Assembly: GCA_964455525.1 (NCBI GenBank)
Contig: CAYVWR010000006.1
Coordinates: 261,388-325,387, forward strand
Direction: 5' to 3'
Length of the DNA stretch: 64,000 bases
Source of the DNA: an uncultured Alphaproteobacteria bacterium
GTDB taxonomy: Bacteria; Bacteroidota; Ignavibacteria; OLB7
Positions within the stretch are counted from its first letter, which is position 1. The number at the start of each line of letters is the position of its first letter. Position numbers and translations under genes: made by a program. This document shows, piece after piece, positions 1-64,000 of this stretch. The notes beneath the pieces are model-generated. The model had not been told where the DNA came from, ran no database searches, and saw only the letters and a program-made list of their open reading frames with translations.

Positions 1-31
1 GGCCACAGGCGCCGCAATGGTAGGACCACGG

Positions 32-988
32 TTATGGATTCAGATACCCCAGATAGATCGCCAACAGTATGCCGCCGCCCAGCAGGAGCCTATAGATGAT
101 GAAGATTCGCGTAGAACGGGTACGGAGATAACGGATAAGAAAAGCGATAGCCCAGTACCCGCTCACCCCGGCCACAAGTGTCGCCACAAAAAGCGCGAGG
201 CCATCGGCCGGTGTAATGAAGTTGAGCGCATGAACCAGCTCAAGCAAACCACTTGCAGCGATAGCCGGAATCGACAGAAGGAAACTGAATCGTGCTGCTG
301 CCTCCCGGGTAAGCCCCGTGAACAGACCGGCGGTGATGGTGACGCCGGAACGGGAAGCGCCTGGGATCAGCGCCACGGCCTGTGCAAGACCTATCAGCAG
401 CGCATCCTTTATCGTGACACGCTCCATCGGCCGGGCAAACCGTGCCACCCGCTCGGCAACCTCCAGCAGAAGCGCCAACCCGATAAGGCTGGAGCCGATC
501 ACCATCAGGTTCTTTGTCAGCATCCCCTCCACCACATCCTTCAAGGAAAGACCGATGATCACAATGGGGATCGTGCCAAGAATGATATACCATCCGGTGC
601 GCGCCGGACTCGACTGCTGGATAAATGGAACACGGGCGAGATTCTCCCGTAGGAAGGCTCGCGTGATCGTAATGATATCATGACGGAAGTAAACGAGAAC
701 AGCGACCAGAGTGCCAAGCTGAACAACTGCCATGAATGCCGTCCACTGCTCGGGCGCGGCAGGGTTAATAAGACCAAGCGCGCGACCAGCAAGGGTGAGA
801 TGTGCCGTTGAGCTGATCGGTAGAAATTCGCTTAGACCCTGTATCAGGCCCAGCAGCGCTGCTTTCCAGATATGCACCGGAAGAAACCTCGTTCGGAAGA
901 TAGTTGGAGAAGCCCCGAAAATAGGAAGTTTGGTGGAGCGGGCAACAAGGGAACCATGTTTCTCCTTTTGACCCGGTCCGGTTGACAT
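32..988 (-). CDS. uppP: Undecaprenyl-diphosphate phosphatase (UppP/BacA). The true start is probably the internal GTG near 877, which aligns with the E. coli N-terminus.
   Basis: Contains the GLSEFLPISSTAHL signature, multiple transmembrane segments and a PGxSRSG motif. These are conserved across the BacA family. Confidence 0.9.
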   Translation of the reverse strand: MSTGPGQKEKHGSLVARSTKLPIFGASPTIFRTRFLPVHIWKAALLGLIQGLSEFLPISSTAHLTLAGRALGLINPAAPEQWTAFMAVVQLGTLVAVLVYFRHDIITITRAFLRENLARVPFIQQSSPARTGWYIILGTIPIVIIGLSLKDVVEGMLTKNLMVIGSSLIGLALLLEVAERVARFARPMERVTIKDALLIGLAQAVALIPGASRSGVTITAGLFTGLTREAAARFSFLLSIPAIAASGLLELVHALNFITPADGLALFVATLVAGVSGYWAIAFLIRYLRTRSTRIFIIYRLLLGGGILLAIYLGYLNP

Positions 989-1171
989 ATTTTTTGCGAC
1001 TTATCCGTCATGGGGATACGCATGCGTTCGCCGCTAGCAGGGTTTCCCGGCCCACGTTCTACGCGGATCGGCGCAGGTGGCAGTTGCAGACTCATGGGCC
1101 TTTCAGCCGCATGCCTGGCCTGATGGAACGATATCCCTGACCGTACAGTACATCATCTGATCCGACGTAAC

Positions 1172-2380
1172 GTGCAGCCCAATCCCGCATACGCGACTCT
1201 GTTCGAGCCTTATACGTTTCTTGCCGGTGACACCACGCTGAGAAATCGGCTGGTGATGGCACCGATGACAACCTATTCATCCAACCGCGATGGCACCATT
1301 ACGCCGGAGGAACTAGAATACCTGCGACGCAGATCACGTGGCATCGCCATGGTGATAACCGCCGCCTGTTATGTCATCGATCATGGCCATGCATTTGACA
1401 GGCAATGGAGTTGCGCCACCGATGAGATGATCCCAAGCCTTCGTCTGGCCGCCGATGCCATCAAAAAAGAGGGAGCGATCGCCGTGTTGCAACTGCATCA
1501 TGGCGGGCGGCTCAGCCCGGCCTCGCTGCTTGGCTTCGCCCCTCTTTCCCCAAGCACTGTCGCGGCCGAACGCCCCGGAGCCGATGTCCCGCGTGAGATG
1601 AGCGAGTCAGAGATCGAGGAGACGATCAAGGCATTTGGCAGAGCCGCACGCCGCGCCATTCAAGCCGGATTTGATGCCGTGGAGATTCACGGTGCCAACG
1701 GCTACCTGCTCCAACAGTTCTTCTCCCCGCACTCCAACCGCCGCACCGATCAATGGGGAGGCTCGTTGGAAAACCGTGCGGCATTCCCAATTGCCGTGCT
1801 GGAGGAGGTGCGCGAAGTTGTGCGCCGCAACGCCTACCGCCCGTTCTCGATTGGGTATCGTCTCTCCCCCGAGGAGATCACCGAGCCGGGGATCTCCATG
1901 GAGGATACGATGCAGCTTGTCGAGGGCCTTGTTGCATGCCGTCCAGACTGGCTGCATATCTCCACCAACGACTATTTCGCCGGAAGCCTTCGCACGCCGG
2001 CCGATTTCGAGCCACGCGCCAAAGTGATCGCCGGACATGTACAGAAGCGGACAACGGTAATCGCAGCAGGTTCGATCACCTCCCCCTCGGCAGCAGTTCA
2101 GGTGCTGGAGGATGGACCCCACCTTGTTGCAATGGGTCGCGGCCTTCTTATGGAGCCCGAATGGGCAGCAAAGGTCTATGCCGGCAAAGAAAACACGATC
2201 CGTCTCTGCATGCCCGGCTCCTACGGCTCCGAGCAACTGACGATCCCCTCCCCCATGTACGACAAGCTGCTCGGCCGCCTCGGCTGGGTTCCGGTCTGCC
2301 ATGAGGAGACAACGGCCGAACCCGGTCTTGAGAAAACCGAGCAGCAGAATCTCGTGAATCTCAGCGGGGTCGCCATCTGA
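1172..2380 (+). CDS. NADH:flavin oxidoreductase, Old Yellow Enzyme family
   Basis: HGANGYLLQQFFSP...NRRTDQWGGSLENRAAF is the OYE TIM-barrel FMN-binding signature. It is the only ORF in this span with coherent domain content. Confidence 0.85.
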   Translation: MQPNPAYATLFEPYTFLAGDTTLRNRLVMAPMTTYSSNRDGTITPEELEYLRRRSRGIAMVITAACYVIDHGHAFDRQWSCATDEMIPSLRLAADAIKKEGAIAVLQLHHGGRLSPASLLGFAPLSPSTVAAERPGADVPREMSESEIEETIKAFGRAARRAIQAGFDAVEIHGANGYLLQQFFSPHSNRRTDQWGGSLENRAAFPIAVLEEVREVVRRNAYRPFSIGYRLSPEEITEPGISMEDTMQLVEGLVACRPDWLHISTNDYFAGSLRTPADFEPRAKVIAGHVQKRTTVIAAGSITSPSAAVQVLEDGPHLVAMGRGLLMEPEWAAKVYAGKENTIRLCMPGSYGSEQLTIPSPMYDKLLGRLGWVPVCHEETTAEPGLEKTEQQNLVNLSGVAI

Positions 2381-2399
2381 TTCGGAGAGAGGGCTGGCA

Positions 2400-2430
2400 T
2401 TGACGCACGCTGTTAACGATCTGTTACAAT
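2400..2430 (+). promoter_or_regulatory. Candidate sigma70-like promoter (TTGACG, 19 nt spacer, TACAAT) upstream of the LCP gene. It sits between 9-bp inverted repeats (AGGGCTGGC/GCCAGCCCT).
   Basis: Read directly from the sequence. The spacer is longer than optimal, and FCB-group promoters often use a different consensus. Confidence 0.2.
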
Positions 2431-2639
2431 ATGCCCCTGCGCCAGCCCTCATTCTCCTCCTCAGGTTCGTGAAATGTCGTAATTTTCGCTCTCTGCGCCG
2501 CTCCCGGCCTCACTACCATTATACCTGGCGACCGATCAGCCCCCGTTGCTCCCCCTTGAGCTGCTCCCCCTCCAATCCTGGTGGAAAACGCTCGTAACCA
2601 AAACATTATATTTGAGATCTACTTTTTCTTCCTACGCGT

Positions 2640-4109
2640 ATGACTATTGACGGTATTCCTGGCGAGGCCAAGCCACGCCGTCGCAGGCGCTGGTACTGGT
2701 ATTTCGGCATCTGCGTACTGATACTATGCGCCTGGCAGGTAACTGCCTGGCTTGCACCGGTGCCTGCCCCGCTGGCCTCGGCGGCAGCCGTCACCGACCA
2801 GGTATACGAGGCGGTCTATGATGATGCGATCATGGGCCGGGCCGAAAAACTCCCACGCGAGGTCAACATCCTTCTGGTTGGCCTTGACAATCGGATTTCC
2901 TCCACCGATAATCATGCCGACGCCATTCATCTTATCTCCATCCGTACCAAGGATTCTATCGGCGCCACCATCACCTCGATCCCGCGTGGCACCGAGGTAG
3001 AGGGCTTCGGCATCTCGGACGATCTATCCTTTATGGCCAATGTGCGAGCCTTGAAAGGGCGCAAGGCATTGACGAAGGCAGTAGCAAAGCTTACCAGGAA
3101 GAAAAAGATCGATTATTATGTCGAGGTTACCTTCAGCCAAGTGATGGGCGTGCTGGAGCTGCTCGGCTTCAAAGACCCCGCAACCGCTCTGCAATACCTC
3201 CGCCACCGCAAGACCTATGCGCTGGGCGATGTGCAGCGAAGCTACAATCAGGGGAAGTTTCTTCGCCACCAGGCAATCCGCCGGGGCGATCTGCTCACCG
3301 GCGCCAAAGGCGACATCCTTCTCCGTATGGGCCTTGGCATGGTTGATACCGATCTCGATATGGAGACCGCACAGGCACTGGTCTATCTGCTGAAAAACAA
3401 CGACGCGCTGACCGATTCGCGCATCGACGTTACAATGATGCCCAAGGTGAATCTTGCCCGGCTGGAGAAAGAGGCAGAGATACCTGACCCGGAACAGATC
3501 GGTGAGGTGGTCAACAAACTGGTCCGCAGAACCGGCGACGCGATCGACGATCTTGGACGCTATAATCCCTATCCCCGCCTGAAGGAGCTGGTAGGACGTG
3601 CCGCCGCACAGAAAAGCCCGAAGGCAACCGTGGCCGCGCTCCAGGTTACCTATGCACAAAAGGCATGGCTCCAGATTCAGGAACGTCCCCAACGTCGTGA
3701 AATTCGCGATCGCGTGGAGGATCTGCTCATCAAGGCGTATACCGATCTGAAGAAGCCGGACAAGGCAGAGGACGTACGGAAGTATATGGAAGAGGAACGG
3801 AAGGCATTTGCCGAAGCCGAACGGGAGCATCGGCGGTTCTCCTATGGACGCCGAGCCGTACCGGCACGGAGAGAAACGCTGAACCCGGAGGCAGCCGCCC
3901 GTGCAAAGAGCGATGATATCGGCCAGAAGCAGACCCATATCGAGCCGCAGGCACCAACGGCGCCCCCGGCCGAACCGCAGCAACAACCGGTTGTGGAGAC
4001 TGTGCCGGAAAAGGAGCTGACAAACCAGATCGGCCCCCACCGCGAAGAGGCAAAGCAGCAGAGCGATGGACCACAGGTCCATGATATCAAGGAGGATGGG
4101 AAACAGTAA
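2640..4109 (+). CDS. LytR-CpsA-Psr (LCP) family cell-envelope protein with an N-terminal transmembrane segment and a long charged low-complexity C-terminal tail
   Basis: N-terminal RRRRRWYWYFGICVLIL membrane anchor. LCP core motifs NILLVGLDNR...DAIHLISI...ITSIPRGTEV. The C-terminal ~190 aa is rich in K/E/R/Q/P. Confidence 0.7.
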   Translation: MTIDGIPGEAKPRRRRRWYWYFGICVLILCAWQVTAWLAPVPAPLASAAAVTDQVYEAVYDDAIMGRAEKLPREVNILLVGLDNRISSTDNHADAIHLISIRTKDSIGATITSIPRGTEVEGFGISDDLSFMANVRALKGRKALTKAVAKLTRKKKIDYYVEVTFSQVMGVLELLGFKDPATALQYLRHRKTYALGDVQRSYNQGKFLRHQAIRRGDLLTGAKGDILLRMGLGMVDTDLDMETAQALVYLLKNNDALTDSRIDVTMMPKVNLARLEKEAEIPDPEQIGEVVNKLVRRTGDAIDDLGRYNPYPRLKELVGRAAAQKSPKATVAALQVTYAQKAWLQIQERPQRREIRDRVEDLLIKAYTDLKKPDKAEDVRKYMEEERKAFAEAEREHRRFSYGRRAVPARRETLNPEAAARAKSDDIGQKQTHIEPQAPTAPPAEPQQQPVVETVPEKELTNQIGPHREEAKQQSDGPQVHDIKEDGKQ

Positions 4110-4253
4110 CCCCGCCCCCAACATAGAACAGAAGTATTCGTGCGTTAGCGCTTGAAAGAGCCAAGGACCCATCAAACGCACCGGGGCCGACGATCGTGGT
4201 GGATCATCGGCCCCTCTTTTTCTGCCGCAGCATACAAACCATGGCCCCGCTTC

Positions 4254-4427
4254 CTAGAGCCTGTTATGCACCGTTCAGCGTAGAAACGAGCTTGGAAATT
4301 TCCGCCAGACCTTTTGCGAGGCCGCCCGTCGATGATGATGATGATATGGATGTCGTCTGGCATGCTTTGGTCCAGGATCGTTGACTGTGAGCGGATTCCG
4401 ACAATTGAAGCTCATAACAGGCTCTAG
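4254..4427. repeat. Perfect 15-bp inverted repeat pair (CTAGAGCCTGTTATG ... CATAACAGGCTCTAG) separated by about 145 bp. The ~175-bp unit looks like a MITE-like element or a structured-RNA closing stem.
   Basis: Read directly from the sequence in the 500-bp intergenic region between the LCP gene and the downstream OM protein gene. Confidence 0.5.
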
Positions 4428-4605
4428 CATCCGACAACCTACCAGACAGATGTGTAAAGGAACGTGGAAATAAATCAGGGGTTTCCTCCCACGATGTATC
4501 TTTACGGGCCATTGCATCCCCCCTTACTCTGCCATCGGCTCGGTGGCCCTGTTGTGAAATGACGATCGCCCTGGGATCTCTCAATAATTTCAAGGATATC
4601 GAGGC

Positions 4606-5466
4606 ATGAAGAAGATTCTTCTACCACTTCTGCTGGTCCTCGCGGGCTCGGTTGCACTCGCCGATCCGCCGGATGAGGATGTTCATCGTCCGTACATACC
4701 AAGCCGCGGCCAGCTCTACACACAGTTCGATCTTGGATTGAACCTTACCTTTCTGGACGGCAACAACGAGTTCCGATCCCGAATTCCGGGAGAAGGCCCA
4801 ACGACCCTCTACCAGTCTGGCAATGGCCTGGCACCGCTGCTGAGCGCCACCATCGGCTACGAATTCAACCAGACCTTCGGGCTGGCGTTCCGTGCCGATT
4901 ATGATGTCCGCTCCGCCTCCAACTCGGGCGTGACCATCGACACCTGCCTCCTTCAGGATGTGTTCGGACAGATCACCCCCGTACCGATAGAGGTTGACAA
5001 GGACTATAGCGTCAGCATCAGCTATCTCTCCCTGTCGGCACTTGCCAAGCTCCGGTTCGACAACCTCTATCTTTTCCTCGGCCCGACCGTCTCGGTCCCG
5101 CTCTCCCGGGACGTCAAGCAGACCTTTCGGATTCTCGACAGCGGCACCTGCGCCTATTTCCCATTTACCACGGACTCCTCCAAGGAGATCACCGGCAGCC
5201 TGACAAGCGCCGAGAACATGAAGCAGCGGCTTTCCTTCAAGTTCGGCGCAGGATACATGATCCCTCTTACCAGGTCGGTCAGCCTGGTACCGCAACTGGC
5301 TTACGACCTGGGGCTTACCGATTCGTTTCAGAACGCGGAGATCAACACCCTGGCAAAGCCCGGCGAGACCGAGGAGACGACAACACTGCTGGTGCCGACC
5401 GTACTCAACCCGAAGATCCGCCTCAGCTCGTTGCAGGCCACCATCGGAATCCGTGTAAACCTCTAG
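4606..5466 (+). CDS. Secreted or outer-membrane hypothetical protein (signal peptide, beta-rich)
   Basis: N-terminal MKKILLPLLLVLAGSVALA signal peptide. Alternating hydrophobic beta-strand-like pattern. The opposite-strand ORF 4621..5802 is judged spurious. Confidence 0.5.
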   Translation: MKKILLPLLLVLAGSVALADPPDEDVHRPYIPSRGQLYTQFDLGLNLTFLDGNNEFRSRIPGEGPTTLYQSGNGLAPLLSATIGYEFNQTFGLAFRADYDVRSASNSGVTIDTCLLQDVFGQITPVPIEVDKDYSVSISYLSLSALAKLRFDNLYLFLGPTVSVPLSRDVKQTFRILDSGTCAYFPFTTDSSKEITGSLTSAENMKQRLSFKFGAGYMIPLTRSVSLVPQLAYDLGLTDSFQNAEINTLAKPGETEETTTLLVPTVLNPKIRLSSLQATIGIRVNL

Positions 5467-5482
5467 TCGCACAGGAGCTACA

Positions 5483-6997
5483 ATGATCAGCAAGAAACTA
5501 TTCAGCACGATACTAGCCTTGATGATCGGCGGCCTGTCGGCGGCGTTCGCACAGAATCCGCAGGTCCCGAACCGTACAGACGTGCAGATCACCCCACTGG
5601 CGACAAATTCGTCGGATGATGATTTTGCACCGGTTGTGCTCCGTGGCGGGCAAACCCTGATCTTTACATCCGCACGCTCCGGCGAGCAACGCATCTGGCG
5701 CGCCGAACGAGGGTCGGGCGGCTGGGATATGCCGGTAGCGGCAGCCCCCACGCTCGACGCCGCAAAACATATCGGCGCGGCCACCCTTACCCCGGATGGC
5801 ACGTTTATGATCTTTGCCGCCTACGATTGGGATGATGTGGACTCGCTTCGTGGCTATGGCCGAACCGATCTCTATTCCGCCGAACTGGTTCGGGGCATCT
5901 GGACCAACGTTAAAAATCTCGGTCCCGAGGTGAACAGCTCCTACTGGGATTCCCAGCCCACCCTGAGCGTGGACGGCCGTACCCTCTTTTTTGCAAGCGA
6001 TCGTCCGGGAGGAAAGGGGGGCACCGATATCTATGTCACCACCCGCACGGCCTCCGGCTGGACCCGCCCGGTGAACCTTGGCGATCCGATCAACACACAG
6101 TTCGATGAGATGAGCCCGAGCATCGCCCCGGATAATAAATCGCTCTTCTTCTCCAGCAACGGACATGGCGGCGCCGGTGGCTTTGACCTCTTTGTGGCCA
6201 AGGGTGGAAGCCTTCGGGGAACAGGCTGGACCCAGATCGAGAACATGGGGCTGCCGATCAACTCCGCCGCCAACGACCATTACTTCATCTCGATCCCGAA
6301 CTCGCAGAACAGCTATTTTGCATCCGATCGCAGCGGCGATCTCGATATCTATACGGCCGTGCCCAACCCCTTCCCACCGGAAGCACTCGTAACCGTCTCC
6401 GGCGTTGTTCTCGATCGCGCAAACCGCACACCGATCGCCGCCGATATCACGGTTACCGATCTAAGCTCCGGCGAAGTGGTGGCGAACTATCGGACCGATG
6501 GGCAGAACGGCAACTATTATGTGGTGCTGGCACGCGGCCGCCGCTACTCGATAACGGCAACCGCACCCGATTATATCTTCTACTCCGACGAATATTCGGT
6601 GCCGCCAAACTCGCAGGGACAGGATCTGAAGAAGGATATCGAGCTGAGCCGTCTGGGCCAGGGCACAACCAGGCTCCTCGTCTTCTTCGATTTCGACAAG
6701 TCAGAGCTGAAAGGAGAATCGAAGCCCGATCTTAATCGCGCCATCGAGTTCCTCCGCCAGAATCCGAGCATCACCGTGGAGATCGCCGGACATACCGACT
6801 CGGTGGGCAACGACAGCTATAACAAGAAGCTTTCCCAGAGCCGTGCCGATGCAGTACGGCAGTATCTGATCCAGGGAGGGGTGGAAACGCGAAGGATGGC
6901 GGCGATCGGATATGGCGAAGAGCAGCCGATAGCCTCCAATAGCACCGATGAAGGACGCGCACGCAATCGCCGTGTGGAGATGAGGGTAAAGGAATAA
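5483..6997 (+). CDS. OmpA-family protein with TolB-like (PD40) beta-propeller repeats, a carboxypeptidase-regulatory-like domain and a C-terminal OmpA peptidoglycan-binding domain
   Basis: Signal peptide. Repeated PD40-like segments (DDFAPVV..., SYWDSQPTLSVDGRTLFFASDR..., FDEMSPSIAPDNKSLFFSSN...). The C-terminus LVFFDFDKSEL...AGHTDSVGNDSYNKKLSQSRADAV...GYGEEQP...NRRVE is a canonical OmpA_C domain. Confidence 0.8.
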   Translation: MISKKLFSTILALMIGGLSAAFAQNPQVPNRTDVQITPLATNSSDDDFAPVVLRGGQTLIFTSARSGEQRIWRAERGSGGWDMPVAAAPTLDAAKHIGAATLTPDGTFMIFAAYDWDDVDSLRGYGRTDLYSAELVRGIWTNVKNLGPEVNSSYWDSQPTLSVDGRTLFFASDRPGGKGGTDIYVTTRTASGWTRPVNLGDPINTQFDEMSPSIAPDNKSLFFSSNGHGGAGGFDLFVAKGGSLRGTGWTQIENMGLPINSAANDHYFISIPNSQNSYFASDRSGDLDIYTAVPNPFPPEALVTVSGVVLDRANRTPIAADITVTDLSSGEVVANYRTDGQNGNYYVVLARGRRYSITATAPDYIFYSDEYSVPPNSQGQDLKKDIELSRLGQGTTRLLVFFDFDKSELKGESKPDLNRAIEFLRQNPSITVEIAGHTDSVGNDSYNKKLSQSRADAVRQYLIQGGVETRRMAAIGYGEEQPIASNSTDEGRARNRRVEMRVKE

Positions 6998-7028
6998 CGA
7001 TTCGCTGACATCGCTCGGCCTGAATTAT

Positions 7029-7060
7029 GCGGGTATGCTCCAGAGCCGGAGCATACCCGC
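7029..7060 (+). terminator. Strong 13-bp stem-loop (GCGGGTATGCTCC-agagcc-GGAGCATACCCGC) downstream of the OmpA-family gene. No clean U-tract follows.
   Basis: Read directly from the sequence. Confidence 0.4.
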
Positions 7061-7412
7061 TGCTCATTCTGCCCGCTCCATCGGTGCTTACCGGAAGCCA
7101 CCGGAGCAGAGATCAGGACGCGGACCCCATCGGGAAGCGGAGGCACAAACGTTGTGCAACCGGCAGCCGGATATATTCTCGTGTTCCATAGGAAACCTAG
7201 CAGCCGCAATATCGTACAAGCGCCACCGATGGACGTTCCGGCATGCGCCGACGGTGGCGATCTCGGATATCATCACGACCTGCCCCGGGCATCCCGGAGC
7301 GCCGAACTCCGTTCTCTGTAGCACCCCTCTTTTGCCTATCTTTGCCACTCACCTGGCAATGCGATACGACATCGTGCTAGGAGCTCCGGACCGGTCTGCC
7401 GGTCGCATCCCC

Positions 7413-10400
7413 ATGATTAGATCGAGCATTGTGAAGACCCTCTTTAGCCTTCCGTTCATATCTCTCGTTCTGACGGCGACTCTCTCGGCGCAACCACGGG
7501 TGGTGGAAGATCGCCCGCTGGCACGTGCCGTGCGTTCGGCGGCTACATTGGTCGACCAGGGCCATTACAGCAGAGCTGCCAACGAGCTAGAAGCCGCACT
7601 GGACTCAGCAGCCGCAGGAGAGCATATGGCCGATGCTCTCTATTACCTCGCACGTGCCACGTTCATGACACAACGGTACCGACCGGCACTCCTGAACAGT
7701 CGGCGGTTTCTGAACGGATATCCCGATGACCCGCGCACCGATGAGCTGCTCTACCTCTATGGCACAGCCGCCTATCAGGAAGGGCTGACCGACGATGCAT
7801 ACAACGCATTCTACGATGTGGCCGCAGCCGACTCGCCCACACGTGGAGAAGCGCTCTACTGGCTTGCGCGTATCAGTGCCGACCGTGGAAAGCTCGACAG
7901 CGCCGAGGCATATGCAACCCTGTCGCTTCGATCACAACCGCACGAGTTCACCGACGACGCCCTCTATCTTACGGCCTGGCTTCAGGAGGGTAGGGAGGAG
8001 ATAGATTCGGCCGCGGCTCTGTATGACCGGCTTATCAAGGATTATCCGCAGAGCGAGCTATCCCTTGACGCCAGCCTTCGCCTTGGCATCATCGATGCAC
8101 GGCGGGGAAACTACGAGTCGGCCATCAGGCTGCTCAACAGCGTTACCCCACGAAGCGATCGCCAGCGGGAAGAACAGCTCTTTTACCTTGGCGAGATGAG
8201 CGCTGCGCTCGACCGCCACGATGAAGCCCTACGCTACAACAACGAATTTCTCCGAACATTTCCGATAAGCGTCCGCACGCGCCAGGTACGTTATGGCGTA
8301 GCATGGGCGCTTCTGAATCTGAAACGTTACGACGAAGCCATCGCCACCCTTCGCCAGCTTGAGGGGGGCATCGATTCGATAGCGGCGGCAGCATCGTATC
8401 AGATCGGCGCCGTACAGGTAACCAGGGGCGATACCGCCGGAGCGATGCGCACCTTCCAGGATCTGATCTACCGGCTGCCGTACGAATCGTTCAGCGACAA
8501 CGCCTACTATCAGATAGGGCGCATCCATTACCGCCGCGCCAACTACGATTCGGCACGGCATTACCTCCTGATCGCCGCCCGGCAGTTCCCGGAGAGCGAA
8601 ATCCGCCCCGATGCATTCTATCTGCTTGGAGAGTCATATGTCGCGCTCGACGATCCCGCCAACAGCGTCTATGCATTCTCTCGCGCACAGAAGACCGGGG
8701 CAACCGGCGATCTGTACCGGCAGGCACTGTATCGAGAGGGGGTGATGCTCTACCGTGTTGGCCGGTTCCAGAGCGCCATCAGCCGTTTCCGGGAATATGT
8801 ATCGGAACACCCCAATGGCCCGGAGATAGCCGACGCCACCTTCTGGCTTGGCGAGGCACTGTATCAGGACAGGAAATACGACGAGGCAGAGAGCTACTAT
8901 AACGCGTTTCTGGAGCGCTTCAAGGCATCCCCCTGGCGCGAACAGGCAGTCTACGGGCTTGCCTGGTCACGCTTCCAGCAGAAGGATTTCAAGGGTGCAG
9001 CGCTCGCATTCGAGGATTTCATCAAGAACAATCCCACAAGCGATCTGGCTACCGAAGCAACGATCCGCCTGGCAGACTCCTATCGATTCCTGGGCCAGTA
9101 CGACAAGGCGATCGCCACCTATGAATCGGTCGGAGGCAAATCCGGCAAAGGGGTACGCGATGAGGAAGCCCGGTTCCGTCTGGCCGATGTATTCCTTCAG
9201 ATGGGCGACGTCAATCGCGCCGTGGAAACCTTTCGGATGCTGATCCGCGATTATCCGAACTCCGTCCGCCGCGATGCCTATGCCTTCAATATCGGCTCGA
9301 TCTACCATGAGAGGGAGATGGACTCGCTGGCGATCGCAGAGCTGAGCAGGTTCCCGCAAAGCTACCCGGAAAGCCAGCTTCTTCCGCAGGTTGCCTTTAC
9401 CATCGGCGATGCCTACTACAATCTCGAAGAATATGATAGCGCCCTGGTCTACTACCGCAGTGTGCTCGATGAGTATCCCAATAGCATGGTGGTGCCGGAA
9501 GCGCTCGACGCAGTTCGCTTTACCCTGGAGGCGCTCGGACGGGGACGGGAGGCAGTGGCTGTGATCGATAGCTTCCAGGCCAGGAATCCGAACCGTATCG
9601 CCGCCGATTCGCTTGGATTCCGCAAAGCCTCCATTGTGCTGGAACAGGGGGAGTTCGCCGAAGCCATCGGCCTGTACAAGAAGCTGATGGAGGATTACCC
9701 GCAGAGCCTTATGGTGCCAACAACCATCCTGCAGATCGGCAGAAGCTATGAATACCTCGGACGTCAGGATTCGGCGCTCTTCTATTATACGCAGGTTGTC
9801 AAACGGTTCCCGGAAAGTTCACCGGCACAGGACGCCCTGATCGAAAGCGCCGGAATACGCCTTCGTGCCCGCTCCTGGCAGCAGGCCGCGCTTGCCTACG
9901 AGCAGTTCGTGGAAGGTTACCCGGAGTCGGAGCGGTTGAGCGAAGCGCGCTATGGCATCGCCACAGCCAGCCTGCAACTGGGAGATACCGCCAGAGCGCT
10001 TGCACAGTTGCAGAGAGTGCTCGACTCCGCCAATGCCCAGGATGAGGACCTCTTCCTCGATCGCAGCCGTATTACAACCGCACGGCTGATAGCACCGCGT
10101 GGGGAGATCGACCGTGCGCTTGAACTTCTGGCCGCAGTTGTTGCCCGTCGCCTGGATGATGTCGCAGCCGAAGCCCTTCTGCTGCGCAGTCAGTTGCTTG
10201 TTGGCACCAACGATCTCTCCGGTGCGCTTGCCGAACTTCGCCAGTTGACGGCCGACTTTGCATCCTACCCGGAATATGCCGAGCCGGGAACGTTGCTTCT
10301 CGGCACGGTCTACGAGCGGCTGACCAATTACGGCGCCGCACGCGACATCTATAACCAGCTTATCGCACAGAGCGAAGATCCTGCCATTCGTGCCGAAGCC

Positions 10401-10430
10401 GAAGCCAGATTGAAGAAGCTGAAGCGATGA
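7413..10430 (+). CDS. Large tetratricopeptide-repeat (TPR) protein with a signal peptide, about 1005 aa
   Basis: Start moved to the internal ATG (ORF-track residue 127), where the signal peptide MIRSSIVKTLFSLPFISLVLTATLSAQP begins. The translation upstream of it looks non-coding. Many TPR-like A/L/Y-rich helical repeats run throughout. Confidence 0.8.
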   Translation: MIRSSIVKTLFSLPFISLVLTATLSAQPRVVEDRPLARAVRSAATLVDQGHYSRAANELEAALDSAAAGEHMADALYYLARATFMTQRYRPALLNSRRFLNGYPDDPRTDELLYLYGTAAYQEGLTDDAYNAFYDVAAADSPTRGEALYWLARISADRGKLDSAEAYATLSLRSQPHEFTDDALYLTAWLQEGREEIDSAAALYDRLIKDYPQSELSLDASLRLGIIDARRGNYESAIRLLNSVTPRSDRQREEQLFYLGEMSAALDRHDEALRYNNEFLRTFPISVRTRQVRYGVAWALLNLKRYDEAIATLRQLEGGIDSIAAAASYQIGAVQVTRGDTAGAMRTFQDLIYRLPYESFSDNAYYQIGRIHYRRANYDSARHYLLIAARQFPESEIRPDAFYLLGESYVALDDPANSVYAFSRAQKTGATGDLYRQALYREGVMLYRVGRFQSAISRFREYVSEHPNGPEIADATFWLGEALYQDRKYDEAESYYNAFLERFKASPWREQAVYGLAWSRFQQKDFKGAALAFEDFIKNNPTSDLATEATIRLADSYRFLGQYDKAIATYESVGGKSGKGVRDEEARFRLADVFLQMGDVNRAVETFRMLIRDYPNSVRRDAYAFNIGSIYHEREMDSLAIAELSRFPQSYPESQLLPQVAFTIGDAYYNLEEYDSALVYYRSVLDEYPNSMVVPEALDAVRFTLEALGRGREAVAVIDSFQARNPNRIAADSLGFRKASIVLEQGEFAEAIGLYKKLMEDYPQSLMVPTTILQIGRSYEYLGRQDSALFYYTQVVKRFPESSPAQDALIESAGIRLRARSWQQAALAYEQFVEGYPESERLSEARYGIATASLQLGDTARALAQLQRVLDSANAQDEDLFLDRSRITTARLIAPRGEIDRALELLAAVVARRLDDVAAEALLLRSQLLVGTNDLSGALAELRQLTADFASYPEYAEPGTLLLGTVYERLTNYGAARDIYNQLIAQSEDPAIRAEAEARLKKLKR

Positions 10431-10630
10431 TCCGGCAGTACCAGACATGCAGCACAAGCGGAGAGCCTTGCCGAGCAGAGGGACCGGCCTGGGATCGGCC
10501 CCGGCAACGCAATGCCGGAACGGCCAGCGCCTGCCCCAGGCTCTCCCCGGATGCACATCGACACGCATCCACGTTAAACGGCGGACCTGCTCCCCAATCG
10601 AACATCCAACATCGGCAATCGAACATCGGT

Positions 10631-12271
10631 ATGCATATCCGCATCCTCCATATCCTGCTTCTTCTCATCGGCACCACTCCGCTGCTCGCACAGGGAGGAG
10701 GGGATCTGCCGCCGCTGGAGATCGAAACCGTTACCGTTATCGGTCGGCGGGTGGTGGTGCTTCCAAAAGCGAAAAAGGGGGAGGTACTGGATACCACGCT
10801 CTACACTCTGCCACCAGGTGATACGTTGCTTTTCGGCGAAAGGATCTCGAACCTTGGCGGCACCGGCGGCCCGCTCCCGGAGTACGGCGAATTCACATCG
10901 CCGCTGAAGCTCGATGCTGAGGCAAGCCTTGGCAGCTTCCTCTCGCCACGCGCCATCGTTCGTGCAGAGTATATCCGTCCAACGTTCGATGTCACCGGCA
11001 TCCTCGACTACCGTGGCACAGCAGGCCATACCGACAGCGCAGAGGCAAGCTCGTTGCTCATAGGAGCACAGATCAGCAAGGCATTCGGCGATGAGAACCT
11101 GCCACTGAACCGGTTCCGGGTTTCCGGCGGATTCGAGCGCATCGGCGACTCGTACTATCTCTATGGCAATACCGTAAGCCCGTTCGATCGCTCCCGTGCG
11201 GTCACCCGCTTCAATATCGGGCTTCGGAGCGAGGAGGATCTACCGGTAGAGTTTTCATTCGATCTGGGGCTTACCAGCACAAGCGTAGAGGATCGTGACG
11301 TTGATACGATCCGCGATGTCTCCGCCACCACACCGGCGTTCAGCGCCGATATGGCAGGGGTCATCTCCGATTCAACGCTCCGGGCACGACTTGGGCTTGA
11401 TTTTATCACAACCTCGCTGAACTACTCGTTTGCAACGCTCACCCCGGCCTATCTGTCGGTTCGCGGCGATCTTGAATGGCAGCCGGCTCCACGGGTCTTC
11501 CTGACAGGCGGCCTTATCTATGCAAGCGGTGAGAACTCCGATAGCGGCTCGGCATCGCTTATCCTGCCACGCCTCTCGGCACGCTACGAGCTAAGCCCAA
11601 GCCTTGCGGTCTTCGCCTGGTATGCGCCGGAGCTTCGTGCCCCATCCTATCGGGACAGGATTTTGCATGCGCCATACGTCAATCGCGAGGTTGTCCTGCA
11701 TCCAGAACGAGTGCCGGTGCTTGTGGCCGCCGGGACCAGAATAAGCCTGCCTGCAATGACGGTGGAGGTTCGGGGTCGTTATGAAAAAGGGGAGGGAACG
11801 CCGGTCGTGGTCGCAACCGCACCGGGCGATCTGAGCTACGCCTATGTGAACTCGACGACGGCTGGAATCGAGGGAAATATCCGTATGGAGATCACACGGG
11901 CCATCGCCATTACAGGCGATGCGATCTTCCGCTCGGCAACGGTCGATTCCACAAGCGATGAGCTTCCGATGACCCCGGCAGTGGACGTACGAGGCCGTCT
12001 TGGCTTCGCCTTTACGCCTGAGATAGATATCTTCGGTTCGCTTACATTCCAAAGCACGCAGCGCACAGTGCTTGGCAGCGGGCTTCTGCCGGATGATGCC
12101 CAGCGGATTCCGGCACGGTTTCTTCTGGGAGGAGGAGGCTCCTACCGGATTCTGCCGAATCTTCAGGCATTTGCCGAGATCACAAACCTGCTGAACTATA
12201 GCTATGATCTCTGGCAGAATTATTCGGCTCCAGGATTCGAGGTACGCGGAGGCGTACGCGCTACATTCTGA
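10631..12271 (+). CDS. Outer-membrane beta-barrel protein (TonB-dependent-receptor-like or porin-like), hypothetical
   Basis: Start at the internal ATG (residue 69) with signal peptide MHIRILHILLLLIGTTPLLAQ. Alternating beta-strand pattern. C-terminal ...GGVRATF with a terminal Phe is typical of OM beta-barrels. Confidence 0.55.
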   Translation: MHIRILHILLLLIGTTPLLAQGGGDLPPLEIETVTVIGRRVVVLPKAKKGEVLDTTLYTLPPGDTLLFGERISNLGGTGGPLPEYGEFTSPLKLDAEASLGSFLSPRAIVRAEYIRPTFDVTGILDYRGTAGHTDSAEASSLLIGAQISKAFGDENLPLNRFRVSGGFERIGDSYYLYGNTVSPFDRSRAVTRFNIGLRSEEDLPVEFSFDLGLTSTSVEDRDVDTIRDVSATTPAFSADMAGVISDSTLRARLGLDFITTSLNYSFATLTPAYLSVRGDLEWQPAPRVFLTGGLIYASGENSDSGSASLILPRLSARYELSPSLAVFAWYAPELRAPSYRDRILHAPYVNREVVLHPERVPVLVAAGTRISLPAMTVEVRGRYEKGEGTPVVVATAPGDLSYAYVNSTTAGIEGNIRMEITRAIAITGDAIFRSATVDSTSDELPMTPAVDVRGRLGFAFTPEIDIFGSLTFQSTQRTVLGSGLLPDDAQRIPARFLLGGGGSYRILPNLQAFAEITNLLNYSYDLWQNYSAPGFEVRGGVRATF

Positions 12272-12328
12272 TACGATAGCATAATCCCTGCATGGCCGGG
12301 TTCCCTTATCGGCCGCGTCTGAAGCAAT

Positions 12329-13171
12329 GTGTATGATCCGATAACGAGGCACGCAATGAATTCCAGCATCAATTATCGCGAAAACTACGGTGCATCCGAA
12401 CTGAAGAGCCAGTACGGGCGAAATCTCGCCATCGGGCTGCTTATTTCAATTGCGATACATGGGCTGGTTATCACCTACCATGTTATAACCCGTGACCCCG
12501 AACAGGCGCGGATCGCCGCGGTTCAACTTGCACCGATCGAGCGCCCCCGCACCGATACATTGATCTCGATAACGCTGGCGCTCCCCCCGGCCCCGCCCGA
12601 TAAAAAACAGGGAACGCTTGGAGGAGGCTCGCCAGAGGAAAAGCTCCCTCCAGGGGCGGCATCCAAAGGACATCAGGATGCACGACCGGATAAAACCCAC
12701 GACCGCCCGGACAAGACCCGAACGGTGGTTGCGGACATAGCCAACAAGATGAAACCGGTTCCGAAAGCGCCGGAACGCCCGCGCGTGGCAGGCGACACCC
12801 GTGATACGTCGAAGCCAACAGGGGTGATCGGCACCAAGGGACAGAATATGCAGGGAAGCGGCGATAAGCCGGCAGGGGGAAGCGGAGGAGTGGGCGTTGG
12901 CTTTGCAACGGGATTCGGAGGCCGGGGATGGGTGGTGCAGCCCAAGGCGCGCTACCCGGACGGCACAAATGCAACGGGCCAGGTCGTGCTCCGCTTTACC
13001 GTGCTTCCCAATGGCGATATCACCGGCATCAGCGCTGTAAAACGTACAAATGAGTCGCTTGTCAATGCCGCCATAGCCGGTCTGCGACGCGCCAAGGCGC
13101 GCCCGCTTCCCCCGGATGCCCCCCAGGTTCCGCAGCAAGCAACCATCCCCTTCACATTCGAGCTTCGCTAG
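12329..13171 (+). CDS. tonB: TonB-family protein (N-terminal transmembrane anchor, Pro-rich linker, TonB C-terminal domain)
   Basis: Transmembrane segment LAIGLLISIAIHGLVITYHVI. Pro/Lys-rich linker. The C-terminus GQVVLRFTVLPNGDITGISAVKRTNESLVNAAIAGLRRAKARPLPPD matches the TonB_C fold pattern. Confidence 0.65.
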   Translation: MYDPITRHAMNSSINYRENYGASELKSQYGRNLAIGLLISIAIHGLVITYHVITRDPEQARIAAVQLAPIERPRTDTLISITLALPPAPPDKKQGTLGGGSPEEKLPPGAASKGHQDARPDKTHDRPDKTRTVVADIANKMKPVPKAPERPRVAGDTRDTSKPTGVIGTKGQNMQGSGDKPAGGSGGVGVGFATGFGGRGWVVQPKARYPDGTNATGQVVLRFTVLPNGDITGISAVKRTNESLVNAAIAGLRRAKARPLPPDAPQVPQQATIPFTFELR

Positions 13172-13192
13172 CCCCTTGGGCAACATTCCTTC

Positions 13193-13996
13193 ATGATGCA
13201 GCGTGCCGGATTCGATAGCGGGAACATGCCGGAGAGCCTGGCACGTCTTGTCGCCGGACGAAGTGGGGAGCGCATCACGATAGGACGCTCCGGCGATCAG
13301 GTTGTTCATCTACACGGTACTGCCGCAGAGCCAGGCGCCTATCTCAAGATCGCCCGCCACCGGATGGACTCATCACTCCGCGGCGAGAGCGAACGCATCG
13401 AGTGGCTGGCCGATCGCCTTGCGGTACCGGCAGTGCTCCTGTATGCCGAGGATGCAGAGCATGAATACCTTCTGCTGAGGGAGGTCCCGGGAATGCATGC
13501 GGCACATCCTGACGGTACAACCGATAGGCACCGGCTGATCGCAACCCTGGCACAGGGACTCCATCAGTTCCACTGCCTTCCCACCAGCACCTGCCCCTTC
13601 GACTCCCGATTCTCCGCTCTTCTGGAACAAGCACGCAGGCGCGTGGCCAACGGCCTGGTCAACGCCGGGGAGTTCGACGACGAGTATCGTACACAAAGCG
13701 CAGAACAGTTGATCGACGAGCTGGAGCACAGCGGGTTCGATGAGGATCACCCCGTGGTTCTTCATGGCGATTATTCGCTGCCGAACGTCATGATGGCCGG
13801 TGGGCGCATCAGCGGGTTCATTGATCTTGGCAGCCTGGGCGTGGGAGACCGCCATCGCGATCTGGTCTGTGCTGCCTGGAGCATCACCTATAACTTCGGC
13901 GAGGCCTATCTCCCAGGATTCTTCGAGGCGTATGGGCCGACCCATTTCGACCCTGAGCGCTTCCGGCTTCATCGCATGCTCAACCAGTTGTTATGA
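13193..13996 (+). CDS. Aminoglycoside 3'-phosphotransferase-like protein kinase (APH family)
   Basis: Colinear similarity to APH(3') enzymes: CPFDSRF...NGLVNAGEFDDE...VVLHGDYSLPNVMMAGGRISGFIDLGSLGVGDRHRDL (Brenner HGDxxxxN and DxGxxGxxDRxxD motifs). Confidence 0.75.
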   Translation: MMQRAGFDSGNMPESLARLVAGRSGERITIGRSGDQVVHLHGTAAEPGAYLKIARHRMDSSLRGESERIEWLADRLAVPAVLLYAEDAEHEYLLLREVPGMHAAHPDGTTDRHRLIATLAQGLHQFHCLPTSTCPFDSRFSALLEQARRRVANGLVNAGEFDDEYRTQSAEQLIDELEHSGFDEDHPVVLHGDYSLPNVMMAGGRISGFIDLGSLGVGDRHRDLVCAAWSITYNFGEAYLPGFFEAYGPTHFDPERFRLHRMLNQLL

Positions 13997-14124
13997 TTCT
14001 CCGGGAACCCCGGCGCCCGATCCATCCCGCCGCTCGGGGAGCCATGAAGGTTTCCGCCGCAATTGCTAGTTTATAAGCGCTCCGCGATGATGGCCGATCG
14101 TCATCCCGGAAAAGCCTTCTCCCG

Positions 14125-14664
14125 ATGACCCGACAGATCAAGCCCATACCGTCCGAGCCTCCCGAACATTCCCAGGGCGAGCCAGCTCATCCCATCCCAT
14201 CCAACGATGGGGGGGGAACACACGAGCTGCCAAAACCATTTACCCGTACCATCAGACAGCAGAATCCGGGCTTTATCGTCGATGACATCCTCCCTCCCTC
14301 GGCGCTGCTGGAATTTGTGTCCGTCGATGTTCTCAACTGTTATATCAACTATGTGGATCTACGCGCGGTGATCACCGAACGTGATCCCGAGGAGGAGGAA
14401 CGGCATATCTCCATGTCGAACCGGTTTTATACACATTTCCATGAGTTCGGCACTGTAATCCATGTCATCGCCTCCTCGGCAAAACACTGGTGGTATTTCT
14501 GCTATGACATCGACGCAAGCGATTGCGCACTAGGCCGCGTGGAGATAGGCAAGGCGACGCTTCAGCAGATGAAAAACTGGGTCATGGCCGACCGTATATC
14601 GGCACGATACCCGGTCACGGAGATCGAGGTCAGGCACCTTCAGGGATGGAGATCGTTCCAATGA
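14125..14664 (+). CDS. Hypothetical protein containing a G8 homopolymer tract near codon 28-30
   Basis: GC3-rich codon usage consistent with the host. No recognisable domain. The poly-G tract lies at about 14209-14216. Confidence 0.4.
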   Translation: MTRQIKPIPSEPPEHSQGEPAHPIPSNDGGGTHELPKPFTRTIRQQNPGFIVDDILPPSALLEFVSVDVLNCYINYVDLRAVITERDPEEEERHISMSNRFYTHFHEFGTVIHVIASSAKHWWYFCYDIDASDCALGRVEIGKATLQQMKNWVMADRISARYPVTEIEVRHLQGWRSFQ

Positions 14665-14995
14665 GCGTCCATCATCGGCCTCTGATTGCCGGACCTCCGA
14701 TTACGACGCCGTGGTTCCCGGAACAGGGCAACGGCGATGCCGATACCACTCCGGTTATCCGGGCATGCCTTCCATCAACGGCTCCCCGGCGCATCGCCTG
14801 GGGGCAGCAGCAGTTACTGCTAACAGGTGAACCGCCACGCCAGCAACGCTTTGGCATCGCCATGGCCACCAGCCATGATTTCCGTCACAATCCGCAATCG
14901 AAAAATGGGGAGACCACTCGGTCACGATTCGGTATTTTGTCCCCTCTCTTTGGCAAACTACTCTCAACCATAAACTCTTCCGGAACAAGACCGCT

Positions 14996-15988
14996 ATGAG
15001 CAATCACGTTCGTGTTGCCGTCACCGGCGCGGCAGGCCAGATCGGCTATGCACTCCTTTTCCGTATCGCTTCGGGGCAGATGTTCGGTCCCGACACCAAG
15101 GTATCGCTGAACCTGATCGAGCTTCCGCAGGCGATGAACGCCTTGCGCGGCGTGGTCATGGAGCTTGATGACTGCGCCTTCCCCTTGTTGCAGGATGTGG
15201 TGCAGACATCGGACCTCAACGAGGGCTTCAAGGATGTGAACTGGGCTTTGCTGGTTGGTTCGGTTCCGCGCAAGGCAGGTATGGAACGTGGCGATCTTCT
15301 GAATATCAACGGCGGCATCTTCACCCAGCAGGGACGTGCCATCAACGATAACGCCGCAAGCGATGTGCGCGTCCTTGTTGTGGGCAACCCCTGTAACACC
15401 AATGCGCTGATCGCCATGAACAGCGCCCCGGATGTGCCGAACGATCGCTTTTTCGCCATGACCCGCCTCGACCAGAACCGTGCGATGACGCAGCTCGCGC
15501 AGAAGTCGGGCCGCCCGGTCTCCGAGGTAAGCAACATGGCGATCTGGGGAAACCACTCGGCAACGCAGTACCCGGATTTCTTCAACGCCAAGATCGGCGG
15601 CCAGCCGGCCACCGATGCCATCAGCGATCACGACTGGCTGAAGACCGACTTCATCTCGACCGTGCAGAAGCGGGGCGCGGCCATCATCGAAGCACGTGGC
15701 GCCAGCTCCGCAGCCTCGGCAGCCAATGCAGTTGTCGATACCGTCTACTCCCTTGTCAACCCCACCCCGGCCGGAGACTGGCACTCGGTGGCCGTCTGCT
15801 CGAAGGGTGAGTACGGGACCCCGGAAGGGCTTATCATCGGATTTCCGGTTCGCACCACTGCCAACGGCTCGTGGGAGATCGTGCAGGGAGTGGAGCACAA
15901 CGAGTTCGGCCAGGAGAAGTTCATGGCATCCGTCCGCGAGCTCCAAGAGGAGCACGAGGCTGTAAGCGGGCTGCTGACAACGGCCTAA
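14996..15988 (+). CDS. mdh: Malate dehydrogenase (LDH-like/cytosolic-type MDH)
   Basis: [21 protein letters not shown] Rossmann motif, and [11 protein letters not shown] and IWGNHS motifs conserved across the MDH family. Confidence 0.95.
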
Positions 15989-16013
15989 GGCCTGATAACA
16001 CCCGACGATTGTC

Positions 16014-16049
16014 AAAGGGGATATGCCTGTAACGGGCATATCCCCTTTT
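16014..16049 (+). terminator. Rho-independent terminator after mdh (AAAGGGGATATGCC-tgtaac-GGGCATATCCCCTTTT)
   Basis: Perfect 13-14 bp stem followed by a T-run, immediately 3' of the mdh stop. Confidence 0.7.
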
Positions 16050-16193
16050 GCATGTTCCCCGCAGAGCAGACCAGCACCTGCTTGCCCACCACGTTCGGAC
16101 TGCATTCTGCCTTGCACCGTATCCACACCATTCCCCATATACCCCCCGGTGCCTTCCGTCAGGCTCTCCTCGACCAACGCCATCCTATGCCGC

Positions 16194-17615
16194 ATGAAGA
16201 CGCTGTTCTCCACCATCGCCGCACTTGCACGCACCATACTGCTGCCAGCCTGTGCGGCAGCACAGATCGAGGTGTATTTCAACCACTCGATAGACTCGAC
16301 GTTGGCCTATCCGCCAGGGAACATTGCCAGAGGCGGGATCGACCTCTCGGATATCGCGATCGGCGAGATTCTCCGGGCAAGGCATTCAATCGATATGGCG
16401 ATGTACAACCTCAATCTGGAATCGCTCGCGCATGCGCTTATCGCAGCGCACAACCGGGGGGTACGTATACGGGTGATAGGTGACGCCGATAATATCGGCA
16501 ACCCGAATTCCCGCTTCGGCCAGCTATCCCGGCAGAGCATCCCCGTGGCAAGCAACCCACCGGCAGCCAGCGGCCAGATCCAGCCGCTCATGCACCATAA
16601 GTTCATCCTCATCGATGCCCGTCCCGGCGCCCCTCCCGACGCCGGACCAACCATTATCACCGGGAGCTGGAACGCAACCAGCACTGGAACCTATGCCGAC
16701 CCCAACAATCTCCTGATCCTGCGCGATTCCGCCGTGGCCGGAGCATATCTCCGAGAGTTCCAGGAGATGTGGGGAGGGGAGGGAGAGCATCCCAACCCGG
16801 CCAATGCCCGGTTCGGGGCCACCAAGCAGGATGACACAGACCACGAGTTCATCCTGCACGATGGAACGCCGGTGAAACTCTTCTTCTCACCAAGCGACCG
16901 GACATCGCGGGAGATCGGCAGCACGCTTGCACACGCCCGGCACTCCATTCTCATGGCTCAACTCACCATGACCTATACCACGTTCACCACTGCACTCCGC
17001 CGCAGGGCCGAGCAGGGTGTTGATATACGCGCCATTATCGGCAATGTCCAGGATCAGGGAAGCCAGTTTCCCGCGCTCGTCCTGTTCGCCGATGCGATAC
17101 AATGGCACCAGAGGGGACTTCTGCACCACAAGTACGCCATCATCGACCCGCCGCCGCTTGCAGCGGCAGCATCGCCGGTGGTCATCACCGGCTCCCATAA
17201 CTGGAGCGTATCGGCCGAGATCAGGAACGACGAAAACACGCTGATTATCACCAGCCCCACTGTGGCAAATCTCTTCCTTCAGGAATTTTCGGCACGCTAC
17301 AGGGAAAGCGGCGGCAGCCGCCCATTCATATCGGTGTCAGGAATATCCAACGGGAGCAAAGGGGAGCCGATACCATTGCGGGCATATCCCAACCCATTCA
17401 AGGAGAGCGTCCATCTTACGGTCGATCTGGATAGTGGCGGCCCGGGAGAGATCGTGATCCGCAACAGTATGGGGAGCGAGCTGGCACGCTTTACGGTAGG
17501 CGTCGGCACTTCCACGGTGCAATGGCAGCGTCGCGAGCAGGCAAATGGCATCTATTTCGCCACACTCCATCAGGGAGGAAGGATCTATTATCGAAAGCTG
17601 AGCCTGATACATTAA
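16194..17615 (+). CDS. Phospholipase D/nuclease (two HKD motifs) with a T9SS C-terminal sorting domain, secreted
   Basis: Start at the internal ATG (residue 58) with signal peptide MKTLFSTIAALARTILLPACAAAQ. HKD motifs HHKFILID and HHKYAIID. C-terminal ...YPNPFKESVHLTVDLD...GIYFATLHQGGRIYYRKLSLIH resembles the Por_Secre_tail. Confidence 0.75.
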   Translation: MKTLFSTIAALARTILLPACAAAQIEVYFNHSIDSTLAYPPGNIARGGIDLSDIAIGEILRARHSIDMAMYNLNLESLAHALIAAHNRGVRIRVIGDADNIGNPNSRFGQLSRQSIPVASNPPAASGQIQPLMHHKFILIDARPGAPPDAGPTIITGSWNATSTGTYADPNNLLILRDSAVAGAYLREFQEMWGGEGEHPNPANARFGATKQDDTDHEFILHDGTPVKLFFSPSDRTSREIGSTLAHARHSILMAQLTMTYTTFTTALRRRAEQGVDIRAIIGNVQDQGSQFPALVLFADAIQWHQRGLLHHKYAIIDPPPLAAAASPVVITGSHNWSVSAEIRNDENTLIITSPTVANLFLQEFSARYRESGGSRPFISVSGISNGSKGEPIPLRAYPNPFKESVHLTVDLDSGGPGEIVIRNSMGSELARFTVGVGTSTVQWQRREQANGIYFATLHQGGRIYYRKLSLIH

Positions 17616-18037
17616 TCCCATCGCCGAGCAATCGGTCCATGTGCCGCTCGGCGAGCGCTTCCTCCATTACAGCAGGTGCCTGCCAATGGTTTCTCCGCTG
17701 GGAACTGGCGGCAGCAATCATTATCCCCGGCTGGATCGTCGCCTTGCGGTCCGGCATCATGCTGTGCATGGTTGCATTCTCCGAGGCCGACAGCAACGTA
17801 TTTTCGCCGTTATTTATGTTGTTTCAGAGCGGCATTGAAGTATATTCACGGCTTCTGAATAGTTAATTTCGGTTAATGATTGATGATGATTGAGCATTGG
17901 AACATGATGGTACGGTTGATCGTGGCAGTAATGGAACCGATAGCGCCACTCCCCACAGGAATCGGGAGGATTGCAGGCATGTCTCCCGCTACAAACGACT
18001 GAAAACCCACTCCCCATATACACTAGGAGGATCCTAC

Positions 18038-20035
18038 ATGAGTTTCAACAGCAGGACAAGAGCGGTTCTTGCCGCCGGTCTGCTTGCGCTCCTCGCGATC
18101 AACCCGTCGAACCTGCATGCGCAGGACTCGGACGCCCGCTCGACCGACTGGGACTACTGGTCGTCCTGGTGGTTCGGCCTGTACGGAGCTGCAAATATCA
18201 ATCTGTTCAGCGGCGAGATGCATGATCTCGGGACCACTGCACTCACCAACGTTGCGGCGAACACCGGGTTCGATGGTGGCAATGGGATAGGACTGGGATT
18301 GGGAGGCATCATCGAATACAACAACGGTGGGCTGCTTGGTGGCAACCTGATGCTCGGATACGATAATAAGAGCATCACCTTCGATACGGAAAATCCTGAC
18401 AATGCGTCCCCAACCGGACGCCGTGCTGAGGATCTCGCTACCCGTATCAGCTACTTCACCATAGAGCCGAACCTCCGGTTCAACCTTGGAAGCCGGTTCC
18501 TCCATGCTACGATCGGGCCAAGCTTCCGCGTGCTTCTGTCGAAGGGATTTGATTATACCTTCACCGATGTATCGACCGGAGCGGCCTCGACGGTCAAGGG
18601 CGATCTCCCCAATCTCCGCAGCTTCCTCCTTGGTGGACAGGCGGGTATCGGGTACGACATCCCGCTTCGCGATAGCCGCGTAGGCACCCAGATTCTGCTG
18701 ACGCCGTTTGCACAGTTCCATCTGTCGCAGAACCTGCTCGACGTTCCCGATGGCAATACCAACAGCTTCTCGGTGAACAGCGTTCGCGCCGGTATCCAGC
18801 TCAAGTTCGGCAGCGCACATGTTCCTCCGGGAACAGGTGGGGGAGAGCTTGCAGGAGCCGATTTCTCGGTCCGTGCGCCCAATGTGGTGACCGAGAGCCG
18901 CAGATTGAACGAGACCTTCCCGCTCCGCAACTATATCTTCTTCGATGCAGGCTCCACCGAGATCCCATCACGGTATCGCCAGATCACAAACGGTGAGAGC
19001 TTCCGTGAGGACCAGCTTATCAAGCCAAGCGCCGAAACCGGTGGAAGCGAGGCAATGCAGGTCCGCTCACGTCGCCAGATGGAGGTCTATTACAATGCCA
19101 TCAATGTCTTCGGCGATCGCCTCCGCCGCAATCCGTCGGCTACGATCAAGCTTGTAGGTTCGGCAAACGGCGATGCAAACACCGGACGCGTACTGGCCGA
19201 AAAGGTCCGCGATTACCTTGTGCGCACGTTCAGCATCGACGCCAAGCGGATTACCGTGCAGGGCACTGCACAGCCGGCCCATCGCTCCGGCAGCGGCGCA
19301 ACGCAGGGCGAGGATAAAAAGATGGTGGATGCGGAGAACTACCGTGTGGAGATCTCCACATCGCCGGAAGACCTTATGAAGCCGGTAAACATCACTTCTG
19401 TTCAGGAGGAGCCGATCGATAACGATGTGGTGATCACGATCCCGAACCGTGATGATGTCGCCTACTGGAACGTGACAGTGACCGAGCGGGGTGGTACACC
19501 ACGCCAGTACGGACCGTACCGGAACACCACGGTTGCCCGCATCGACTCCAAGGATCTGCTCGGGACAAAGCGCGATGGCCGCTACACCGTGCAGGTAGAG
19601 CTGACGACCAAGGACAATCAGACGGCAAAGGGACCGGATCGCGAGTTCCGTCTGGTACGTTCCGATGAGGGAGAGGAAGCGGTCGGGCAGCGCTATTCGA
19701 TCCTCTTCGAGTTCGATGATTCGAAGACCGTACAGACCTATGAGCAGTTCCTCGGCCAGACCGTGGCCCCTGCCATCCCGAACGGCGCATCGGTCATCAT
19801 TCATGGCCATACCGATGGCGTCGGCGATCCCGATTACAACAGCCGTCTCTCGCAGCGTCGCTCGGAGGAGGCCCAGAGAGTCCTTACCCGCGAGCTGACA
19901 AAGCAGGGAAAAACCGTTACATTCGATACCTACGGCTTCGGCGAGGATGAGCGGCGCGCACCGTTCAACAACACGCTCCCGGAGCAGCGCTATTACAACC
20001 GCACGGTAGTGATAGAAGTAGTGCCGGGACGATAA
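18038..20035 (+). CDS. Outer-membrane protein with two OmpA-like C-terminal domains
   Basis: Start at the internal ATG (residue 48) preceded by AGGAGG. Signal peptide MSFNSRTRAVLAAGLLALLAINPSNLHAQ. Two OmpA-like segments (NYIFFDAGSTEIPSRYRQ... and ILFEFDDSKTV...HGHTDGVGDPDYNSRLSQRRSEEA). Confidence 0.75.
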   Translation: MSFNSRTRAVLAAGLLALLAINPSNLHAQDSDARSTDWDYWSSWWFGLYGAANINLFSGEMHDLGTTALTNVAANTGFDGGNGIGLGLGGIIEYNNGGLLGGNLMLGYDNKSITFDTENPDNASPTGRRAEDLATRISYFTIEPNLRFNLGSRFLHATIGPSFRVLLSKGFDYTFTDVSTGAASTVKGDLPNLRSFLLGGQAGIGYDIPLRDSRVGTQILLTPFAQFHLSQNLLDVPDGNTNSFSVNSVRAGIQLKFGSAHVPPGTGGGELAGADFSVRAPNVVTESRRLNETFPLRNYIFFDAGSTEIPSRYRQITNGESFREDQLIKPSAETGGSEAMQVRSRRQMEVYYNAINVFGDRLRRNPSATIKLVGSANGDANTGRVLAEKVRDYLVRTFSIDAKRITVQGTAQPAHRSGSGATQGEDKKMVDAENYRVEISTSPEDLMKPVNITSVQEEPIDNDVVITIPNRDDVAYWNVTVTERGGTPRQYGPYRNTTVARIDSKDLLGTKRDGRYTVQVELTTKDNQTAKGPDREFRLVRSDEGEEAVGQRYSILFEFDDSKTVQTYEQFLGQTVAPAIPNGASVIIHGHTDGVGDPDYNSRLSQRRSEEAQRVLTRELTKQGKTVTFDTYGFGEDERRAPFNNTLPEQRYYNRTVVIEVVPGR

Positions 20036-20063
20036 AGTCCGCGCAACGCTTTACGACGACAAA

Positions 20064-20096
20064 ACTCCCGCTGGTTCGCCCGGCGGGAGTTTTTTT
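20064..20096. terminator. Bidirectional rho-independent terminator between convergent genes (ACTCCCGC...GCGGGAGT followed by T7)
   Basis: Read directly from the sequence. Confidence 0.75.
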
Positions 20097-20117
20097 ATGC
20101 ATACCGGCCGCCCCGGT

Positions 20118-21242
20118 TCACCCCTGTTCCATCTCCAGCTCGAACTCCGCCCCTGCCAGCACCGTTCCGTTCACCTGAATCTCCAGGCGCTGCATGCCCG
20201 GATAGTATCGCCGTGTGGTGATCGGCCGGATGGCATGGCGTCGGCGCAGTGTAACGCTCCCGCCCCCCTCGATGGTACAGGTGGTCATCTTGAACACCTT
20301 CGGCGAGCGCCCACCGTTTGCCTTGACGAAGTGCATCAGATAATCGACAACCAGATGCTGTGCTGTGACATCATGGCTCTCCAGCGTAAAGGAGAAGGAG
20401 AGAACATCGTTCATCCGCATGGTGCGCGGAGCAAGCTGGAGATCGCGCACCCCGACCGCAGTTCCATGAAAGCCGAGCACTGCCAGCGCAGCCGGATCGC
20501 CCTGTTTTACCAGGCTTCGGAGCGCACGCTTGAGAATCCATTGCCGCTGCGGGCTTGCATCCACATTCCACCGCCCTGCCGTCTCGACCAGAATGTCCGG
20601 GTGATCCTTGCCGATATCGTTCAGATTATTCGCCACAGAACGGCGCACATACTCCGAGGGATCATCCTTCAACATCTCCAGAAGCTCCAGCACCGGCGTG
20701 GGGTCAGCGATAAATGGCTTCAATCGTGATGCCCAGGGAAGACGGGGGCGCGTTCCCTCGCTCACAAGTCGGCGTACATGCGGATCAGGATCACGTGCCC
20801 ATCGGCGGAGAAGCTTCAGGGTCTGCTCGGAGTGGTGAACGATATAGGGCCGGATGGCGAATTCCGCCGAGCTGTGCTTTGTGATGCTATGGAGCGCTGC
20901 GAGCGAGCCGGTAGGGTACTCCAGCCCATAGGTTTCCACGAACTGCCCCATCACAAGCAGGGGAAACCCTCCTATGGATGTTCCAGATTGGCCCTCCAGC
21001 TCGATTTCCAGGATTTGCAGAAGAGCCATAAGCGCCGACGGATAATCTTCTGGAAGGAACTCGCGCAGCGCGGCGGCCATCGCAACCATACGCCCCTTTA
21101 ATTCCAGCGGTTCAAGCTCCTGTTCCAGTCGTGCCACAAACTCCCTGGATCGGAACCCAGGCTGAATGGTGCTGAGAAGTCGAGCAAAATATTGTGCCAG
21201 CTCTACGCCAAACTGTTCCTTCAGTGCAGTTGATTCCGCCAT
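20118..21242 (-). CDS. DNA alkylation repair protein, AlkC/AlkD-like HEAT-repeat family
   Basis: HEAT-like repeats with HVRRLVSEGTRPRLPW and YVRRSVANNLNDIGKDHP motifs typical of the DNA_alkylation (PF08713) family. The ~370 aa length fits AlkC-type. Confidence 0.55.
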   Translation of the reverse strand: MAESTALKEQFGVELAQYFARLLSTIQPGFRSREFVARLEQELEPLELKGRMVAMAAALREFLPEDYPSALMALLQILEIELEGQSGTSIGGFPLLVMGQFVETYGLEYPTGSLAALHSITKHSSAEFAIRPYIVHHSEQTLKLLRRWARDPDPHVRRLVSEGTRPRLPWASRLKPFIADPTPVLELLEMLKDDPSEYVRRSVANNLNDIGKDHPDILVETAGRWNVDASPQRQWILKRALRSLVKQGDPAALAVLGFHGTAVGVRDLQLAPRTMRMNDVLSFSFTLESHDVTAQHLVVDYLMHFVKANGGRSPKVFKMTTCTIEGGGSVTLRRRHAIRPITTRRYYPGMQRLEIQVNGTVLAGAEFELEMEQG

Positions 21243-21569
21243 CGTATTGTGATCGTAAGAAGAATTCGGGGGCGATCGGCTGTGACAGGCTCCCGCCAGA
21301 GTTATTGATCACCCTGGCACCACAGATAGAGAACCGATGGTTGCAGGGGAGGGGAGAGCACTGCATACTGTCGATAGGAAACCAGAAAGATAGGGAGCGG
21401 AAGGGAAGGAAGACAGCAGGATCGCCTGTGCGAAGCTTTTTTTGCGGTGCCTGCTTTACCCATGGCCCGATGCATGCAGAAGCGGAGAGAGAGTGATACA
21501 AGGGCGTTTCCGCTATGTTCCATGACGCAGTGCAAGGGCATGCAGACACAAGGCATCGCCCCTCCGGCA

Positions 21570-21630
21570 CCGGTAGGCTTCGGGGGCAACGGCATGGGTA
21601 CTCCCCTGCATCGTCCCCGAAGCCTACCGG
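21570..21630. repeat. Perfect 16-bp inverted repeat (CCGGTAGGCTTCGGGG ... CCCCGAAGCCTACCGG, 29-nt spacer), followed by a tandem direct 10-mer (CCGGCCAGCT x2)
   Basis: Read directly from the sequence. It lies in the 525-bp intergenic region between two minus-strand genes. Confidence 0.5.
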
Positions 21631-21768
21631 CCAGCTTCCGGCCAGCTACGGCTGCCGCTCCCCCCTGATACCAACAACACGGGCGCAGAAAGAGAGCGCC
21701 TCCATCCTGTCCCCGTATTGCACACAATTGTATGCAAGCTGTACCACAGCGCAGGCTCGGATGCCACT

Positions 21769-22407
21769 TCAGCCCAGCCGCTTGCGTGCTCTCTGCTGGA
21801 TCTTCCGCTCTGCGTCGTTACGGGCCTTCGCCTGCACACAGCGCTGAAGATCGGCGCAGGCGGCGGCATCGTTCTCCAGTTCCTTGTAGGCAAGCGACCG
21901 AAGGTAATAGACTTCCACCGGGTTCTCGGCACCGTAGGTGAGCGCCTTCGAGAGATTATCCACGGCGGTCTCGAACGAGGCATCCGGCAGCCCGCCATAA
22001 AACGCCTTGACGGCACTCTTCTGCATCCAGGAGAGATTGGCAATGTAATAATGCCAGGCTCCGAGCATCATATAGGCCGCCCCGTTTTTATTGTCGAGCG
22101 TAATGGCTCGTTCGGCGCTCTCCTTTACTACTTTCGATAACTGTATCCGCTCCTTGGTCGGAGCTACCATTGCAAGCCGTCCGGCAGCGTTTGCAAGCCA
22201 CAGATGCTCATGGGAGCTGTTCGGATTCTGAGCCACCGAACGCTGGGCCATCGTGTAGGCACGGCGGAACACCGGCTCCTGCTCATCATCGCTGGTGAGC
22301 TTTTCTCCGCTTATCACAAGATTCCTGACATCCTTCCAATCGGCACAAGCATGCGAAGCGCCCACAGCAGCAACGGCAAGAACACACCATACAACGGCAA
22401 TCTTCAT
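21769..22407 (-). CDS. Hypothetical secreted protein
   Basis: Signal peptide MKIAVVWCVLAVAAVGASHA, helical TPR-like body, no recognisable motif. Confidence 0.45.
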   Translation of the reverse strand: MKIAVVWCVLAVAAVGASHACADWKDVRNLVISGEKLTSDDEQEPVFRRAYTMAQRSVAQNPNSSHEHLWLANAAGRLAMVAPTKERIQLSKVVKESAERAITLDNKNGAAYMMLGAWHYYIANLSWMQKSAVKAFYGGLPDASFETAVDNLSKALTYGAENPVEVYYLRSLAYKELENDAAACADLQRCVQAKARNDAERKIQQRARKRLG

Positions 22408-22861
22408 AACACATCCCTATTCAGGTGAACAATCATCATTCTCATCAACAAGAACGAACCGTGCCTGGCAATAGTACCAGGCACATCGCTTACACTCTGA
22501 AATAATACAGGCCAACGCTCAGAGATGCAATGGATGAGAGCAAATTCAGTGCAAGAAATTCCAGGATGCGGCGAGTAGAGCTGTAGCAGAAACCATTGTG
22601 GGGGAGGATAGTATGCCTGGCAGCACCCCTGAAGACCGATTCGGCATGAACGGAGAGCGGAGCAACAGGGCCAGTTGCTGGCCTGACAGGCTCGTTCCCG
22701 AACGCACATGAACGGAAACTGGGCCAGCGACCGCCCACACCAGGCGCAGAGAATCCTTTGAAGACATCCGTATCACCTGGCGATCAGTTGCAGAGGGGCA
22801 TCCGTGCATAACATCTTATGATGCCCCAGACGCCAGCATACAGTGATGGAAGAGTCCCCTC

Positions 22862-23596
22862 TTGGTCTGGACAAGTGGTTTTTCAGCTATGTGGCTACTA
22901 GCGAACGCGAAGAACGGGATCAGTTCGTACGAGCTGCACCGGGCAATCGGGGTCACCCAGAAGAGCGCATGGTTCATGCTACATCGAATCCGGTTGTCAA
23001 TGGAAGCCGGGACGATTGAGAAGAAGGCTATAGGTGTCTGTGAGGCTGATGAGACCTACATCGGTGGCCGAATCAGCAACATGCATAAGTCGAAGAAGGA
23101 GAAGATGCCAAAGGGCCGGGGGACGGTCGGTAAGGCTATCGTCATGGGGGGATACTGGAGCGAGGAGATGAGGGGAAATTGAGCAGCGTTCGGGCGAAGG
23201 TCATTGAGAACATCCAGCGTGAAACGCTCCACAAGGAGGTTAAGGACAATGTAGATCCCGGTAGTAGCATCTTTACGGATTCTTTGGCATCTTACCAAGG
23301 TCTGGAGGAGGAATACGTCCATAAGTTCGTGGATCATGCAGTTTCGTACGTGGAGGGGATGGTTCATACGAATGGGCTAGAGAACTTCTGGAGTTTGCTG
23401 AAGCGCACGGTACGGGGGACGTATACGCATGTTGACCCGGAGCATCTGTTTCGATAACCGGAAGGATGATGATCAAGGTAGGTTCCTGAATGTAGTGGGA
23501 TCATCAGAGGGGAAACGGATAACCTATAAGGAATTGAAAAAGAAGCCAGAGAAGGACGAAGAGAAGAAGAAGCCGAGGGAAAAGAAGAAGACGTAA
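22862..23596 (+). pseudogene. Decayed IS1595-family (ISXO2-like) transposase. The N-terminus (zinc-finger region) is missing and there are at least two frameshifts (near 23180 and 23455).
   Basis: Frame 2 reads WLLANAKNGISSYELHRAIGVTQKSAWFMLHRIR...EADETYIGG. Frame 1 reads ...HAVSYVEGMVHTNGLENFWSLLKRTV.GTYTHVDPEHLFR. A third frame reads RFL..KRITYKEL. These are the conserved IS1595 HTH/DDE-region blocks split across frames. Confidence 0.7.
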
Positions 23597-24081
23597 TGTT
23601 CCCTGCAATCGCGGGGATGATCCAATACACGGAAGGACCTCATACCCCCACAGGTTTCCAGTAATTCGCCTGTGGGTCACCTTTTCACCAGATATGGAGA
23701 AAGGCGTGTACGAGGTAACAGCCGTGGTCATCGCGATGGCTTATCTCGTCAGAGAGATCAGACTTCTGATCTCTGTCTGGCGTGGATAAGTGAACGGATG
23801 GCACAAAGTATGGTCCCCACTCCGGTGGGGGCCATGACTATATACTGATTATGGGTACATCGAAGAAAGAAAAGGAATCAGAGAGTGAGATGCCAGAGTC
23901 ATGGAAGAAATTCCTTGACATGGCTCGTACGGTTGTGAATGTTCCGAAGGAAAAGATCGAGAAGTTAGAAGAACAGAAGCAGAAGGAGCGTCCTCGTAGC
24001 CAGCAAGATCAAGAAAGGATAGCCGAATAGTTAATTACATCACCCCGGTTGATAAGCGAGTCATCACATTATAGCCGTTGT

Positions 24082-24534
24082 ATGATGAAATTCGATCAGA
24101 TTCACAATGATACCGATTGCAAATGCATCAACAATACTTGTCAGGAGAACACAAGTGATATATTCTGTCGAGCCTTAAAAGGTAAGGACCTTACTGCTAG
24201 TGACTTCATGTCATATTGGGAAGAAGGACGACGTCTCCCTGCACATATCAAGGCAAACTGTGAAGACACATGTGAACGAAAGGGTATATCCATCAACTTA
24301 CTCAATTCAGATAATGAAGAGAATGTCAAAGGAAAATTCAGTAGTATAGTTACGCGAAATATCAAGCCACAGAGAAAGATATTTACTCACTACTGTAAGT
24401 TCAAGTTTGCGGCAGACTGCGGAAAGCTCAAGCATACACCCGGACGTGGCGACCAGTATCATTACACATTTTACAAATGTGATGGGTTCAACATTAAACA
24501 GTTAGAGCATGTCAGCATACTTCCATTGAGCTAA
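24082..24534 (+). CDS. Hypothetical Cys-rich small protein, about 150 aa. The ORF track starts at TTG 24049. First gene of the island operon.
   Basis: Eleven Cys in the listed 161-aa ORF, including CKCINNTC, CEDTC, YCKFKFAADC and YKC, with no recognised family. The stop is followed 1 nt later by the start of the next gene. Confidence 0.45.
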   Translation: MMKFDQIHNDTDCKCINNTCQENTSDIFCRALKGKDLTASDFMSYWEEGRRLPAHIKANCEDTCERKGISINLLNSDNEENVKGKFSSIVTRNIKPQRKIFTHYCKFKFAADCGKLKHTPGRGDQYHYTFYKCDGFNIKQLEHVSILPLS

Positions 24535-24535
24535 A

Positions 24536-25807
24536 ATGTTTGAGATCGAACCATATCGAGAAGTACCAACCGACTTACCTGTTATTAAATCGGAGTACCA
24601 CGTTTTGCATTTCGATGATGAACCTATACTCTATTCTGGGAAGAATAGATATGGGGATATCGTACTTGGCTCCTCCGTTGATGAGGACTATGAAGGACGG
24701 ATTGAGCGTCATTATTGTGTGCCAGTAGACCTCGCTACATACTCGTCTTTCATCAATGGTAATATCAGTTACTATGATATCCTCTGTCAATCAAAGTCAA
24801 TATTCGTCGTTGACAGTGATTTCGATGGGAAGTCATTTCGTACGTACCTGCTACCTCTTGCTGATATCCCTAGCGATTATCTGCCAATGCCAGATTCTTT
24901 CTGTCCTCCCCAACCAGTATCTGAGTCTCTAGCACTATCATTATATGCAAGTCTTAAAGGAAAGCTAGCTGATCAGCACAAAGCCGTGCCATCAGAGCTA
25001 AGCCGGATACAACAGGCACTAGCAGACGTATTAGAAACCGCATTGAATAGCTTGCGGGAACTGACTCAACCCAATTTATATATTGCAGCATACTCTCCGT
25101 CAAGTTTCCGGATTCATTATGAAGTCCAGATGCCAAAACAACTTGACTTCGGCACTCAGGGTTACATCCGCTTCTATAATAAGCTTCTTCGCTTTTGCTT
25201 TAACAATCTGCCCACTGAGATGGCGAAGATTGTCGAGTTGACTCCTGAAATATCCTACAGGTTTGAAGAAATAGTGAATGAGTACAAAGACCTACATAGT
25301 ACAGTATGGGTTGAAAGTGGCAACAAGGAAGCATACTTTCGTGCGCAATTGATTGAGAATGTTGTTGAGATTGCGAACGAATTAAAAGATGCGTCTGATG
25401 CGATAGGTCAGCACTTCACGAATATCTCCATATTTGATGGGGAATCTGATGAAGCATCTAATGTCGTGGGAGTTATTGATGATAATTTTAGAGACGGTAT
25501 TGTTGAGGCTATTGAGATAGCTGGTAGTAAATATTCTAAATTTGAAGCCGATGCAACACCGCAGACGTACGAAATCCAAATTTATTCTTTTAATACTCAT
25601 TCAAGGAAGGGTAGCGCATACGTAATCGTCTCCAATGTTCATGGTGATCGAGAAGTTATTACGACTAGGATTACAGTTCTTGGTGATGAGATCTTAGAAG
25701 AAACGAAATACACAGAAAGCTTACATCACAAGAAAACCATTCAAATCCGGGCGACCGCACATCGAGTAAGGGGTAAGATTACTCGAATGGACATACTGTT
25801 TGATTAA
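24536..25807 (+). CDS. Hypothetical 423-aa protein, second gene of the island operon
   Basis: Long AT-rich ORF with no Walker, HKD or other recognisable catalytic motif. It is probably translationally coupled to the upstream ORF (TAAaATG). Confidence 0.5.
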   Translation: MFEIEPYREVPTDLPVIKSEYHVLHFDDEPILYSGKNRYGDIVLGSSVDEDYEGRIERHYCVPVDLATYSSFINGNISYYDILCQSKSIFVVDSDFDGKSFRTYLLPLADIPSDYLPMPDSFCPPQPVSESLALSLYASLKGKLADQHKAVPSELSRIQQALADVLETALNSLRELTQPNLYIAAYSPSSFRIHYEVQMPKQLDFGTQGYIRFYNKLLRFCFNNLPTEMAKIVELTPEISYRFEEIVNEYKDLHSTVWVESGNKEAYFRAQLIENVVEIANELKDASDAIGQHFTNISIFDGESDEASNVVGVIDDNFRDGIVEAIEIAGSKYSKFEADATPQTYEIQIYSFNTHSRKGSAYVIVSNVHGDREVITTRITVLGDEILEETKYTESLHHKKTIQIRATAHRVRGKITRMDILFD

Positions 25808-25986
25808 GTATCAACCCGTTTCATCACCTCAGCCAGCAGTTCATCAGGTTGCATTTTGAGCTTTCCTGCGATCGAAATGATCCCTCGCAGACACACCTGC
25901 CGTTCTCCTCTCTCTAGCCTTGATATGTAGGAATGATCCATTGTGTCATCATCCTCCAGATCAGCTTGAGTCAAACCAAGCGCCAT
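25804..25986 (-). CDS. XRE-family helix-turn-helix (HTH) DNA-binding protein (short, possibly N-terminally truncated)
   Basis: LGLTQADL.....SYISRLERGER.....L..IA..L is the XRE/Cro-type HTH pattern. It is convergent on and overlaps the 423-aa gene by 4 nt, and is divergent from the next ORF. Confidence 0.55.
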   Translation of the reverse strand: MALGLTQADLEDDDTMDHSYISRLERGERQVCLRGIISIAGKLKMQPDELLAEVMKRVDT

Positions 25987-26022
25987 CCTTCTCTCTCGTA
26001 AGACTATAGCACAGGTAAAAGG

Positions 26023-26484
26023 GTGAAGCTGAACCCTGATGGAACATGGGCCGCACTGGATAACGATAGTACCAGCGGCTTCAATCCCAAGGGGGCGAAA
26101 TTCCTGACCGCTAGAACCAGTAAGCCCACTCAGCTAAAGGGTATGGCCGAGATCATGCCTGATGGTTTGTTTGGCTCTTCGTTCCAAAGCCAAGCTGAAC
26201 AATACTATGCGTTCCGAATCCAGTGTGAGGGATTCCCGGATGGTCGTAGCGTTATGGGCTGTATCCAGCGGGATACACCTGAAGGGGAACGACTCTTTGA
26301 GACATTAAGTGATGGTAAGAAACACAAGGTTGTTTTGGAAATGCGATTTCGGACCAAGGCAGAACAGAAACCGTCTCTCGTACGGATGTACGAGCAGGAC
26401 CCACCCCCTGATATGTTTTATGACAAGAGCCATGTACTAATCACCAAAATAGTTGCGATCGACACATGGTCAGTAGCCAATTAA
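26023..26484 (+). CDS. Hypothetical protein (GTG start in the ORF track), divergent from the XRE gene
   Basis: ORF in the AT-rich island with no recognisable domain. Confidence 0.4.
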   Translation: MKLNPDGTWAALDNDSTSGFNPKGAKFLTARTSKPTQLKGMAEIMPDGLFGSSFQSQAEQYYAFRIQCEGFPDGRSVMGCIQRDTPEGERLFETLSDGKKHKVVLEMRFRTKAEQKPSLVRMYEQDPPPDMFYDKSHVLITKIVAIDTWSVAN

Positions 26485-26610
26485 CGGGAGCTATAATAGC
26501 GAGTGAGGTGGTGACACAATGGAAGACATTATGAGTTTTTCAGTTGGTGATATCCGAGACGATGAGAACTGGATCGAATCATCGGTACGCTGTACCTATT
26601 CCTAAAACAA

Positions 26611-26808
26611 TTGGAGTATGGTGTTAAACTCGGCATCGAGCAGTTAAAGGATAACGCATTTACTGTTCTTGTTGGTCATTTGTGTGGTGTTACGTCTGGG
26701 AAATTCCACGGCCACGAAGTCGCCATCTGTTATCTGAATGAATGGAATTATTCGTCGGCAGTCGGGGCTATGAAAGAACAGCACAAGAAGGAGCTGGGTG
26801 AACTATAG
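26611..26808 (+). CDS. Hypothetical small protein (TTG start), uncertain
   Basis: Only ORF-track support. Confidence 0.2.
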   Translation: MEYGVKLGIEQLKDNAFTVLVGHLCGVTSGKFHGHEVAICYLNEWNYSSAVGAMKEQHKKELGEL

Positions 26809-26892
26809 GAAAAGGAGAAATATGAGAAGACCGCCTTTCAGATGCCGGGCAAGGCTCGGCTTACTGTGACACTACGGGAACAGTAGAATCAA

Positions 26893-26925
26893 ATAGGGCC
26901 TGATCCACCATAGATCAGGCCCTAT
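26893..26925. terminator. Perfect 13-bp hairpin (ATAGGGCCTGATC-caccata-GATCAGGCCCTAT) at the right edge of the island
   Basis: Read directly from the sequence. There is no strong U-run, so it could be a terminator or an island-end structure. Confidence 0.4.
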
Positions 26926-27221
26926 CATATTAACCATAATCCTTCAGGCTAGTCAAGAGCTTGGTGTCTCAAGTATGTTAGTGCCTTTTTTATACCTGTG
27001 GTATTTTTTGGCTTACGAACCCATGCACTGTCAGCTATGATGCTGGATACTCTCAGGGCAAGCAAAACACTATAACATTGTACGATCGGTTGTACCCCTT
27101 GGAGCAACGGGAGCGACAGCAGAGGAGGAGTGCAATAATGGTGGCTGGACAGATATCATGATGGCATGCATATCATGGCCATATGCATGCATATCCCCTC
27201 TACACTGATACTCCCACAACC

Positions 27222-27257
27222 AGCAAAAGGGGCGGCCCGTAACGGACCACCCCTTTC
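27222..27257 (-). terminator. Candidate rho-independent terminator of the dcw operon (minus strand: GAAAGGGG...CCCCTTTT then GCTG)
   Basis: Hairpin AAAGGGG/CCCCTTT with a T4 run on the minus strand about 40 nt after the ftsZ stop. Confidence 0.45.
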
Positions 27258-27293
27258 TATTCGTTCAAGCGTATCTACGTGCCATAGAGCCTC

Positions 27294-28607
27294 CTAGTCC
27301 ATGATGCGGCGCAGGAATGCCGGCTTATCGGCAGCCTGTTTCTGCTGCCGCAGTTCCTGGCGCTCATCGGCCTGTGGCTCCTCATCTGGACGTGCCTGCG
27401 GCTCCTCCTGACGGCGGGTAACATCATAGCCACCACGGTGGATGCCTGCGCCGCGCCGCATATATGCAGGCTCGTTATACTTCTCCAGATCCTCAAGCCC
27501 CACCGGCACATGATCGGCAACGGTATCGCGCGACTGGTTTGCGTACGGACGCGCCGCCTGCTGCTGCATGGGAATGCTCTGCGGCTGCGGTGCGGCTGCC
27601 GGAGCCTGTGCTGCGGCACGCTGTGGCGGAGCCTGGCGTACCTCCTTCGACTTGTTGAACCCTGTTGCGATGACCGTCACCATCATGGAATCGGCAAGGG
27701 TATCATCCAGCACAACGCCGAAGATGATATTTGCCTCGGCACCGACCGACTCATGGACGATCTTTACCGCTTCATCCACTTCCATCATGGTCAGATCGCT
27801 CGATGCCGCGATGTTGATAAGCACGCCTTCGGAGCCTGTAATGGAGATTCCCTCCAGCAGCGGCGAGCTGATCGCATTCTGTGCAGCCTGGGTGGCACGG
27901 CTCTCGCCAGCGGCGATTCCGGTTCCCATAAGCGCATCGCCCATGTTCTGCATCACCGTACGGACGTCGGCAAAATCGACGTTGACAAGACCGTGGCCGG
28001 TAATGATCTCGGCGATGCCACGGGTGGCATTATAGAGAACATCATCAACCTTATGAAACGCTTCCCTGAAGCCGGTCTTTTTATCGATGATCGAAAGCAG
28101 CTTCTGGTTTGGCACAACGATCAGCGTATCAACGTGCTCCTTCAGCTCCTTGATACCCAGATCGGCCTTGTCCTTTCGGGGCTTTCCCTCCCAATCGAAC
28201 GGACGCGTGACGATGCCGACAACGAGAGCGCCGAGTGAGCGTGCGATTTCCGCCACAACCGGAGCGCCCCCAGTGCCGGTACCACCACCCATGCCTGCGG
28301 TAACAAACACCATGTCGGTATTCGACAGAATCTGCGCCAATTCCTCACGATCTTCAACCACTGCATCGTGGCCGATCGATGGATTTGCACCAGCGCCGAG
28401 ACCACGCGTCAGTTCCTTCCCTACCTGGACCCGAAGCGGCGACTGATTTTTAGCAAGAGCCTGGAGGTCGGTATTAACCACGAGAAATTCGCAGCCTGAC
28501 AGGCCACGCTCAATCATGCTATTGACCGCGTTTCCTCCGCCGCCCCCGACTCCTACGATTTTGATTTTTGCTCCGTGATGCTCCACGGAACGATCGAGCT
28601 CGATCAT
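27294..28607 (-). CDS. ftsZ: Cell division protein FtsZ
   Basis: GVGGGGGNAVNSM and GGGTGTG tubulin signature, and a C-terminal linker plus conserved tail. Confidence 0.97.
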   Translation of the reverse strand: MIELDRSVEHHGAKIKIVGVGGGGGNAVNSMIERGLSGCEFLVVNTDLQALAKNQSPLRVQVGKELTRGLGAGANPSIGHDAVVEDREELAQILSNTDMVFVTAGMGGGTGTGGAPVVAEIARSLGALVVGIVTRPFDWEGKPRKDKADLGIKELKEHVDTLIVVPNQKLLSIIDKKTGFREAFHKVDDVLYNATRGIAEIITGHGLVNVDFADVRTVMQNMGDALMGTGIAAGESRATQAAQNAISSPLLEGISITGSEGVLINIAASSDLTMMEVDEAVKIVHESVGAEANIIFGVVLDDTLADSMMVTVIATGFNKSKEVRQAPPQRAAAQAPAAAPQPQSIPMQQQAARPYANQSRDTVADHVPVGLEDLEKYNEPAYMRRGAGIHRGGYDVTRRQEEPQARPDEEPQADERQELRQQKQAADKPAFLRRIMD

Positions 28608-28756
28608 ATTGATCCTCCCCTTCCTATGCTGAGTGAATTGGGCGATAGTATATGCTTATCCATTCTATGTGCTGTAGCAGGCCCAAGCTAACCTGATGCC
28701 TGAACCGGCCGGCCCGTGCCCTCACACGGGCCAGTTCCTTTCCTGTGAACCTCTTG

Positions 28757-30073
28757 TTAAAATTCCTCGAAGAATTTTTTCATGCGTGCGACAATCGATT
28801 TCTTTTCTTCCGAATCTTCCCCATCGGAGACACCATCGGGCGCAGCTCCTTCCCCCACGGAAACCACCGGAGCCTCATTTCTATGAAACGCGTCGATCAC
28901 CAACCCCACCGCAGTGGCATAGATCGGGCTTTCCACCTCCGGCGCCAGCGCCGACCCACCGAAACCGGCCGGGATGCCGATTTTCACTGGAAGCCCCAGT
29001 ACCGTCTGCGCAAGCTCGCTGGCCCCACGAAGAAGTGCGCCGCCACCGGTCAGCACCACTCCGGCAGAGAGACGCCGCAGATATCCCGACTTTTTTAATT
29101 CTATCATCGCAAACTCCAGGATCTCCTCCATACGCGGCTGTATGATCTGGCAGAGTGTGCGCTTCGAGATCTCCATCGGCTTGCGGCCGCCGATGCCGGG
29201 GATCATGAACACCTCATCGTTCAGGATCAACGATTCCAGCGTGCAGCCATATTCGCGCTTAATACGCTCGGCCTGCTCGCCGATGATGCCAAGCCCACGA
29301 CGGATATCATCGGTCACCATCCGTCCGGCGATGCCGACAACGGCGGTGTGGCGGATCGTCTTATCCTCGAAGATTGCGATATCGGTAGTGCCGCCGCCGA
29401 TATCAATCAGTGCCACCCCCACCTCCTTCTCCTCGTCATCGAGCACCGAGTACCCGCTTGCAAGCGGCTCAAGGATGATATCGGCAACGCTAAGGCCGGC
29501 ACGCTCCACACAGCGATAGATATTCTGCGTCGCCGTCACCAGCCCGGTGACGATGTGCACATTGGCCTCCATTCTGAGTCCTGACATGCCCACCGGATCG
29601 AAGATGCCATCCTGCCCATCAATGATATATTCCTGTGGGATCACATGAAGGATCTGGCGATCGGAAGGCATGGCCACCCGCTTTGAGTCGTCGAGCAGGC
29701 GATTGACATCGCGCTGGGTTACCACCCGGTCGGCTGTGGAGATCGTGACCACGCCCCGGCTTGGGAACGACTGGATATGATCGCCAGCGATGCCGACCGC
29801 CACCGTCTCGATGGTAATGCCCGACTGCTGCTGTGCCTGTTCAACGGCACGCTGGATCGAGCGCACGGTCTTCTCGATATTCACCACCACCCCACGATTC
29901 AATCCCTCCGAGGGGGCATGGCCAATACCAAGAACATGAATGCCCCCGGGGCCATCTTCATCGCGAGCAGCAACGATCGCACAGACCTTGCTCGTGCCGA
30001 TATCAAGCCCGACGAGAATCTGCTGCCCATCCGAGGAGGGGGAGGCAGGAGCCTGCTGCTGTCCCTTGTTCAT
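28757..30073 (-). CDS. ftsA: Cell division protein FtsA
   Basis: Actin-fold motifs ILVGLDIGTSKV and DIGGGTTD. Start placed at the internal ATG (residue 23 of the ORF), MNKGQQ.... Confidence 0.93.
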   Translation of the reverse strand: MNKGQQQAPASPSSDGQQILVGLDIGTSKVCAIVAARDEDGPGGIHVLGIGHAPSEGLNRGVVVNIEKTVRSIQRAVEQAQQQSGITIETVAVGIAGDHIQSFPSRGVVTISTADRVVTQRDVNRLLDDSKRVAMPSDRQILHVIPQEYIIDGQDGIFDPVGMSGLRMEANVHIVTGLVTATQNIYRCVERAGLSVADIILEPLASGYSVLDDEEKEVGVALIDIGGGTTDIAIFEDKTIRHTAVVGIAGRMVTDDIRRGLGIIGEQAERIKREYGCTLESLILNDEVFMIPGIGGRKPMEISKRTLCQIIQPRMEEILEFAMIELKKSGYLRRLSAGVVLTGGGALLRGASELAQTVLGLPVKIGIPAGFGGSALAPEVESPIYATAVGLVIDAFHRNEAPVVSVGEGAAPDGVSDGEDSEEKKSIVARMKKFFEEF

Positions 30074-30202
30074 CAGTTGATCCTTGTCTGAAATCAGTGA
30101 TTCATAGTTGACTGCCTGAACGGCATACCAGAAGTACATCCGGCAGGGCTTCGATGAGAGGCCGCCCTGCTTCGGCTGTATACGGTCATAACCCTACGTC
30201 TT

Positions 30203-31099
30203 TCATGCGTCTCCGCCGGTCGGCTGATCGCTCCGCCAGCGCACCACCACCTGTCCCTTCCAGCGAAGATCGATGGAGCCTGCACTGCGTGTTCCCCGTG
30301 CTACCAGCACCGATGTCAGGAACAGATCAAGTTTTCGCAGACGCCCGGCGATCTCGCCTGGCAGTCCTGCACTGACCGGCACGGCACCATCGGCTGTGAC
30401 AAGGATATACTCTCCGCCCGGCTCCCTGCGCACCTCGGAGATCTGCCGGTAGAGGCCATCATCATACCCTCGCAGCAATGCCAGCACCTGAAGAGCTTCG
30501 GCTGTACGGAGGCTATCGAGACGATAATCACGACCGGATTCGCCGCCGCCGGAGGCCGGGCGGGCAGCACTGTCGGCGCGCTCAATGCCTGCGATCACCG
30601 GCAGATCGAACCCGGCGGAACTGAACCGGTAGGGGAGCGCGATCCCGAGCGAATCGAGATAAATGGGAGCGCCCGCGAGAAATGTCACTGCCACCGGCAC
30701 CCGTTCAGCGATCTCCACCACCAGCGTTCCGTTTTCACCCCGATAGATCTCCGCACGAGAGATAAAAGGATGGGACGCAAGCCGTTTCTCGATATCGTGC
30801 AGATCCAGCTTCTGGAATGCAACCGAATCCGGGACCGCAGCCTGGCGCATGATCTCGGCGGAATCAAGGATCGTCCGGCCGATAATCCGTATCTGCCGCA
30901 TCTCCTCCTTTCTGGCCCATCGGTTGGCGAGCAGGACAAGGCCGACTATCGCACCGATCACAAGAAGGCCGGTGGAGACGTTCGTGGCAAACCGCCGTGC
31001 GTCGTCCCGTTCCAGACGTGTCGGCTTTCGCCGTCTCGGTATAATCTTCTTCTTGACTTTCAAGGGGAGCCTGTCCGTCGCTACTATATCCGTTACCAA
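30203..31099 (-). CDS. ftsQ: Cell division protein FtsQ (POTRA-domain)
   Basis: N-terminal transmembrane segment, POTRA-like region IRIIGRTILDSAEI..., and position between murB and ftsA. Confidence 0.75.
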   Translation of the reverse strand: MVTDIVATDRLPLKVKKKIIPRRRKPTRLERDDARRFATNVSTGLLVIGAIVGLVLLANRWARKEEMRQIRIIGRTILDSAEIMRQAAVPDSVAFQKLDLHDIEKRLASHPFISRAEIYRGENGTLVVEIAERVPVAVTFLAGAPIYLDSLGIALPYRFSSAGFDLPVIAGIERADSAARPASGGGESGRDYRLDSLRTAEALQVLALLRGYDDGLYRQISEVRREPGGEYILVTADGAVPVSAGLPGEIAGRLRKLDLFLTSVLVARGTRSAGSIDLRWKGQVVVRWRSDQPTGGDA

Positions 31100-31180
31100 T
31101 CGCAGAGAGGGGGAAGGTTATGTGCCGTTGCGCCCGGCTCCAAAGAGCTATCGCCGGTACTCCTGGCAACAGCGGCTGAC

Positions 31181-32113
31181 CTACAGGGTCTGCTCCTGCT
31201 GAATCTTTTCAAAGCCGACCAATTTTATCTCCAGTTCCAGCTCGACATCAAACTTCTTTTTCACCTCATCGCGGGCGATGCCTATCAGCGCCAGCACATC
31301 TTCTGCGGTTGCACCACCACGATTGATGATAAAGTTTGCGTGCAGCTCGCTTATCTCGGCATTGCCAGCGCTGCGCCCTTTCAAGCCGCACTCCTGGATC
31401 AATCGTGCCGCATACAAGCCGGGAGGATTTTTAAAGATGCTCCCGGCATTCGGAAAGCGCACCGGTTGCGAGCTGTTCCGCTTCTGCATCATATCACGAC
31501 GGAAGGACTTCATCTCATCGGCAGCGCCCTCGGGGAACTGGAACGTTGCCTCCAGGATCAGATCGCCATGCAATTTTGAGCTGCGATAGGTAAAGCCCCC
31601 CTCCTCTCTGGCGATGCAAACAAGTTTGCCACCTCGTATAAGCTCCACCGAGAGCATATGGTCGGATATCTCGCCGCCATAGGCACCGGCATTCATAAGC
31701 ACCGCCCCCCCCAGTGTCCCAGGAATCCCCGCAAGCATCTCCGCCCCTTTCTTCCCGTTTCTGATGCAGAAATCGACAAACTGCGCCAGTTTCACCCCCG
31801 CTCCGGCAGTGATAACGCCATCGGGATCGATATCCAGATAATTAAAACCAGCCTCCAGATTCACGACCGCACCACGCACCCCTTCGTCGGACACCAGGAG
31901 ATTGCTCCCATTTCCCATTGGGAAGAATGGGATTTTCTCGCCGCGCAGATACCGTATTAAAGCCAGCGCATCGGCCTTGTCGAGCGGCTCCAGATAAATA
32001 TCGGCCGGGCCACCGATGCGGAACGTCGTATAGTTCGCAAGCGGCTCGGCAAGGGCGATACGGCCTTTGAAGCTCCTGCGGATATCGTCGAGCGCTATCA
32101 TGGATCGGGGCAC
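31181..32113 (-). CDS. murB: UDP-N-acetylenolpyruvoylglucosamine reductase MurB
   Basis: FAD-binding domain TFRIGGPAD..., MurB C-terminal motifs, and dcw context. Confidence 0.9.
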   Translation of the reverse strand: MPRSMIALDDIRRSFKGRIALAEPLANYTTFRIGGPADIYLEPLDKADALALIRYLRGEKIPFFPMGNGSNLLVSDEGVRGAVVNLEAGFNYLDIDPDGVITAGAGVKLAQFVDFCIRNGKKGAEMLAGIPGTLGGAVLMNAGAYGGEISDHMLSVELIRGGKLVCIAREEGGFTYRSSKLHGDLILEATFQFPEGAADEMKSFRRDMMQKRNSSQPVRFPNAGSIFKNPPGLYAARLIQECGLKGRSAGNAEISELHANFIINRGGATAEDVLALIGIARDEVKKKFDVELELEIKLVGFEKIQQEQTL

Positions 32114-32181
32114 AGACTATTCAACATTGCACATCCTGTTTGCTGATATGATTGCGGGCATCTGCCCGCACCTCGGGCCTT

Positions 32182-33585
32182 TCAGATCCGGGCATCTGCC
32201 CCCGCACTTTTTTCGCGGAGCGCATACAGAATTTCGTCTGCATTTCTCCAGATATCCCCGGCACCCATCGTCACCACGATATCACCGGGGCGGATCAGCT
32301 CCAGGGTACGCTCGGCCAGGGTATTTCTCTGCGGCACATAGATCACATTACGGTGCCCATAATCGATTGCGCTTTCAACGATCAACTCGCCGGTAATCCC
32401 CTGGATCGGCCGTTCCCTGGCCGCATAGACATCGGTTACCAGCACCAGATCGGCATTGAAGAACGACTTGCCGAACTCCTCATGGAAATCGCGTGTGCGG
32501 CTATAGGTATGCGGCTGAAACAGAGCCACGATCCTTCGCCGCCAGCCGCTCCGTATTGCATCAAGCGTTGCCTTCACCTCGGTGGGATGATGTGCATAAT
32601 CATCGATCACCATCACATCGGCCGCCTCGCCCTTGATCTCGAAACGGCGATAGACGCCGGTGAACTTCGCAAGGGCACGAACTATCGACTCGAACGGCAC
32701 GCCAACCTCCAGGCCAACCGTGATTGCGGCCAGAGCATTCTTCACGTTATGTTCTCCGGGAGCCCCCACGATAATCTCACCAAGCGGCTCGCCGTGGCGA
32801 AGCACGGTAAATCGCGAATTCCCCTCGGAGAAGCTGAGGTCGATTGCACGCACATCACACTGCGGTGTGGAGCCATAGCTCACCACCCGTTTTTTCAGAT
32901 GCGGCCGGATATCCACCAGCGACGACTCATCCAGGCAGAGCGCCACAAAGCCATAAAAGGGGGCCTTGTTGGCAAACTCGATAAACGCCCGTTTGATATC
33001 GTCGATATCGGAATAGATATCGAGATGCTCCCGCTCCAGATTGGTTATCACCGCGATCGTAGGAGAGAGCGTCAGGAAGGAACGATCGAACTCATCGGCC
33101 TCCACAACGGTCCACTCGCCATGTCCAAGCCGGGCATTTGCGCCGCCGAGGCCGGAGAGCCGCCCACCGACGATCACCGTAGGATCGATCCCCCCCTCAA
33201 TCAGCACCAGGCCGATCATCGAGGTGGTTGTGGTCTTGCCGTGGGTTCCGGCCACCGCGATACCGTACTTCATACGGGTGACCTCGGCCAGCATCTCCGC
33301 ACGCCGGATGATCGGGATCTTCCGGCGCAAGGCCTCCACGGTCTCCGGATTATCTTCCGGGCAAACAGCGCTGGAATAGACCACGACCTCGGCACCGGCC
33401 ACATTCTCCGCTGCATGGCCGATCATGATTCGTGCGCCGAGCGATTCGAGCCGCTCGGTAGTGTCGCTTCTGGAGAGATCGCTCCCGGTAACCGAGAAGC
33501 CCTGATCGAGCAGGATCTCAGCGATTCCCGACATGCCGATGCCGCCGATGCCGACGAAGTGTACGGTCTGTATGCTTCTGAACAA
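32182..33585 (-). CDS. murC: UDP-N-acetylmuramate--L-alanine ligase MurC
   Basis: HFVGIGGIGMSGIAEIL and GTHGKTTTTSMI Mur ligase motifs. Confidence 0.93.
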   Translation of the reverse strand: MFRSIQTVHFVGIGGIGMSGIAEILLDQGFSVTGSDLSRSDTTERLESLGARIMIGHAAENVAGAEVVVYSSAVCPEDNPETVEALRRKIPIIRRAEMLAEVTRMKYGIAVAGTHGKTTTTSMIGLVLIEGGIDPTVIVGGRLSGLGGANARLGHGEWTVVEADEFDRSFLTLSPTIAVITNLEREHLDIYSDIDDIKRAFIEFANKAPFYGFVALCLDESSLVDIRPHLKKRVVSYGSTPQCDVRAIDLSFSEGNSRFTVLRHGEPLGEIIVGAPGEHNVKNALAAITVGLEVGVPFESIVRALAKFTGVYRRFEIKGEAADVMVIDDYAHHPTEVKATLDAIRSGWRRRIVALFQPHTYSRTRDFHEEFGKSFFNADLVLVTDVYAARERPIQGITGELIVESAIDYGHRNVIYVPQRNTLAERTLELIRPGDIVVTMGAGDIWRNADEILYALREKSAGADARI

Positions 33586-33642
33586 GTTCTTGGTAATCGC
33601 TTATCGTGTAATCAGTCTGTGAGCCTGCAACGCTATCTGCGT

Positions 33643-34167
33643 TCAGGAACGCGAGAAGGGCATGCCGGATTCTCCACCTCTGCGGCGCGGGCCCACTCGT
33701 ATCTCGATGCCGTTTGTTTGAGCAAAATCCCGGATCGCCAGCGCCAGATCACGGCTCCGCTCAAAACTGTTAGGACGGAGCCTGAGAAGCCTGCGCCGGT
33801 CGCGGAGTTTGATACGGGCCGTGGGAGATGCCTTCGGCTGGCGCAGCGGACGATCGCGGCGAAAGCCGATCCACTCGATCTCCTCCGGCCGCAGGATGCG
33901 CTGGCGGAACCGGGTACGGAACTGCAACTCGTTCCGGCTAACGATCACGCGACGGCCCGACACCGCCACAACGATCAGCGCCACAAGGGCAAGGATGGCA
34001 AAGAGTGCCAGCAGATAGACGATCGGGTCCTGCCACACCACCGAGAACGTATCACCGATCAGCGTCCCTCGCACTACCGCGTACACCACCAGGGTAACGC
34101 CGTAGCCGATCGTCGCAAGGTAGTAGATGTCGAGCCTGTGCCTGAATGTCTCTTCCTGCATTCTCAT
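33643..34167 (-). CDS. Hypothetical membrane protein inserted between murC and murG
   Basis: Two transmembrane helices followed by an Arg-rich tail. No family recognised. Confidence 0.45.
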   Translation of the reverse strand: MRMQEETFRHRLDIYYLATIGYGVTLVVYAVVRGTLIGDTFSVVWQDPIVYLLALFAILALVALIVVAVSGRRVIVSRNELQFRTRFRQRILRPEEIEWIGFRRDRPLRQPKASPTARIKLRDRRRLLRLRPNSFERSRDLALAIRDFAQTNGIEIRVGPRRRGGESGMPFSRS

Positions 34168-34288
34168 CTGCCTTGGTAGGAGTGCCTACCGGAATGAAGT
34201 GCAACGATTCGATGATCCACCAGTCGGGCTTCGGTAATCACTGTATCGGGGCCTGTCCCATGAATCCTATCCGGGCCGCACGGAGGGA

Positions 34289-35377
34289 TCACCTCCCTCG
34301 TGCTGCAAGCTCCACCACGCTGTGCGCGATAACATCATCGGCGTTCGGGACAGCGAGCATGGCAGCATTGTGCGCCATCGCAGCCAGATCGGCCTTGTGT
34401 GAGAGGAGCATAATCACCATCTGATGAAGCCGTGCATTAAGCTCGGCATCCGGCAACATCCGAGCCGCCCCTGCGCGCTCCATCGCCTCGGCGTTCATCC
34501 GCTGATGATCGTCGGCAGCGTTTGGCAGCGGCACAAGAATCGAGGGCCGCCCTACCACCGCAAGCTCGGCGATCGTCGTGGCACCGGCACGTGCCAGCAC
34601 CAGATCGGCCGCCGCATATCCCTTCTCCATCTCATGGATGAAGGTGGAACGATACAATCCCGGTTCCCGGTGCTCTCCCCCGGCATAGCTGGTCCCGGTC
34701 TGCCAGATCACCTGCACACCTTCTACAAGAAGGCGCTCGACGATTCTATCGAGCGTCGCATTGATCGAGCGTGCACCGAGCGATCCGCCGAAGGCAAAGA
34801 GCGTGGGGCGATCGTGTGAAAGCCCGAAGTGTGCTCGTGCCTCGTTACGATCCTGGGCCTCGGAGAAGACGGCACGAACAGGATTGCCGCTTACAACCAC
34901 CCTGGCACCCCGCAGATGCGAGCGTGCGGCCTCGAACGCCACATGAACTACCGTGGCCCTCGGGGCCAGTTTCCGCACCACCCGACCCGGCAGCGCATTG
35001 GATTCCATCAGCACAAGCGGAATCCCCCGCATCGCCGCCATCATTCCGATCGGATAACTGACATATGCCCCTGCACAGACCACCGCATGCGGCTTGAACC
35101 TGTTCAGCAATCGGAGCGCCTGTGCGAACGAGGTTCCGATCTTTACCGGCAGCAGAAAGGTCTGCAACGACACATCCCGCTGCAATCCGCTGATCCAGAG
35201 ATAGTTGAGCGGATATCCGGCACGCGGAACCACCGTCTCCTCAAGCCGTCCCCGCGTCCCGACAAACTCTATCTCGGCATCCGGGCACAGTTGCCTGCAT
35301 CGCTCGGCAACTGCCAGAGCCGGAAAGATGTGCCCGCCGGTACCTCCGGCGGCAAAAAGAAGCCGTAGGTTCTTCAT
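34289..35377 (-). CDS. murG: UDP-GlcNAc:lipid I GlcNAc transferase MurG
   Basis: GGTGGHIFPALAVAE N-terminal motif and GT28 fold. Confidence 0.92.
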   Translation of the reverse strand: MKNLRLLFAAGGTGGHIFPALAVAERCRQLCPDAEIEFVGTRGRLEETVVPRAGYPLNYLWISGLQRDVSLQTFLLPVKIGTSFAQALRLLNRFKPHAVVCAGAYVSYPIGMMAAMRGIPLVLMESNALPGRVVRKLAPRATVVHVAFEAARSHLRGARVVVSGNPVRAVFSEAQDRNEARAHFGLSHDRPTLFAFGGSLGARSINATLDRIVERLLVEGVQVIWQTGTSYAGGEHREPGLYRSTFIHEMEKGYAAADLVLARAGATTIAELAVVGRPSILVPLPNAADDHQRMNAEAMERAGAARMLPDAELNARLHQMVIMLLSHKADLAAMAHNAAMLAVPNADDVIAHSVVELAARGR

Positions 35378-36576
35378 ACAACAGCTCCTGCCCGGACCAC
35401 AGCCGGTTTTTCCAGCGGCATCACATTCGCATGTTGCGAGATGTTAAGCAACACCCCCACGGCAGCGGCACTGAACAACACCGAGCTGCCACCATAGCTG
35501 ATAAAGGGCATCGGCAGGCCTGTAGTTGGCAGCAGACCTGTTGTCACACAGGCGTTGATCGCCGCATAGGCGCCAAGAACCAGTGTGATGCCGGCCGCAA
35601 CATTTCGCCCAAGATCATCGGGAGCCTGCCGCGCCACCAGAAGCCCACGCCAGATGATGAGACCGAACACTCCAAGGATCACCAGAGCGCCGATAAAGCC
35701 ATATTCCTCGCCGATAATGGCATAGATGAAATCGCCGAACGGCTCCGGCACAAACAGTCGCTGCCTGCTTTGTCCCGGCCCCACGCCAAAGATTCCCCCG
35801 GAACCGAACGCGAGCAATCCCTGGCTGAGCTGATAGTTCGCGGCATTGACCGTATCGGCCTCGCCGGAATGCATGCTCACATAGGAAAGGATACGCCTCA
35901 TCCGATATTCTGCCGAAACGGCATAGGCCGCCGCAACCAGAAGTCCGCCCAGCAGTACCGAACCCAACTGGAAGAGATTCACCCGTCCGATGAACAGCAT
36001 TCCCATCGCCACCATGAAGATCACCAACGCGGTTGAGAGGTTCGGTTGCAGAGCCACCAGCCCACAGGCAAGCATCACCCAGAGCATCATCGGCAGAAAG
36101 CTGAACTTGAGGTCGTTGATATAGGCCCTTTTATCGGCCAGCATCACCCCCAGATGAATGATGAGCGCAAATTTTGCAAACTCCGATGGCTGGAACGAGA
36201 TAGGCCCCAGGCTTAGCCACCGTGTTGCTCCCTTCATTCTTGTCCCCTCGAACAGAACATACAGGAGCATGCCGAGCGCCACCACAAGCATCGGTTTCGA
36301 CCAGCGTTCCAGCCAGTGATAGTCGATGCGCGAGAGCACAAGCATCACCATGATGCCCCCCAGCACACGGATGGCATGGCTCCAGAAGAAGGTCTCGGTC
36401 GATCCTGTCTTCTCATCAGCAAACCCTGCCGAGGCCGAGTAGACAAATGCGATCGAGAAGAACATGATCCCGAGCACGCTCAGCAGGATAAACCAATCGT
36501 TATGCCCCCGCGATCCACCGCTGGTTCCCGATGCGGGCACAAACCCTCGCACTATGTTTCCCAACGGTCCCTTCAT
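35374..36576 (-). CDS. ftsW: Peptidoglycan glycosyltransferase FtsW (SEDS family)
   Basis: Polytopic membrane protein with FtsW/RodA motifs, overlapping murG by 4 nt. Confidence 0.9.
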   Translation of the reverse strand: MKGPLGNIVRGFVPASGTSGGSRGHNDWFILLSVLGIMFFSIAFVYSASAGFADEKTGSTETFFWSHAIRVLGGIMVMLVLSRIDYHWLERWSKPMLVVALGMLLYVLFEGTRMKGATRWLSLGPISFQPSEFAKFALIIHLGVMLADKRAYINDLKFSFLPMMLWVMLACGLVALQPNLSTALVIFMVAMGMLFIGRVNLFQLGSVLLGGLLVAAAYAVSAEYRMRRILSYVSMHSGEADTVNAANYQLSQGLLAFGSGGIFGVGPGQSRQRLFVPEPFGDFIYAIIGEEYGFIGALVILGVFGLIIWRGLLVARQAPDDLGRNVAAGITLVLGAYAAINACVTTGLLPTTGLPMPFISYGGSSVLFSAAAVGVLLNISQHANVMPLEKPAVVRAGAVV

Positions 36577-36582
36577 AACATC

Positions 36583-37977
36583 TTAAGCTTCAGCACTTCG
36601 GGTTTCCGCTACCGATCCAAGCGCGCCGACAAGCTGCTTGAATACATCGCCACGATGCTCGTAGTTCTTGAACATATCGAAGCTGGCACAGGCTGGGGAG
36701 AGGAGCACCACATCCCCCGATTCAGCGAGCGATCTGGCCGTCGCCACAGCGTTCTCCATACTATATCCGGCCCGGTAGACTCTGGTATAGGGACCGAAAG
36801 CGGCATGCATCTCATCGGCTGCATCGCCCACCAACACCACGGCTTTTACATGTTCGGCCACCAGATGAAGCACCGCATCGTAGGAGTTCTTCTTGCTCTT
36901 GCCACCGGCAATCAGCACGATCGGCCGGGTGAAGCTGGAGAGCGCATACCAGAGCGAGTCCACATTGGTTGCCTTGGAATCGTTTATGTAGCCAACGCCC
37001 TCGAACTCACGCACCGCCTCCAGCCGATGGGGAACGCCCGCGAAGCTGGCAAGCCCATCGCGTATCGCCCCGACCGGCACACCCAGCCCCCGCGCCGAGA
37101 GCGCAGCGGCCATCGAGTTGTAGAGGTTGTGAGGCCCCCGAATACCTATCTCTTCAACACGCATGATCGTTTCATCATTGTTCGTGGCATCCGAGCCGCC
37201 ATCGCGAAGTATCAGCATACCATCGCGAACGAATGCCCCGGCCGGAAGCTCCCGGCGAATGCTGAACCCGAGTGCCTGGGCACCAGACCGCTCGGGCAGA
37301 GCAGCCAGATGCTCGTCATCGGCATTATAGAGGAGCAGATCCCCGGCATCCTGGTTCATGGTTATCCGAAATTTGGCTTGACGATACTCATCGAAGCCCG
37401 CATAACGGTCCATATGGTCGGGCGTGATGTTCAGCATCACTGCCACCTGCGGCTTCATGGCCGCGATATGCTCAAGCTGAAACGAGCTCATCTCCAGCAC
37501 AACCACGCTTTGCGGACCTGCCTGGAGTGCTATTTCGCTGAACGGAACGCCAACATTGCCCGCCACAAACGTCTCGATACCGGCGGTACGGAAGATATGC
37601 CCAGCAAGCTCGGTCGTCGTCGTCTTGCCATTGGTCCCGGTAATCGCCACAATCCGCCCTTTGCAGCGGCGCGATGCAACCTCGATCTCCCCTGTTATCG
37701 TCATCCCACGCTCGATGGCCTGCCGGACGATCGGGATGGTATCGGGAACGCCGGGCGAGAGCACAAGCACATCGGCCTCCAGAACCCTCTGGCTATGCCC
37801 ACCGAACTCATAGTGGGCGCCCAGTTCATCCAGCAGATGGATGGCGTCGGCAGCGGACTCAGCCGGACGCAGATCGCTTACAAACACCTCTGCCCCCTCA
37901 TCGCATAACAACCGGGCAACGGCAAGCCCGGAACGGGCAGCCCCAAGGATCGCGTATGTATATGGTATCTGCGACAT
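36583..37977 (-). CDS. murD: UDP-N-acetylmuramoylalanine--D-glutamate ligase MurD
   Basis: Mur ligase motifs GTNGKTTTTEL. Start at the internal ATG (residue 20), MSQIPYTYAILGAARSG. Confidence 0.9.
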   Translation of the reverse strand: MSQIPYTYAILGAARSGLAVARLLCDEGAEVFVSDLRPAESAADAIHLLDELGAHYEFGGHSQRVLEADVLVLSPGVPDTIPIVRQAIERGMTITGEIEVASRRCKGRIVAITGTNGKTTTTELAGHIFRTAGIETFVAGNVGVPFSEIALQAGPQSVVVLEMSSFQLEHIAAMKPQVAVMLNITPDHMDRYAGFDEYRQAKFRITMNQDAGDLLLYNADDEHLAALPERSGAQALGFSIRRELPAGAFVRDGMLILRDGGSDATNNDETIMRVEEIGIRGPHNLYNSMAAALSARGLGVPVGAIRDGLASFAGVPHRLEAVREFEGVGYINDSKATNVDSLWYALSSFTRPIVLIAGGKSKKNSYDAVLHLVAEHVKAVVLVGDAADEMHAAFGPYTRVYRAGYSMENAVATARSLAESGDVVLLSPACASFDMFKNYEHRGDVFKQLVGALGSVAETRSAEA

Positions 37978-38116
37978 GATTACAGGAAGAAACTCAACCA
38001 AGGTCTGGATGACCATTGCCCGGAATGTCCGCAAGAAACTTCGGGCGCCAACCCCGGCGGGATCGTGATAGAGCGTTTGGACACCTGTATCCCCGCCCCT
38101 TTTCCAGACCCATCTG

Positions 38117-39241
38117 TTACCGGATCTTCAATGTGGTAAGGCCCAGGATCGCCAGCAGCACAGCCACTATATAAAAGCGGGTCACGATCTTCGCCTCCGG
38201 CCATCCCTTCAACTCGAAGTGATGATGCAACGGGGTCATCTTGAAGATCCGGCGACCTTCGCCGAAGCGCTTCTTCGTGTACTTGAAGTAGGCAACCTGC
38301 GCCATCACCGAGAGAGATTCGGCGAAGAAGATCCCCCCCATCACAGGGATCATATACTCCTTCTTCACCAGGATCATCAGGGCGCCAACCGCACCACCAA
38401 GCGCAAGCGAACCGGTATCCCCCATGAAAACCTGCGCCGGGTACGCGTTGTACCAGAGGAAGCCAAGACCGGCACCAACCAGAGCGGCGCTAAACACTGC
38501 AAGCTCCTCGCTGCCACGCAGGTGGGGGATGCCGAGATATGTTGCCGCCACCGCATTGCCGGAAACATAGGTGATCACAGCCAGGGTCAAGGCCACAATG
38601 CTCACGGTCCCTATGGCAAGCCCATCCAGCCCATCCGTCAGATTTACCGCGTTCGAGGTTGCCGTGAGAATGAAGATCACAATCGGTATATAGAACACAC
38701 CGAAGTCGAACAGCAGATCCTTGAAGAACGGGACCGTCGTATACGTATTGATGCTGGCAAAGCTGCCAGGGAACCACTCCGGGAAGAAGTAGATGGTCCC
38801 GCCGAGAAGCAGCCCGATAGCAACCTGACCAACGATCTTATAGCGTCCGATAAGCCCTTTTGGCAGTTTTTTCACCACCTTCAGGTAGTCGTCCAGGAAG
38901 CCCACCCCGCCAAGAAAAAGCGTTACGATCGAAACCAGGATCACAAAGGCACTTTTGATATCGCACCAGAGTATCGTGGGAACGATCAGCGAGAGAAGCA
39001 CGATCAGCCCTCCCATCGTGGGCGTGCCGGCCTTTGCCATATGGCTCTTGGGCGCTTCCTTCTTCCCCTGCTCGCCAAGCTGGCGACGCTTAAGCGCTGC
39101 AATGATCCTTGGTCCGAAGACAAAGGCGATAAGAAGCGCCGTAAGTGCCGCACCAGCGGCACGAAAGGTCACAAAACGAAAGAGTCCAGACCCTGGGGGA
39201 TTGAGTGTCGACTCGATGTACTGGGCCAGATAGTAGAGCAT
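38117..39241 (-). CDS. mraY: Phospho-N-acetylmuramoyl-pentapeptide transferase MraY
   Basis: Conserved MraY motifs NAVNLTDGLDGLA and polytopic topology. Confidence 0.95.
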   Translation of the reverse strand: MLYYLAQYIESTLNPPGSGLFRFVTFRAAGAALTALLIAFVFGPRIIAALKRRQLGEQGKKEAPKSHMAKAGTPTMGGLIVLLSLIVPTILWCDIKSAFVILVSIVTLFLGGVGFLDDYLKVVKKLPKGLIGRYKIVGQVAIGLLLGGTIYFFPEWFPGSFASINTYTTVPFFKDLLFDFGVFYIPIVIFILTATSNAVNLTDGLDGLAIGTVSIVALTLAVITYVSGNAVAATYLGIPHLRGSEELAVFSAALVGAGLGFLWYNAYPAQVFMGDTGSLALGGAVGALMILVKKEYMIPVMGGIFFAESLSVMAQVAYFKYTKKRFGEGRRIFKMTPLHHHFELKGWPEAKIVTRFYIVAVLLAILGLTTLKIR

Positions 39242-39460
39242 CTGCTGATTTTCAACGTGAGATATGATTATCGGTTGTCGGTTACGCCATCCACCGTAAC
39301 CGACAACCGTATAATCTCGGGTCCTGGACAGTTCCCTCAGACCTCTCAGTCCTTGGAATATGCTATCGATAGGTCCCCGTCTGCATTTGGTCTATCACCC
39401 CCCTGCTGGCACCCTGCCACCCCGCGCACGTACATCTTTCTCCCCCTGACTCTCCCGGCG

Positions 39461-40906
39461 TTACCGAGTCGATTCTGCTTCCAGCAAGACTTTCACTGCA
39501 TCTTCCATCTTCATGCTGCGCGAGCCTTTTACAAGAATCACATCAACTGTTGCAAAAAGTGAGCCGAGCTCATCAATGAGTAGACTCTTGTCAGCGATAT
39601 AGCAGGCTCGTCCCGGAGCAACGGCCGCAAGCGCATGGTAGGCATGGCTCATCTCCTCACCGTGAAAGATTGCCAGATCTATGCGCGGCATCCCCACAAG
39701 CGCCTCTCCAATTCGCCTGTGCTCCTCCGCAGAACTGGCTCCCAGCTCTTTCATGTCGGCCAGCAACGCTACCCGGCGTCCCCCGGGGCCTGGCTTGAGC
39801 GCGACGAGCGCACGGAGTGCGGCAAGCATGGAATCGGGGTTTGCGTTATAGGTGTCATTAAGCACCGTAATGCCACTGGCTCCCCTCATAATCGCCAGCC
39901 GTGCATATCCGCCACGATAGATATGCGGCTCGAAGCGTTCAAGCACCTGCCGGACACGTGTGGGGGAAACGCCCAGGCTCAGGGCCATGGCCGCAGCGGC
40001 CAGGGCATTGCCAGCGGTATGCTCTCCCGGCGTACGAAGCTGCACTGTAAATGACTTCGGCTCTGCTGCACGCCGGTCGGTGATCTGGATGGCCGGCGCC
40101 CCCACCTCGTTCAGCCTCCCCCTCTTTCCCGCGATCATGGCCGCCGCTCCCTTGCCGTATGTCACTTTTGCCGCGATCCTCTTCCCCATACGGGCGATGT
40201 AGGCATCGTCAAGGTTCACAACGGCCACTCCCCCCTCGGCCTCCAGATGTTCAAACAAGGCTCCCTCCTCCCTGGCCACCCCCTCCACCGAACCGAGCAA
40301 TTCCAGATGCTCCCGCCCGATATTGGTGATAATGCCATGCGTTGGACGAAGAATCTGGCAGAGCCGGGCGATCTCTCCCGGCGCATTGGTGCCGATCTCG
40401 ATAACCGCAGCCGTATGCTGATCGGTCATCCGCAGCATCATCGCCGGGACGCCGATCAGGTTGTTCAAATTCCCCTCGGTCCGAAGCACCGTATAACGCG
40501 TCGCAAGCAGATCGGCGATCAGCTCCTTTGTGGTCGTCTTTCCATTGGAGCCTGCCACCGCGATCACCGGATAGGTGAAACGGGAACGATGCACGGTTGC
40601 GATGCTGCCATAGGCGGCCAGAGTATCCTGCACCACAATCATTGGAAGATCGCCATCACGCTCTCCCACCCGATGAAACCAGGCACTGGAGACCACCGCA
40701 GCCGATGCACCCTGTGCAGCCGCCCGCTCGATGAAATCGTGTCCATCGAACTGCTCTCCCACCAGGGCAACAAAAACTTCCCCTTTTTTCAAAGAACGAG
40801 AGTCGGTCGAAAAGCCCCGAACCGCCCGTCGAGCGCTTCCCGTGCGACCGGAAAAAAGCTCATGCGAAAGCACCGAGAGAAGGTCCCGTACCGTTTCCAA
40901 TCTCAT
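39461..40906 (-). CDS. murF: UDP-MurNAc-tripeptide--D-Ala-D-Ala ligase MurF
   Basis: Mur ligase motifs GSNGKTTTKE. Start at the internal ATG (residue 17), giving an ATGA overlap with the murE stop. Confidence 0.88.
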   Translation of the reverse strand: MRLETVRDLLSVLSHELFSGRTGSARRAVRGFSTDSRSLKKGEVFVALVGEQFDGHDFIERAAAQGASAAVVSSAWFHRVGERDGDLPMIVVQDTLAAYGSIATVHRSRFTYPVIAVAGSNGKTTTKELIADLLATRYTVLRTEGNLNNLIGVPAMMLRMTDQHTAAVIEIGTNAPGEIARLCQILRPTHGIITNIGREHLELLGSVEGVAREEGALFEHLEAEGGVAVVNLDDAYIARMGKRIAAKVTYGKGAAAMIAGKRGRLNEVGAPAIQITDRRAAEPKSFTVQLRTPGEHTAGNALAAAAMALSLGVSPTRVRQVLERFEPHIYRGGYARLAIMRGASGITVLNDTYNANPDSMLAALRALVALKPGPGGRRVALLADMKELGASSAEEHRRIGEALVGMPRIDLAIFHGEEMSHAYHALAAVAPGRACYIADKSLLIDELGSLFATVDVILVKGSRSMKMEDAVKVLLEAESTR

Positions 40907-42420
40907 GCAGCCGCTATCCCCTCCGGCTGGCTGGCTGGCCGGGCCTCGATCCACCGTTGTACTTCCTCTCTATCGTTGAAATGCCGTCGCTGCGAGCCGA
41001 TGATCTGATACTCCTCGTGCCCCTTACCGGCAACAAGCACGATATCGCCGGATGAGCTTGCATCGAGCGCCTGGCATATAGCCTCGGCACGGTCGGCAAC
41101 GCGTTGTACCACAAGGCCTTCTGCGACACCTGCCGCGATCTCCTCGATAATCGACTCCGGGGATTCGCTCCTGGGATTATCGGAGGTAAGGATAACATGG
41201 TCGGCAAACCGTGCGGCCACGGCACCCATCAGTTGTCGCTTACCACGATCGCGATCGCCGCCACAACCAAATACCACGCTGAGGCGGCCTCCACCACCGA
41301 TCGCACGAAGCGTGCGGAGCACGTTTTCGAGCGCATCAGGGGTGTGTGCATAATCGACCACCGCCGTGGCACCATTGCCGAGCGCTATCGACTGCATGCG
41401 CCCGGGAACGGGACGCAGCTCGGCGACGGCCTGCACCAGCCGGTCACGATCAAGTCCCAGAGCCAGGGCAAGCGCAAACGCGCCGGTGATATTCGATACA
41501 TTGAAGGCCCCGATCAGATCGGTATGCAGTCCGATGGTTCCGCCTCCCAACCGGTCTGACAGGCTCAGCGACCAATGAGTGCTCTGCGAGCCGAGATGAA
41601 CTTCTTCAATGCGTGCGTCGGCTCCTCCGGCACTTCCGTAACGAACGATACTCGCGTAACTGTCGCGCACCACCGACTCTCCGTATAGGTCGTCGATATT
41701 GACCACCGCCGGCCGATCGGCATCAAGTCCGTCGAAGAGTAGCTTTTTTGCATCATGATATTCCTGAAATGAACGATGGAAATCGAGATGATCCTGCGTC
41801 AGATTCGTAAAGATCACGCCGCCGAAGCTCAGGCCGGCAACCCGTTGCAGCGCAAGCGCGTGCGATGACACCTCCATGGCCACGGCGCTCAGACCTGCCT
41901 TAGACATTTCATCCAGGATCTCCGCCAGCTCCGGTGCCTCCGGCGTCGTATAGCCGGTTGGCGTCAGTGCCCCCACCATCTTGCCGAGCGTGCCGATCAC
42001 ACCTGTACGTTCGCCGCATGCATCGAGCAGTTGATGAAGGACATAGCTTACCGTTGTCTTCCCGTTGGTTCCGGTAACGCCATACAGCTTCAACCGTCTC
42101 GCCGGATAATCGAACATACGATGCGACATCTCGGCCATCGCACGGCGCGCATCATCTACCACAACCAGCGTGACATCATCGTTGGAAAGCCCGCCGGGGA
42201 TATGCTCGGGCGCATCGCTCACGATGACCGTTGCACCGGCCTCGACCGCCGTTGGTATGAACTCGGGACCATGATCGTCCCGATCGGCCACTGCAACAAA
42301 CAGATCACCCGGCGTCACCCGACGGCTATCGTAGCGAATGGCATGCACCTGGCGATCGCGTCTGCCGCGCACCTGGCGAAGCCCACTCAGCACCGACAGT
42401 ATGTCATCGAGTGTTTTCAC
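40903..42420 (-). CDS. murE: UDP-MurNAc-Ala-D-Glu--2,6-diaminopimelate ligase MurE
   Basis: GVTGTNGKTT motif and DNPR motif. Confidence 0.92.
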   Translation of the reverse strand: MKTLDDILSVLSGLRQVRGRRDRQVHAIRYDSRRVTPGDLFVAVADRDDHGPEFIPTAVEAGATVIVSDAPEHIPGGLSNDDVTLVVVDDARRAMAEMSHRMFDYPARRLKLYGVTGTNGKTTVSYVLHQLLDACGERTGVIGTLGKMVGALTPTGYTTPEAPELAEILDEMSKAGLSAVAMEVSSHALALQRVAGLSFGGVIFTNLTQDHLDFHRSFQEYHDAKKLLFDGLDADRPAVVNIDDLYGESVVRDSYASIVRYGSAGGADARIEEVHLGSQSTHWSLSLSDRLGGGTIGLHTDLIGAFNVSNITGAFALALALGLDRDRLVQAVAELRPVPGRMQSIALGNGATAVVDYAHTPDALENVLRTLRAIGGGGRLSVVFGCGGDRDRGKRQLMGAVAARFADHVILTSDNPRSESPESIIEEIAAGVAEGLVVQRVADRAEAICQALDASSSGDIVLVAGKGHEEYQIIGSQRRHFNDREEVQRWIEARPASQPEGIAAA

Positions 42421-42441
42421 ATCCCATCCATTGAAATCGTT

Positions 42442-44580
42442 CTACCGGCAGACCAGTGAGGCCGAACGAGCAGCCCCACCGGCAAACGGCGTTCCCGGCG
42501 CAGGGCTCTGCGAGCGAACAATGCCAGAGCCGCTTACATGTGGTTTTACCTGGCAGATGCTCAGGATATTGAGCGCACGGCGCAGAGAGAGGCCTCGCAG
42601 ATCCGGCATCACCGCGTCGTTCTCCGGCGCAGAGAGTGCAAGCACGATCACGCTCCGCGCCTCGATGCGTGTTCCAGGCGCCGGGGTCTGCTCCATTACC
42701 AACCGCCCCGCACCGCGCACCAGCACACGGCACCCATATTTCTCGCCGAGCATACGGGCGGCATCGGCATCAAGACCCCGCAGATCCGGCGTCTCCAGAC
42801 TGGTAGCAGCCGTAACCTGGCGTAGTGCCGGGGCCTCGCTTGCGGCATAGGTTGGCCGGGAAGGCTCGCTGCCTACCGATGCCCCCATGATTCTTCGTGC
42901 GATTTCCCGGAAGATCGGGGCGGCAACCTGCCCCCCGTAATAGCCATTGGTCGGGCTGTCCAGCAGCACCAGCAGCGTCACCCTCGGCTGATCTGCCGGA
43001 AAGAATCCGACAAAGGAAGCATTGTACTTCTCCTTGGAGTAGGCACCGTCGAAAATCTGCTGCGATGTTCCGGTCTTGCCGGCGATCTTCATCCCATTGA
43101 TACGGGCAGCCTTGCCGGTGCCACTATCCACGACCTGCACCAGCATATCACAAAGCGTCCGGGCGGTCTTGGGACTTATCACCCGGCGTATCTCCTGTGC
43201 CTTGAACTCTTCGAGCACCTCGCCATTGCGATCAAGTCGCCGTTTCAACAGATGGGGCTTCATCATCACGCCCCCGTTTGCAACGGCTGCATAGGCGCAG
43301 ACAAGCTGTAGCGGGGTCACCGCAAGCTGGTAGCCGAACGCCATGAACTCCTGCGTACCATCGGAGAACTCATCCGGCTTTTTCACCTCGCCCCGTGCCT
43401 CTCCCGGCAGATCGACCCCGGAGATGATGCCGAAGCCGAAATCCCGCACATATTTATAGAAGCGGGGGGCAGAGATACGCGAGGCAACCTTTGCCATGGC
43501 GATATTGCTGGAGCGCGACATCGCCTCGCGGAAACTCACCGTGCCGGCGGGATGATCGTCGCGAATTATATGACCGGCGATCTTGTAAAGCCCATTCTCG
43601 CAGTCGATCTTCTCATCTGGATCAACCTCTCCTTCTTCAAGCGCTGCGGCAACGGTCACCACCTTGATCGTCGAACCAGGCTCGTAGGTATCGGTGATCG
43701 CCCGTACCCTGACGGCCGCCTGCTCGGCGCTCCTCATATCATTCGGATCATAGGTAGGATAGCTTGCCAGAGCCAGAAGCTCGCCGGTATGAGGGTCAAT
43801 GGCGATCGCAGTCCCGGAGAGAGCACCGGCCCGTTCCACCCCCTTGCGCAGCTCATCCTCGACGATCGCCTGCACGTTGACATCAAGCGTGAGCACAAGA
43901 GCGCTGCCATGCTGCGGACGTACCTGCGGAAGATCAACGTCGGGACGGCGGCGGCCACGTGCATCACGCTGCATCACCACATAGCCATCGCTCCCCTTGA
44001 GCTGCTCATCATAGTAAAGCTCGACACCGTTCAACCCATTGTTGTCGATATCGGTAGCGCCAATCGCCTGCGCGCCAAGCGAGGCATACTCAAAGTGGCG
44101 CAACGGCTCCTTTAGCTTGATAAGCCCGTCATCATCCAGATCCTTCAACCGTTCCAGTGCGGGGCCGCTCACCTTACGGTGCAACCAGACGAAGGAGGTA
44201 TTCTTCTGGGTGAGCTTGCCAAGCCAGACCTCATACGGATCACCGAGCGCATCAGCGAATATCTTTGCCAGCCTCTGAGGGTTCTCGATATGTTTTGGAT
44301 CGGCCGCAAAGGAGATGCTCATCGCATTGGTCGCCAGCAGATTGCCGCCGCGGTCGTACAGCGCACCCCGCTCGGCCTGAAGCACCATCTTCGACTCGTA
44401 CTGCCGCCGTGCCTGCTCGGCATAACGATCGCCATCAATGATCTGCAACTTTATCAGCCTGCCGCTTATCACCACCAGCCCCATGAACAACGCAATGCCC
44501 ACAACGTAGAGCCGCCGCACGTCGCGAGGTGGGCGGCGTCGGATCGATGCAACAATGGTGCTCTCTACTGGCGTTGCCAT
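42442..44580 (-). CDS. ftsI: Penicillin-binding protein/peptidoglycan transpeptidase FtsI with two C-terminal PASTA-like repeats
   Basis: Transmembrane anchor, transpeptidase motifs STIK...SSN...KTGT, and two PASTA-like segments at the C-terminus. Start moved to the internal ATG (residue 31). Confidence 0.88.
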   Translation of the reverse strand: MATPVESTIVASIRRRPPRDVRRLYVVGIALFMGLVVISGRLIKLQIIDGDRYAEQARRQYESKMVLQAERGALYDRGGNLLATNAMSISFAADPKHIENPQRLAKIFADALGDPYEVWLGKLTQKNTSFVWLHRKVSGPALERLKDLDDDGLIKLKEPLRHFEYASLGAQAIGATDIDNNGLNGVELYYDEQLKGSDGYVVMQRDARGRRRPDVDLPQVRPQHGSALVLTLDVNVQAIVEDELRKGVERAGALSGTAIAIDPHTGELLALASYPTYDPNDMRSAEQAAVRVRAITDTYEPGSTIKVVTVAAALEEGEVDPDEKIDCENGLYKIAGHIIRDDHPAGTVSFREAMSRSSNIAMAKVASRISAPRFYKYVRDFGFGIISGVDLPGEARGEVKKPDEFSDGTQEFMAFGYQLAVTPLQLVCAYAAVANGGVMMKPHLLKRRLDRNGEVLEEFKAQEIRRVISPKTARTLCDMLVQVVDSGTGKAARINGMKIAGKTGTSQQIFDGAYSKEKYNASFVGFFPADQPRVTLLVLLDSPTNGYYGGQVAAPIFREIARRIMGASVGSEPSRPTYAASEAPALRQVTAATSLETPDLRGLDADAARMLGEKYGCRVLVRGAGRLVMEQTPAPGTRIEARSVIVLALSAPENDAVMPDLRGLSLRRALNILSICQVKPHVSGSGIVRSQSPAPGTPFAGGAARSASLVCR

Positions 44581-44732
44581 CGGCTGGTACTTGAGAGTTG
44601 AGTCGTATCCAGGAATGATATTGACACGATGTACGGAGTCTGGGCCGCGGACCTGACCGCCCCTCCGCATCGTAAACGATGCCGCACAGGAGCCACGATC
44701 GTCAGGCGCTCTTCCGGCGTTCTACTTCTTTG

Positions 44733-45170
44733 TTATTGTAGGGCGGCCGAGTCGCTTCCGGCAACAGCGGCCTCCATACGAGCAGCAGGAGCCAGGGCCT
44801 GTGGCGGACGCAACGGCTGCACCATGCCAAGCCTTCCGGCAGCGATCGTGCTTACCCGCTCCACCGACATCAGCCGCAGAAGCTCGGCGCGAAGCTTTTC
44901 ATTCTCCCCTCGGACAACATCGCGCTCCTGCTCAAGCGATGCGATCGTTGTCGTCAGCTCGTTGACGGCGATCGCATTGGATATATAAAGGACAGCGAGC
45001 AACGACGCGGCCAGGAGCATACCGGCCGTAAGCCATCGGCGGAGAAACGGACGGATCTTCTCTCTCCCGGCTGCTTGCGGCTCCGCCGAACGTCCAGGGG
45101 CGATCTCCTCCCCCCTGGCCCTCCTGCGCGATATGGTCGGCTGCGTCAATGACATTACTCTACGGCTCAT
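44733..45170 (-). CDS. ftsL: Cell division protein FtsL-like (transmembrane segment plus coiled coil)
   Basis: Single transmembrane segment followed by a leucine-zipper-like coiled coil. Position between rsmH and ftsI. Confidence 0.6.
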   Translation of the reverse strand: MSRRVMSLTQPTISRRRARGEEIAPGRSAEPQAAGREKIRPFLRRWLTAGMLLAASLLAVLYISNAIAVNELTTTIASLEQERDVVRGENEKLRAELLRLMSVERVSTIAAGRLGMVQPLRPPQALAPAARMEAAVAGSDSAALQ

Positions 45171-45296
45171 GCTTATGCTGATCTACGCCCGGCAGCGCCA
45201 CGCCGGGTCCTGACAACTCTGCGGCACCTGCTCGGGGCGGAATACCCTCGCGATATCTGCCATCGCCGGTTGCCAAGGCCTGCAATCGTGCTCTCG

Positions 45297-46256
45297 TTAT
45301 CGCTGCCGGGATTGCCGCGTATCAATCACACGTTCGGCCACCCTGAGCTTTGCGCTTCGTGCTCTCGGATTGCGCTCCACCTCTTCATCGGAAGGGGAGG
45401 CAGGCTTGCGCGTCACCAGCTTCAACCGTTGCTGCTTCTCACAGACACAGATCGGAAGCTGCGGAGGGCAGATACAAAAACGCTCCTCCTGGCGAAAATG
45501 ATCCTTGACGATCCGGTCCTCCAACGAGTGATAGGTCAGCACCGCAAATCGTCCCCCGGGCCGAAGTAGCGGAACAAAACACTCGAGTGCCGCACGCAAC
45601 TCCCCAAGCTCATCGTTCACCTCGATCCGAAGCGCCTGAAAGACACGCGAAAGGGTCTTCATGACAAATCGCTCCGGGATCACCGACTCGATGACCCTTC
45701 GCAGATCGCCGGTCGTCTCAATCGGGTGCCCGAACCGTGCATCGGCAATCGCCCTGGCAATCTTCCATGCGGCAGGCTCCTCGCCATACGTGCGGAGAAT
45801 CGTGGCAATCTGCTCCGGGGATTCCCTGTTCACCAGTTCGCGTGCTGAACGGCGTCCCGACTCCTGACGGAACCGCATATCGAGCGGCATATCGAAACGG
45901 TAGCTCAGGCCGATCTGATCGGAGTCGATCTGCCGACTGGAAACGCCCAGATCGAGCAGCACACCGGCCAGCATCACCCCCTCCTCGCTCAACATTGCGC
46001 ACGCCTCGCTGAAGTATGCCTGCCGTACGATCAGGCTCCCCCCCAGCTCCTGGCCGAAACGCTCTGCCGCGTTGGCAATGGCACCAGGATCGGCATCGAA
46101 TGCATAGACGCGCCCCTGGCCGCGCACCCGTTCCAGAATCGCTGCCGTATGCCCTCCTCCACCGAGAGTGCCATCGGCATAGTTTCCTGATGGGTCGATC
46201 GCGAGAGCACTAAGCACCTCATCCAGCATCACCGGAATATGATAGGCCGTGCTCAT
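45297..46256 (-). CDS. rsmH: 16S rRNA m4C1402 methyltransferase RsmH (MraW)
   Basis: HIPVMLDEVL and DGTLGGGGH SAM-methyltransferase motifs. Confidence 0.93.
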   Translation of the reverse strand: MSTAYHIPVMLDEVLSALAIDPSGNYADGTLGGGGHTAAILERVRGQGRVYAFDADPGAIANAAERFGQELGGSLIVRQAYFSEACAMLSEEGVMLAGVLLDLGVSSRQIDSDQIGLSYRFDMPLDMRFRQESGRRSARELVNRESPEQIATILRTYGEEPAAWKIARAIADARFGHPIETTGDLRRVIESVIPERFVMKTLSRVFQALRIEVNDELGELRAALECFVPLLRPGGRFAVLTYHSLEDRIVKDHFRQEERFCICPPQLPICVCEKQQRLKLVTRKPASPSDEEVERNPRARSAKLRVAERVIDTRQSRQR

Positions 46257-46258
46257 GG

Positions 46259-46717
46259 TTACTCCCGCCTCAGCCCCATCACCGACTCGGCGATGGTAGC
46301 ATACGATTGGGTCTTCTTGCTCAGATAGCTTTCAAAGATCTTTGGATCCCATAGTTCCAAATGGTCCATCGCCCCGAGGATAAGCGTCTCCTTCTCGATC
46401 TTCGTGAAGTCGATCAGCGATTTCGGAAGCATGATCCGGAATTGTTTGTCAAGTGTTACTTCATCTGCCCAGTACAGAAGCGTGCGAAGGAAAAAGCGTT
46501 CAAGCTCGTTGAACTGATTGAGCTGCTTCAGGTTCTCCTCGAACTTCTTCCACTCGTCGAGCGGGTATGCATAGATACATGGATCATCATCCGGGCCGCG
46601 TGTGATAACGAACGTATCGTTCGCCTCCGGCGCCATGCTCTTGCGCATCTTCGCCGGGATGTTCACACGACCCTTGGAATCGACCGAGTATATTTCTCTA
46701 CCCTTGAAGAATGACAT
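46259..46717 (-). CDS. mraZ: Transcriptional regulator MraZ
   Basis: Two DxxxR-like SpoVT-AbrB repeats (VDSKGRVNIP, LDKQFRIMLP). Start at the internal ATG, MSFFKG. Confidence 0.9.
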   Translation of the reverse strand: MSFFKGREIYSVDSKGRVNIPAKMRKSMAPEANDTFVITRGPDDDPCIYAYPLDEWKKFEENLKQLNQFNELERFFLRTLLYWADEVTLDKQFRIMLPKSLIDFTKIEKETLILGAMDHLELWDPKIFESYLSKKTQSYATIAESVMGLRRE

Positions 46718-46996
46718 CGTTTCGCCTATCGAGGGAGGGCCTACCAAAATCCCCCACTTTTACCCACTCACAGCCGCAAATTAGGGTTTGGCCCATCGCG
46801 CGCGCCAGCACGGCGAAAGTTCTCCCCCGAAATCTTCATAGAATCGAATAAAACGCGATTTCACGCAAATTTGGCCGAATCGGCAATGCTGTATGTGCGT
46901 TATATCTTGTTTACAGCAAACAGGAAGTTTACTGAAAATATTTTCAGGTATAAATGTCAACCCTTTCAGATGCACGGAATGCGGGGTTTTCAGGGA

Positions 46997-47040
46997 GATG
47001 TGGTAAGGGAATCGAAGAGGGTGTGGGGGATTTGTGGGGA
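46997..47040. promoter_or_regulatory. Putative MraZ operator: three GTGG(G) direct repeats at about 11- and 23-bp spacing upstream of mraZ
   Basis: aTGTGGtaagggaatcgaagagggTGTGGGGGatttGTGGGGaatg, about 280 bp upstream of the mraZ start. MraZ is known to bind GTGGG direct repeats in its own promoter. Confidence 0.35.
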
Positions 47041-47222
47041 ATGCGATCACATCGCAACGGCAGCCCTGTGGATGGAGGGACGCTCTAACCGTACGGCAGG
47101 CAACTGCCAGCGGGGCGCCGCGGCACGATGCATGACAAGGGCATCGCTCCTCTGCCGCTCATTCCCCTTTGGTGCCGATACACCGGATGCCCCTCCGGGC
47201 CAGCCTGGCACGAAGGCCATGT

Positions 47223-47260
47223 GATGGCCATCGTAGGATGGCCATCGTAGGATGGCCATC
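47223..47260. repeat. Array of three copies of the 10-bp perfect palindrome GATGGCCATC with 4-bp spacers (14-bp period), abutting the dnaX stop codon
   Basis: gtGATGGCCATCgtagGATGGCCATCgtagGATGGCCATCtta, read directly from the sequence. Confidence 0.6.
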
Positions 47261-49105
47261 TTAGATCGGGCTTGCCTCAAGCAACGTGATCAGCCCCTGC
47301 ACAAAGGGATGGTCGCTTTTTGCACGCGAGGAGACCGGCACCGCCTCCCCCCCCACCGGGACCGGGGCATTTCCCAGCACTCCCTCCACGCGAAGAGTAC
47401 GCTTGAAGAAGCTCTCCAGCTTCTCCCGGAGCAGATCCCTGTTTCTGTTGAGAATAGAGAGATTGGTTTCGTTGGCAACGTACAGCCGCACCGTGTTTCC
47501 GCCATAAAGCTCCGGCGGTTGCACCGAGCCAAGCGCCATGACCAGTGTCTTCTTGTCATCACAGTAGGAAAGGAACTCGCCCCACCGACGCTGTAGATCA
47601 CGATCGGTAAGCCCGCCCGACGGCGAGGGTACTGCAACCGGCGAGGTGCTCCGATATCCCGCCCCCCCCTCGGCTGCGGCGTTCATTGCAGCCGAAGAGT
47701 TCCCCGGCGATGAACCAGGCGCACGGTCGGCGGTATACATCGGCTGACGATCGAACGATGATGGTACGGGAGCCGAGACTGGAAAGCTGGCAAGATCGCT
47801 CAGGCTGGAGGCACGCCTTCCTTCTTCGACAACGGTTTTTGCTTGTGCAGCGGCTGCATATCCCGTTGTCGGCTCGGCGACGGCGGCCGGAGCAGAAGCA
47901 GGCGACTGCGATACGGCTGGCAGCACACCGGCAGCGGGAGCATCCGGCATACGATCGATTTTGTCGAGAAGCTGCGTAAGCGACAATGTGGAATCCATCA
48001 CCGCAAGCTGAAGCAGCACCAGTTCCAGACGAAGCCGGGGCTGCGAGGAGGAACGGATGGCCCCCTGTGCCCCAAGCGTAAGATGTAGAGCGCGGATAAG
48101 ATCCCCTTCGGCCATCTCGGCCGACTCCGTGGCATAGCGATCCAGGTACATCTTGGCGGCTTCGATAAGGCGCGTGGAATTGGTGGTAAGCACCGTCAGG
48201 AAATTCCTCAGATGCTCCGCCAGGCCGATCAGGAACTCCTGAACATCGTATCCAACCCGCATGATCTCCTCTACGATGGCAAAAGCTTCGGCAGTGGCCC
48301 CGGAACGCATCATATCAGTGACCCGGAAGAAGAAGCCCTGATCGATGATGTTCAGCGCCTCGTTCGCCTGATCGTAGGAGACCTTCATTCCGCAGAAGGA
48401 GGTAACCTGATCGAAGATCGACTGCGAGTCGCGCATGGAGCCATCCCCCTTCTTGGCGATCACGACCAGAGCATCCTCATCGATCTCCATCCCCTCGTGG
48501 CGTGCGATATAGGAGAGGCGCCCCACGATATCATCGATCTGCATCCGGCGAAAGTCAAACCGCTGGCACCGTGAGAGAATCGTGGCCGGCACCTTATGCG
48601 GCTCGGTTGTGGCGAAAACAAACACCAGGTGCTTGGGAGGCTCCTCCAGGGTCTTCAACAACGCGTTGAAGGCGGAGGTGGAGAGCATATGCACCTCGTC
48701 GATGATATAGAGCTTGTAGCCCCCACCCACCGGCGGATACTTGGCGTTATCGCGCAGCTTTCGTATATCCTCCACCGAGTTGTTGGAGGCACCATCGATC
48801 TCTACAACATCAAGCGAACGCCCCTCGGTGATCTCCCGGCAGGAATCGCAGACGCCGCACGGCTCCAGCTCTTCGCCCATATGCCGACAGTTCAGAGCCT
48901 TTGCCAGAATACGCGCCGTCGTCGTCTTTCCCACACCACGCGGCCCGCTGAACAGATAGGCATGATGCAGCCTCCCCTGCCTGATCGCATTCTTCAGCGT
49001 CTGGGTGACATGCTCCTGCCCAACTACCGATGCGAACTCGGACGGACGCCACTTGCGCGCTGTCACCTGATATTCCTGTGCTTCTGCCATAGTCATAGTC
49101 TGCAT
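47261..49105 (-). CDS. dnaX: DNA polymerase III subunit tau/gamma DnaX. The start is possibly at the internal MAEAQEYQ.
   Basis: YQVTARKWRP...VVGQEHV...LFSGPRGVGKTTTARILAKALNC clamp-loader AAA+ motifs, and a Pro/Ala-rich tau linker. Confidence 0.93.
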   Translation of the reverse strand: MQTMTMAEAQEYQVTARKWRPSEFASVVGQEHVTQTLKNAIRQGRLHHAYLFSGPRGVGKTTTARILAKALNCRHMGEELEPCGVCDSCREITEGRSLDVVEIDGASNNSVEDIRKLRDNAKYPPVGGGYKLYIIDEVHMLSTSAFNALLKTLEEPPKHLVFVFATTEPHKVPATILSRCQRFDFRRMQIDDIVGRLSYIARHEGMEIDEDALVVIAKKGDGSMRDSQSIFDQVTSFCGMKVSYDQANEALNIIDQGFFFRVTDMMRSGATAEAFAIVEEIMRVGYDVQEFLIGLAEHLRNFLTVLTTNSTRLIEAAKMYLDRYATESAEMAEGDLIRALHLTLGAQGAIRSSSQPRLRLELVLLQLAVMDSTLSLTQLLDKIDRMPDAPAAGVLPAVSQSPASAPAAVAEPTTGYAAAAQAKTVVEEGRRASSLSDLASFPVSAPVPSSFDRQPMYTADRAPGSSPGNSSAAMNAAAEGGAGYRSTSPVAVPSPSGGLTDRDLQRRWGEFLSYCDDKKTLVMALGSVQPPELYGGNTVRLYVANETNLSILNRNRDLLREKLESFFKRTLRVEGVLGNAPVPVGGEAVPVSSRAKSDHPFVQGLITLLEASPI

Positions 49106-49475
49106 GGTACGAGAGGGATCGAATCGCTACGGGGGAACTTACGAAGTTTAGCGGCGGAGGCCATAGTGACTGGTTGCAACGAAGCAGGCTCGGCCCTGAG
49201 CCGTACTCTCATGGCGCCGCGAAGAAACGACGGATTTTCCGCCGACCCAATTGCCGCCATGCCCAAGGTTGCAGATACCATAGACAGGTAAACGCCTCCC
49301 AACGATCAGACGAGCGCGGGAAGCCCGATCCAGATCGGCATCCTCTCCGGCAACCAGAAGAGCATCGGACCGTTTCAACGGCGCGTCAGGGTCGGGAAGG
49401 TCAGCCATCTCGCCGCGAAGTACGTCATGAACGGAGCACCGGCGCCCGCTCTACCGGCACCATGATGCAAACGGT

Positions 49476-50246
49476 CTAGTGCCATGCTATGTCTGGCGGC
49501 ACCTGGAACTTCTCCGCCGGAACCGCCACATTTGCCTCGATCCGCCTGGCATCGAAGGTGATGGTTGCCATCCCTCCTCCCTGCACCCCTCGCACCATCT
49601 CCACATGGAGCGGCAGCCCTTTCCAGAGCCATACCGTGGTGGTCCCGTTGAACTGGAAGCTGTAGCCGATCGCATCCTTCCCCGCGATCTTCTTCCGTCC
49701 CAGCCTCTTCAATCCGAACTGCTCCTGCGAAGGCTCCGGCAAGGCCCATACATCCTGCACAACGCCCAGCAGTGGGCCTGATGCAAGCTCCTTCTCCTGC
49801 CTGGTGCCAGCACGGGTGATGGTGCTATAATCGTAGCGCCAGCCATCGGCGTAGACCGAGACATCATACGGAGGGGCAGCACCTCCGCCACCAAGCTCGG
49901 GAGCAGTATAAAAGGCTTCACGAGCACCGTACTCATCCACATAGAGAACCTGCCGACGGTCGAGCCAGGAGTTCCAGTACTCCACGATCGCCGAGCGCAC
50001 CTCGTATTTCCTGACACTATCGGGCAAGCCTCCCGGCGAGATATTCACAAGAGAATCGGCAGGGACCGAGGTGCCGACTCCCGGAGAGTGCATTGCGGGG
50101 CTGTCGGCCGAGGGGGTCGCTGTGGCAGCAGGAGGCGCGGAGGCCGCCTCGGGCGTAGGCACAGGTTCCTTTGTCCCACCACATCCGGCCACGATAAGAG
50201 CAGCAAGAGCAAACGGGAGAGAAAAACATCTAAACGAAAGGATCAT
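49476..50246 (-). CDS. Hypothetical lipoprotein
   Basis: Lipobox LIVAGC after a signal peptide, and a Pro/Ala-rich linker. Start at the internal ATG (residue 6). Confidence 0.5.
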   Translation of the reverse strand: MILSFRCFSLPFALAALIVAGCGGTKEPVPTPEAASAPPAATATPSADSPAMHSPGVGTSVPADSLVNISPGGLPDSVRKYEVRSAIVEYWNSWLDRRQVLYVDEYGAREAFYTAPELGGGGAAPPYDVSVYADGWRYDYSTITRAGTRQEKELASGPLLGVVQDVWALPEPSQEQFGLKRLGRKKIAGKDAIGYSFQFNGTTTVWLWKGLPLHVEMVRGVQGGGMATITFDARRIEANVAVPAEKFQVPPDIAWH

Positions 50247-50471
50247 GGTCGTAGATCGCATGGGTTATAGGAGCACGCCTGACGTGCACACAGCCTCCAT
50301 AAGAGGGATAAACCTACGATATTGCGGGGTGCCGGACCAGTCTCGATAACACCGGGCATGGAGCAGAGCACAGGAAGGTGCATACGGATCGCCATCAACG
50401 GCACACCTGTGGCACAGCGTGGCACCAGTGCATGAGAGCGCCCCCCGCCAATCGACCCGGCACAAACCTGC

Positions 50472-53195
50472 CTAGATGATTTTTGCGCCACGAGCACGGA
50501 CAAGCGCCTCAACACGGCTCCGCACCTCAAGTTTGTCGAAGAGGTTCGAGATATGGGTTTTTATCGTGTTGATGGAAACATAGAGCCTATCAGCAATCTT
50601 CTGGTTGGAATACCCCTGTGCCATAAGCTGAAGGATCTCCCGTTCACGCGCTGTAAGCGGCACGATCCCCTCCGGCATCCCGGGATCGCCGCCGCTCGGC
50701 ATTGCATCAGGCAGCATCGGCATGCCGCACAGGGCGACCACCTTCCGCAGATATGCCGAGGATATCTTCGCGCCGAGCGTGGCAACCCGCTTCTGGTAAT
50801 GCGACATCAACCGGGCAACAGGCTCGGCATCGTACACAAACGGACGAATGAAACGCTCCGGGGCTGCAAGCTTGAGGGCGTGGGCGAGCACCTCGAACCC
50901 CTCCTCCGTTTTCCCGGTCTCCTGAAGCAGAATCGCACGAAGCACAAGGGATTCCAGAAGCATCGGCAGCAGCCCACCGATCTCGAAGACGCTTCGGAGC
51001 GACGCCAGCACCGGTTCCGCATCGCCATACCGTCCTTCCCGAAGCAGAATCCGCGCGTACAGAAGCTCCTCCGATCGGGCATTGAAATATCCCGGATCGC
51101 CCTTCTCTCCTTCTTCGAGTCGCCCCTCTCCCCATCGCCGCGCCGCATCACCGGTACCTCGGCGAACGGCCAGCCGGGCACGAAACATCGGGGCGAACCC
51201 GGCGATCCTTCCCGCATTTCGCGAGAGATCAAGCTCCTCGATCCCTTCGATTGCCTTCTCTGCCGCATCCCAGTGCCCCCCTGCATCCTCGATCGCAAAC
51301 AGAAGCTTCTCGGCCTCCATACGCTGACGGTGGTTGCCGGAATCGCAGAGATCACGGGCCATCATTGCAGCATCACGTGCCGCATCTATCTCGTAGCGCT
51401 CCAGAAACACCCGTGCACGAATCTGATGCGGCGTCATCAGCAGTTCCGGGATCGTAATCTCGGCCGAACCGTTCCGTTCCTGCAACTCGTCTGCTATCGC
51501 CTCGGCACGTCCCAACCTGCCAAGCTGTAACTCCTCCCGGCCAAGATTCGACAGAGCTATCAACACGCTGTACAGATGGTTGCCTGTCCTGCTATAACGA
51601 AGCGACCGTTCAAAAACGGCCTCGGCCTGAAGCGATTCCCCTGCGCGATGATAGGCAGTGCCAAGAAGCGAAAGCACCATCGCAGGCGAGGTATTCCACA
51701 TATAGTCGGGAGAGGAAGGATGATGGTCCGGGAGAACCTCCAGCGCCCGTTCAGCCAACTCGATGGTACGTACGGCATCTCCCCGATCGCGTGCGATCAC
51801 CGCACGAAGCAGCCACACCATGCCGGAAAGCTCCTCGTCGAGCGGACCCTCCGATTCCGCTTCAAGCCGCCCCTCGACCATATCGAGAAACCGTTCAGCC
51901 TCATCGAAACGACCGTAATAGATATGCACCCACCCGTGCATCACCCCCAGGCGGGGGCTGGCGAGCAACCGATCGTCGGAGATCCGGGAAGTAAGCTCCC
52001 AGAGTTCACGACGTCCCCCCTGCCGGATCAGATTGCGCCAGTTCTGTTCCACCAGACGCGCCAGCAGATCGGCACTGCCCGATTCCCGCGCATGATGAAG
52101 CGCCTCGCGCACACCGCCCTGCGACTCGTACCAGAGGCTGGCACGACGATGAAGCTCCGGCAGCGATGCCGGATGAAGCTCCCCCAGACGATGGCGAAGC
52201 AGGTCGGCGAACAGATGATGATAGCGGTACCATTTGCGGTGATTGTCGAGCGGTATCAGGAAAAGATTTCTCCGCTCCAGTTCCGCCAGCAGAGCGCTGC
52301 CGGACTCATGCCCGGTCACGGCCTCGCAGAGCGCCGTATCGAACCGCTCCAGTATGGAGAGATCGAGCATCACCCGTTGCAATTCCTCCGGCAGCAGCGC
52401 CAGCGCTTCCTCCAGGAGATAATCCAGCACAAACCGGTCGGCACCGGTAAAGGCGCGGATGAACTCGTCGATATCATCGCGTCCCTGCAACGAGAGCGCG
52501 GCCATCTGCAAACCGGCAGCCCACCCCTCGGTCTTTGCCTGAAGAAGGTCAAGCTGCTCCTCCGATACATGCAGATGCATCAGATCGTTGAGGAACCGGG
52601 CGGCCTCGCTGGCTGTAAAACGAAGATCGGCGGCGCGGATCTCCAGCAACTCCCCCCGCACACGCAGACGAGCCAGAGGAAAGGGAGGATCGGCACGGGT
52701 GGCCAGCACAAGATGAAACGAGGCCGGAGCATGCTCCAGCATGAAGAGAAGGGCCTCGTGGGTTCCCGGCGATTCGATGATATGATAGTCATCGAGCACA
52801 AGGAGAACATCCTCCTGAATCGCGGCGAGATCGTTGATGAATGTGGCGAGCAGCGGCTCGATCGAGGGAACGGGAGTGCCGCCAAGAGCCTGGCGCACCC
52901 CTTCCCCCACCCCCGGGTGGAGAGTCTGGATGGCCGCAACGATGTAGCTGAGGAAGCGAACGATGTCGTTATCACCACTATCGAGCGATACCCAGGCGGC
53001 CGGATATGAGTGCGAGGAGATCCAGGACGCGAGCGTTGTGGTCTTTCCAAATCCTGCCGGCGCCGATATCAGCGTAAGCGTACGATGTGGAAGATCGTCG
53101 AGCTTTCGGAGAAGGGCATCGCGTGGCACCAGATTTTTCTGCGGGCGGGCCACAAAGAGCTTTGTTGTAAGGATATGCGGCATCTGCTGCGCCAT
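50472..53195 (-). CDS. MalT-like LuxR-family transcriptional regulator (STAND NTPase plus TPR-like body plus C-terminal LuxR HTH)
   Basis: Walker A LISAPAGFGKTTTLASW. C-terminal LTAREREILQLMAQGYSNQKIADRLYVSINTIKTHISNLFDKL is a LuxR HTH. Start moved to the internal ATG (residue 146). The translation upstream of it looks non-coding. Confidence 0.8.
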   Translation of the reverse strand: MAQQMPHILTTKLFVARPQKNLVPRDALLRKLDDLPHRTLTLISAPAGFGKTTTLASWISSHSYPAAWVSLDSGDNDIVRFLSYIVAAIQTLHPGVGEGVRQALGGTPVPSIEPLLATFINDLAAIQEDVLLVLDDYHIIESPGTHEALLFMLEHAPASFHLVLATRADPPFPLARLRVRGELLEIRAADLRFTASEAARFLNDLMHLHVSEEQLDLLQAKTEGWAAGLQMAALSLQGRDDIDEFIRAFTGADRFVLDYLLEEALALLPEELQRVMLDLSILERFDTALCEAVTGHESGSALLAELERRNLFLIPLDNHRKWYRYHHLFADLLRHRLGELHPASLPELHRRASLWYESQGGVREALHHARESGSADLLARLVEQNWRNLIRQGGRRELWELTSRISDDRLLASPRLGVMHGWVHIYYGRFDEAERFLDMVEGRLEAESEGPLDEELSGMVWLLRAVIARDRGDAVRTIELAERALEVLPDHHPSSPDYMWNTSPAMVLSLLGTAYHRAGESLQAEAVFERSLRYSRTGNHLYSVLIALSNLGREELQLGRLGRAEAIADELQERNGSAEITIPELLMTPHQIRARVFLERYEIDAARDAAMMARDLCDSGNHRQRMEAEKLLFAIEDAGGHWDAAEKAIEGIEELDLSRNAGRIAGFAPMFRARLAVRRGTGDAARRWGEGRLEEGEKGDPGYFNARSEELLYARILLREGRYGDAEPVLASLRSVFEIGGLLPMLLESLVLRAILLQETGKTEEGFEVLAHALKLAAPERFIRPFVYDAEPVARLMSHYQKRVATLGAKISSAYLRKVVALCGMPMLPDAMPSGGDPGMPEGIVPLTAREREILQLMAQGYSNQKIADRLYVSINTIKTHISNLFDKLEVRSRVEALVRARGAKII

Positions 53196-53636
53196 GCGTG
53201 GCTGCGTCCTGGGATTGATATCGGAAATAACAATGTCGCCCGCAGCAGCACCGCAGGCGACAGGTATAACCAGAAATGTTGAGCCAGACGCAAAATAGCA
53301 GTTTCCGGGATCAGAGTTTCCTGCATCGCTTCGCTCCTCCAGATGCCGGTCGCTGCACAGAGAAGAAGGTGCGAAGCGGTTCTGATAAACAACACCCCCT
53401 AATGCATACACAGGCGGGTATGGCATGTGCGGCCAGACCGCAGCGCCGGAGCATCCCGATATAGCAGCAGATGCAAACCGCGATACGCAGATGCCCAACA
53501 ATCCGTATACGATGCTTGGACGGAACGGATTTTCTGAAGAGCCGTATCCACGCCCTCCAGACCAAACCTGAGGGATTACAAGAAGGGATAGAGCACGGAG
53601 AACACCGGGAGGGTCAGGCGTTCTCCGCACCTATCG

Positions 53637-54554
53637 TCAGCGGTTCCCCACCTCCTTCGGAGGAACCGTCCGGAGATATAACCAGAGAGCACGTATCTCG
53701 TCATCGCTCATATTCATGGTGGCTTTCCACGGCATGAACTCCGAATTGATGATCGCGCCATTCGGACGCTTTCCCTCGCGCATCACAGCAAAAAAATCTT
53801 GTTCCGTCCAGGAACCCATGCCACTTCCTTCATCCGGTGTCAGGTTCGACGCAGGTGGCCATGCCGGTGGCATTCCAGGAACAGGCCCGCCGGAAAAACC
53901 CTCCCCGTGGCATCCCACACACCCGGAGGTCATGGCAAGATGCTGACCATACTGCACGGTAGGACCGGGGGTTGGCGCCACTGGAGGGGGCACGTCATGA
54001 GAAACCTTCTCGGCAGCGATAAGCCCGAGCTGATCGGCCAGATACAACACACGGGCAAGCGGGCCAACGGAGGATTCACCGGACGGCTTATCCACCGGCG
54101 GCACCGATTTTATGTAGTGTATGATTGCACCAAGCTCGGCGTCATCGAAATGCCAGTACTCCCGTGCCGGCATGACAAGCAAGGCTTTTCCATCGCGCCG
54201 CAGGCCATGCCGGATGGCATAAACCCAATCCTGATCGGTATACCCGGATACCACCCCACCCTTGCCTGGGGTAATGTTCGATGCGACAAGCCTTCCAATG
54301 GCAGGCTCATCAAGCATAACCTTTCCGGCAAGATCGTCACCATGACAGTCGCCGCATTTGGCGATGGTTTGCACCAGATGCTTGCCACGTGCAAGCGAGG
54401 CCGAATCGGCTGGCACCCGCAGAGCGCTTGCCGTGACATCGAACGTCCGGTTGATCCGGATTTCGCTCCAGGCATACACCGCGCCGATTGCCACGACTAC
54501 CAGGCCAAGCATCCCGCCGATAATCCACAGAGTCCATTTGAAAAATTTTCGCAC
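53637..54554 (-). CDS. Diheme c-type cytochrome, membrane-anchored
   Basis: N-terminal transmembrane segment and two CxxCH motifs (CGDCH, CVGCH). Confidence 0.7.
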   Translation of the reverse strand: MRKFFKWTLWIIGGMLGLVVVAIGAVYAWSEIRINRTFDVTASALRVPADSASLARGKHLVQTIAKCGDCHGDDLAGKVMLDEPAIGRLVASNITPGKGGVVSGYTDQDWVYAIRHGLRRDGKALLVMPAREYWHFDDAELGAIIHYIKSVPPVDKPSGESSVGPLARVLYLADQLGLIAAEKVSHDVPPPVAPTPGPTVQYGQHLAMTSGCVGCHGEGFSGGPVPGMPPAWPPASNLTPDEGSGMGSWTEQDFFAVMREGKRPNGAIINSEFMPWKATMNMSDDEIRALWLYLRTVPPKEVGNR

Positions 54555-55308
54555 CGCCTCTCTTCCTCATCTTTTCAGATTATTATCATCGAGTCGTCAT
54601 GATTGGGAACCATCAGGAGCCTCTATCCGATGTATGGCCACCACAGATGCAGTCCCAGACATTATACACGTCCTACGATCCTATACAGGATGGCCTGAGC
54701 CGGGAGGAGCCTACTCGGCATTATTCAGCCTCCTTCGAGCCAGACCTTCATCCCTTTGAACCATTCCCGCCAGCATTCATCTGTTTCTCTCAAACCTGAA
54801 TACGGTATACAGGGTAGCAGAAACACCAACCATGAACTCCGTTGCGTTTCGCGGCCGTGCCACAAGCTTCTCATCGCGCATGAAAAGGGTCGGCAGCACG
54901 CTTTATAACATGCGATCGAGCATTGGATATAGGCTGCCAAATTAGCCGATGGCAGCGCGAGGGTTGTCACCCGAACGGGTGAGTGCTGGGGGTGATTTTA
55001 CGAGAGGAAACAAGAGGGTACCGGCAGAATACGATGCGGAACGTTCGCATACCTGTGCCAAACGTCCATGAAATGTGCACCGAAAAAAGCTCCGCGAACT
55101 GCCATGACATGTTTTGTGGTTCATCCGCATGATGATAACTTGCCCCTTCCAAAAGCAACTATCACCTATCGACTATTGGAATCTACAGGTTGATTCTGCC
55201 CAAGGCCTGGCAGCCACAGGAGCACGCTATGGGCAAACAGCCGTTAACCGATCAGAATTACGTATCAATAATAGCGTCCATTCCATTCTTCCATCATCCA
55301 GTGCTTCC

Positions 55309-55854
55309 ATGAAAAACGTTATCTCCGGCCTGTTCGTTGTGATAGCCGTATTGTTCGCTGCATGTTCTCCATCAACCGATCCAGGAACCACCCCCGACCC
55401 CATCACCAATCCAAAGCCCGACCCTAATCCAGATCCGAAACCAGATCCAGATCCGAAGCCAGATCCAAAACCAGATGGCCCATCAATTAGAAAGCCCTAT
55501 GATGCAGTCCGAAATGGCGTTCAGATCACCGGCATTTATTTCCATCAGGATTCCAATTTTATCGTTCACAATCTCCGGGATGAATGGATCATTCTGGAAT
55601 CGGACATGCCGATCCCGACAAAGGGATGGACGCTTGATGCATCCGATAACCAGCGTTTCCAGCTCCCCGATACGCTCCATAAAAAACTCTATATCTATAC
55701 GCTCAACGGCCCCGGTTATGAAAATGACACCATTATGACATTGAAGCGAAAGGCATCAGCATGGATCTGGAACAACACCGAACCTGATACCGGAAAGGTA
55801 TTCAATGCGCTCGGGGAGCTGATCGATTCCATTACATACAAGGCGAAGCGCTAA
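55309..55854 (+). CDS. Lipoprotein with a (PDPKPD)n linker and a lamin-tail-like (LTD) beta domain
   Basis: Start at the internal ATG (residue 66). Signal peptide plus lipobox FAAC. Repeat NPKPDPNPDPKPDPDPKPDPKPDGP. The C-terminus EWIILESDMPIPTKGWTLDASDNQRFQLP resembles LTD domains. Confidence 0.55.
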   Translation: MKNVISGLFVVIAVLFAACSPSTDPGTTPDPITNPKPDPNPDPKPDPDPKPDPKPDGPSIRKPYDAVRNGVQITGIYFHQDSNFIVHNLRDEWIILESDMPIPTKGWTLDASDNQRFQLPDTLHKKLYIYTLNGPGYENDTIMTLKRKASAWIWNNTEPDTGKVFNALGELIDSITYKAKR

Positions 55855-56034
55855 CGTTTCCCGGCGCTGCTATGGCGTATGCAGGCGGCTAAGGTGTACG
55901 ATTCATGGCCGGGCCGTCTTCACAAGGCTCCCGCACCAGAAAACCACGGGGAACTGCGCCACAAATGTCGTATCTGTTGTATGTTGCTTTTCAGATGCAG
56001 CAGGACACGTGCACGTTATTACACCTGACGCAGA

Positions 56035-56994
56035 ATGAGTACCCCTACCATCCCTTCCTATGGTCTCGATCGTCCCGAGACGCTCTCGATGCCATTTCGC
56101 TTTCTGACACTGGAGCGTACCACCGGTGTGTATAACCCATCGCAGCCGCACCGGCATACCTACTACGAGATATTCTATTTTGTGCACGGGAAAGGAACCC
56201 ATGCTCTCGATTTCCGTACCTATGAGATCCACGACCACTCCATCCACTTTGTTACCCCCGGTCAGGTGCACCTGGTTTCGAGAAGCCCCGATTCCCATGG
56301 ATATATCCTTCTCTTCTCGGACGAATTTTATGCGTTCAGCCAACATACAGCCGAACTGGCATCCCCTCTTCCATACCTCGGCCATGATGTCCCGGCCCCC
56401 ATCTTGTACCCATCGCCGGTGCAGCAGAAGACGTTTCTGGAGATCATAGAACGGATTCAGGATGAATTCGAGGCAGAGCGATCGCTCAGGGAAGAGGCGC
56501 TCCGCTCCTATCTGCATCTCTTCCTGGTGCACGCACAACGCATGTTCGAGACATCAGGGACACAGATCGTGGAGATGACGGCAGCACGGGAATTGATACA
56601 GCGACTTCGCGCATTGATCGAGCAGAACTACACAACCATCCATGCCCCCAGTGCCTATGCACGCATGATGGGCGTATCGCTGAACCATCTGAATACAACA
56701 ATCCGCAAAGCTCTCGGCAGAACGATTGGCGAGCTTATACACGACCGGATCGTGCTGGAGGCAAAACGGCTTCTGTTCAATACCACGATGAGCATCAAGC
56801 AGATCACCTTCCAGCTCAATTACGACGACCCATCCTACTTCGCGCGGTTCTTCAAGCGACAAACCGGAGTGTCTCCGCTGAAGTTTCGCGAAACGACATG
56901 GAACACACAGCCGCTCGCAGCTCCGCGGCCGGCGCCGGGGCACCCTAGCGAACCAGGTGCACCGGCAGACTTCGCCGGTACTTCCCGACGTTGA
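56035..56994 (+). CDS. AraC-family transcriptional regulator (cupin sensor plus AraC HTH). The start is possibly the internal ATG at about 56089.
   Basis: Cupin-like HRHTYYEIFYFVHGKG...HFVTPGQVH. C-terminal AraC HTH ...IKQITFQLNYDDPSYFARFFKRQTGVSPLKFRE. Confidence 0.8.
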   Translation: MSTPTIPSYGLDRPETLSMPFRFLTLERTTGVYNPSQPHRHTYYEIFYFVHGKGTHALDFRTYEIHDHSIHFVTPGQVHLVSRSPDSHGYILLFSDEFYAFSQHTAELASPLPYLGHDVPAPILYPSPVQQKTFLEIIERIQDEFEAERSLREEALRSYLHLFLVHAQRMFETSGTQIVEMTAARELIQRLRALIEQNYTTIHAPSAYARMMGVSLNHLNTTIRKALGRTIGELIHDRIVLEAKRLLFNTTMSIKQITFQLNYDDPSYFARFFKRQTGVSPLKFRETTWNTQPLAAPRPAPGHPSEPGAPADFAGTSRR

Positions 56995-59005
56995 GCAGGC
57001 AGAAATAGATTCCGGTGCCAAGCCCGGCGGCATCGAAGAATGCCTGGGCCTCCCCCTCGCCCGTACCAAGAACCTCGATAAGCCCCAGACGGCGCCCGAG
57101 CAGATCGACCAGCACAAGCTGTGCAGCGGCATCTTCTGGCATGCTGTAACGAACCTCGATCCTCCCTGAACCGCCATCGTACCGAACGCTTTTCAGACCA
57201 GACGATACATCATCGCCGAACAAACGTGCCCCCCCTTCGCGGCAGATGGCCGCAAGCCGAAACTCTCCGGGCAAAACCGTCTGCTCGCCAACACATCCAG
57301 CCAGCCACACGGAGGAATCGAACCGTATTGTCGTCATCTCCTCATTTCCCAATCCTACAATGGCCCGGAACCCGCCGAGCCGATTGCTTCCACTGGTTCC
57401 AGTGCCGCGCAGCGTCACGATGCACTCGCGCCCATCATACGCAACATCCATGTGAGCATCGGAGCCAACCGGAACAAGGAGCGTTCCATTGAACCGCAGC
57501 CGGAGGCTGAAGACCCGCCCGGGAGCATCGGGTTTGGACGATGGGGCGATCAGGATGGGAATATCAACCGTATCGCCGGGAGCCCCCGCCACCGAGCCGA
57601 CCGAAACCACCGCCGAGGCGATCACCTCATCGACATGAATGGACCGGACCGCCTCCCGTGTCCCAAACGCATTTGTTGCAGCAAGCCGCGCCGGATAGAT
57701 CCCGGGGGACTCATAACAGACCCTGACCTGACCTGCGCCTCTCTGCTCGCTCGGCGTCCCTCCCGGAAACAACCATTGCACGTTGGTGATGTTGCCGACG
57801 ATGGAATCACGTACGGTGATGCAATGCCCAGCGCAGATAACCGTATCGGAAGCCGATAGAAAGGGAACTGGAGCCTTATACAGCCCTGTGATGACATTCG
57901 GCAATCCCCAGAAGACCGTACGACCGTTCATATAGAGCGCTTCGCTACGGTAGGTGCAGGCAAGGCCAGCAGCATTGGGATATCCGATAATCCCAAGCCA
58001 TGGCTGCAACACCCTGGCACAGTAGATCCGGCCATCCGGGCCAAGCTGCATAGCCGCGGGAGAACCGATCGTTGGCGGCGCGACCGGCACAATGGTATCC
58101 AGCACCGTCCTGCGATCGTTATCGGCAAGATCATACTGCACCAGCTCCCAGGCTTCGCCTTCATGGACCGCATAGAGTTTTGTGTTGTCAGGAGAAAAAC
58201 AGACACCGTAACCGGCACCATCCTCCATCAGAACGCGAACGGTGGCAACCACCCCTGTACATGGATCGAAGCCAAACACCTCCAGTTTGCCACCCGCAAT
58301 AGCCGAAGCAAGCATACGGCCGTTCGGGGAGGCGGCCAGCCAGTTGCCTGGCTCCCCGTGCGGCTCGCCAATGCCAGAGACCACGGGCGTAGCCGAAACC
58401 CCGGCAGATGTCACGGCAAAGACATGGAAACGATTATCCCCCGGCGTGTGCGTAATCACCCAGAAATCGCGCCCATTGCAATGTGGCACCGCCACCAGCT
58501 TCTCCACGGCAGGAGCAATCAGCGGGATATTTCTGGTCGTGACATCACCAAGCCCCCCATCGGCGCTCATATCGACAATGGAATACGCGACGCCAACATC
58601 CGGGGTATTGATACGCCCTTCATGCCCCGAGGTGAAGAGATAGTAGTTCAAGGGATCGCCCGGCATCGGAACGATCAGCGCCGCCTGCGTGCTGCTGGAG
58701 CCTCCAGCGAGATTACGGCCGTTCGGCATCATCCTATGCTCCTTGTTCCAGACGGCATTACCGCTTGCATAAAAGAGCAGGCGCCCGGTCAGGCGATCGG
58801 CAATGCAGGCCATTCCCTCACCACCGTATATCCCGGACCGTGTAAGCGGTACAGGCACCACTCCTGCGGTGTTGAAATCAAGCCCGGTGCTATCGCCGAA
58901 GCACCAGACGTTGAACTCTTTCTGTGCGGTGGCCGACACGATCGACAGTGCCATCATGATCGCCACCATAATCATGGGCCGATGATATCGCAGCCCAGGC
59001 TTCAT
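56945..59005 (-). CDS. Secreted protein with beta-propeller-like repeats, a PKD-like domain and a T9SS C-terminal sorting domain
   Basis: Signal peptide MKPGLRYHRPMIMVAIMMALSIVSATAQ (internal start, residue 38). PKD-like segment VQWLFPGG...YESPGIYPARLAATNAFG. The C-terminal ~80 aa ending ...GIYFCLLNVGKYRRSLPVHLVR resembles the Por_Secre_tail. Confidence 0.6.
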   Translation of the reverse strand: MKPGLRYHRPMIMVAIMMALSIVSATAQKEFNVWCFGDSTGLDFNTAGVVPVPLTRSGIYGGEGMACIADRLTGRLLFYASGNAVWNKEHRMMPNGRNLAGGSSSTQAALIVPMPGDPLNYYLFTSGHEGRINTPDVGVAYSIVDMSADGGLGDVTTRNIPLIAPAVEKLVAVPHCNGRDFWVITHTPGDNRFHVFAVTSAGVSATPVVSGIGEPHGEPGNWLAASPNGRMLASAIAGGKLEVFGFDPCTGVVATVRVLMEDGAGYGVCFSPDNTKLYAVHEGEAWELVQYDLADNDRRTVLDTIVPVAPPTIGSPAAMQLGPDGRIYCARVLQPWLGIIGYPNAAGLACTYRSEALYMNGRTVFWGLPNVITGLYKAPVPFLSASDTVICAGHCITVRDSIVGNITNVQWLFPGGTPSEQRGAGQVRVCYESPGIYPARLAATNAFGTREAVRSIHVDEVIASAVVSVGSVAGAPGDTVDIPILIAPSSKPDAPGRVFSLRLRFNGTLLVPVGSDAHMDVAYDGRECIVTLRGTGTSGSNRLGGFRAIVGLGNEEMTTIRFDSSVWLAGCVGEQTVLPGEFRLAAICREGGARLFGDDVSSGLKSVRYDGGSGRIEVRYSMPEDAAAQLVLVDLLGRRLGLIEVLGTGEGEAQAFFDAAGLGTGIYFCLLNVGKYRRSLPVHLVR

Positions 59006-59390
59006 TGCCCACATGTGCATATGTGATTGATATGGGTGCCATTCCTGCTGTTCAGCAACGGCCTCTGAAATAACGGACGGATTTCTCCCGTTCAAGATAA
59101 TCGTATCCGGGCGCATTCAGCTCACCTTCATTGCAGGCGTTCCCTTTCAAACCGTGGTCTCCCGGCTCATGGTATCGTGGTAGCGTATCGCGTAGCACAT
59201 CCCTTCTTCTTTCATCATCGTAGGCACCCTATGTGCATCACGCGGTGTTCTACGATGATGCGCCTGGAGGTGGGATGTGCATTACGACGGCCACCTCCGG
59301 TTCAGCCCCGCTCCCCCCGGACAAATAGGCCGAAGCCCCTGGTGCAGAGACACCAGGGGCTTCGGTAGTATATCTCCGATATGCATATCC

Positions 59391-61535
59391 CTACTCCGAC
59401 TTTACAAGCCTGCCACCATGGATGGCTCCATCCACCTCGATGCGATAGAAATATATCCCAGAAGCAAGCCCCTGCCCATCTATATGAAACCGGTGTTCTC
59501 CGGCGTCGAGGGTTCCCCTGAACAGGACACGCACTTCACGGCCAAGAGGATCGAGTAGCGATATGCGAGCCTGCCTCTCTCCGGCTGTTGTAAAGCGTAT
59601 GCTTGTCCCATCGCGGAACGGATTGGGAGCCGAGGCAACACCCCACGTATGTGCCCGCGATTCATCCACACCGCTCTGCCCTCCCCCGAGCATCGAAACC
59701 GGGGCACGCCAGACACTCTGCCCGGTACTGCCGCCAACCAGAAAATCTCCTGAGCTGACGAAGTGGAACAGAAGCAATCCCGACGGAATAGAGGCAACGG
59801 TGTTCCATTTGCCGCCTCTGTATGCGTAGACCGTATAGACCATGACGCTGGCCTGGAGGTCCGGCTCGGCAACGGTGACAAGCGGAATACCATTGATGAT
59901 GGCAAACCCCAGAATGCTCGCCTCGCCATTAAACGAGCCGATATCGGCAGACCAGTTGTGGCCATCGACCGAGCGATAGATCTTATGGTCGGAAGCAGCA
60001 TACAACGTGTCATCCCAGACAGCCAGATGATTTTTCCAATGATAGCCGGTCAGCATAACATTCGCCCTGCTCCAGCTTTCCCCCTGATTCAACGAATAAT
60101 AAAGCCCATCGGTTGTAATCGCCACCACCCTGTGCCCAGAAGCCACAAGTTTGAGCACTGGCACATGCTCACCATTGGCATAAGGAAGCCCTGCACCGGT
60201 CGCCTGCCAGGAAGCACCGCCATCGCTTGAGCGGAATAATCCTCCCCCGGACCAGCCCTCGGTAGAACCGATGAAAGCGCCTTCGCCTGATCCGAGATAG
60301 AGATAGCCGTTGGCCGAGGCAACGGTGTTTGCAGCGGTCTGCATGACGCTCAATCCCTGTATGGAATCGGTCCAGTTGATTCCCCCATCCAGGGAGCGAT
60401 AGATGGAACGCACCCCCTCACCAGCAACAAGCGCAACAACAGTGTCGCCCGAGCCGCCCATCCCCTTTGTATAGTAGGGAAGGACTCGCGACCACTCGTC
60501 GCCGTTATCACTGGAACGATAGATTCCTCCCGGCGTGGCAGCCAGAATTGCAGCATCGACACGGTTCAGCGCAACGATATCCTGAAGTTTGAGATCGCTG
60601 CTGAGCGAAGTCCATTGTATCGGGCGCTCATCCTTCAACTGATTTGTAAACAGCCCTGATTCGCTCCCCATAAACACGGTGGTCATTGCCGACGGCCCAT
60701 TGTATGCAGCCAGAACATTGCCAGGCTCCTCGCTTATCTTCTGCCACACGCCGGACTCGAATCTATAAACCCCCTCAGGCGTGGCCAACCAGGGACGTCC
60801 TCCGATCATAGAGATATCCGAGATCATATACCCCCCATCCTCGCCAACCGACAACCCTTCATTTGTGCGGGTCCAGTTCTCTCCGCGATCGGTGGAACTA
60901 TAGACGCCATGGTAAAAAAGCGACGCAACCACGGTATCGCCGTTCGCAGCCCACGCCGAGATGCCGGCCGTTGCAGGAAGCCCCACACCGATCACCTTCC
61001 AGCTTACACCATGATCGGTCGAGACCTGGAGCACATCATCACCGCTCACCCCTCCAACATGGGCGAGCAGCGCTGTCCGGGTTGCCAGCATAGTGTTGAT
61101 ATACAGCCCATTAACCCGGCCACTCTTCTCCCAGCTTGCCCCCTCGTCGCTAGAACGATAGATATCGGTTCCCATGCTCAGAAAGATATCGGTGCCATTG
61201 TCGGTCATCTCCCACACGATCCCGCTCAGCCCTGTCGAGGTCCAGACCTTGCCACCATCAACCGACCGGATGAGGCTTGAGGTCACCAGGTCGTCGATGA
61301 GCAGAACGTTGTTGAACCCGTAGATACAATGCGCATTGATGCTATCAATCGCGTTCCATCCGGTATCATCATACCGCATCAGTCCCATCCTGGCAATGCT
61401 GGTGATAACAGCGGTCCCGTCGGTTGCAATCGAGCCGATTCTCACGCCGGTCGGGCCGGAACTCTGGGTCCATTGTGCCTGTACAGTTGTGCCAAGCATC
61501 ATCATCATTGCTACGATTTGTACATTCTTCATCAT
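59391..61535 (-). CDS. BNR/Asp-box repeat (sialidase/sortilin-like) beta-propeller protein with a T9SS C-terminal sorting domain
   Basis: At least 8 Asp-box motifs SxDxGxxW (RSVDGGKVW, RSSDEGASW, STDHGVSW, STDRGENW, RSLDGGINW, RSSDGGASW, SLNQGESW, RSVDGHNW). C-terminal APNPFRDGTSIRF...GIYFYRIEV... T9SS tail. Start at the internal ATG (residue 29). Confidence 0.7.
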   Translation of the reverse strand: MMKNVQIVAMMMMLGTTVQAQWTQSSGPTGVRIGSIATDGTAVITSIARMGLMRYDDTGWNAIDSINAHCIYGFNNVLLIDDLVTSSLIRSVDGGKVWTSTGLSGIVWEMTDNGTDIFLSMGTDIYRSSDEGASWEKSGRVNGLYINTMLATRTALLAHVGGVSGDDVLQVSTDHGVSWKVIGVGLPATAGISAWAANGDTVVASLFYHGVYSSTDRGENWTRTNEGLSVGEDGGYMISDISMIGGRPWLATPEGVYRFESGVWQKISEEPGNVLAAYNGPSAMTTVFMGSESGLFTNQLKDERPIQWTSLSSDLKLQDIVALNRVDAAILAATPGGIYRSSDNGDEWSRVLPYYTKGMGGSGDTVVALVAGEGVRSIYRSLDGGINWTDSIQGLSVMQTAANTVASANGYLYLGSGEGAFIGSTEGWSGGGLFRSSDGGASWQATGAGLPYANGEHVPVLKLVASGHRVVAITTDGLYYSLNQGESWSRANVMLTGYHWKNHLAVWDDTLYAASDHKIYRSVDGHNWSADIGSFNGEASILGFAIINGIPLVTVAEPDLQASVMVYTVYAYRGGKWNTVASIPSGLLLFHFVSSGDFLVGGSTGQSVWRAPVSMLGGGQSGVDESRAHTWGVASAPNPFRDGTSIRFTTAGERQARISLLDPLGREVRVLFRGTLDAGEHRFHIDGQGLASGIYFYRIEVDGAIHGGRLVKSE

Positions 61536-61769
61536 TGCATATCCTTTATAGAAGATCATCGAGCATAGCGGTCGGTGGCATGCAGTATCATAGATGAGAC
61601 AGCATGCCACCGACCGCACTCAGCTCTAATTTCGGTATATCACTTAACGTTTTCTGAACGTGATGGGAATCTGAGGTGGACCAACTGGAAACCGTGTGGC
61701 CAGGATGCACCAGGCCCGGAGCGCGCAACGGATGCCCGGCCTGGTGCATCCTGGATCGGGGCCACGCTT

Positions 61770-62129
61770 TCAGGCATCCATTGTCCGATCGAATGTTATC
61801 CAGATGACGCGGGAATAACGGAATATGGCGGGCACCCATGGCAGAAGCGATACACAGGTACCGATATACACCAACGGCTCCGGGAGATTGGGAAACAGAA
61901 GAAGCAACCCTGTAAGCGAAGCACCTACAACAAGCGAGGAGATGACATAGCTTATACACATGGCACCCATGAAATAGCCTGGCTCGCGCTCGAATTGCAG
62001 CAGACAAACCAGACAGCGCTCATTCATTGAAAAGAGTCCATGAAAGACCTTACCATGATGGCAGCGTGGGCATCGCAGATGAACAATCGCCCAGAAGGCA
62101 CCACGCGCACGTATATTCAGATGCGCCAT
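61770..62129 (-). CDS. DUF983-like zinc-ribbon membrane protein
   Basis: CPRCHHGKVF...CLVC zinc ribbon followed by two transmembrane helices. Confidence 0.5.
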   Translation of the reverse strand: MAHLNIRARGAFWAIVHLRCPRCHHGKVFHGLFSMNERCLVCLLQFEREPGYFMGAMCISYVISSLVVGASLTGLLLLFPNLPEPLVYIGTCVSLLPWVPAIFRYSRVIWITFDRTMDA

Positions 62130-62498
62130 AACTCAAGATGGGTAGAACCTGTTTTCAAAAGAGGACGGGATAACGAGAAGATCGGTTGAAGGAACCGGCG
62201 CCGAGCGAGCTGGTTCCCATCCGACGGCAGAATGCCGTGCAACGGTCCGATCATCGCGATCTGATGCAGCAAGCCACGACAAGGTAGCTATCAGACAGCT
62301 ACCGGAAAATTCCCCGGTACATTCCCATCTGGATAACGCTGTTCATCGGGCTGGAATGGGGGCAATTCTTTCCGTATCCTGCCGCACACCCGGGGTTTTG
62401 CGCACCTGACGAGAGAATCTGCTGGCACAATTCCGGACAGCGGCACTGATTACCGCCGCGATTGCTAACTTTGGCGCCAACAATTCACGGAGACAACC

Positions 62499-63011
62499 TT
62501 GAGGCAACGTATGAAGCACTTCCTACTCACAGCTTTTCTCACCTTATGTATGGTCGGCGGAGCTTCCGTCGCCACAGCTCAGGTCAATGGCGTCGGGATC
62601 GGGCCGAAGATCGGCCTGTACCTTGATGGCAGCCTTTTTATGCTTGGTGGCGTAGCACAGTTTCCCTTTACACAGACCTTCGATCTGGAACCAGGAGTGG
62701 AGCTGGTCTTCGGCGGCGGTTCGGCCAACGTCAGCGCAACCCGTGTCGTGCTCGACGCCAATGGCCGTTACTCCTTCAATATCCTGGGCAGTGATATCCG
62801 CCCCTTTCTCTCCGGCGGTGTGGGCCTAGTGCTGGACTTCATATCGACCCAAGGTGCAAGCGATACCAAAACGGATTTCCGCCTTAATGTCGGGGGGGGC
62901 ACCACGTTCAACTCACGTTCGCTGATTCAGCCCTGGGCTGGTCTGAAGATCGTTCTCCTGGCCGATCAGAGCGATGTTCTCCTCCAGGGAGGGGTAAATT
63001 TCTACCTCTAG
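62499..63011 (+). CDS. Small outer-membrane beta-barrel protein (OmpW/opacity-like)
   Basis: Signal peptide ...GGASVATAQ, alternating beta-strand pattern, and C-terminal NFYL aromatic end. Confidence 0.6.
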   Translation: MRQRMKHFLLTAFLTLCMVGGASVATAQVNGVGIGPKIGLYLDGSLFMLGGVAQFPFTQTFDLEPGVELVFGGGSANVSATRVVLDANGRYSFNILGSDIRPFLSGGVGLVLDFISTQGASDTKTDFRLNVGGGTTFNSRSLIQPWAGLKIVLLADQSDVLLQGGVNFYL

Positions 63012-63082
63012 CAGCCATGGCTATGAGGAAGCGGACGTTCACTTCCTTAAGCTGTCAGCAGATGCGACGGTCGCCAATGCAA

Positions 63083-63115
63083 AAAGCCTTTCCGGTTGGA
63101 AAGGCTTTTTCTTTT
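63083..63115. terminator. Bidirectional rho-independent terminator between convergent genes (AAAGCCTTTCC-ggtt-GGAAAGGCTTT plus TTCTTTT)
   Basis: Read directly from the sequence. Confidence 0.7.
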
Positions 63116-63245
63116 GGGCAGATGGCCGCTATGCCCAACCGGATGATACGTACTACCATATGGCTGCCGTGCAGCCTCTGCAAGCCACGATCGGCAGGGC
63201 AACGGCTTATAGGTCTTACAGCAGGCATTGCTCCAGCAGGAGCGA

Positions 63246-63977
63246 TTACCGCACCGGGAGCACTTCGGCGGTGATCGTAATCACCGCACGGACATCAACC
63301 GAACCCGGCTCCACAGGCATTCCTCCATCTGCGGCTCGATCGAGCTGCACCCGATTGCCGTAATAGAGCGGCATAGGCCCACCGGCAACACCCTCCTCTG
63401 CGCTCATAATCCTGCTCACCCGCATGCCAAGTGCTGCGGCGATGGTCTCGACCTTTGAACGAGCGGTCTCCGTTGCCTGACGAAGCGCGCGTGCGCGTGC
63501 CTCCCCCTGCTCCTTGAGCATAAAATTCACGCTCTGTATGATATTCGCACCAGCGTTGACCGCCGCATCGGCAATATTGCCCACCTTCTCCAATTTGCTC
63601 GTTTCCACCCGAACAATATTATACGCCTGATAGGTCTGGGCCTGCTCCTTGCCATCTACCGATCCACGATAATTCGGGCTGAGCGAATAGCTGATCGTTT
63701 TGATAGAAGCGCCATCGCCCAACTCCCTGCGAAGCACGGCCAGTATCTGGTTTACCTTCACCGCATTCTCACTCGCCGCCGTGGTCGCCGATATCGACTC
63801 GGTCATAACCCCGATGTCGATCTGCACTTGATCTGGCTGCGACGAAACGGTTGCCTCTCCTACCGCCTGGACAATCTGCATCGGTGGATTCGGCTGTGCA
63901 AGGGCTGCTGCCGACGTCATAAGCACAGCAGCAAGCGATACAAACGCACTTTTCCTGAGATCATACATCGCACCCAT
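63246..63977 (-). CDS. SIMPL-domain (DUF541/YggE-like) periplasmic protein
   Basis: Signal peptide. Overall pattern (...VSSQPDQVQIDIGV...AYNIVRVE...SVNFMLKEQGEARARALRQA...) matches SIMPL/26-kDa periplasmic immunogenic protein family. Confidence 0.7.
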   Translation of the reverse strand: MGAMYDLRKSAFVSLAAVLMTSAAALAQPNPPMQIVQAVGEATVSSQPDQVQIDIGVMTESISATTAASENAVKVNQILAVLRRELGDGASIKTISYSLSPNYRGSVDGKEQAQTYQAYNIVRVETSKLEKVGNIADAAVNAGANIIQSVNFMLKEQGEARARALRQATETARSKVETIAAALGMRVSRIMSAEEGVAGGPMPLYYGNRVQLDRAADGGMPVEPGSVDVRAVITITAEVLPVR

Positions 63978-64000
63978 ACATTTCTCCTTTATTCTACTTG

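What the first reader, a model, noticed from the sequence alone, without database searches (positions are those of the whole stretch)
4254..4427. Perfect 15-bp inverted repeats about 145 bp apart in a 500-bp intergenic region: MITE-like element or closing stem of a ~175-nt structured RNA
CTAGAGCCTGTTATG (about 4254-4268) and its exact reverse complement CATAACAGGCTCTAG (about 4413-4427) flank about 145 bp of non-coding sequence upstream of an OM protein gene. A perfect 15-bp match is very unlikely by chance in 500 bp. Possible explanations are the terminal inverted repeats of a miniature transposable element, a long closing helix of an ncRNA (6S-like RNAs have such extended closing stems), or a regulatory DNA palindrome pair.
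Basis: seen in the sequence. Interest (0 to 1): 0.5.

Follow-up and report, generated by a model that had tools for sequence, protein, structure and literature searches.

The report
IS5-family MITE inserted upstream of OMP gene
The two perfect 15-bp inverted repeats are the ends of a 168-bp non-coding miniature transposon (MITE) that sits at a CTAG site between two cell-envelope genes; it is an ordinary piece of selfish DNA and shows none of the marks of a structured RNA or a genetic switch.

Summary
In detail: CTAGAGCCTGTTATG (4254-4268) and its exact reverse complement (4413-4427) lie 144 nt apart in the 496-bp spacer between a LytR-CpsA-Psr-like gene and an OMP beta-barrel gene. The element proper is 4257-4424 (168 bp), flanked by a duplicated TA inside a CTAG target. 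A two-arm search of public metagenomes found 98 distinct insertion sites. Of these, 89 have TA on both sides, the flanks are otherwise unrelated, and the interiors fall into about 40 unrelated subfamilies. Six further terminal bases that the search did not specify are conserved, giving an 18-nt TIR, GAGCCTGTTATGMACTTT. The autonomous partners are short IS5-family insertion sequences: an 858-bp IS in Burkholderia glumae whose TIR matches 17 of 18 bases and has TA flanks, a truncated full-length IS with the exact terminus in a MITE-rich metagenome, and a 390-bp deletion intermediate. Rfam gives no match, the interior is not conserved, no flipped orientation was seen, and no recombinase or transposase gene was found nearby. 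The window copy is single in 64 kb and has slightly degenerate subterminal bases, and it lies upstream of the likely OMP promoter, so it is probably a neutral relic. Side observation: subfamily lengths cluster with a period of about 10.5 bp.

The parts
4254..4427 (.). Whole insertion footprint: C-TA-[element]-TA-G, i.e. a CTAG target with its central TA duplicated
   Evidence: Family-wide flank statistics are: TA on both sides at 89 of 98 sites; position -3 is C in 72 of 95; position +3 is G in 74 of 98; positions beyond +/-3 look random.
4255..4256 (.). Left copy of the TA target-site duplication
4257..4424 (.). MITE body (168 bp), non-coding. The interior 4275-4406 is unrelated to any other copy or to the IS ends.
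   Evidence: Only short spurious ORFs overlap it. There is no transposase homologue in the window.
4257..4274 (+). Left terminal inverted repeat, GAGCCTGTTATGCACCGT. It matches the family consensus GAGCCTGTTATGMACTTT at 16 of 18 positions.
4407..4424 (-). Right terminal inverted repeat, read on the minus strand as GAGCCTGTTATGAGCTTC. It matches the consensus at 16 of 18 positions and the 5' terminus of the autonomous IS in L113 at 17 of 18.
4425..4426 (.). Right copy of the TA target-site duplication
4183..4222 (+). Context, not part of the element: terminator-like hairpin GGGGCCGACGATC/GATCATCGGCCCC plus a T-run after the LytR-like gene, conserved in syntenic relatives. The MITE lies about 33 bp downstream of it.
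   Evidence: I3; conserved columns
4606..5466 (+). Context, not part of the element: OMP beta-barrel gene, the first gene of the OMP / PD40-OmpA / TPR cluster. Its ATG is 179 bp downstream of the insertion footprint (181 bp from the element's last base).

Best explanation
[quoted passage not shown] Its two ends are the binding and cleavage sites of a short (about 260 aa) DDE transposase with the DUF4096 + DDE_Tnp_1 architecture (NCBIfam NF033580), which is supplied in trans by a full-length IS of about 860 bp with the same termini. The transposase integrates the element at the TA of a preferred 5'-CTAG-3' target with a 2-nt stagger, and repair of the stagger duplicates the TA; that is why the visible repeat is 15 nt (C+TA+12) rather than 12. 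Shown: the termini, the TA duplication, the CTAG preference, the many independent insertion sites, and autonomous and intermediate forms with the same ends. Inferred: the cut-and-paste chemistry and trans-mobilisation, from what is established for IS5-family DDE transposases. This copy landed in the spacer between the terminator of the LytR-like gene and the probable promoter of the OMP operon. It carries no recognisable promoter or gene, shows slight decay of otherwise conserved subterminal TIR positions, and has no transposase gene within 64 kb. It is therefore most likely a neutral, possibly immobile, relic fixed in this Kapabacteria-like lineage.
For: (1): the pattern GAGCCTGTTATG-N(130-160)-CATAACAGGCTC (24 specified bases) hits 111 metagenome stretches; one search gives 1 viral-collection contig. 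(2): these reduce to 98 distinct sites; 89 have TA on both sides; C is favoured at -3 and G at +3; flanks beyond that look random; the same interior occurs in both orientations at different loci; one contig carries two copies (L115 and L155). (3): positions 13-18, not specified in the search, are conserved across 196 ends (A14 in 193, C15 in 187, T16 in 182). (4): Burkholderia glumae plasmid bglu_3p carries an 858-bp IS, TA-GAGCGTGTTATGCACTTT...AAAGTGCATAACACGCTC-TA, encoding a 265-aa transposase that scores 196 bits on NF033580 transpos_IS5_3 and hits Pfam DUF4096 and DDE_Tnp_1. (5): at L113:6709 the exact arm is followed 51 nt later by MDRKPYPSDITDDEWVFIAPYLTLM (76% identical to the B. glumae transposase N-terminus) before the contig ends; L107 and L182 hold a 390-bp element with near-identical TIRs and a remnant of the transposase C-terminus (70% identity); several contigs end inside a copy, as assemblies do at repeats. 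(6): syntenic relatives lack the arms; excising 4257-4426 in silico leaves a 326-bp spacer (relatives have 306, 307 and 421 bp) that aligns collinearly with L198 across the junction. (7): no Rfam family, no tRNA, and no promoter motif inside the element.
Against: Copy number in the source genome is unknown. Only one copy lies in the 64-kb window, and the k=31 Logan contigs run straight through it, which argues against many identical copies in that genome. The interior of the window copy matches no other member and no IS end, so membership rests on the 12 perfect + 4 of 6 subterminal bases in each arm and on the TA/CTAG footprint. No exact empty site could be shown because the nearest relatives are too diverged. 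No transposase gene was found in the window. I cannot tell whether the element arrived as a MITE or as a full-length IS that later lost its interior in place. The IS5 subgroup (IS427, IS1031 or ISL2-like) is not resolved.
Confidence: 0.9

Rival explanations
1. The element is a MITE, but one mobilised by an IS630/Tc1-mariner transposase rather than an IS5-family one. The TA duplication in a CTAG target is the classic IS630 signature.
For: TA target duplication and C-TA-G preference. From memory, IS630 inserts at CTAG and duplicates TA; ISY100 of the same family also targets TA (abstract of PMC2170065, listed).
Against: Every coding relative found with these termini is IS5-type: the B. glumae IS scores 196 bits on NF033580 and has DDE_Tnp_1 and DUF4096, as do the L113 N-terminus and the L107 remnant. 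No IS630-type gene was seen next to any arm. The IS5/PIF-Harbinger superfamily is documented to produce TSDs of 0, 2 or 3 bp (PMC12730594).
Confidence: 0.04
2. The repeats form an invertible DNA switch (inverton): a site-specific recombinase flips the 144-bp segment between them to turn the downstream OMP operon on or off.
For: The geometry is typical of Bacteroidota invertons (from memory): short inverted repeats flanking about 150-200 bp upstream of an outer-membrane gene cluster.
Against: All three fetched loci (L001-L003, from two sequencing runs) have the same orientation and identical sequence. No recombinase is among the ten ORFs tested between 17 and 13996. No promoter motif lies inside the segment. 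The same termini occur at 98 unrelated loci with TA duplications, which an inverton does not explain. Syntenic relatives lack the repeats.
Confidence: 0.02
3. The region encodes a structured non-coding RNA of about 175 nt (6S-like or novel), and the 15-bp repeats form its closing stem.
For: The + strand folds to -64.7 kcal/mol with z = -3.4 against shuffles.
Against: The z-score is driven by the perfect terminal stem, and the minus strand gives z = -1.9. There is no Rfam hit even at E <= 10 apart from noise, and none at gathering score in the whole window. Interiors of family members are unrelated, forming about 40 subfamilies, so no conserved fold exists. Copies occur in either orientation in arbitrary contexts with TA duplications. 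Orthologous spacers in relatives lack the element.
Confidence: 0.02
4. The two repeats are a pair of operator sites for a DNA-looping regulator of the OMP operon.
For: Two identical sites lie 159 bp apart centre to centre, upstream of an operon.
Against: The sites are not conserved in any syntenic relative, although the terminator and the promoter-proximal blocks are. Each site is non-palindromic. The identical sequence at 98 unrelated loci is explained by transposition.
Confidence: 0.01

Closest known systems
IS5-family insertion sequence on Burkholderia glumae BGR1 plasmid bglu_3p (NC_012720.2 about 54747-55604; transposase WP_012732849.1)
   Same: The 18-nt terminus matches the MITE consensus at 17 of 18 positions (GAGCGTGTTATGCACTTT against GAGCCTGTTATGCACTTT), and it has TA on both flanks.
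   Different: It is 858 bp and autonomous, encoding a 265-aa DDE transposase, and its host is a betaproteobacterium. The window element is 168 bp, non-coding, and sits in a Kapabacteria-like genome.
Bacterial MITEs with TA duplications derived from IS630/Tc1-mariner elements (e.g. Neisseria Correia elements, cyanobacterial Nezha; recalled from memory)
   Same: Size class (about 100-200 bp), TIRs, TA target duplication, intergenic location, and possible effects on neighbouring genes.
   Different: The termini are unrelated in sequence, and the coding partners found here are IS5-type, not IS630-type.
Tourist-type MITEs of the eukaryotic PIF/Harbinger superfamily, the eukaryotic relatives of the IS5 family (PMC12730594)
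   Same: Same transposase superfamily (PHIS/IS5). From memory, the G(G/A)GCCTGTT-like TIR start resembles Tourist termini. A TA-containing short TSD is shared.
   Different: Canonical Harbinger elements make 3-bp TSDs and need a second Myb-like protein (from memory). This element is bacterial with a 2-bp TA duplication.
Invertible promoters (invertons) of Bacteroidota
   Same: Short inverted repeats bracketing about 150 bp upstream of surface or outer-membrane genes.
   Different: No recombinase was found, no second orientation, and no internal promoter; the repeats are dispersed at unrelated loci.

Membership tests
MITE (miniature inverted-repeat transposable element) | Short length (tens to a few hundred bp) with no coding capacity | tested here: met
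   168 bp. Only spurious short ORFs overlap it, and tblastn finds no transposase similarity.
MITE (miniature inverted-repeat transposable element) | Terminal inverted repeats | tested here: met
   12 perfect bases and 16 of 18 to the family consensus in each arm.
MITE (miniature inverted-repeat transposable element) | Target-site duplication flanking the TIRs | tested here: met
   TA at 4255-4256 and 4425-4426; 89 of 98 family sites have TA on both sides.
MITE (miniature inverted-repeat transposable element) | Multiple copies at unrelated sites | tested here: met
   The family has 98 distinct sites with unrelated flanks, two of them on one contig. Within the source organism this could not be tested: there is one copy in 64 kb, and the whole genome was not available.
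MITE (miniature inverted-repeat transposable element) | An autonomous element sharing the termini | tested here: met
   The B. glumae IS (17 of 18), the exact arm plus transposase N-terminus at L113:6709, and the 390-bp deletion intermediate in L107/L182.
MITE (miniature inverted-repeat transposable element) | Presence/absence polymorphism (empty site) at this locus | tested here: inconclusive
   Same-species assemblies all carry it. Relatives at 62-67% OMP identity lack it, and the excised spacer aligns collinearly, but divergence prevents defining an exact empty site.
IS5 family (short DUF4096 + DDE_Tnp_1 transposases; NF033580) | The partner encodes a DDE_Tnp_1-type transposase of the IS5 family | tested here: met
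   NF033580 at 196 bits (cut-off 110); PF01609 and PF13340; homologous fragments next to exact arms.
IS5 family (short DUF4096 + DDE_Tnp_1 transposases; NF033580) | Termini starting GA/GG and a short TSD of 2-4 bp (ISfinder description, from memory; 0, 2 or 3 bp for the superfamily in PMC12730594) | tested here: met
   The termini start with GAG and the TSD is a 2-bp TA.
IS5 family (short DUF4096 + DDE_Tnp_1 transposases; NF033580) | Assignment to a named subgroup (IS427, IS1031 or ISL2) | not testable with these tools
IS630/Tc1-mariner-derived MITE | TA duplication, often in a CTAG target | tested here: met
IS630/Tc1-mariner-derived MITE | An autonomous partner encoding an IS630-type transposase with the same TIRs | tested here: not met
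   All coding partners found are IS5-type.
Inverton (invertible promoter) | Both orientations of the segment present in a population | tested here: not met
   The three fetched loci (L001-L003, from two sequencing runs) have identical orientation. Raw reads were not examined.
Inverton (invertible promoter) | A cognate site-specific recombinase nearby and a promoter inside the segment | tested here: not met
   No recombinase among the ten ORFs tested between 17 and 13996; no sigma-70-like or Bacteroidota-type motif inside 4257-4424.
6S RNA or other Rfam structured RNA | A match to a covariance model, or a conserved structure with covariation among homologues | tested here: not met
   No hit better than E = 3 and none at gathering score. 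Family interiors are unrelated, so there is no common fold.

The most novel reading that the evidence does not exclude
The lengths of independent subfamilies of this MITE family, which have unrelated interiors, cluster at about 161, 171 and 181 bp, a period of about 10.25-10.5 bp. If real, this would be population-level evidence from natural elements that very short transposons are selected for the helical phase between their two ends. The two TIRs would have to face the transposase dimer correctly when about 150 bp of stiff DNA is looped into a synaptic complex. As far as I recall, this constraint has been shown only in vitro, for IS50/Tn5. The window copy, at 168 bp, is off-phase and has decayed subterminal bases, which fits an immobile relic.
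Probability: 0.4. Interest if true: 0.5.

Novelty: new member of a known kind. Interest (0 to 1): 0.22.

Why it matters
For this locus it matters little. The repeat is explained as selfish DNA and should not be annotated as an RNA gene, a switch or an operator. Two points are worth recording. First, a widespread and apparently undescribed IS5-derived MITE family is defined by the 18-nt terminus GAGCCTGTTATGMACTTT and TA-in-CTAG insertion; it occurs in contigs with G+C from 43 to 71%, and a literature search for the terminus string returned only chance hits. That terminus is a useful mask and annotation key for intergenic "structured RNA" screens in environmental genomes. Second, the apparent ~10.5-bp quantisation of element length gives a cheap, testable handle on the mechanics of transpososome assembly on short DNA.

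Tried and rejected
(a) Rfam at a permissive E-value on 3900-4900 and at gathering score on the whole window found nothing meaningful. (b) Folding either strand gives a significant z-score only on the + strand, and it is explained by the perfect terminal stem. (c) Same-species assemblies from Logan were checked for a flipped interior or an empty site; they are identical. (d) The genome-contig scan with the PD40/OmpA neighbour found relatives no closer than 60% aa identity, with no alignable spacer DNA and no analogous inverted repeat. (e) A literature search for the terminus string gave only chance primer matches. (f) Plasmid blastn with the 5' end of the L113 IS found no match. (g) Alignments of the window interior to IS ends, the 390-bp intermediate and other subfamilies showed no similarity beyond the TIRs. 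(h) Reading the flanks as a 4-bp CTAG or a 3-bp TNA duplication was rejected, because left and right flanks such as TTA...TAG or CTA...TAA are common and only the central TA is a direct repeat. (i) My initial IS630 hypothesis was dropped once IS5-type partners turned up. (j) The extra 12-mer arm with one mismatch at 27832 and the 3-mismatch site at 25008 are within chance expectation and have no partner arm.

Full report
OBSERVATION. The sequence shows CTAGAGCCTGTTATG at 4254-4268 and its exact reverse complement at 4413-4427, with 144 nt between them. They lie in the 496-bp spacer (4110-4605) between a LytR_cpsA_psr-like gene (2640-4109, +) and an OMP beta-barrel gene (4606-5466, +). That gene is followed by a PD40/OmpA gene, a large TPR gene, and TonB-related genes. 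By my arithmetic, a perfect 15-mer inverted pair has a probability of about 1e-4 in 500 bp. In the whole window it is the only perfect inverted repeat of 15 nt or more whose arms are widely spaced.

The unit is single-copy in the 64-kb window. Rfam gives only noise at E > 3, and nothing in the whole window reaches a gathering score. There are no tRNAs. The + strand folds better than shuffles (z = -3.4), but this is driven by the terminal stem; the minus strand gives z = -1.9. I added a fourth hypothesis, an invertible promoter, because the geometry and the position upstream of an outer-membrane operon resemble Bacteroidota invertons. Assemblies of the same species from two sequencing runs have an identical spacer in the same orientation. 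None of the ten ORFs tested between 17 and 13996 is a recombinase. No sigma-70-like or TAnnTTTG-type motif lies inside the segment.

THE DECISIVE RESULT. The arms begin and end with C-TA-G, which suggested a TA duplication. I therefore searched the metagenome collection for the two 12-nt cores separated by 130-160 nt (24 specified bases). This returned 111 stretches and one contig of the viral collection. After removing loci assembled more than once, 98 distinct insertion sites remain:
- 89 have TA on both sides.
- Position -3 is C in 72 of 95 sites, and position +3 is G in 74 of 98.
- Positions beyond +/-3 have unbiased composition, so the flanks are unrelated.
- The same interior appears in both orientations at different loci, and one contig holds two copies.
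- Several contigs end inside a further copy, as assemblies do at dispersed repeats.
Positions 13-18 were not specified in the search but are strongly conserved across 196 ends (A14 in 193, C15 in 187, T16 in 182). The real TIR is therefore 18 nt, GAGCCTGTTATGMACTTT. These unspecified features (TA flanks, extended TIR) rule out chance matches. The element in the window is thus 4257-4424 (168 bp), with TA duplications at 4255-4256 and 4425-4426 inside a CTAG target.

THE AUTONOMOUS PARTNER. I first suspected IS630/Tc1-mariner, which from memory duplicates TA in CTAG. The data point to the IS5 family instead.
- A blastn search of annotated plasmids with the terminus hit the ends of "IS5 family transposase" features in Burkholderia glumae.
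- On plasmid bglu_3p the complete element is 858 bp: TA-GAGCGTGTTATGCACTTT...AAAGTGCATAACACGCTC-TA. It matches the MITE TIR at 17 of 18 positions.
- It encodes a 265-aa protein that scores 196 bits on NF033580 (transpos_IS5_3) and carries DUF4096 + DDE_Tnp_1.
- Among the metagenome loci, L113:6709 has the exact arm followed 51 nt later by MDRKPYPSDITDDEWVFIAPYLTLM, 76% identical to the N-terminus of that transposase, before the contig ends. This is in the metagenome that holds the largest MITE subfamily.
- L107 and L182 carry a 390-bp element with near-identical TIRs, TA flanks and a remnant of the transposase C-terminus. It is an internal-deletion intermediate between the IS and the MITE.
- The literature confirms that the IS5/PIF-Harbinger superfamily includes the subgroups IS5, IS427, IS1031, IS903 and ISL2, and produces TSDs of 0, 2 or 3 bp (PMC12730594).
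I could not resolve the subgroup.

THE WINDOW COPY. Each arm deviates from the consensus at 2 of the 6 subterminal positions, including a G at position 14 of the right arm, where 193 of 196 ends have A. The right arm matches the 5' end of the L113 IS at 17 of 18 positions. The interior matches no other subfamily and no IS end. No transposase homologue lies in the window. The k=31 Logan contigs run through the element, which argues by inference against many identical copies in that genome.

Syntenic relatives keep the gene order and conserve the LytR terminator hairpin and the promoter-proximal blocks. Their OMP is 62-67% identical to the window's. They lack both arms, and their spacers are 306, 307 and 421 bp. 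Removing 4257-4426 in silico leaves 326 bp, which aligns collinearly with L198 across the junction. Divergence is too great to define an exact empty site. The element lies about 33 bp after the terminator's T-run and upstream of the only promoter-like motif (TATCTTTA at 4497). It is therefore most simply a neutral insertion between two transcription units.

MECHANISM. An IS5-family DDE transposase supplied in trans binds the 18-bp TIRs, excises the element and integrates it at the TA of a CTAG with a 2-nt stagger, and repair of the stagger duplicates the TA. Shown here: the termini, the duplication, the target preference, the dispersed copies and the coding partners. Inferred: the chemistry and the trans-mobilisation.

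COMPARISON AND NOVELTY. The element meets every testable defining feature of a MITE and of an IS5-family derivative. It fails the partner test for IS630-type MITEs and the tests for invertons and Rfam RNAs. A full-text search for the terminus found no description, so this appears to be an unnamed family. The kind of element, however, is entirely familiar: it is a new member of a known kind.

SIDE OBSERVATION. Subfamily lengths cluster at about 161, 171 and 181 bp. I took one median length per cluster, defining clusters from interiors only.
- With 38-42 clusters, the best period in a 5-15 bp scan is 10.25-10.5 bp, and p is about 0.001 after correcting for the scan.
- With very lax clustering (26 clusters), p = 0.04.
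- With clusters over-merged through the shared TIR (15 clusters), the result is not significant.
I found no paper linking MITE length to helical phase. The in-vitro precedent for IS50/Tn5 is from memory.

VERDICT. The repeat is real and non-random, and it is explained as an IS5-family MITE. Interest in the locus itself is low.

Noticed in passing
Loci L084-L195 (MITE family), not the window: Lengths of independent MITE subfamilies cluster at about 161, 171 and 181 bp. The Rayleigh test gives a best period of 10.25-10.5 bp, with p about 0.001 for 38-42 interior-defined clusters. Only three helical periods were sampled because of the search gap range.
   Followed up: partly
L107:3738-4127 and L182:234-623: A 390-bp element with TIRs GAGCCTGTCATGCACTT / AAGTGCATATCAGGCTC and CTA...TAG flanks retains a remnant of the transposase C-terminus, so it is an IS-to-MITE deletion intermediate. 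It sits 27 bp from a 161-bp MITE of the same family.
   Followed up: partly
window 4331-4345: A (GAT)5 trinucleotide microsatellite lies inside the MITE interior. It produces the runs of Ile, His or Asp in the spurious ORFs that overlap the element.
   Followed up: no
window 46002-47117: An imperfect 33-nt inverted repeat (76% complementary) has arms 1050 nt apart. It partly overlaps a stretch of about 1 kb (46257-47260) with no ORF of 180 aa or more. I did not examine it; it could be a decayed mobile element or a divergent gene.
   Followed up: no
L197 (Mycetohabitans endofungorum plasmid NZ_CP132742.1, about 173000), with 4-9 places per record in related replicons: Unannotated copies of the related terminus CTAGAGCGTGTTATGCACTTTG occur several times per replicon in Mycetohabitans, abutting annotated genes. 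They are probably unannotated IS or MITE ends of the same IS5 lineage.
   Followed up: no
window 1-64000: The nearest species representatives are Candidatus Kapaibacterium / Chlorobiota MAGs at only about 60% aa identity for the PD40/OmpA protein. The source therefore appears to be a Kapabacteria-like lineage with no close species-representative genome. No tRNA and no Rfam family occurs in the 64 kb.
   Followed up: partly

Follow-up and report, generated by a model that had tools for sequence, protein, structure and literature searches.

The question raised by this locus is where the AT-rich DNA lying immediately downstream of ftsZ in an uncultured Kapaibacteria bacterium (Candidatus Kapaibacteriota) came from, and whether it still carries working genes. 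We analysed it within a window of 64 kb, by which we mean the whole stretch of DNA studied. The original prediction had placed it in a dcw context, and MurB, FtsQ-like, FtsA and FtsZ were indeed confirmed there. The features to be considered are, in order along the window:

21769..22407, minus strand: TPR/RMD1-3-like gene, 212 aa, flank (Pfam RMD1-3, E = 1.4e-13)
22843..23596, plus strand: dead IS1595-family transposase, 5'-truncated, with at least three frameshifts and host-like GC3
23597..24084, plus strand: spacer of intermediate GC (~45-52%) between the IS remnant and gene A
24085..24534, plus strand: gene A, 149 aa, putative antitoxin/neutraliser
24536..25807, plus strand: gene B, 423 aa, putative toxin/effector, starting 1 nt past the stop of A
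25804..25986, minus strand: XRE-type HTH ORF, 60 aa (Pfam HTH_3, E = 2.7e-5, profile positions 7-55 only)
26023..26484, plus strand: orphan ORF, 153 aa, GC 49%, among the gene calls of the source assembly
26611..26808, plus strand: orphan ORF, 65 aa, no family match (Pfam, PADLOC, PHROGs, NCBIfam)
26893..26925: perfect 13-bp inverted repeat with a 7-nt loop (folding and repeat search)
27225..27257, minus strand: ftsZ intrinsic terminator (A-run, 14-bp stem, U-run; dG -27.8, z -4.7)
27294..28607, minus strand: ftsZ, last gene of the dcw cluster, flank (Pfam Tubulin and FtsZ_C in the source record)

Sliding-window GC and tetranucleotide analyses confirmed that the AT-rich island is real. The GC content of positions 23600-27270 was 44.5%, against a mean of 57.2% for the 64-kb window, and that of the A-B pair (24085-25807) was 40.9%. 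The lowest-GC 3.4-kb stretch of the 64 kb started at 23701 (43.9%) and lay about 4 sd under the mean (57.3%, sd 3.3). Tetranucleotide distances computed in 3-kb windows reached z = 4.5-4.9 across 23001-27000 and, barring windows overlapping this interval, never exceeded 0.6 elsewhere, leaving 23600-27270 as the sole outlier of the 64 kb in both GC and tetranucleotide composition (z ~4-5). The host GC of about 62% that had been claimed was too high, the measured values being 55-61%. At third codon positions, GC was 0.38-0.43 in A and B against 0.64-0.68 in ftsZ, ftsA and the flanking genes; it was 0.46-0.52 in the part holding the HTH gene and the orphan ORFs, thus 0.38-0.52 for the whole cargo.

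The order ftsZ-TPR gene was kept in five relatives (L003, L005, L006, L007 and L011), in which the gap between the two genes, located by tblastn, varied from 0.6 to 6.2 kb. In three sister Kapaibacteria genomes among them (L006, L007 and L011), just 0.6-1.3 kb of host-GC DNA separated ftsZ from the TPR gene, which sits 4.9 kb from ftsZ in the window. The TPR/RMD1-3-like gene is a conserved neighbour downstream of ftsZ in relatives, and in L003 a HEAT gene was also seen past it. FtsZ was 69-88% identical in the Kapaibacteria genomes, and a short Logan contig (L002) was identical to the window. In the comparison with the closest relative, the segment lacking homology began at 22559 and ended at the ftsZ stop (27294; ~4.7 kb), DNA homology with L003 reaching position 22558. 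The island genes were found in none of the relatives. A search of the JGI metagenomes for an island-less strain, using a degenerate pattern of the ftsZ 3' end, gave no match.

Both the break in composition and the absence from the same locus in relatives support 22559-~27225 as a horizontally acquired islet, as the original prediction had proposed, with the ftsZ terminator (27225-27257) marking the right-hand limit of the acquired DNA. The extent given earlier (23600-26930) was too narrow, the variable segment running from 22559 to ~27225 and including the IS remnant. We detected no tRNA, integrase-like ORF or flanking direct repeats in the island, and scanning all 64 kb for Rfam families and tRNAs returned nothing. 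The interval 22559-27225 is not bracketed by any pair of repeats, inverted or direct, and the search for a target-site duplication that had been called for found none around the segment; the long-range repeat pairs present were only chance-level matches of 12-17 nt or terminators. The analysis also reveals the interval that follows ftsZ as a place where conflict genes have landed repeatedly in Kapaibacteria.

The ORFs of the island had been described as unassignable. Two of them do match a family: the 60-aa ORF matched HTH_3, and the 423-aa ORF, gene B, matched the PADLOC model PD-T4-10_B. The HTH ORF is convergent with B, overlaps its stop by 4 nt, and also matched the PADLOC "control protein" models (E = 3e-7). 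Its helix 1 is encoded upstream in frame (...FTCAIVLRERR-M...), where there is no ATG, GTG or TTG, and the gene looks decayed. The first ~40 codons of the 153-aa ORF are antisense to this open frame upstream of the HTH ORF, therefore its true start may be later. Searches of this ORF for family matches (Pfam, PADLOC, PHROGs and NCBIfam) and for relatives (IMG/VR, the JGI metagenomes, phage records and plasmid records) both came back empty. In the spacer, a 59-aa Lys/Glu-rich ORF (23851-24030) was likewise devoid of relatives and had no match in the same four family libraries. The promoter of A-B presumably lies within this spacer (23597-24084), which also contains a small palindrome (23753-23774). 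The promoter and terminator scan gave no more matches than in shuffled sequence; it overlooked the ftsZ terminator, which was then confirmed by RNA folding. The hairpin expected on the right (26893-26905/26913-26925) was confirmed as well, with dG values of -23.1 kcal/mol on the plus strand and -26.6 on the minus strand (z -8.1 and -4.9; no shuffle as stable); it probably serves the orphan-ORF segment as a terminator or end structure.

The A-B pair has a wide distribution, occurring in Bacteroidota, Chlorobiota and Nitrospirota as well as on viral contigs. A small A-sized gene lay directly upstream of a co-oriented B-sized gene in 13 of 13 contexts, some of the partners being inferred from size and position since homology of A or B was confirmed by tblastn for L016-L020 only. 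In the 10 loci for which the spacing was read, the two genes overlapped by up to 14 nt or stood at most 2 nt apart (stop at 24534 and start at 24536 in the window). The surrounding genes were unrelated from locus to locus, with frequent toxin-antitoxin neighbours (MazE/PIN, HicAB, DUF4160/DUF2442, Fic), and in most genomes the pair was a solitary two-gene insertion amid housekeeping genes. Two loci were on IMG/VR viral contigs, adjoining a terminase or capsid-cement gene, and an XRE-type HTH gene flanked the pair in the window, L020 and L026. The closest relative of the pair was L024. We read A-B as a self-contained mobile cassette.

Its likeness is to PD-T4-10 of E. coli ECOR65 (Vassallo et al., 2022; PMC9519451). 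According to that report, B of PD-T4-10 alone is toxic, A neutralises it and could not be deleted, and the pair protects against T-even phages via abortive infection; DUF6575 is listed there as a new defence domain, with no named system attached in the text available (PMC9519451). No function was assigned to either protein (RCO36089.1 and RCO36088.1, from QOYX01000006) in the literature that we searched. We judged the likeness via the PADLOC profiles. Window B matched PD-T4-10_B with E = 1.2e-7, residues 30-128 aligning to positions 29-125 of 353, and all 18 B relatives compared matched this model, through the N-terminal domain only (E from 1e-7 to 1e-9, best 1.4e-9). PD-T4-10_A was weakly matched by 4 of 37 A relatives (best E = 3.1e-4). 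In one of the A relatives (P0098), residues 60-142 were collinear with positions 58-139 of the 148 of the model (E = 0.018), a length close to the 141-149 aa of most A members. Window A matched no PADLOC model at E<=1, so that callers of the PADLOC type would probably miss the system. From these sequence similarities, A-B is best read as a divergent PD-T4-10-type toxin-antitoxin abortive-infection module.

For gene A, the ATG at 24085 was preferred over a TTG at 24049 by comparison with homologues. The protein is predicted to adopt an ADP-ribosyltransferase (ART)-like fold, a fold usual in toxins rather than antitoxins. The family comprises 80 clusters; window A is full length and keeps every family-invariant residue (R29, D40, C59, S69, H126, K131, D133 and F135; 80 homologues), C12, C14 and C63 being near-invariant. 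The four cysteines C12, C14, C59 and C63 (CxC...CxxxC) could form a zinc site. We searched A for the ART triad (R/H on strand 1, S/Y on strand 2, E/Q/D on strand 5), judging positions from sequence. R29 (strand 27-31) and S69 (strand 68-72) were 100% invariant in the family; at or after strand 126-131 the invariant residues were H126, K131 and D133, with no Glu. There was no sequence-level match of A to ART families and no match in phage records, and the A and B alignments used as profiles against PDB sequences found nothing.

Gene B belongs to a family of about 480 representatives at 50% identity, and the window copy is full length with all family-invariant residues retained (149 homologues). 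Three domains were predicted: an N-terminal, beta-rich, DUF6575/PD-T4-10_B-like domain (~1-128), a central, helical, ferredoxin/palm-like domain (~133-335), and a C-terminal, OB-like beta-barrel, weakly DUF7947-like (~340-423). DUF6575 maps onto the first of them at a sub-threshold score. Ser190 and Ser395 are invariant, and B has no invariants that look catalytic. By tblastn, B had no match in plasmid records, and its sole match in phage records was through the N-terminal domain, to a 125-aa ORF of a huge 636-kb phage (LR756504.1) that is a stand-alone copy of this domain. A search for further phage copies returned the same phage only. The alignment of the domain is highly variable, too much so for a pattern scan.

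The explanation that we favour, and regard as probable, is that of an acquired low-GC mosaic in the variable gap downstream of ftsZ, whose working cargo is a divergent PD-T4-10 relative, A-B. The low-GC segment would have been gained horizontally in the naturally variable interval between ftsZ and the next conserved gene, and would combine three pieces: an older, decayed IS1595 copy, the intact A-B operon, whose donor had a lower GC, and a set of orphan ORFs together with a decayed HTH gene. The mechanism that we infer is derived by homology to PD-T4-10: A and B would be co-produced by translational coupling and B would be held inactive by A; phage infection would upset this neutralisation, and freed B would arrest or kill the infected cell before the phage cycle completes. 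The conserved N-terminal domain of B may be a regulatory or partner-binding part. Since predicted A is ART-like, with enzyme-like invariants and four cysteines, and B has no catalytic-looking invariants, the neutralisation may, with less certainty, be enzymatic (A modifying B, as in type VII systems) rather than simple binding.

Other origins can be proposed for the segment. The left-hand transposase, predicted as IS1595-like and frameshifted, was recovered as such, DDE_Tnp_IS1595 matching two adjacent frames (E = 2.6e-23 and 3.1e-5), and passenger genes are found in some members of the IS1595 family. As first suggested, the transposase could once have formed, with the ORFs that follow it, a single transposable unit inserted after ftsZ: the remnant immediately precedes the cargo, in the same orientation, and L024 also has a transposase next to A-B. 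We find this very unlikely. The GC3 of the remnant is host-like (0.61-0.69), unlike that of the cargo (0.38-0.52), so that the two have different histories; an IS1595 adjoins none of the 12 other A-B loci; the transposase at L024 is IS1-like, with no tblastn match to the window remnant (best E = 1.9); and neither terminal inverted repeats nor a target-site duplication bracket 22559-27225. The three-frame reading showed that the remnant lacks its N-terminal zinc-ribbon part (everything upstream of "...SPLGLDKWF"), and the 64-kb window has no second copy. A more serious possibility, although we doubt it, is that A-B, the HTH gene and the orphans were left by the deletion of a prophage or integrative element in which A-B was an accessory defence "moron" cassette. 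The two viral contigs, the XRE-type genes flanking the pair at three loci, and the decay of the HTH gene amid orphan neighbours all point that way. The island has, however, no integrase, tRNA, att-like direct repeats or phage structural gene, the pair is mostly solitary among housekeeping genes, and its GC3 (0.38-0.43) departs from that of the HTH/orphan part (0.46-0.52). This scenario concerns the origin of the segment and is compatible with our favoured explanation.

Other readings concern the roles of the genes. Their homology to PD-T4-10 being distant, A and B could have other roles than there, although nothing indicates that they do. A could be an ART-type effector or toxin, with B serving as regulator, sensor or immunity partner; the E. 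coli results summarised above (B alone toxic, neutralised by an A that could not be deleted; PMC9519451) make this unlikely, as does the position of A, the small upstream gene being usually the antitoxin. That all the ORFs of the island are non-functional leftovers seems extremely improbable: the IS is dead, the HTH gene is without a start codon, and the searches turned up no relatives for the ORFs of 153, 65 and 59 aa, but A and B are uninterrupted, with family-normal lengths and coupling, and keep all invariant residues (80 and 149 homologues, respectively). Finally, the mechanism could be pushed further, with A as an active, zinc-binding, ART-fold antitoxin that silences B by modifying it covalently (e.g., at Ser190 or Ser395), infection stopping the modification and stand-alone phage copies of the N-terminal domain, such as the 125-aa ORF of LR756504.1, acting as decoys. 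We consider this version rather unlikely. If true, it would provide PD-T4-10-type systems with a mechanism, and the enzyme-antitoxin (type VII) systems would gain a class that acts by ADP-ribosylation; we neither know of nor found in the literature any description of an ADP-ribosyltransferase-type antitoxin.

Under the mosaic explanation, the island is an ordinary, common kind of acquired defence islet, and what is unexpected is the predicted ART-like fold of A. The locus opens a much broader, unannotated branch of PD-T4-10 in Bacteroidota, Chlorobiota, Kapaibacteria, Nitrospirota and viral contigs. It also offers several leads: a putative antitoxin with four cysteines that is predicted to be ART-like and looks like an enzyme, a three-domain putative toxin without catalytic signatures that has only its N-terminal domain in common with E. 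coli PD-T4-10B, and a phage-borne copy of that domain.

Among known systems, the IS1595-family insertion sequences (ISXO2-like DDE transposase) share the DDE_Tnp_IS1595 domain with the remnant, which differs from them in having no intact ORF, zinc-ribbon N-terminus/HTH, recognisable ends or target duplication, and a composition unlike that of the cargo. In the systems with ART-fold toxins (DarT-DarG, ParT-ParS, RES-Xre, MbcT-MbcA, Rhs1-CT, Tne2), the ART protein is the toxin, whereas A would be the neutraliser, by homology to PD-T4-10; unlike these toxins, including the Rhs C-terminal ARTs, A has the additional CxC...CxxxC site, and no canonical catalytic Glu was identified in it. In type VII toxin-antitoxin systems such as HepT-MntA, the antitoxin is an enzyme modifying the toxin; the likeness is by analogy only, a small enzyme-like partner being encoded upstream of the toxin, with no homology. 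PD-T4-10 itself resembles A-B in having a small A followed by a larger B, the two ORFs being coupled or overlapping, in a homologous N-terminal domain of B, and in its location in accessory DNA or prophages, neither system having an annotated function. They differ in the length of B, 423 aa here against 353 (70 longer), with only ~100 N-terminal residues aligning and no detectable counterpart of the central and C-terminal parts in the PD-T4-10_B model, and in their hosts, Enterobacteria for PD-T4-10 versus Kapaibacteria, Bacteroidota, Chlorobiota and Nitrospirota here.

Downstream of ftsZ lies foreign DNA, an islet that was clearly acquired at a variable site and is ordinary as islands go. Mean GC content was 57.2% over the 64-kb window, with all 1-kb bins outside the region between 50 and 62%; it was 44.5% at 23600-27270 and 40.9% in the two-gene core (24085-25807). 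The lowest-GC 3.4-kb window of the entire sequence started at 23701 (43.9%, about 4 standard deviations under the mean), and the tetranucleotide distance from the window average reached z = 4.5-4.9 for 3-kb windows within 23001-27000, no window elsewhere in the 64 kb exceeding 0.6. Both measures confirmed the abrupt compositional change of the original prediction. GC3 was 0.64-0.68 in ftsZ, ftsA and two flanking host genes, 0.43 in A and 0.38 in B, the two core genes. The sole other 1-kb bin falling to about 50% GC was 55001-56000 (tetranucleotide z 0.6).

Features of the locus following ftsZ (window coordinates)
21769-22407, TPR/RMD1-3-like gene
22843-23596, piece (i), dead IS1595 transposase; GC3 0.61-0.69, host-like
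24085-25807, plus strand, piece (ii), intact A (24085-24534, 149 aa) and B (24536-25807, 423 aa); GC 40-41%
25804-26925, piece (iii), XRE-type HTH ORF (opposite strand), orphan 153-aa and 65-aa ORFs, 13-bp hairpin; GC3 0.46-0.52
26893-26925, perfect 13-bp hairpin, real by repeat search and folding
27225-27257, strong intrinsic terminator 3' of ftsZ; dG -27.8 kcal/mol, z -4.7
27294-28607, minus strand, ftsZ, ending the MurB / FtsQ-like / FtsA / FtsZ cluster

The nearest FtsZ relatives among GTDB species genomes were Candidatus Kapaibacteriota / Chlorobiota MAGs (69-88% identity), and the protein was also found on Logan assemblies of SRR16797978 and SRR16797988, whose contigs were identical to the window. 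In five relatives (L003, L005, L006, L007 and L011), the gene next after ftsZ, in the same orientation, is the TPR/RMD1-3-like one, and in L003 a HEAT-repeat gene comes after that. The ftsZ-TPR gap measures 0.6 kb in L006, 0.9 kb in L007 and 1.3 kb in L011, with host-like 58-61% GC, 2.5 kb at 51% GC in L003, 6.2 kb in L005 and 4.9 kb in the window. None of the island genes was found in any of these relatives; their absence there, together with the compositional break, confirms the foreign origin that had been proposed. DNA homology to the closest relative, L003, ends at the ftsZ stop codon and restarts at window 22558, so that the non-homologous segment is 22559-27293; the right edge of the acquired DNA, set by the ftsZ terminator, is at about 27225. 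The island initially placed at 23600-26930 is real but wider (22559 to about 27225), the IS remnant included. The 13-bp hairpin, the ftsZ terminator and the dcw cluster context were all present as described (repeat search, folding and annotation). Between 26930 and 27225 the DNA has 46-50% GC and no convincing ORF, and short palindromes that overlap one another (ATGATGGCATGCATATCATGGCCATATGCATGCATATC) occupy 27140-27200, between the hairpin and the terminator.

The L003 gap (8350-10518 of Kapaibacteriota MAG JBMDXA010000155.1) contains a different low-GC (46-50%) 2.4-kb insert encoding DUF2247, DUF7683/cloacin-immunity-like and DUF6334 domain proteins, which we take to be immunity-protein-like families, and in the 6.2-kb gap of L005 an ECF sigma factor is encoded along with other genes. 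Since these two relatives carry different inserts in the same gap, accessory or conflict genes have landed there repeatedly in this lineage. The L006 and L007 gaps have in common a conserved small antisense ORF on the minus strand (MEAVSEGRQQSLELIHTEYVRLSNRCALYVQNSFDDIKLYEAIGV… and its L007 counterpart), absent from the window. Some 55 nt upstream of the TPR gene, within the stretch still homologous to L003, is a stable hairpin with a T-rich tail (window 22460-22485, minus strand, dG -22.3, z -4.5), which may be a terminator shielding that gene from upstream inserts.

The segment is a mosaic of three pieces. In the leftmost, Pfam DDE_Tnp_IS1595 gave matches in two neighbouring frames (E 2.6e-23 and 3.1e-5), and three-frame reading revealed at least three frameshifts and the loss of the N-terminal zinc-ribbon part, in agreement with the multiply frameshifted transposase expected there. 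The further proposal of a fossil IS1595 with its passenger module was not sustained: the codon composition of the IS is host-like and that of the cargo is not, no IS1595 lies beside any other A-B locus inspected, and the segment has no bracketing element ends. Searches of the segment for tRNAs, Rfam families, an integrase, inverted repeats bracketing it or a target duplication were likewise negative. That it is the remnant of a prophage or an integrative element, an idea compatible with our main explanation, appears possible and somewhat unlikely. In the rightmost piece, the HTH ORF (60 aa, 25804-25986, minus) aligns to HTH_3 from profile position 7 onward only; the same frame encodes the missing helix 1 a little further upstream (…AIVLRERR-M…), where there is no ATG, GTG or TTG, and the gene has probably lost its start. 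This frame (25804-26130) stays open for at least 48 further codons upstream, antisense to the first 40 or so codons of the orphan 153-aa ORF; probably either the HTH gene has decayed or one of these annotations is in error. The orphan ORF had no match in Pfam, PADLOC, PHROGs or NCBIfam and no relative in IMG/VR, JGI metagenomes, phage records or plasmid records.

The middle piece, A-B, belongs to a large family. A word-indexed search first gave only 18 relatives of B; an exhaustive profile search gave 482 representatives at E<=1e-3 and 222 at E<=1e-30, nearly all of 400-440 aa among the matches listed. The A family comprises 80 clusters, mostly of 141-149 aa (the start of A, ATG 24085, was chosen by homologue comparison). 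An A-sized gene lies immediately upstream of a B-sized gene in 13/13 loci inspected (the window, Nitrospirae L016, L017, L019, L020, the viral contigs L021 and L022, L024, L025, L026, the Mucilaginibacter chromosome L030, the cultured Chlorobaculum sp. 24CR L031 and Ca. Magnetomonas plexicatena L032), several partners being assigned from size and position; homology of both genes was confirmed by tblastn for L016-L020. Where spacing was read (10 loci), the two genes overlapped by as much as 14 nt or were separated by at most 2 nt. The neighbour genes differ and are unrelated between loci, toxin-antitoxin genes often adjoining the pair (MazE/PIN, HicAB, DUF4160/DUF2442, Fic), and two loci are IMG/VR viral contigs where it adjoins a large terminase or capsid-cement gene. 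The closest relative of B (L024, 52% identity) belongs to a 44%-GC pair next to a 56%-GC IS1-like transposase, itself without tblastn match to the IS remnant of the window (best E 1.9). Given the constant pairing, the unrelated neighbours, the viral contigs and the composition of L024, A-B behaves as a mobile cassette of two genes that is complete in itself. The linkage of A to B is obligate, the pair is mobile, and the cassette of the window is intact, with every family invariant kept. In L020 (GCA_023251155.1 contig) and a 49.6-kb ENA contig of P0014, a small alarmone-synthetase-like gene (RelA_SpoT domain, 340 aa; 1417-2439 in L020) precedes A-B by 47 nt in the same orientation, and an HTH_3 gene just after B, on the opposite strand, reproduces the B/HTH layout of the window.

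The B protein matched the PADLOC model PD-T4-10_B (E 1.2e-7), as did 18/18 of its relatives (best E 1.4e-9), the match being confined to the N-terminal domain (B residues 30-128 versus positions 29-125 of 353). This domain also gave a sub-threshold match to Pfam DUF6575, listed in the PD-T4-10 paper among new defence domains and, in that list, not tied to a named system (PMC9519451). The A protein of the window had no match in PADLOC, and 4/37 A family members matched PD-T4-10_A (best E 3.1e-4), the cognate partner of the model matched by B; about 0.01 such matches would be expected by chance across 37 queries. One was collinear (residues 60-142 versus 58-139 of the 148-position model), and the model length is near the 141-149 aa of most A members. 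From these matches to cognate models, A and B both appear to be distant relatives of PD-T4-10A and PD-T4-10B, and we read the pair as a diverged lineage of PD-T4-10 type, not a clean member, with a toxin-antitoxin/defence role fairly probable. With A scoring under the threshold, we expect that the pair would probably escape standard callers.

According to the description in PMC9519451, E. coli PD-T4-10 is a pair of ORFs that overlap, B being toxic and neutralised by A, which is not deletable, and protects against T-even phages via abortive infection; neither protein is given a predicted function there, and this was still so in a 2024 survey. By homology, the B of the window would be a toxin kept in check by A, freed upon phage infection and then aborting it. 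The A protein is predicted to adopt an ADP-ribosyltransferase (ART)-like fold. Eight residues are invariant over 80 sequences (R29, D40, C59, S69, H126, K131, D133, F135) and nine are at least 95% conserved (C12, C14, C63, F41, W45, E46, K66, T90, G113), a pattern that looks enzyme-like, with four cysteines (CxC…CxxxC) pointing to a possible zinc site. R29, on the first predicted core strand, and S69, on the second, occupy the R and S positions of R-S-E-type transferases; at the third position stand H, K and D, without a Glu. Over 149 sequences, the invariant residues of B are mainly Gly and Pro, together with N37, S190, D339, N353 and S395, none forming an acidic pair as needed by a cyclase or polymerase palm. 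B does not resemble a classical enzyme. Neutralisation could perhaps be catalytic, A modifying B, perhaps at its invariant serines, a refinement drawn from the predicted fold that we consider unlikely. Because the ART fold is typical of toxins, we retained the reversed assignment, with A as the toxin, as a still less probable reading, against which the E. coli genetics speak.

Judging from structure prediction, the N-domain of B would be a conserved regulatory or partner-binding module fused to a lineage-specific effector part. An uncultured huge phage (LR756504.1, 636 kb) encodes a stand-alone 125-aa ORF (L023 3001-3378), also present in two IMG/VR contigs (L028 and L029). It can be aligned from end to end to B residues 1-124 (32% identity, E 2e-20), and its last residues coincide exactly with the 'S[FY]CP' motif, itself conserved, that closes this domain. 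Neither an A-like gene nor a continuation of B in any frame was found near it; speculatively, it could be an anti-defence decoy.

The value of the islet is that it opens a large unannotated branch of PD-T4-10, with an ART-like fold predicted for the 'antitoxin' and a phage-borne copy of the toxin N-domain, all three directly testable. Compared with PD-T4-10, B is here 70 residues longer and two-thirds of it have no detectable counterpart; the cargo is probably a novel, diverged form within an already known class of anti-phage toxin-antitoxin systems.

Follow-up and report, generated by a model that had tools for sequence, protein, structure and literature searches.

A tightly coupled two-gene cassette in a low-GC island, a candidate toxin-antitoxin-like module distantly related to PD-T4-10

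The 64,000-nt stretch of DNA analysed here (the window) carries two adjoining genes, hereafter A and B, on the forward strand. Gene A (24082..24534, +) encodes 150 aa and opens with ATGATG; its second ATG, at 24085, gives 149 aa and is the start chosen for A by gene callers in other genomes, whereas an in-frame TTG upstream, at 24049, received no support from the family alignment. Gene B (24536..25807, +) is an ORF of 423 aa. As the first-pass annotation had reported, the stop of A and the start of B lie only 1 nt apart (TAA-a-ATG, 24532..24538, +), and because in all related loci the two genes are likewise 1 nt apart or overlap by 4-23 nt, this tight junction is not due to chance. The description of the surroundings as an AT-rich, IS-adjacent island was also accurate: the insert with A and B has 41-42% GC in a chromosome of 58% GC, GC content at 24-27 kb was 41-47%, compared with about 58% in the flanks, and a frameshifted remnant of an IS1595 (ISXO2-like) transposase (22862..23457, +) adjoins the cassette on the left side of the low-GC insert. 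The cassette is foreign DNA acquired horizontally, and the IS1595 remnant is context only, outside the module. No direct or inverted repeats that define boundaries were found flanking the island, and the tRNA and Rfam searches returned nothing.

Downstream, an Xre/HTH_3 ORF of 60 aa (25804..25986, -) converges on B and overlaps its stop codon by 4 nt, and no canonical start codon was found ahead of its first helix. HTH_3 genes flanked the A-B pair in two of six other annotated contexts. When jackhmmer was run with this neighbour, it was present only in the window and in one other locus (L006), to which the precomputed Pfam annotation added one more. The HTH gene was rejected as a conserved third component since too few loci carry it; the ORF may act as a regulator or represent a remnant, and its membership in the module is uncertain.

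The pair recurs well beyond the window. In every independent locus with its 5' side kept (about 25 examined, from at least six phyla and viral contigs), a homologue of A abutted or overlapped a homologue of B, with A immediately upstream and with different flanking genes at each locus, and one natural A-B fusion protein (P0135) was found. At E <= 1e-3 the B family comprised 482 representative clusters, almost all with proteins of about 420 aa, and the A family at least 84 clusters. Strict synteny across phyla and the natural fusion indicated that A and B function together, as had been proposed for them before, and the two form an obligate pair. Two ORFs in AT-rich foreign DNA might also be spurious, or mere neighbours, and no clear Shine-Dalgarno sequence, promoter or terminator was found, promoter- and terminator-like sites occurring at chance level. 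Such an explanation is refuted by the homologue data and the strict synteny and deserves practically no credence: both proteins belong to large families of full-length homologues with conserved motifs, and both gave confident AF2 models (pLDDT 91.2 and pTM 0.86 for A; pLDDT 84.5 and pTM 0.77 for B).

Protein A contains nine cysteines in its 150-aa form (ten in the TTG-extended ORF), rather than the 11 counted earlier. Among 84 homologues, C13, C15, C60 and C64 were conserved in 81-84, and the other five (C20, C29, C105, C113 and C133) were not; most of the cysteine motifs listed by the first-pass annotation are not supported. Because four cysteines are invariant, the metal-binding idea survives in narrower form, and a zinc-type Cys4 site (CxC...Cx3C) is plausible from the alignment. 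R30, D41, F42, E47, S70, H127, K132, D134 and F136 were likewise invariant or nearly so. R30 lies in a predicted strand (27-32) and S70 in another (69-74) that runs into a helix; both were conserved in 83-84 of the 84 homologues, with CT/PT-like spacing. The invariant set as a whole looks enzyme-like: strand 1 contributes R30, strand 2 S70, and strand 5 both H127 and D134. The strand-5 position is H127, with D134 nearby, and not Glu, and the third catalytic residue (Glu) of canonical R-S-E ARTs was not evident in A. The nearest structural neighbours of A were almost all ART toxins, and this grey-zone match suggested a compact ADP-ribosyltransferase-like fold. No family model of Pfam, NCBIfam or PHROGs matched A; weak matches to DUF3581, which allowed no interpretation, appeared for 8 of 38 A members, with E 0.0017 at best and E 0.11 for the consensus, and a sequence search of solved structures found nothing for A or B.

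Protein B is built of three parts. Residues 1-128 (24536..24919, +) form a beta-rich N-terminal domain, which shares homology with the N-domain (DUF6575-type) of PD-T4-10B and is followed by a conserved IPxDYLPxxDSFCP linker motif. Residues ~133-333 (24932..25534, +) form an alpha/beta domain, ferredoxin/palm-like with a three-helix insertion and similar to Pfam DUF7946, in which S190 was invariant (149/149). A conserved acidic pair was absent from this domain, and a reading of it as a class III nucleotide cyclase or GGDEF palm was rejected for want of conserved metal-binding acidic residues. The last part, residues 336-423 with the stop codon (25541..25807, +), is OB-like and similar to Pfam DUF7947; it consists of a beta-barrel of five to six strands and a helix with a TKYTESL motif. 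The barrel is mildly basic over the family (median pI 8.1), and its ligand may be nucleic acid or something else. The invariant residues of B are mostly Gly, Pro and Ser, with almost no conserved residues of catalytic type, and the isoelectric points of A and B did not tell toxin from antitoxin.

The domain matches of B depended on the family. The window's own B fell below threshold for DUF6575, DUF7946 and DUF7947 (14.1 bits on DUF7947, GA 27, and no match to DUF7946), whereas the family consensus reached 28.4 bits on DUF7946, above the gathering score (GA 27), and aligned end to end with DUF7947 at 20.9 bits (E 3.8e-4); Pfam DUF6575 was matched by 2 of 18 members. All three are domains without an assigned function, and belonging to them gives no clue to mechanism. 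B is nevertheless not a protein with "no recognisable homology", as it had been called, since PADLOC, Pfam DUF7946/DUF7947 and hhalign all matched it. A HEPN-like Rx4H spacing had also been pointed out in each protein (RKIFTH in A, RATAH in B). No HEPN family matched, and across homologues R98 of A is mostly K and H103 is Y, H or N, while R405 of B is K, R, S or L and H409 is K, T or R. These residues are not conserved, and the spacing is therefore chance.

The relative of B that has been tested is PD-T4-10, which protects E. coli from T-even phages by abortive infection and consists of two overlapping ORFs, a toxic B and an A that neutralises B and cannot be deleted (PMC9519451; Vassallo et al. 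2022, Nat Microbiol). The E. coli locus was located through the published primers; it lies in a P2-like prophage, adjoining an AIPR gene, and encodes an A of 171 aa (NZ_CP019267.1 2246500-2247015) and a B of 363 aa whose ORFs overlap at ATGA. PD-T4-10B is annotated 'DUF6575 domain-containing'. To our knowledge, PD-T4-10 has so far been without a proposed domain, fold or mechanism. The system corresponds to the E. coli ECOR65 proteins RCO36089.1 and RCO36088.1 and to the PADLOC models PDLC04023 (PD-T4-10_A) and PDLC04024 (PD-T4-10_B). The window's B matched PD-T4-10_B with E 1.2e-7, as did all 18 first-round relatives (best 1.4e-9) and the family consensus (E 4e-11), over profile positions 29-125 of 353, or 48-164 with the consensus. 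In hhalign, the B family matched PD-T4-10B with 91% probability when a single sequence was used and with 96.6% probability (E 4.9e-10) when a small profile was used, E values ranging from 1e-6 to 5e-10. The confident alignment covers the first ~125 residues only, at 27% identity. No full-length homology was found, the remaining ~300 residues of B having a different architecture, and PD-T4-10B itself matched neither DUF7946 nor DUF7947; a tblastn search of a phage collection with PD-T4-10B gave no match. With homology confined to the N-terminal domain, the toxicity of PD-T4-10B cannot simply be transferred to B. The earlier suggestion of a wholly novel module was not supported.

For the small proteins the comparison was much weaker. 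Neither the window's A nor the A consensus matched the PADLOC PD-T4-10_A model, which was the top family for only 2 of 38 A members, weakly (E 0.006), and in hhalign the A family gave no significant match to PD-T4-10A (E ~0.5). The A-family HMM scored a PD-T4-10A relative at 7.9 bits, a weak score that one of 2000 shuffles also reached; overall, the HMM-versus-shuffle test gave P ~0.001-0.01, with collinear motifs. The alignment placed C-x3-[GA][VL]S of this relative onto the S70 strand and H[YF]DF...F onto the H127 strand. Remote homology searching linked the N-domain of B to PD-T4-10B by hhalign and gave no significant match for A in the PDB by Foldseek.

Since B has a domain in common with the validated toxin PD-T4-10B, the toxin or defence role suggested by the first-pass annotation is the best reading of A-B. 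On balance, we lean towards a toxin-antitoxin-like module of two genes that arrived by horizontal transfer and is related to PD-T4-10 at a distance, with shuffled domains; B would be its effector and A the neutraliser. By analogy with PD-T4-10, B is presumptively the toxic partner; A is possibly an enzymatic neutraliser, and the module may protect against phage. A would be translated just upstream of B and translationally coupled to it. In the uninfected cell, A would hold B inactive, either by binding the PD-T4-10B-like N-domain or by an NAD-dependent modification, and on infection or loss of the cassette this control would be lifted and B would arrest the cell.

The genomic neighbourhoods bear on whether such a module serves defence at all. 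The expected defence-island context was found in part: some relatives have defence genes as neighbours, among them a pair of type II R-M genes and the candidates PDC-S04, SngC, BrxH and PtuB, but the majority are single cassettes with housekeeping genes on either side and no defence island that could be recognised, and some lie near integrases, transposases or other small TA pairs. This pattern, and the IS remnant next to the window's cassette, would suit a selfish addiction or accessory module that stabilises mobile DNA, or an unrelated regulatory or metabolic function; the N-domain, with only ~30% of B homologous to PD-T4-10B, would then reflect domain reuse instead of common biology. We regard this as rather unlikely, because the homologous PD-T4-10 does protect against T-even phages (PMC9519451), defence genes do adjoin some loci, five relatives are on viral contigs, as PD-T4-10 is in a P2 prophage beside an AIPR gene, and neither A nor B matches any metabolic or structural family.

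The roles of A and B within a toxin-antitoxin-like module could be the other way round. A would then be a small ART-type toxin, like DarT, ParT, MbcT or the Tre effectors, and the larger B its cognate partner, acting as antitoxin, as immunity protein or as sensor. Once freed or switched on by infection, A would modify nucleic acid or protein of the host or of the phage, or use up NAD+. The structural neighbours of A, almost all ART toxins, speak for this, and the contrast between enzyme-like A (R30, D41, E47, S70, H127, K132, D134) and scaffold-like B, nearly devoid of catalytic-type residues, fits A as the effector equally well or better. The order of a small ART gene and then a larger partner is that of DarT-DarG, and the OB-like barrel could make B a sensor. 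Yet in PD-T4-10, the only relative tested, it is B that is toxic and A that neutralises (PMC9519451), and it is B that has the N-domain of toxin PD-T4-10B; moreover, A lacks an obvious catalytic Glu, and its ART fold is a grey-zone assignment. Reversed roles are thus a credible but doubtful reading.

A more specific form of the favoured reading, which we put forward as speculation with little probability, is that A is an active, zinc-stabilised ART-fold antitoxin whose NAD+-dependent modification of the DUF6575-type N-domain silences the OB-domain protein B and, by extension, PD-T4-10B. We know of no ART-fold antitoxin described so far. If this were true, A would represent the first enzymatic antitoxin (type VII-like) of the ART type, PD-T4-10 would gain its missing mechanism, and toxin release would be tied to NAD+ depletion or ART inhibition caused by the phage. 

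More broadly, the analysis makes PD-T4-10 the rare enterobacterial tip of a far larger family of obligate pairs, with hundreds of 50%-identity clusters in several phyla and a common core of a small Cys4 protein and a DUF6575-type N-domain, to which apparently exchangeable C-terminal modules are joined. The predicted ART-like fold of A, with its invariant R, S, H and D, and the OB-like barrel of B offer first concrete handles on this family. Current defence-finder models would probably miss it, since the match to the B model extends over just a quarter of that model and the A model is not matched.

Compared with known systems, A-B differs from the ART-toxin TA systems DarTG, ParST, MbcTA and Res-Xre. 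In these the ART protein is the toxin, and it is paired with a small antitoxin or with a protein of the macrodomain or Xre type, all of them unlike B; their ARTs have the third residue of H-Y-E or R-S-E that A lacks, and do not have its Cys4 cluster. The type VII systems HepT-MntA and TglT-TakA, in which the antitoxin chemically modifies the toxin, match in logic if A is an enzyme and a neutraliser, but their enzymes have nucleotidyltransferase or kinase folds, unlike the predicted ART-like A. PD-T4-10 resembles A-B in its small first gene and larger second gene with overlapping or abutting starts and stops, in its location on mobile DNA, and in the homologous DUF6575-type N-terminal domain of ~125 residues. 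PD-T4-10A and A also have collinear motifs (an early-strand Arg, C-x3-[GA][VL]S and a C-terminal H[YF]DF...D.F), a similarity that is not statistically significant. The two differ in that the C-terminal ~240 residues of the 363-aa PD-T4-10B are not confidently alignable, whereas the 423-aa B has DUF7946-like and DUF7947/OB-like domains. They also differ in distribution: PD-T4-10 is rare cargo of enterobacterial P2 prophages, found in 13 of 5426 complete E. coli genomes, whereas the A-B family extends across Bacteroidota, Nitrospirota, Acidobacteriota, Chlorobiota and Proteobacteria.

The cassette consists of gene A (24082-24534), an ORF of 150 aa with the start ATGATG, and gene B (24536-25807), an ORF of 423 aa, and the junction TAA-a-ATG was found between them, in agreement with the one-nucleotide separation recorded in the first-pass annotation. 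Both genes lie inside a low-GC insert, as the GC content was 41-47% over ~24-27 kb, 50-54% over 22-24 kb and ~58% in the surrounding chromosome of the window. To the left, a frameshift divides an IS1595/ISXO2-like transposase remnant into ORFs of 106 aa (22862-23182) and 92 aa (23179-23457), with the N-terminus seemingly missing. This decayed IS borders the insert on its left side, and the earlier description of an IS-adjacent, AT-rich island held. To the right, the insert is directly downstream of ftsZ (27294-28607, minus strand) at the end of the cell-division gene cluster, whose genes continue further right on the minus strand, indicating that foreign DNA was integrated beside a core operon. 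Searches for tRNAs, Rfam families and flanking repeats found none that mark the insert, and promoter-like and terminator-like sites occurred at chance-level frequency. Two flanking ORFs had no library match, one Lys/Glu-rich of 59 aa (23851-24030) and one of 153 aa with a GTG start (26023-26484); the 153-aa protein forms a singleton cluster among ~15 billion proteins and is present only on contigs of the source organism.

Convergent with B and overlapping its stop codon is an Xre/HTH_3 ORF (25804-25986, minus strand), which resembles R-M control proteins. Its ATG at 25986 falls inside the HTH domain (region 25804-26133, minus strand), and the in-frame codons upstream, '...CAIVLRERR', resemble the missing first helix. 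No ATG, GTG or TTG was present ahead of this helix, so the ORF is perhaps a remnant; judged by its sequence, the gene would be 5'-truncated, a remnant, or read from a non-canonical start. HTH_3 genes flank relatives of the cassette at two other loci, and HTH_3 as a conserved third gene was not borne out across the related loci.

A word-indexed search returned 18 full-length B relatives with 27-52% identity, except one exact match, and when 1.84 billion cluster representatives were searched exhaustively with a profile, 482 matched at E <= 1e-3 and 222 reached E <= 1e-30, nearly always with a length of ~420 aa. As a single query A gave only two matches, and a profile made from the upstream neighbours gave 84 clusters, which span 121-187 aa and fall mostly at 141-150 aa. 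Synteny was scored on metagenome and genome contigs reached via B, on contigs reached via the most divergent A proteins and on IMG/VR viral contigs, leaving out L024 and L039, both of which are truncated where their contigs end. Among ~25 distinct loci, the A homologue was immediately upstream of the B homologue on the same strand with no exception, separated by a gap of 1 nt or overlapping by 4-23 nt. This strict synteny excludes chance adjacency, and A and B are an obligate pair. The hosts include Nitrospirota, many Bacteroidota, Acidobacteriota, Chlorobaculum, Limnohabitans and an uncultured gammaproteobacterium, and viral contigs carry five relatives. The flanks vary by locus (chemotaxis genes, mreB, fumarase, AraC regulators, VgrG, integrases, transposases), and the pair therefore moves as a unit. 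In one representative of 583 aa, P0135, an A-family domain (1-133) continues in frame into a complete B-family protein (145-581); the fusion may be natural, or it may come from a one-base assembly or frameshift error at the overlapping stop and start.

PADLOC analysis of 86 neighbouring ORFs at 12 further loci detected one type II R-M pair with high scores, and isolated matches to PDC-S04, SngC, BrxH, PtuB, NsnA and others. Six loci with precomputed Pfam annotation showed mostly housekeeping genes and occasional small toxin-antitoxin pairs. Whether such pairs co-occur in defence islands elsewhere had been proposed as a check; the co-occurrence was seen at all of the ~25 loci, but only sometimes together with defence genes. 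Overall, this resembles a solitary, mobile toxin-antitoxin-like cassette, sometimes beside defence genes and not strictly resident in defence islands. A non-defence addiction or accessory role would also describe such a cassette, and we regard it as unlikely.

Pfam, NCBIfam and PHROGs gave nothing above threshold for B. The PADLOC PD-T4-10_B model matched its residues 30-128 (E 1.2e-7), all 18 of its relatives and the B-family consensus (E 4e-11). In hhalign, the B family aligned with PD-T4-10B at 91% probability (E 1e-6, 27% identity over 100 columns), and at 96.6% (E 4.9e-10) with small profiles on both sides. The confident columns, which include the IPxDYLPxxDS motif, end at about residue 125. 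The N-terminal part of B is thus homologous to PD-T4-10B, overturning the initial statement of no recognisable homology. PD-T4-10 was found in E. coli by functional selection as two overlapping ORFs whose function is not known; its B is toxic and neutralised by A, which could not be deleted, and the pair confers abortive-infection protection against T-even phages (PMC9519451). The initial instinct of a toxin or defence pair appears to have been right.

Past residue ~125 the two B proteins differ. B-family consensus residues 178-321 passed the Pfam DUF7946 gathering score (28.4 vs 27 bits) and residues 340-417 matched DUF7947 end to end (E 3.8e-4), whereas neither matched PD-T4-10B. The AF2 model of B was confident (pLDDT 84.5, pTM 0.77) and showed three domains: an N-domain rich in beta strands, an alpha/beta domain into which a long helical segment is inserted, and a C-terminal barrel of order beta1-3, helix, beta4-5. 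Mild basicity is confined to the OB-like domain (family median pI 8.1). Gly and Pro predominated among the residues kept in >= 85% of 149 family members, joined by N37, S190 (149/149), D339, N353 and S395. No conserved acidic pair was present among these members, and the middle domain was for this reason rejected as a cyclase.

Sequence libraries and solved structures gave no match to A. Its near-invariant residues (78-84 of 84 homologues) are C13, C15, R30, D41, F42, E47, C60, C64, S70, H127, K132, D134 and F136, a pattern reminiscent of enzymes or ligand-binding proteins. Nine cysteines were counted rather than the 11 first reported, and only C13, C15, C60 and C64 are conserved, arranged as CxC...Cx3C. 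Judging from cytoplasmic proteins in general, this set would most likely bind a structural metal. The HEPN-like Rx4H spacing pointed out earlier is conserved among homologues of neither protein. The predicted elements of A follow the order of the ADP-ribosyltransferase (ART) core: strand 27-32 bears R30, strand 69-74, which precedes helix 79-92, bears S70, and of three further strands the third (127-132) opens with H127. The R-to-S spacing, 40 residues in A, is like that of ARTs of the cholera/pertussis clade. Grey-zone likenesses of the predicted fold were almost all ART toxins; they included Rhs1-CT, Tne2, BC2332, OspC3/CopC, Scabin, Tpt1/KptA, TreX, TreTu, pierisin, MbcT, DarT, RES/ParT, the pertussis, LT and diphtheria toxins, and SdeA. 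Separately, the uncharacterised Pfam DUF3581 (profile positions 153-199) weakly matched the S70 strand and next helix in 8 of 38 A-family members (best E 0.0017; consensus E 0.11). The conservation patterns of A and B favour the main rival reading, in which the roles are swapped and, as with DarTG, A would be the toxin (of ART type) and B would act as antitoxin or sensor. The genetics of PD-T4-10 speak against this arrangement, which we consider rather unlikely.

The PD-T4-10 locus was traced via 48 nt of its A/B junction, rebuilt from published primers and present in 13 of 5426 complete E. coli genomes. In NZ_CP019267.1 (2246500-2250020) it is carried by a P2-like prophage, flanked by the replication endonuclease gene and the portal gene, encodes a 171-aa hypothetical protein (PD-T4-10A) and a 363-aa 'DUF6575 domain-containing protein' (PD-T4-10B), and is directly followed by an AIPR-family (abortive-infection-like) gene. 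For 2 of 38 A members the best-scoring family was the PADLOC PD-T4-10_A model (E 0.006), and hhalign of the A family with PD-T4-10A was collinear and not significant (E ~0.5). The A-family HMM scored 2.7 bits against E. coli PD-T4-10A (equalled by 23/2000 shuffles) and 7.9 bits against its most divergent relative, at locus L034 (1/2000). In the latter alignment, C-x3-A-L-S stands opposite C64-x3-G-[IV]-S70 of A, and G-H-Y-D-F...F opposite H127-Y-x-F...F136; an invariant WRF also occurs in PD-T4-10A, on the corresponding early segment. These signals are weak and point one way, and with the homologous partner domain and identical gene organisation they make homology of A to PD-T4-10A probable, though unproven.

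Taken together, we lean towards a PD-T4-10-like toxin-antitoxin or abortive-infection module, in which B would be the effector and A, translated first and coupled to B, would neutralise it, probably via the core common to both systems, a small protein plus a DUF6575-type N-domain. The C-terminal DUF7946 and OB modules of B might then serve as an alternative output or sensor. That A is a putatively active ART-fold antitoxin modifying B is a long shot; if true, it would establish a new enzymatic antitoxin class and explain PD-T4-10. Specific residues and folds are now offered for testing. The pair is a domain-shuffled and much more widespread variant of the known, mechanistically unexplained PD-T4-10, whose family it enlarges and re-frames.

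Follow-up and report, generated by a model that had tools for sequence, protein, structure and literature searches.

The short helix-turn-helix (HTH) gene and the 153-codon open reading frame (ORF) that face each other in this 64-kb stretch of DNA (hereafter the window) are very probably the stumps that one deletion of ~253 bp left in a decaying transposon, rather than a working switch. This conclusion of gene decay follows from the loss, through the deletion, of both start codons and of the control region between them. The element concerned is a copy of an IS1595-family transposon that extends from ~22.85 kb to position 26,985, just downstream of ftsZ. The first-pass annotation had suggested that an XRE-type HTH protein, possibly truncated, might repress the adjacent divergent gene: the truncation is real, and intact relatives do show the divergent layout with a putative operator, but the pair found here does not appear to be a working repressor and its target.

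Two truncated genes facing each other across a deletion junction

The HTH ORF (25804-25986, minus strand) encodes 60 aa and begins at the ancestral Met31. Alignment with nine homologues of ~90 aa delimits at 25804-26025 (minus strand) the 5′-truncated remnant of a gene encoding an XRE regulator similar to controller (C) proteins; the XRE-type HTH protein of 60 aa initially annotated is real and lies exactly where it was placed. Its score against the Pfam profile HTH_3 (PF01381) is 24.5 bits for a cut-off of 23 and covers profile positions 7-55 only; once the in-frame codons located 5′ of the ATG (IVLRERR) are included, the score reaches 32 bits and the match covers positions 1-54. Intact homologues (86-98 aa for the nine from databases and six derived from loci) have the N-terminus MPRPVNPLKIP...PELAFAVVLRERR-M, whose last Met corresponds to the ATG of the window, and all 15 share the motif M-x-R-P-x-x-P-L-K-I-P...P-E-x-A-F-A-x-V-L-R-E-R-R. 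Helix 1 of this family includes five invariant positions and spans residues 18-32 (AF2 model of P0003, pLDDT 78.9). Since the ATG of the window is the internal Met31 of the homologues, helix 1 is absent from the ORF, and both the HTH_3 match and the homologue alignment indicate that no complete five-helix domain is encoded inside an ORF with a start codon.

No ATG, GTG or TTG is found in frame 5′ of this ATG, up to the stop codon. The upstream codons are CTT CAC CCT TTT ACC TGT GCT ATA GTC TTA CGA GAG AGA AGG. Homology with the HTH relatives persists over 13 in-frame codons devoid of a start (25987-26025) and stops there; within them, the positions of A21 and F22, two invariant residues of helix 1 in this family, encode T and C, and E19 is absent. 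A longer HTH protein with a non-canonical start was also considered and rejected, as the upstream codons include no ATG, GTG, TTG, CTG, ATT or ATC and ATA alone occurs. Therefore, the first-pass annotation was right that the first helix is missing and that truncation explains it, whereas its other suggestion, an unusual start, has no usable codon upstream. Within the 60 retained codons, which encode helices 2-5, all family-invariant residues are kept, and the dN/dS of the HTH gene is 0.06-0.12.

The facing ORF (26023-26484, plus strand) is likewise a 5′-truncated remnant, in this case of a gene encoding a secreted protein. Its GTG start at 26023, annotated from the outset at 36 bp (25987-26022) from the HTH start, is confirmed in position but corresponds to the ancestral codon Val33 of longer relatives. 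These relatives (184-190 aa) carry a signal peptide: P0002 (184 aa) is 71% identical to the product of the ORF and has 32 additional N-terminal residues, and in P0035, P0037, P0036 and P0051 the signal peptide is followed by QEIAxTExGK..LNPDGTW. DUF3157 gives only sub-threshold matches, at the N-terminal LNPDGTW region of some of these relatives. The ORF contains no internal stop codon and its comparison with L001, a locus carrying an intact transposon, gives a pN of 0.19 and a pS of 0.81. Like the low dN/dS of the HTH gene, these values point to a real gene prior to the deletion.

Two blastn alignments connect the window to L001: 25820-26018 matches 2387-2585 (85% identity, including the HTH gene) and 26011-26553 matches 2839-3378. 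They overlap by 8 nt, which places the deletion junction at 26011-26018, where the sequences were read directly. It follows from these alignments that ~253 bp of L001, comprising the 5′ ends of both genes and a 114-bp intergenic region, are absent from the window. This size is approximate, as the sole reference for the pre-deletion state, L001, is only 69-85% identical in DNA; a search of metagenomes for a more closely related intact copy gave just three distant loci, and therefore this state is known from L001 only. The 8 nt of the junction (acaggtaa) can be aligned with either edge of the missing segment, which indicates microhomology as the probable cause of the deletion.

The opposite polarity, in which the short forms would be functional alleles, either ancestral or alternative, with the ~253 bp of L001 as an insertion, is extremely improbable. 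It could draw on the fact that both neighbours are intact in one locus only, L001. However, ~15 independent HTH homologues from at least five lineages have the long N-terminus and the invariant helix-1 residues, no fewer than four proteins related to the 153-aa ORF carry a signal peptide, and the 13 homologous codons devoid of a start are still present upstream of the ATG of the window. Taken together, these sequence comparisons effectively refute an insertion in L001.

The events that would have led to the present arrangement can be outlined as follows. In intact copies, a C-like XRE regulator gene (~90 aa) is divergent from an operon in which a variable gene comes first and a conserved gene of ~148 codons second, with a 16-bp palindrome, the putative operator, at a fixed place (-49..-34) upstream of the regulator start. 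In the lineage of the window, a deletion of ~253 bp, probably mediated by microhomology, then took away (i) codons 1-30 of the regulator gene, and thus nearly all of helix 1, (ii) the whole divergent promoter/operator region, (iii) the start codon of the facing gene, and (iv) its signal peptide. Both remnants owe their annotation as ORFs solely to codons that happen to follow the junction, namely an internal Met codon (HTH) and an internal Val codon, GTG (153-aa ORF). Most likely, neither of them is expressed as a functional protein and nothing is regulated here; we infer that both are non-functional. The sequence is identical in all seven metagenome or genome contigs that carry both ORFs, and therefore the arrangement is stably inherited. 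Since the HTH remnant keeps its invariant residues and the 153-aa ORF is free of internal stops, the deletion may be recent; alternatively, there may be residual selection on the remnants.

A regulator family similar to controller proteins and its putative operator

The HTH family is closest to the C proteins of restriction-modification (R-M) systems, such as C.AhdI, C.Esp1396I, C.BclI and C.PvuII. The family profile matches C.AhdI (1y7y) at 2.7e-12 and C.Esp1396I at 2e-8, the HTH protein matches the PADLOC Control_protein profile at 2.6e-9, and the top Foldseek matches include C.AhdI (39% identity), C.BclI and C.Esp1396I. Homologues of C proteins carried by mobile elements outside R-M systems have already been documented (PMC2632904). 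Furthermore, 5′ of their own start, the relatives carry a palindrome whose GNCT..AGNC half-sites recall the C-boxes GACT-N3-AGTC described, together with leaderless C mRNAs, for C proteins (PMC2175313, PMC2632904). This 16-bp palindrome (CTTGNCTATAGNCAAG) is found at -49..-34 from the HTH start in L001, L002, L006, L007, L008, L019 and L020, and variant palindromes stand in its place in L010 and L017/L018; it is the putative operator of the regulator. The HTH gene of intact relatives has no Shine-Dalgarno sequence but a conserved TAGTTT at -12..-7, and its mRNA is possibly leaderless.

However, this family differs from known C proteins in several respects: (i) relatives have a single 16-bp palindrome of even symmetry instead of the canonical double C-box (PMC2175313), (ii) this palindrome ends 34 nt from the start codon compared to 17-18 nt, (iii) 17 additional residues (MPRPVNPLKIP...) extend the N-terminus of the proteins, (iv) the HTH gene is convergent with cargo and divergent from another operon, with no co-transcribed restriction endonuclease (REase) gene after it, and (v) the copy of the window is truncated and devoid of operator. 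The window contains neither a methyltransferase nor a REase gene. L001 does have a Mrr_cat gene nearby, but it is convergent with the HTH gene, and a co-directional gene downstream of the HTH gene is present in L017/L018 only, where it encodes a HEPN-like protein.

The likeness to XRE antitoxins (HipB, HigA, Y4mF) is a weak match at the level of the HTH, far below the cut-off (27 bits for TIGR03070 compared to 71.65). Unlike in type II toxin-antitoxin (TA) systems, a co-directional toxin gene is lacking, the neighbours in the window being convergent or divergent; moreover, the neighbours are variable, and the one found here goes back to a gene for a secreted protein. What faces the HTH gene varies between loci (184, 481, 353, 213, 477 or 312 aa), and therefore the regulator has no conserved toxin partner. 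The antitoxin-like control initially suggested for this pair is thus contradicted both by this variability and by the origin of the 153-aa ORF in a gene for a protein with a signal peptide.

The family palindrome has no copy in the 64-kb window, even when three mismatches are allowed, and no inverted or direct repeat of at least 8 nt occurs in 25960-26060, i.e., the 36-bp spacer and its flanks. The search for a palindromic operator in this spacer, recommended by the first-pass annotation, was therefore carried out and found none. A divergent pair with an operator in between does describe the intact relatives, which have the palindrome, but not the window, where the interval consists of a junction between two internal starts.

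These data bear on the possibility that the short XRE protein is a working repressor that recognizes an operator in the 36-bp spacer and controls the 153-aa gene, as an antitoxin or a phage repressor would. The ORFs and their geometry are real, the HTH_3 score lies just over the Pfam cut-off (24.5 versus 23 bits), helices 2-5 keep all their invariant residues, and intact relatives combine the divergent layout with an operator-like palindrome. However, the spacer and its surroundings contain no palindrome or repeat, both ORFs start at codons that lie inside longer ancestral genes, helix 1 with its five family-invariant positions is missing, the 153-aa product would lack a signal peptide, and the facing gene is not constant across loci. 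We consider such a repressor very unlikely.

Cargo genes and transcription around the remnants

The gene convergent with the HTH remnant (24536-25807, plus strand; 423 aa) is an intact cargo gene of the element whose product is probably a distant relative of the toxin PD-T4-10B. Its family includes 17 full-length homologues (407-438 aa), and all 18 members match PADLOC PD-T4-10_B (best 1.4e-9); for the protein of the window (1.2e-7), the match is partial, with residues 30-128 aligned on positions 29-125 of a model of 353. A small partner gene (24049-24534, plus strand), whose homologues are found directly upstream of the homologues of the 423-aa gene, precedes it. Its true start is likely Met13 at 24085, giving a protein of 149 aa, and its homologues in L011 and L012 have 147 and 141 aa (34-44% identity). 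PD-T4-10 has been described as an abortive-infection system of two genes that resembles a TA system (Vassallo et al. 2022, PMC9519451). As in this system, the 149/423-aa pair forms a two-gene operon of abutting ORFs, the small gene being first and the large one second. However, the match of the 423-aa family spans only ~100 N-terminal residues (E 1e-7 to 1e-9) and no similarity to PD-T4-10A was detected for the small partner (no PADLOC match at E <= 1). Toxicity and phage defence are only putative. Nothing significant was found in Pfam, NCBIfam, PHROGs or PADLOC for the small partner, the 153-aa ORF or the conserved 148-aa gene.

The stop codon of the 423-aa gene (TAA, 25805-25807, plus strand) and that of the HTH ORF (TAA, 25806-25804, minus strand) overlap, and the two genes therefore share 4 nt (TTAA, 25804-25807). 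This convergent overlap had been correctly described, but the antisense coupling suggested as a possible consequence is not upheld. In relatives, the 3′ end of the HTH gene is separated by 16-29 nt from unrelated cargo genes, so the 4-nt overlap is not conserved, and no XRE gene neighbours the homologues of the 423-aa gene in L011 and L012; antisense coupling is therefore a feature of neither family. A role of the HTH protein as regulator of the 423-aa module was rejected on similar grounds, since the modules of L011 and L012 are devoid of XRE gene and the HTH homologues adjoin unrelated cargo.

A minus-strand RNA that would start at a cryptic or read-through promoter, run through the HTH remnant and, as an antisense of the 3′ end of the 423-aa gene, modulate the PD-T4-10B-like module was also considered. 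No terminator separates the two genes, which overlap tail to tail by 4 nt, and weak promoter-like sites are present on the minus strand (26774-26747 and 26956-26927). However, such sites are no commoner than in shuffled sequence (9 compared to 7.2 +/- 3.0 expected), and two strong minus-strand hairpins located between ftsZ and the HTH remnant (27229-27253 and 26893-26925) should block read-through from ftsZ. Given also the lack of conservation of the overlap and the absence of a convergent neighbour beside the homologues of the 423-aa gene, we regard this antisense RNA as very unlikely. The hairpin at 26893-26925, just 3′ of the remnant of the 148-aa gene, has a stem of 13-16 bp and folds on both strands (minus: -26.6 kcal/mol, z -5.9; plus: -23.1 kcal/mol, z -6.1), and it resembles a bidirectional terminator. 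A scan for sigma-70-type consensus sequences found no promoter at the junction, and the remnants have no obvious source of transcription. On the other hand, both the HTH ATG (GAGAGAAGG) and the GTG (AGGTAAAAGG) have a weak Shine-Dalgarno-like purine run upstream.

A decaying copy of a transposon family with variable cargo

Besides the deletion that left the two stumps, the element carries several other lesions. Its IS1595-family transposase gene (22853-23527, plus strand), recognized from fragments matching Pfam DDE_Tnp_IS1595 (2.6e-23), is a pseudogene that lacks the N-terminal ~85 residues, including the Zn ribbon, and has two frameshifts, its segments lying in frames +2, +1 and +2; tblastn with the transposases of L002 and L009 likewise gives three segments in two frames, from query residue 86. 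It is followed by a Lys/Glu-rich backbone ORF of 59 aa (23851-24030, plus strand), conserved downstream of the transposase gene (70% identity over 23 residues with a 62-aa ORF that takes this position in L002). Another backbone gene (146-165 aa) is represented by a pseudogene (26519-26886, plus strand; tblastn and three-frame translation) with a frameshifting internal deletion of ~23 codons and a premature in-frame stop (26806-26808); tblastn aligns it to residues 49-148 only of the 148-aa protein of L001, its N-terminal piece being in another frame.

The right terminal inverted repeat (IR; GGCACTAACATACTTGAGACACC; 26963-26985, minus strand) is unique in the window, none being expected by chance. 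Its homologue occurs at the corresponding place in L006, L020 and L002, and 17 of 26 positions are identical to the IR of L001. Its left partner is absent from the window, and neither L002 nor L009 showed a convincing pair of IRs. By comparison, L001 carries 11 genes besides that of the transposase (6.5 kb) and is bounded by 25-bp terminal inverted repeats (23/25 matching) and by an 8-bp target duplication, TTATGAAT, which however lies in a tandem-repeat target. No tRNA or known RNA was found in the island of the window.

Other elements of this family occur in MAGs of Kapaibacteria, Ignavibacteria and Chlorobiota. They resemble known IS1595 elements by their DDE_Tnp_IS1595 transposase with a Zn ribbon, and the copy of the window keeps one homologous terminal repeat. 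They differ from them by a large passenger load that includes a regulator and a variable slot with defence-type genes. The copy of the window is moreover dead, its transposase gene being frameshifted and truncated and its left end missing. The HTH family belongs to the backbone of this IS1595-type transposon family and is not part of the neighbouring PD-T4-10B-like pair.

These results have practical consequences: annotations should mark both the 60-aa "XRE regulator" and the 153-aa "hypothetical protein" as 5′-truncated pseudogene fragments, and the 36-bp spacer is not a place for operator searches. More generally, divergent ORFs separated by a tiny spacer, one of them lacking its first helix, may be stumps left by one and the same deletion, and one intact relative suffices to expose it.

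The object of interest is thus the transposon family behind the scar and not the scar itself. This work reveals a previously undescribed transposon backbone of Chlorobiota and Ignavibacteria that combines an IS1595 transposase, a C-like regulator with its putative operator, a 148-aa gene and variable defence cargo, and that is open to study in intact copies such as L001. In this lineage (Kapaibacteria, Ignavibacteria and Chlorobiota), a swap-in slot adjoins the 3′ end of the regulator gene and contains, depending on the copy, a gene for a Mrr-like nuclease, a PD-T4-10B-like toxin pair, a gene for a HEPN protein, or nothing. C proteins time the expression of restriction enzymes. By analogy, we tentatively suggest that the C-like regulator of this lineage, which would also be an autoregulator, might time the expression of backbone or cargo genes after entry into a new cell, in which case these transposons would be self-regulated shuttles of defence genes.

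Truncation of two divergent genes by one deletion

All three ORFs of the region lie exactly where the first-pass annotation had placed them: the 60-aa XRE-type HTH ORF occupies 25804-25986 on the minus strand and starts with ATG, the 423-aa ORF ends at 25807 on the plus strand and the 153-aa ORF starts with a GTG at 26023 on the plus strand. The stop codons of the HTH and 423-aa ORFs share the tetranucleotide TTAA (25804-25807), hence their 4-nt convergent overlap, and the GTG of the 153-aa ORF and the HTH start codon lie on either side of a 36-bp divergent spacer.

The suspected truncation of the HTH protein was right. The 60-aa product only narrowly passes the Pfam HTH_3 threshold (24.5 bits vs 23; profile positions 7-55). 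Adding the in-frame codons that precede the ATG lifts the score to 32 bits and carries the match to position 1, so these codons (…HPFTCAIVLRERR-M) still code for the last part of helix 1. This frame contains no ATG, GTG or TTG as far as the upstream stop. A search of the extended translation against 5.8 billion proteins retrieved nine close homologues (63-82% identity), all of 89-95 aa and sharing the N-terminus MPRPVNPLKIPxGKxL(S/T)PExAFAxVLRERR, and the alignment equates the ATG of the window with their internal Met31. The AlphaFold model of the closest homologue, P0003 (mean pLDDT 78.9), contains five helices (residues 18-32, 37-41, 48-55, 63-72 and 77-89); helix 1 is thus almost entirely absent from the window ORF. 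In a 17-member alignment, five positions of this helix never vary (P18, A21, F22, R27 and R30), and the start-less upstream codons of the window encode T and C in place of A21 and F22 and miss E19. Judged from its sequences, the HTH is a genuine coding family (dN/dS of 0.06-0.12 against three relatives).

The 153-aa ORF is likewise truncated. Its sole close relative, P0002 (184 aa, 71% identical), has 32 extra N-terminal residues that form a signal peptide. An exhaustive phmmer search of 1.8 billion representatives added P0035, P0037, P0036 and P0051, whose common architecture is a signal peptide followed by QEIAxTExGK and then LNPDGTW. The window ORF opens exactly at (M)KLNPDGTW, its GTG being the ancestral Val33 codon. 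With pN of 0.19 and pS of 0.81, it too belongs to a genuine coding family.

A single deletion accounts for both truncations. On L001, a contig carrying a complete copy of the element, the P0002 gene adjoins a full-length HTH gene, divergent as in the window. Blastn aligns window 25820-26018 with L001 2387-2585 (85% identity) and window 26011-26553 with L001 2839-3378 (69% identity), and the intervening segment of L001 (about 253 bp) is missing from the window. It comprises HTH codons 1 to about 18, the 114-bp intergenic region and some 28 codons from the start of the 184-aa gene. Window 26011-26018 (acaggtaa) belongs to both alignments, and the edges of the deletion on L001 read aaaggcaa and acaggcaa; this near-identity suggests that microhomology mediated the deletion. 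An identical sequence, with the same junction, recurs on other contigs. It should also be mentioned that the 7-nt microhomology AGGCAAG (L001:2580-2586 and 2841-2847) matches exactly the right half-site of the candidate operator described below (L001:2675-2689; TTGCCCATAGGCAAG on the HTH strand), an identity that may be due to chance.

Because about 253 bp were lost between the two ORFs, the 36-bp "divergent intergenic region" is a deletion scar. The operator proposed to lie in it was not found, as the junction region contains neither a palindrome nor a repeat of any kind; it is also devoid of any sigma-70-like promoter.

A dead transposon and its variable cargo slot

Sequence comparisons assign the HTH gene to the backbone of an IS1595-type transposon. 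L001:32-6503 is a complete 6.47-kb copy of this family, bounded by 25-bp terminal inverted repeats (32-56 and 6479-6503; 23/25 complementary) and flanked by an 8-bp duplication (TTATGAAT), which could be partly fortuitous since the target lies within an ATGAATT tandem repeat. Beside the transposase, it carries 11 genes including those of a Mrr_cat nuclease, the C-like HTH, the secreted 184-aa protein and the 148-aa protein. The transposase, the HTH and, on the divergent side, a 146-165-aa gene recur in L001, L002, L006, L009 and L020, sometimes with a small Lys/Glu-rich ORF.

What lies between the transposase gene and the HTH 3′ end differs in every locus: the 149/423-aa PD-T4-10B-like pair in the window (slot at 23851-25807), a Mrr_cat nuclease and a 164-aa gene in L001 (1331-2351), 219-aa and 62-aa genes in L002 (8295-9179) and an empty slot in L009 (8213-8243). 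The HTH gene of L017/L018 is followed, co-directionally, by a HEPN_Swt1-like gene (L017:3289-4104). This slot thus looks like a hotspot for defence-type cargo. The 149/423-aa pair (24049-25807; the 149-aa gene probably starts at 24085) is a conserved two-gene module, whose homologues in L012 and a Nitrospirae MAG (L011) stand in unrelated contexts without any XRE neighbour. The PADLOC model of the toxin PD-T4-10B (PD-T4-10_B) matches each of the 18 proteins of the 423-aa family along about 100 N-terminal residues, and the window protein has a weak C-terminal match to DUF7947; the small partner was assigned to no known family. PD-T4-10 itself acts by abortive infection and consists of two genes resembling a toxin-antitoxin pair (PMC9519451). 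Since the module occurs elsewhere without an XRE neighbour, its 4-nt overlap with the HTH gene is an accident of cargo placement (16-29 nt separate the HTH 3′ end from the cargo in relatives), and the antisense coupling with the operon suggested by this overlap does not hold for this locus.

In the window, the element is decaying as a whole and forms an island of low G+C content (0.38-0.50 vs 0.56-0.62 in the flanks). The transposase remnant (22853-23527) lacks its first 85 or so residues and has two frameshifts. The 148-aa gene (26519-26886), a member of the conserved 146-165-aa backbone family, is a pseudogene that has lost about 23 internal codons with a frameshift and has a premature stop (26806-26808); the 65-aa ORF called at 26611-26808 represents one piece of this gene. 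Only the 149/423-aa pair keeps intact reading frames, and only the right terminal repeat survives (26963-26985). The left end was presumably lost within 22408-22852, about 445 bp between the start of a TPR-like 212-aa gene and the transposase remnant that show no similarity to the fetched loci and have no assigned feature; a hairpin, GTGCCTGG-N8-CCAGGCAC, lies there at about 22462-22485.

Two strong minus-strand hairpins separate ftsZ from the HTH remnant, so that read-through transcription from ftsZ is unlikely. The first (about 27229-27253; -25.4 kcal/mol), a GC-rich 14-bp stem followed by TTTT (27225-27253 in all) about 40 nt past the ftsZ stop codon, is likely an intrinsic terminator serving ftsA and ftsZ. 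With a run of just four T, it escaped the consensus scan. The transposon remnant lies immediately past it. The second is located at 26893-26925 (-26.6 kcal/mol).

A C-like regulator and its candidate operator

The sequences preceding the HTH gene were compared across twelve intact loci. In seven of them (L001, L002, L006, L007, L008, L019 and L020), a 16-bp palindrome, CTTGNCTATAGNCAAG, occupies a fixed position, -49 to -34 from the ATG; L010 (GTGCATTTATGCAC) and L017/L018 have different sequences at this position, palindromic all the same. The pattern occurs once per locus where found, and its half-sites vary jointly from locus to locus with symmetry maintained, as expected of an operator co-evolving with its regulator. 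We therefore consider it a candidate operator. It is absent from the whole 64-kb window, even allowing three mismatches.

No Shine-Dalgarno sequence precedes the HTH ATG in relatives (L001:2641-2660 and equivalents in L002, L006 and L020), and a TAGTTT is conserved at -12 to -7 from the start in these four loci, as is a GACG...AGGC(N)AA block between the palindrome and the ATG. This geometry would fit a leaderless HTH mRNA and a weaker proximal operator, as in C.PvuII-type controllers.

The best solved relatives of the family profile are controller (C) proteins of restriction-modification (R-M) systems, C.AhdI (2.7e-12), then C.Esp1396I and C.BclI. Foldseek agrees (39% identity to C.AhdI) and the top PADLOC model is 'Control_protein' (2.6e-9). 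The half-sites GNCT..AGNC recall the C-box, GACT-N3-AGTC (PMC2175313), but the site is a single palindrome of even symmetry, closer to the single-palindrome classes of Sorokin et al., who had also observed that C homologues occur on mobile elements apart from R-M systems (PMC2632904). Since the family lacks a co-transcribed restriction endonuclease, we name it C-like and do not file it among C proteins.

Past the 148-aa gene, L006 (5730-6381) and L009 (6122-6764) encode another XRE protein, a paralogue of 86-88 aa (MSKxxKPEExxTPEQAFAxVIRKRRLELG...), and its gene faces divergently an HTH-like gene of 90-94 aa (MxEMSRGPFRGIYAEIAREKGISRQAI...). These two genes, neither of which is present in the window, may form a two-regulator circuit.

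The first-pass annotation likened the HTH gene to a repressor controlling the facing 153-aa ORF, in an antitoxin-like or phage-repressor-like manner. The ancestor indeed had a regulatory unit, which relatives retain; at the window locus, the promoter, the candidate operator and the starts of both genes went with the deletion of about 253 bp. Neither a repressor-operator-target unit nor an antitoxin-like pair holds as a reading of this locus, and the finding is one of ordinary gene decay inside a dead transposon. What is worth keeping is the transposon family itself, with a C-like regulator beside a variable slot of defence-type cargo, and intact copies such as that of L001 are the best place to study it.
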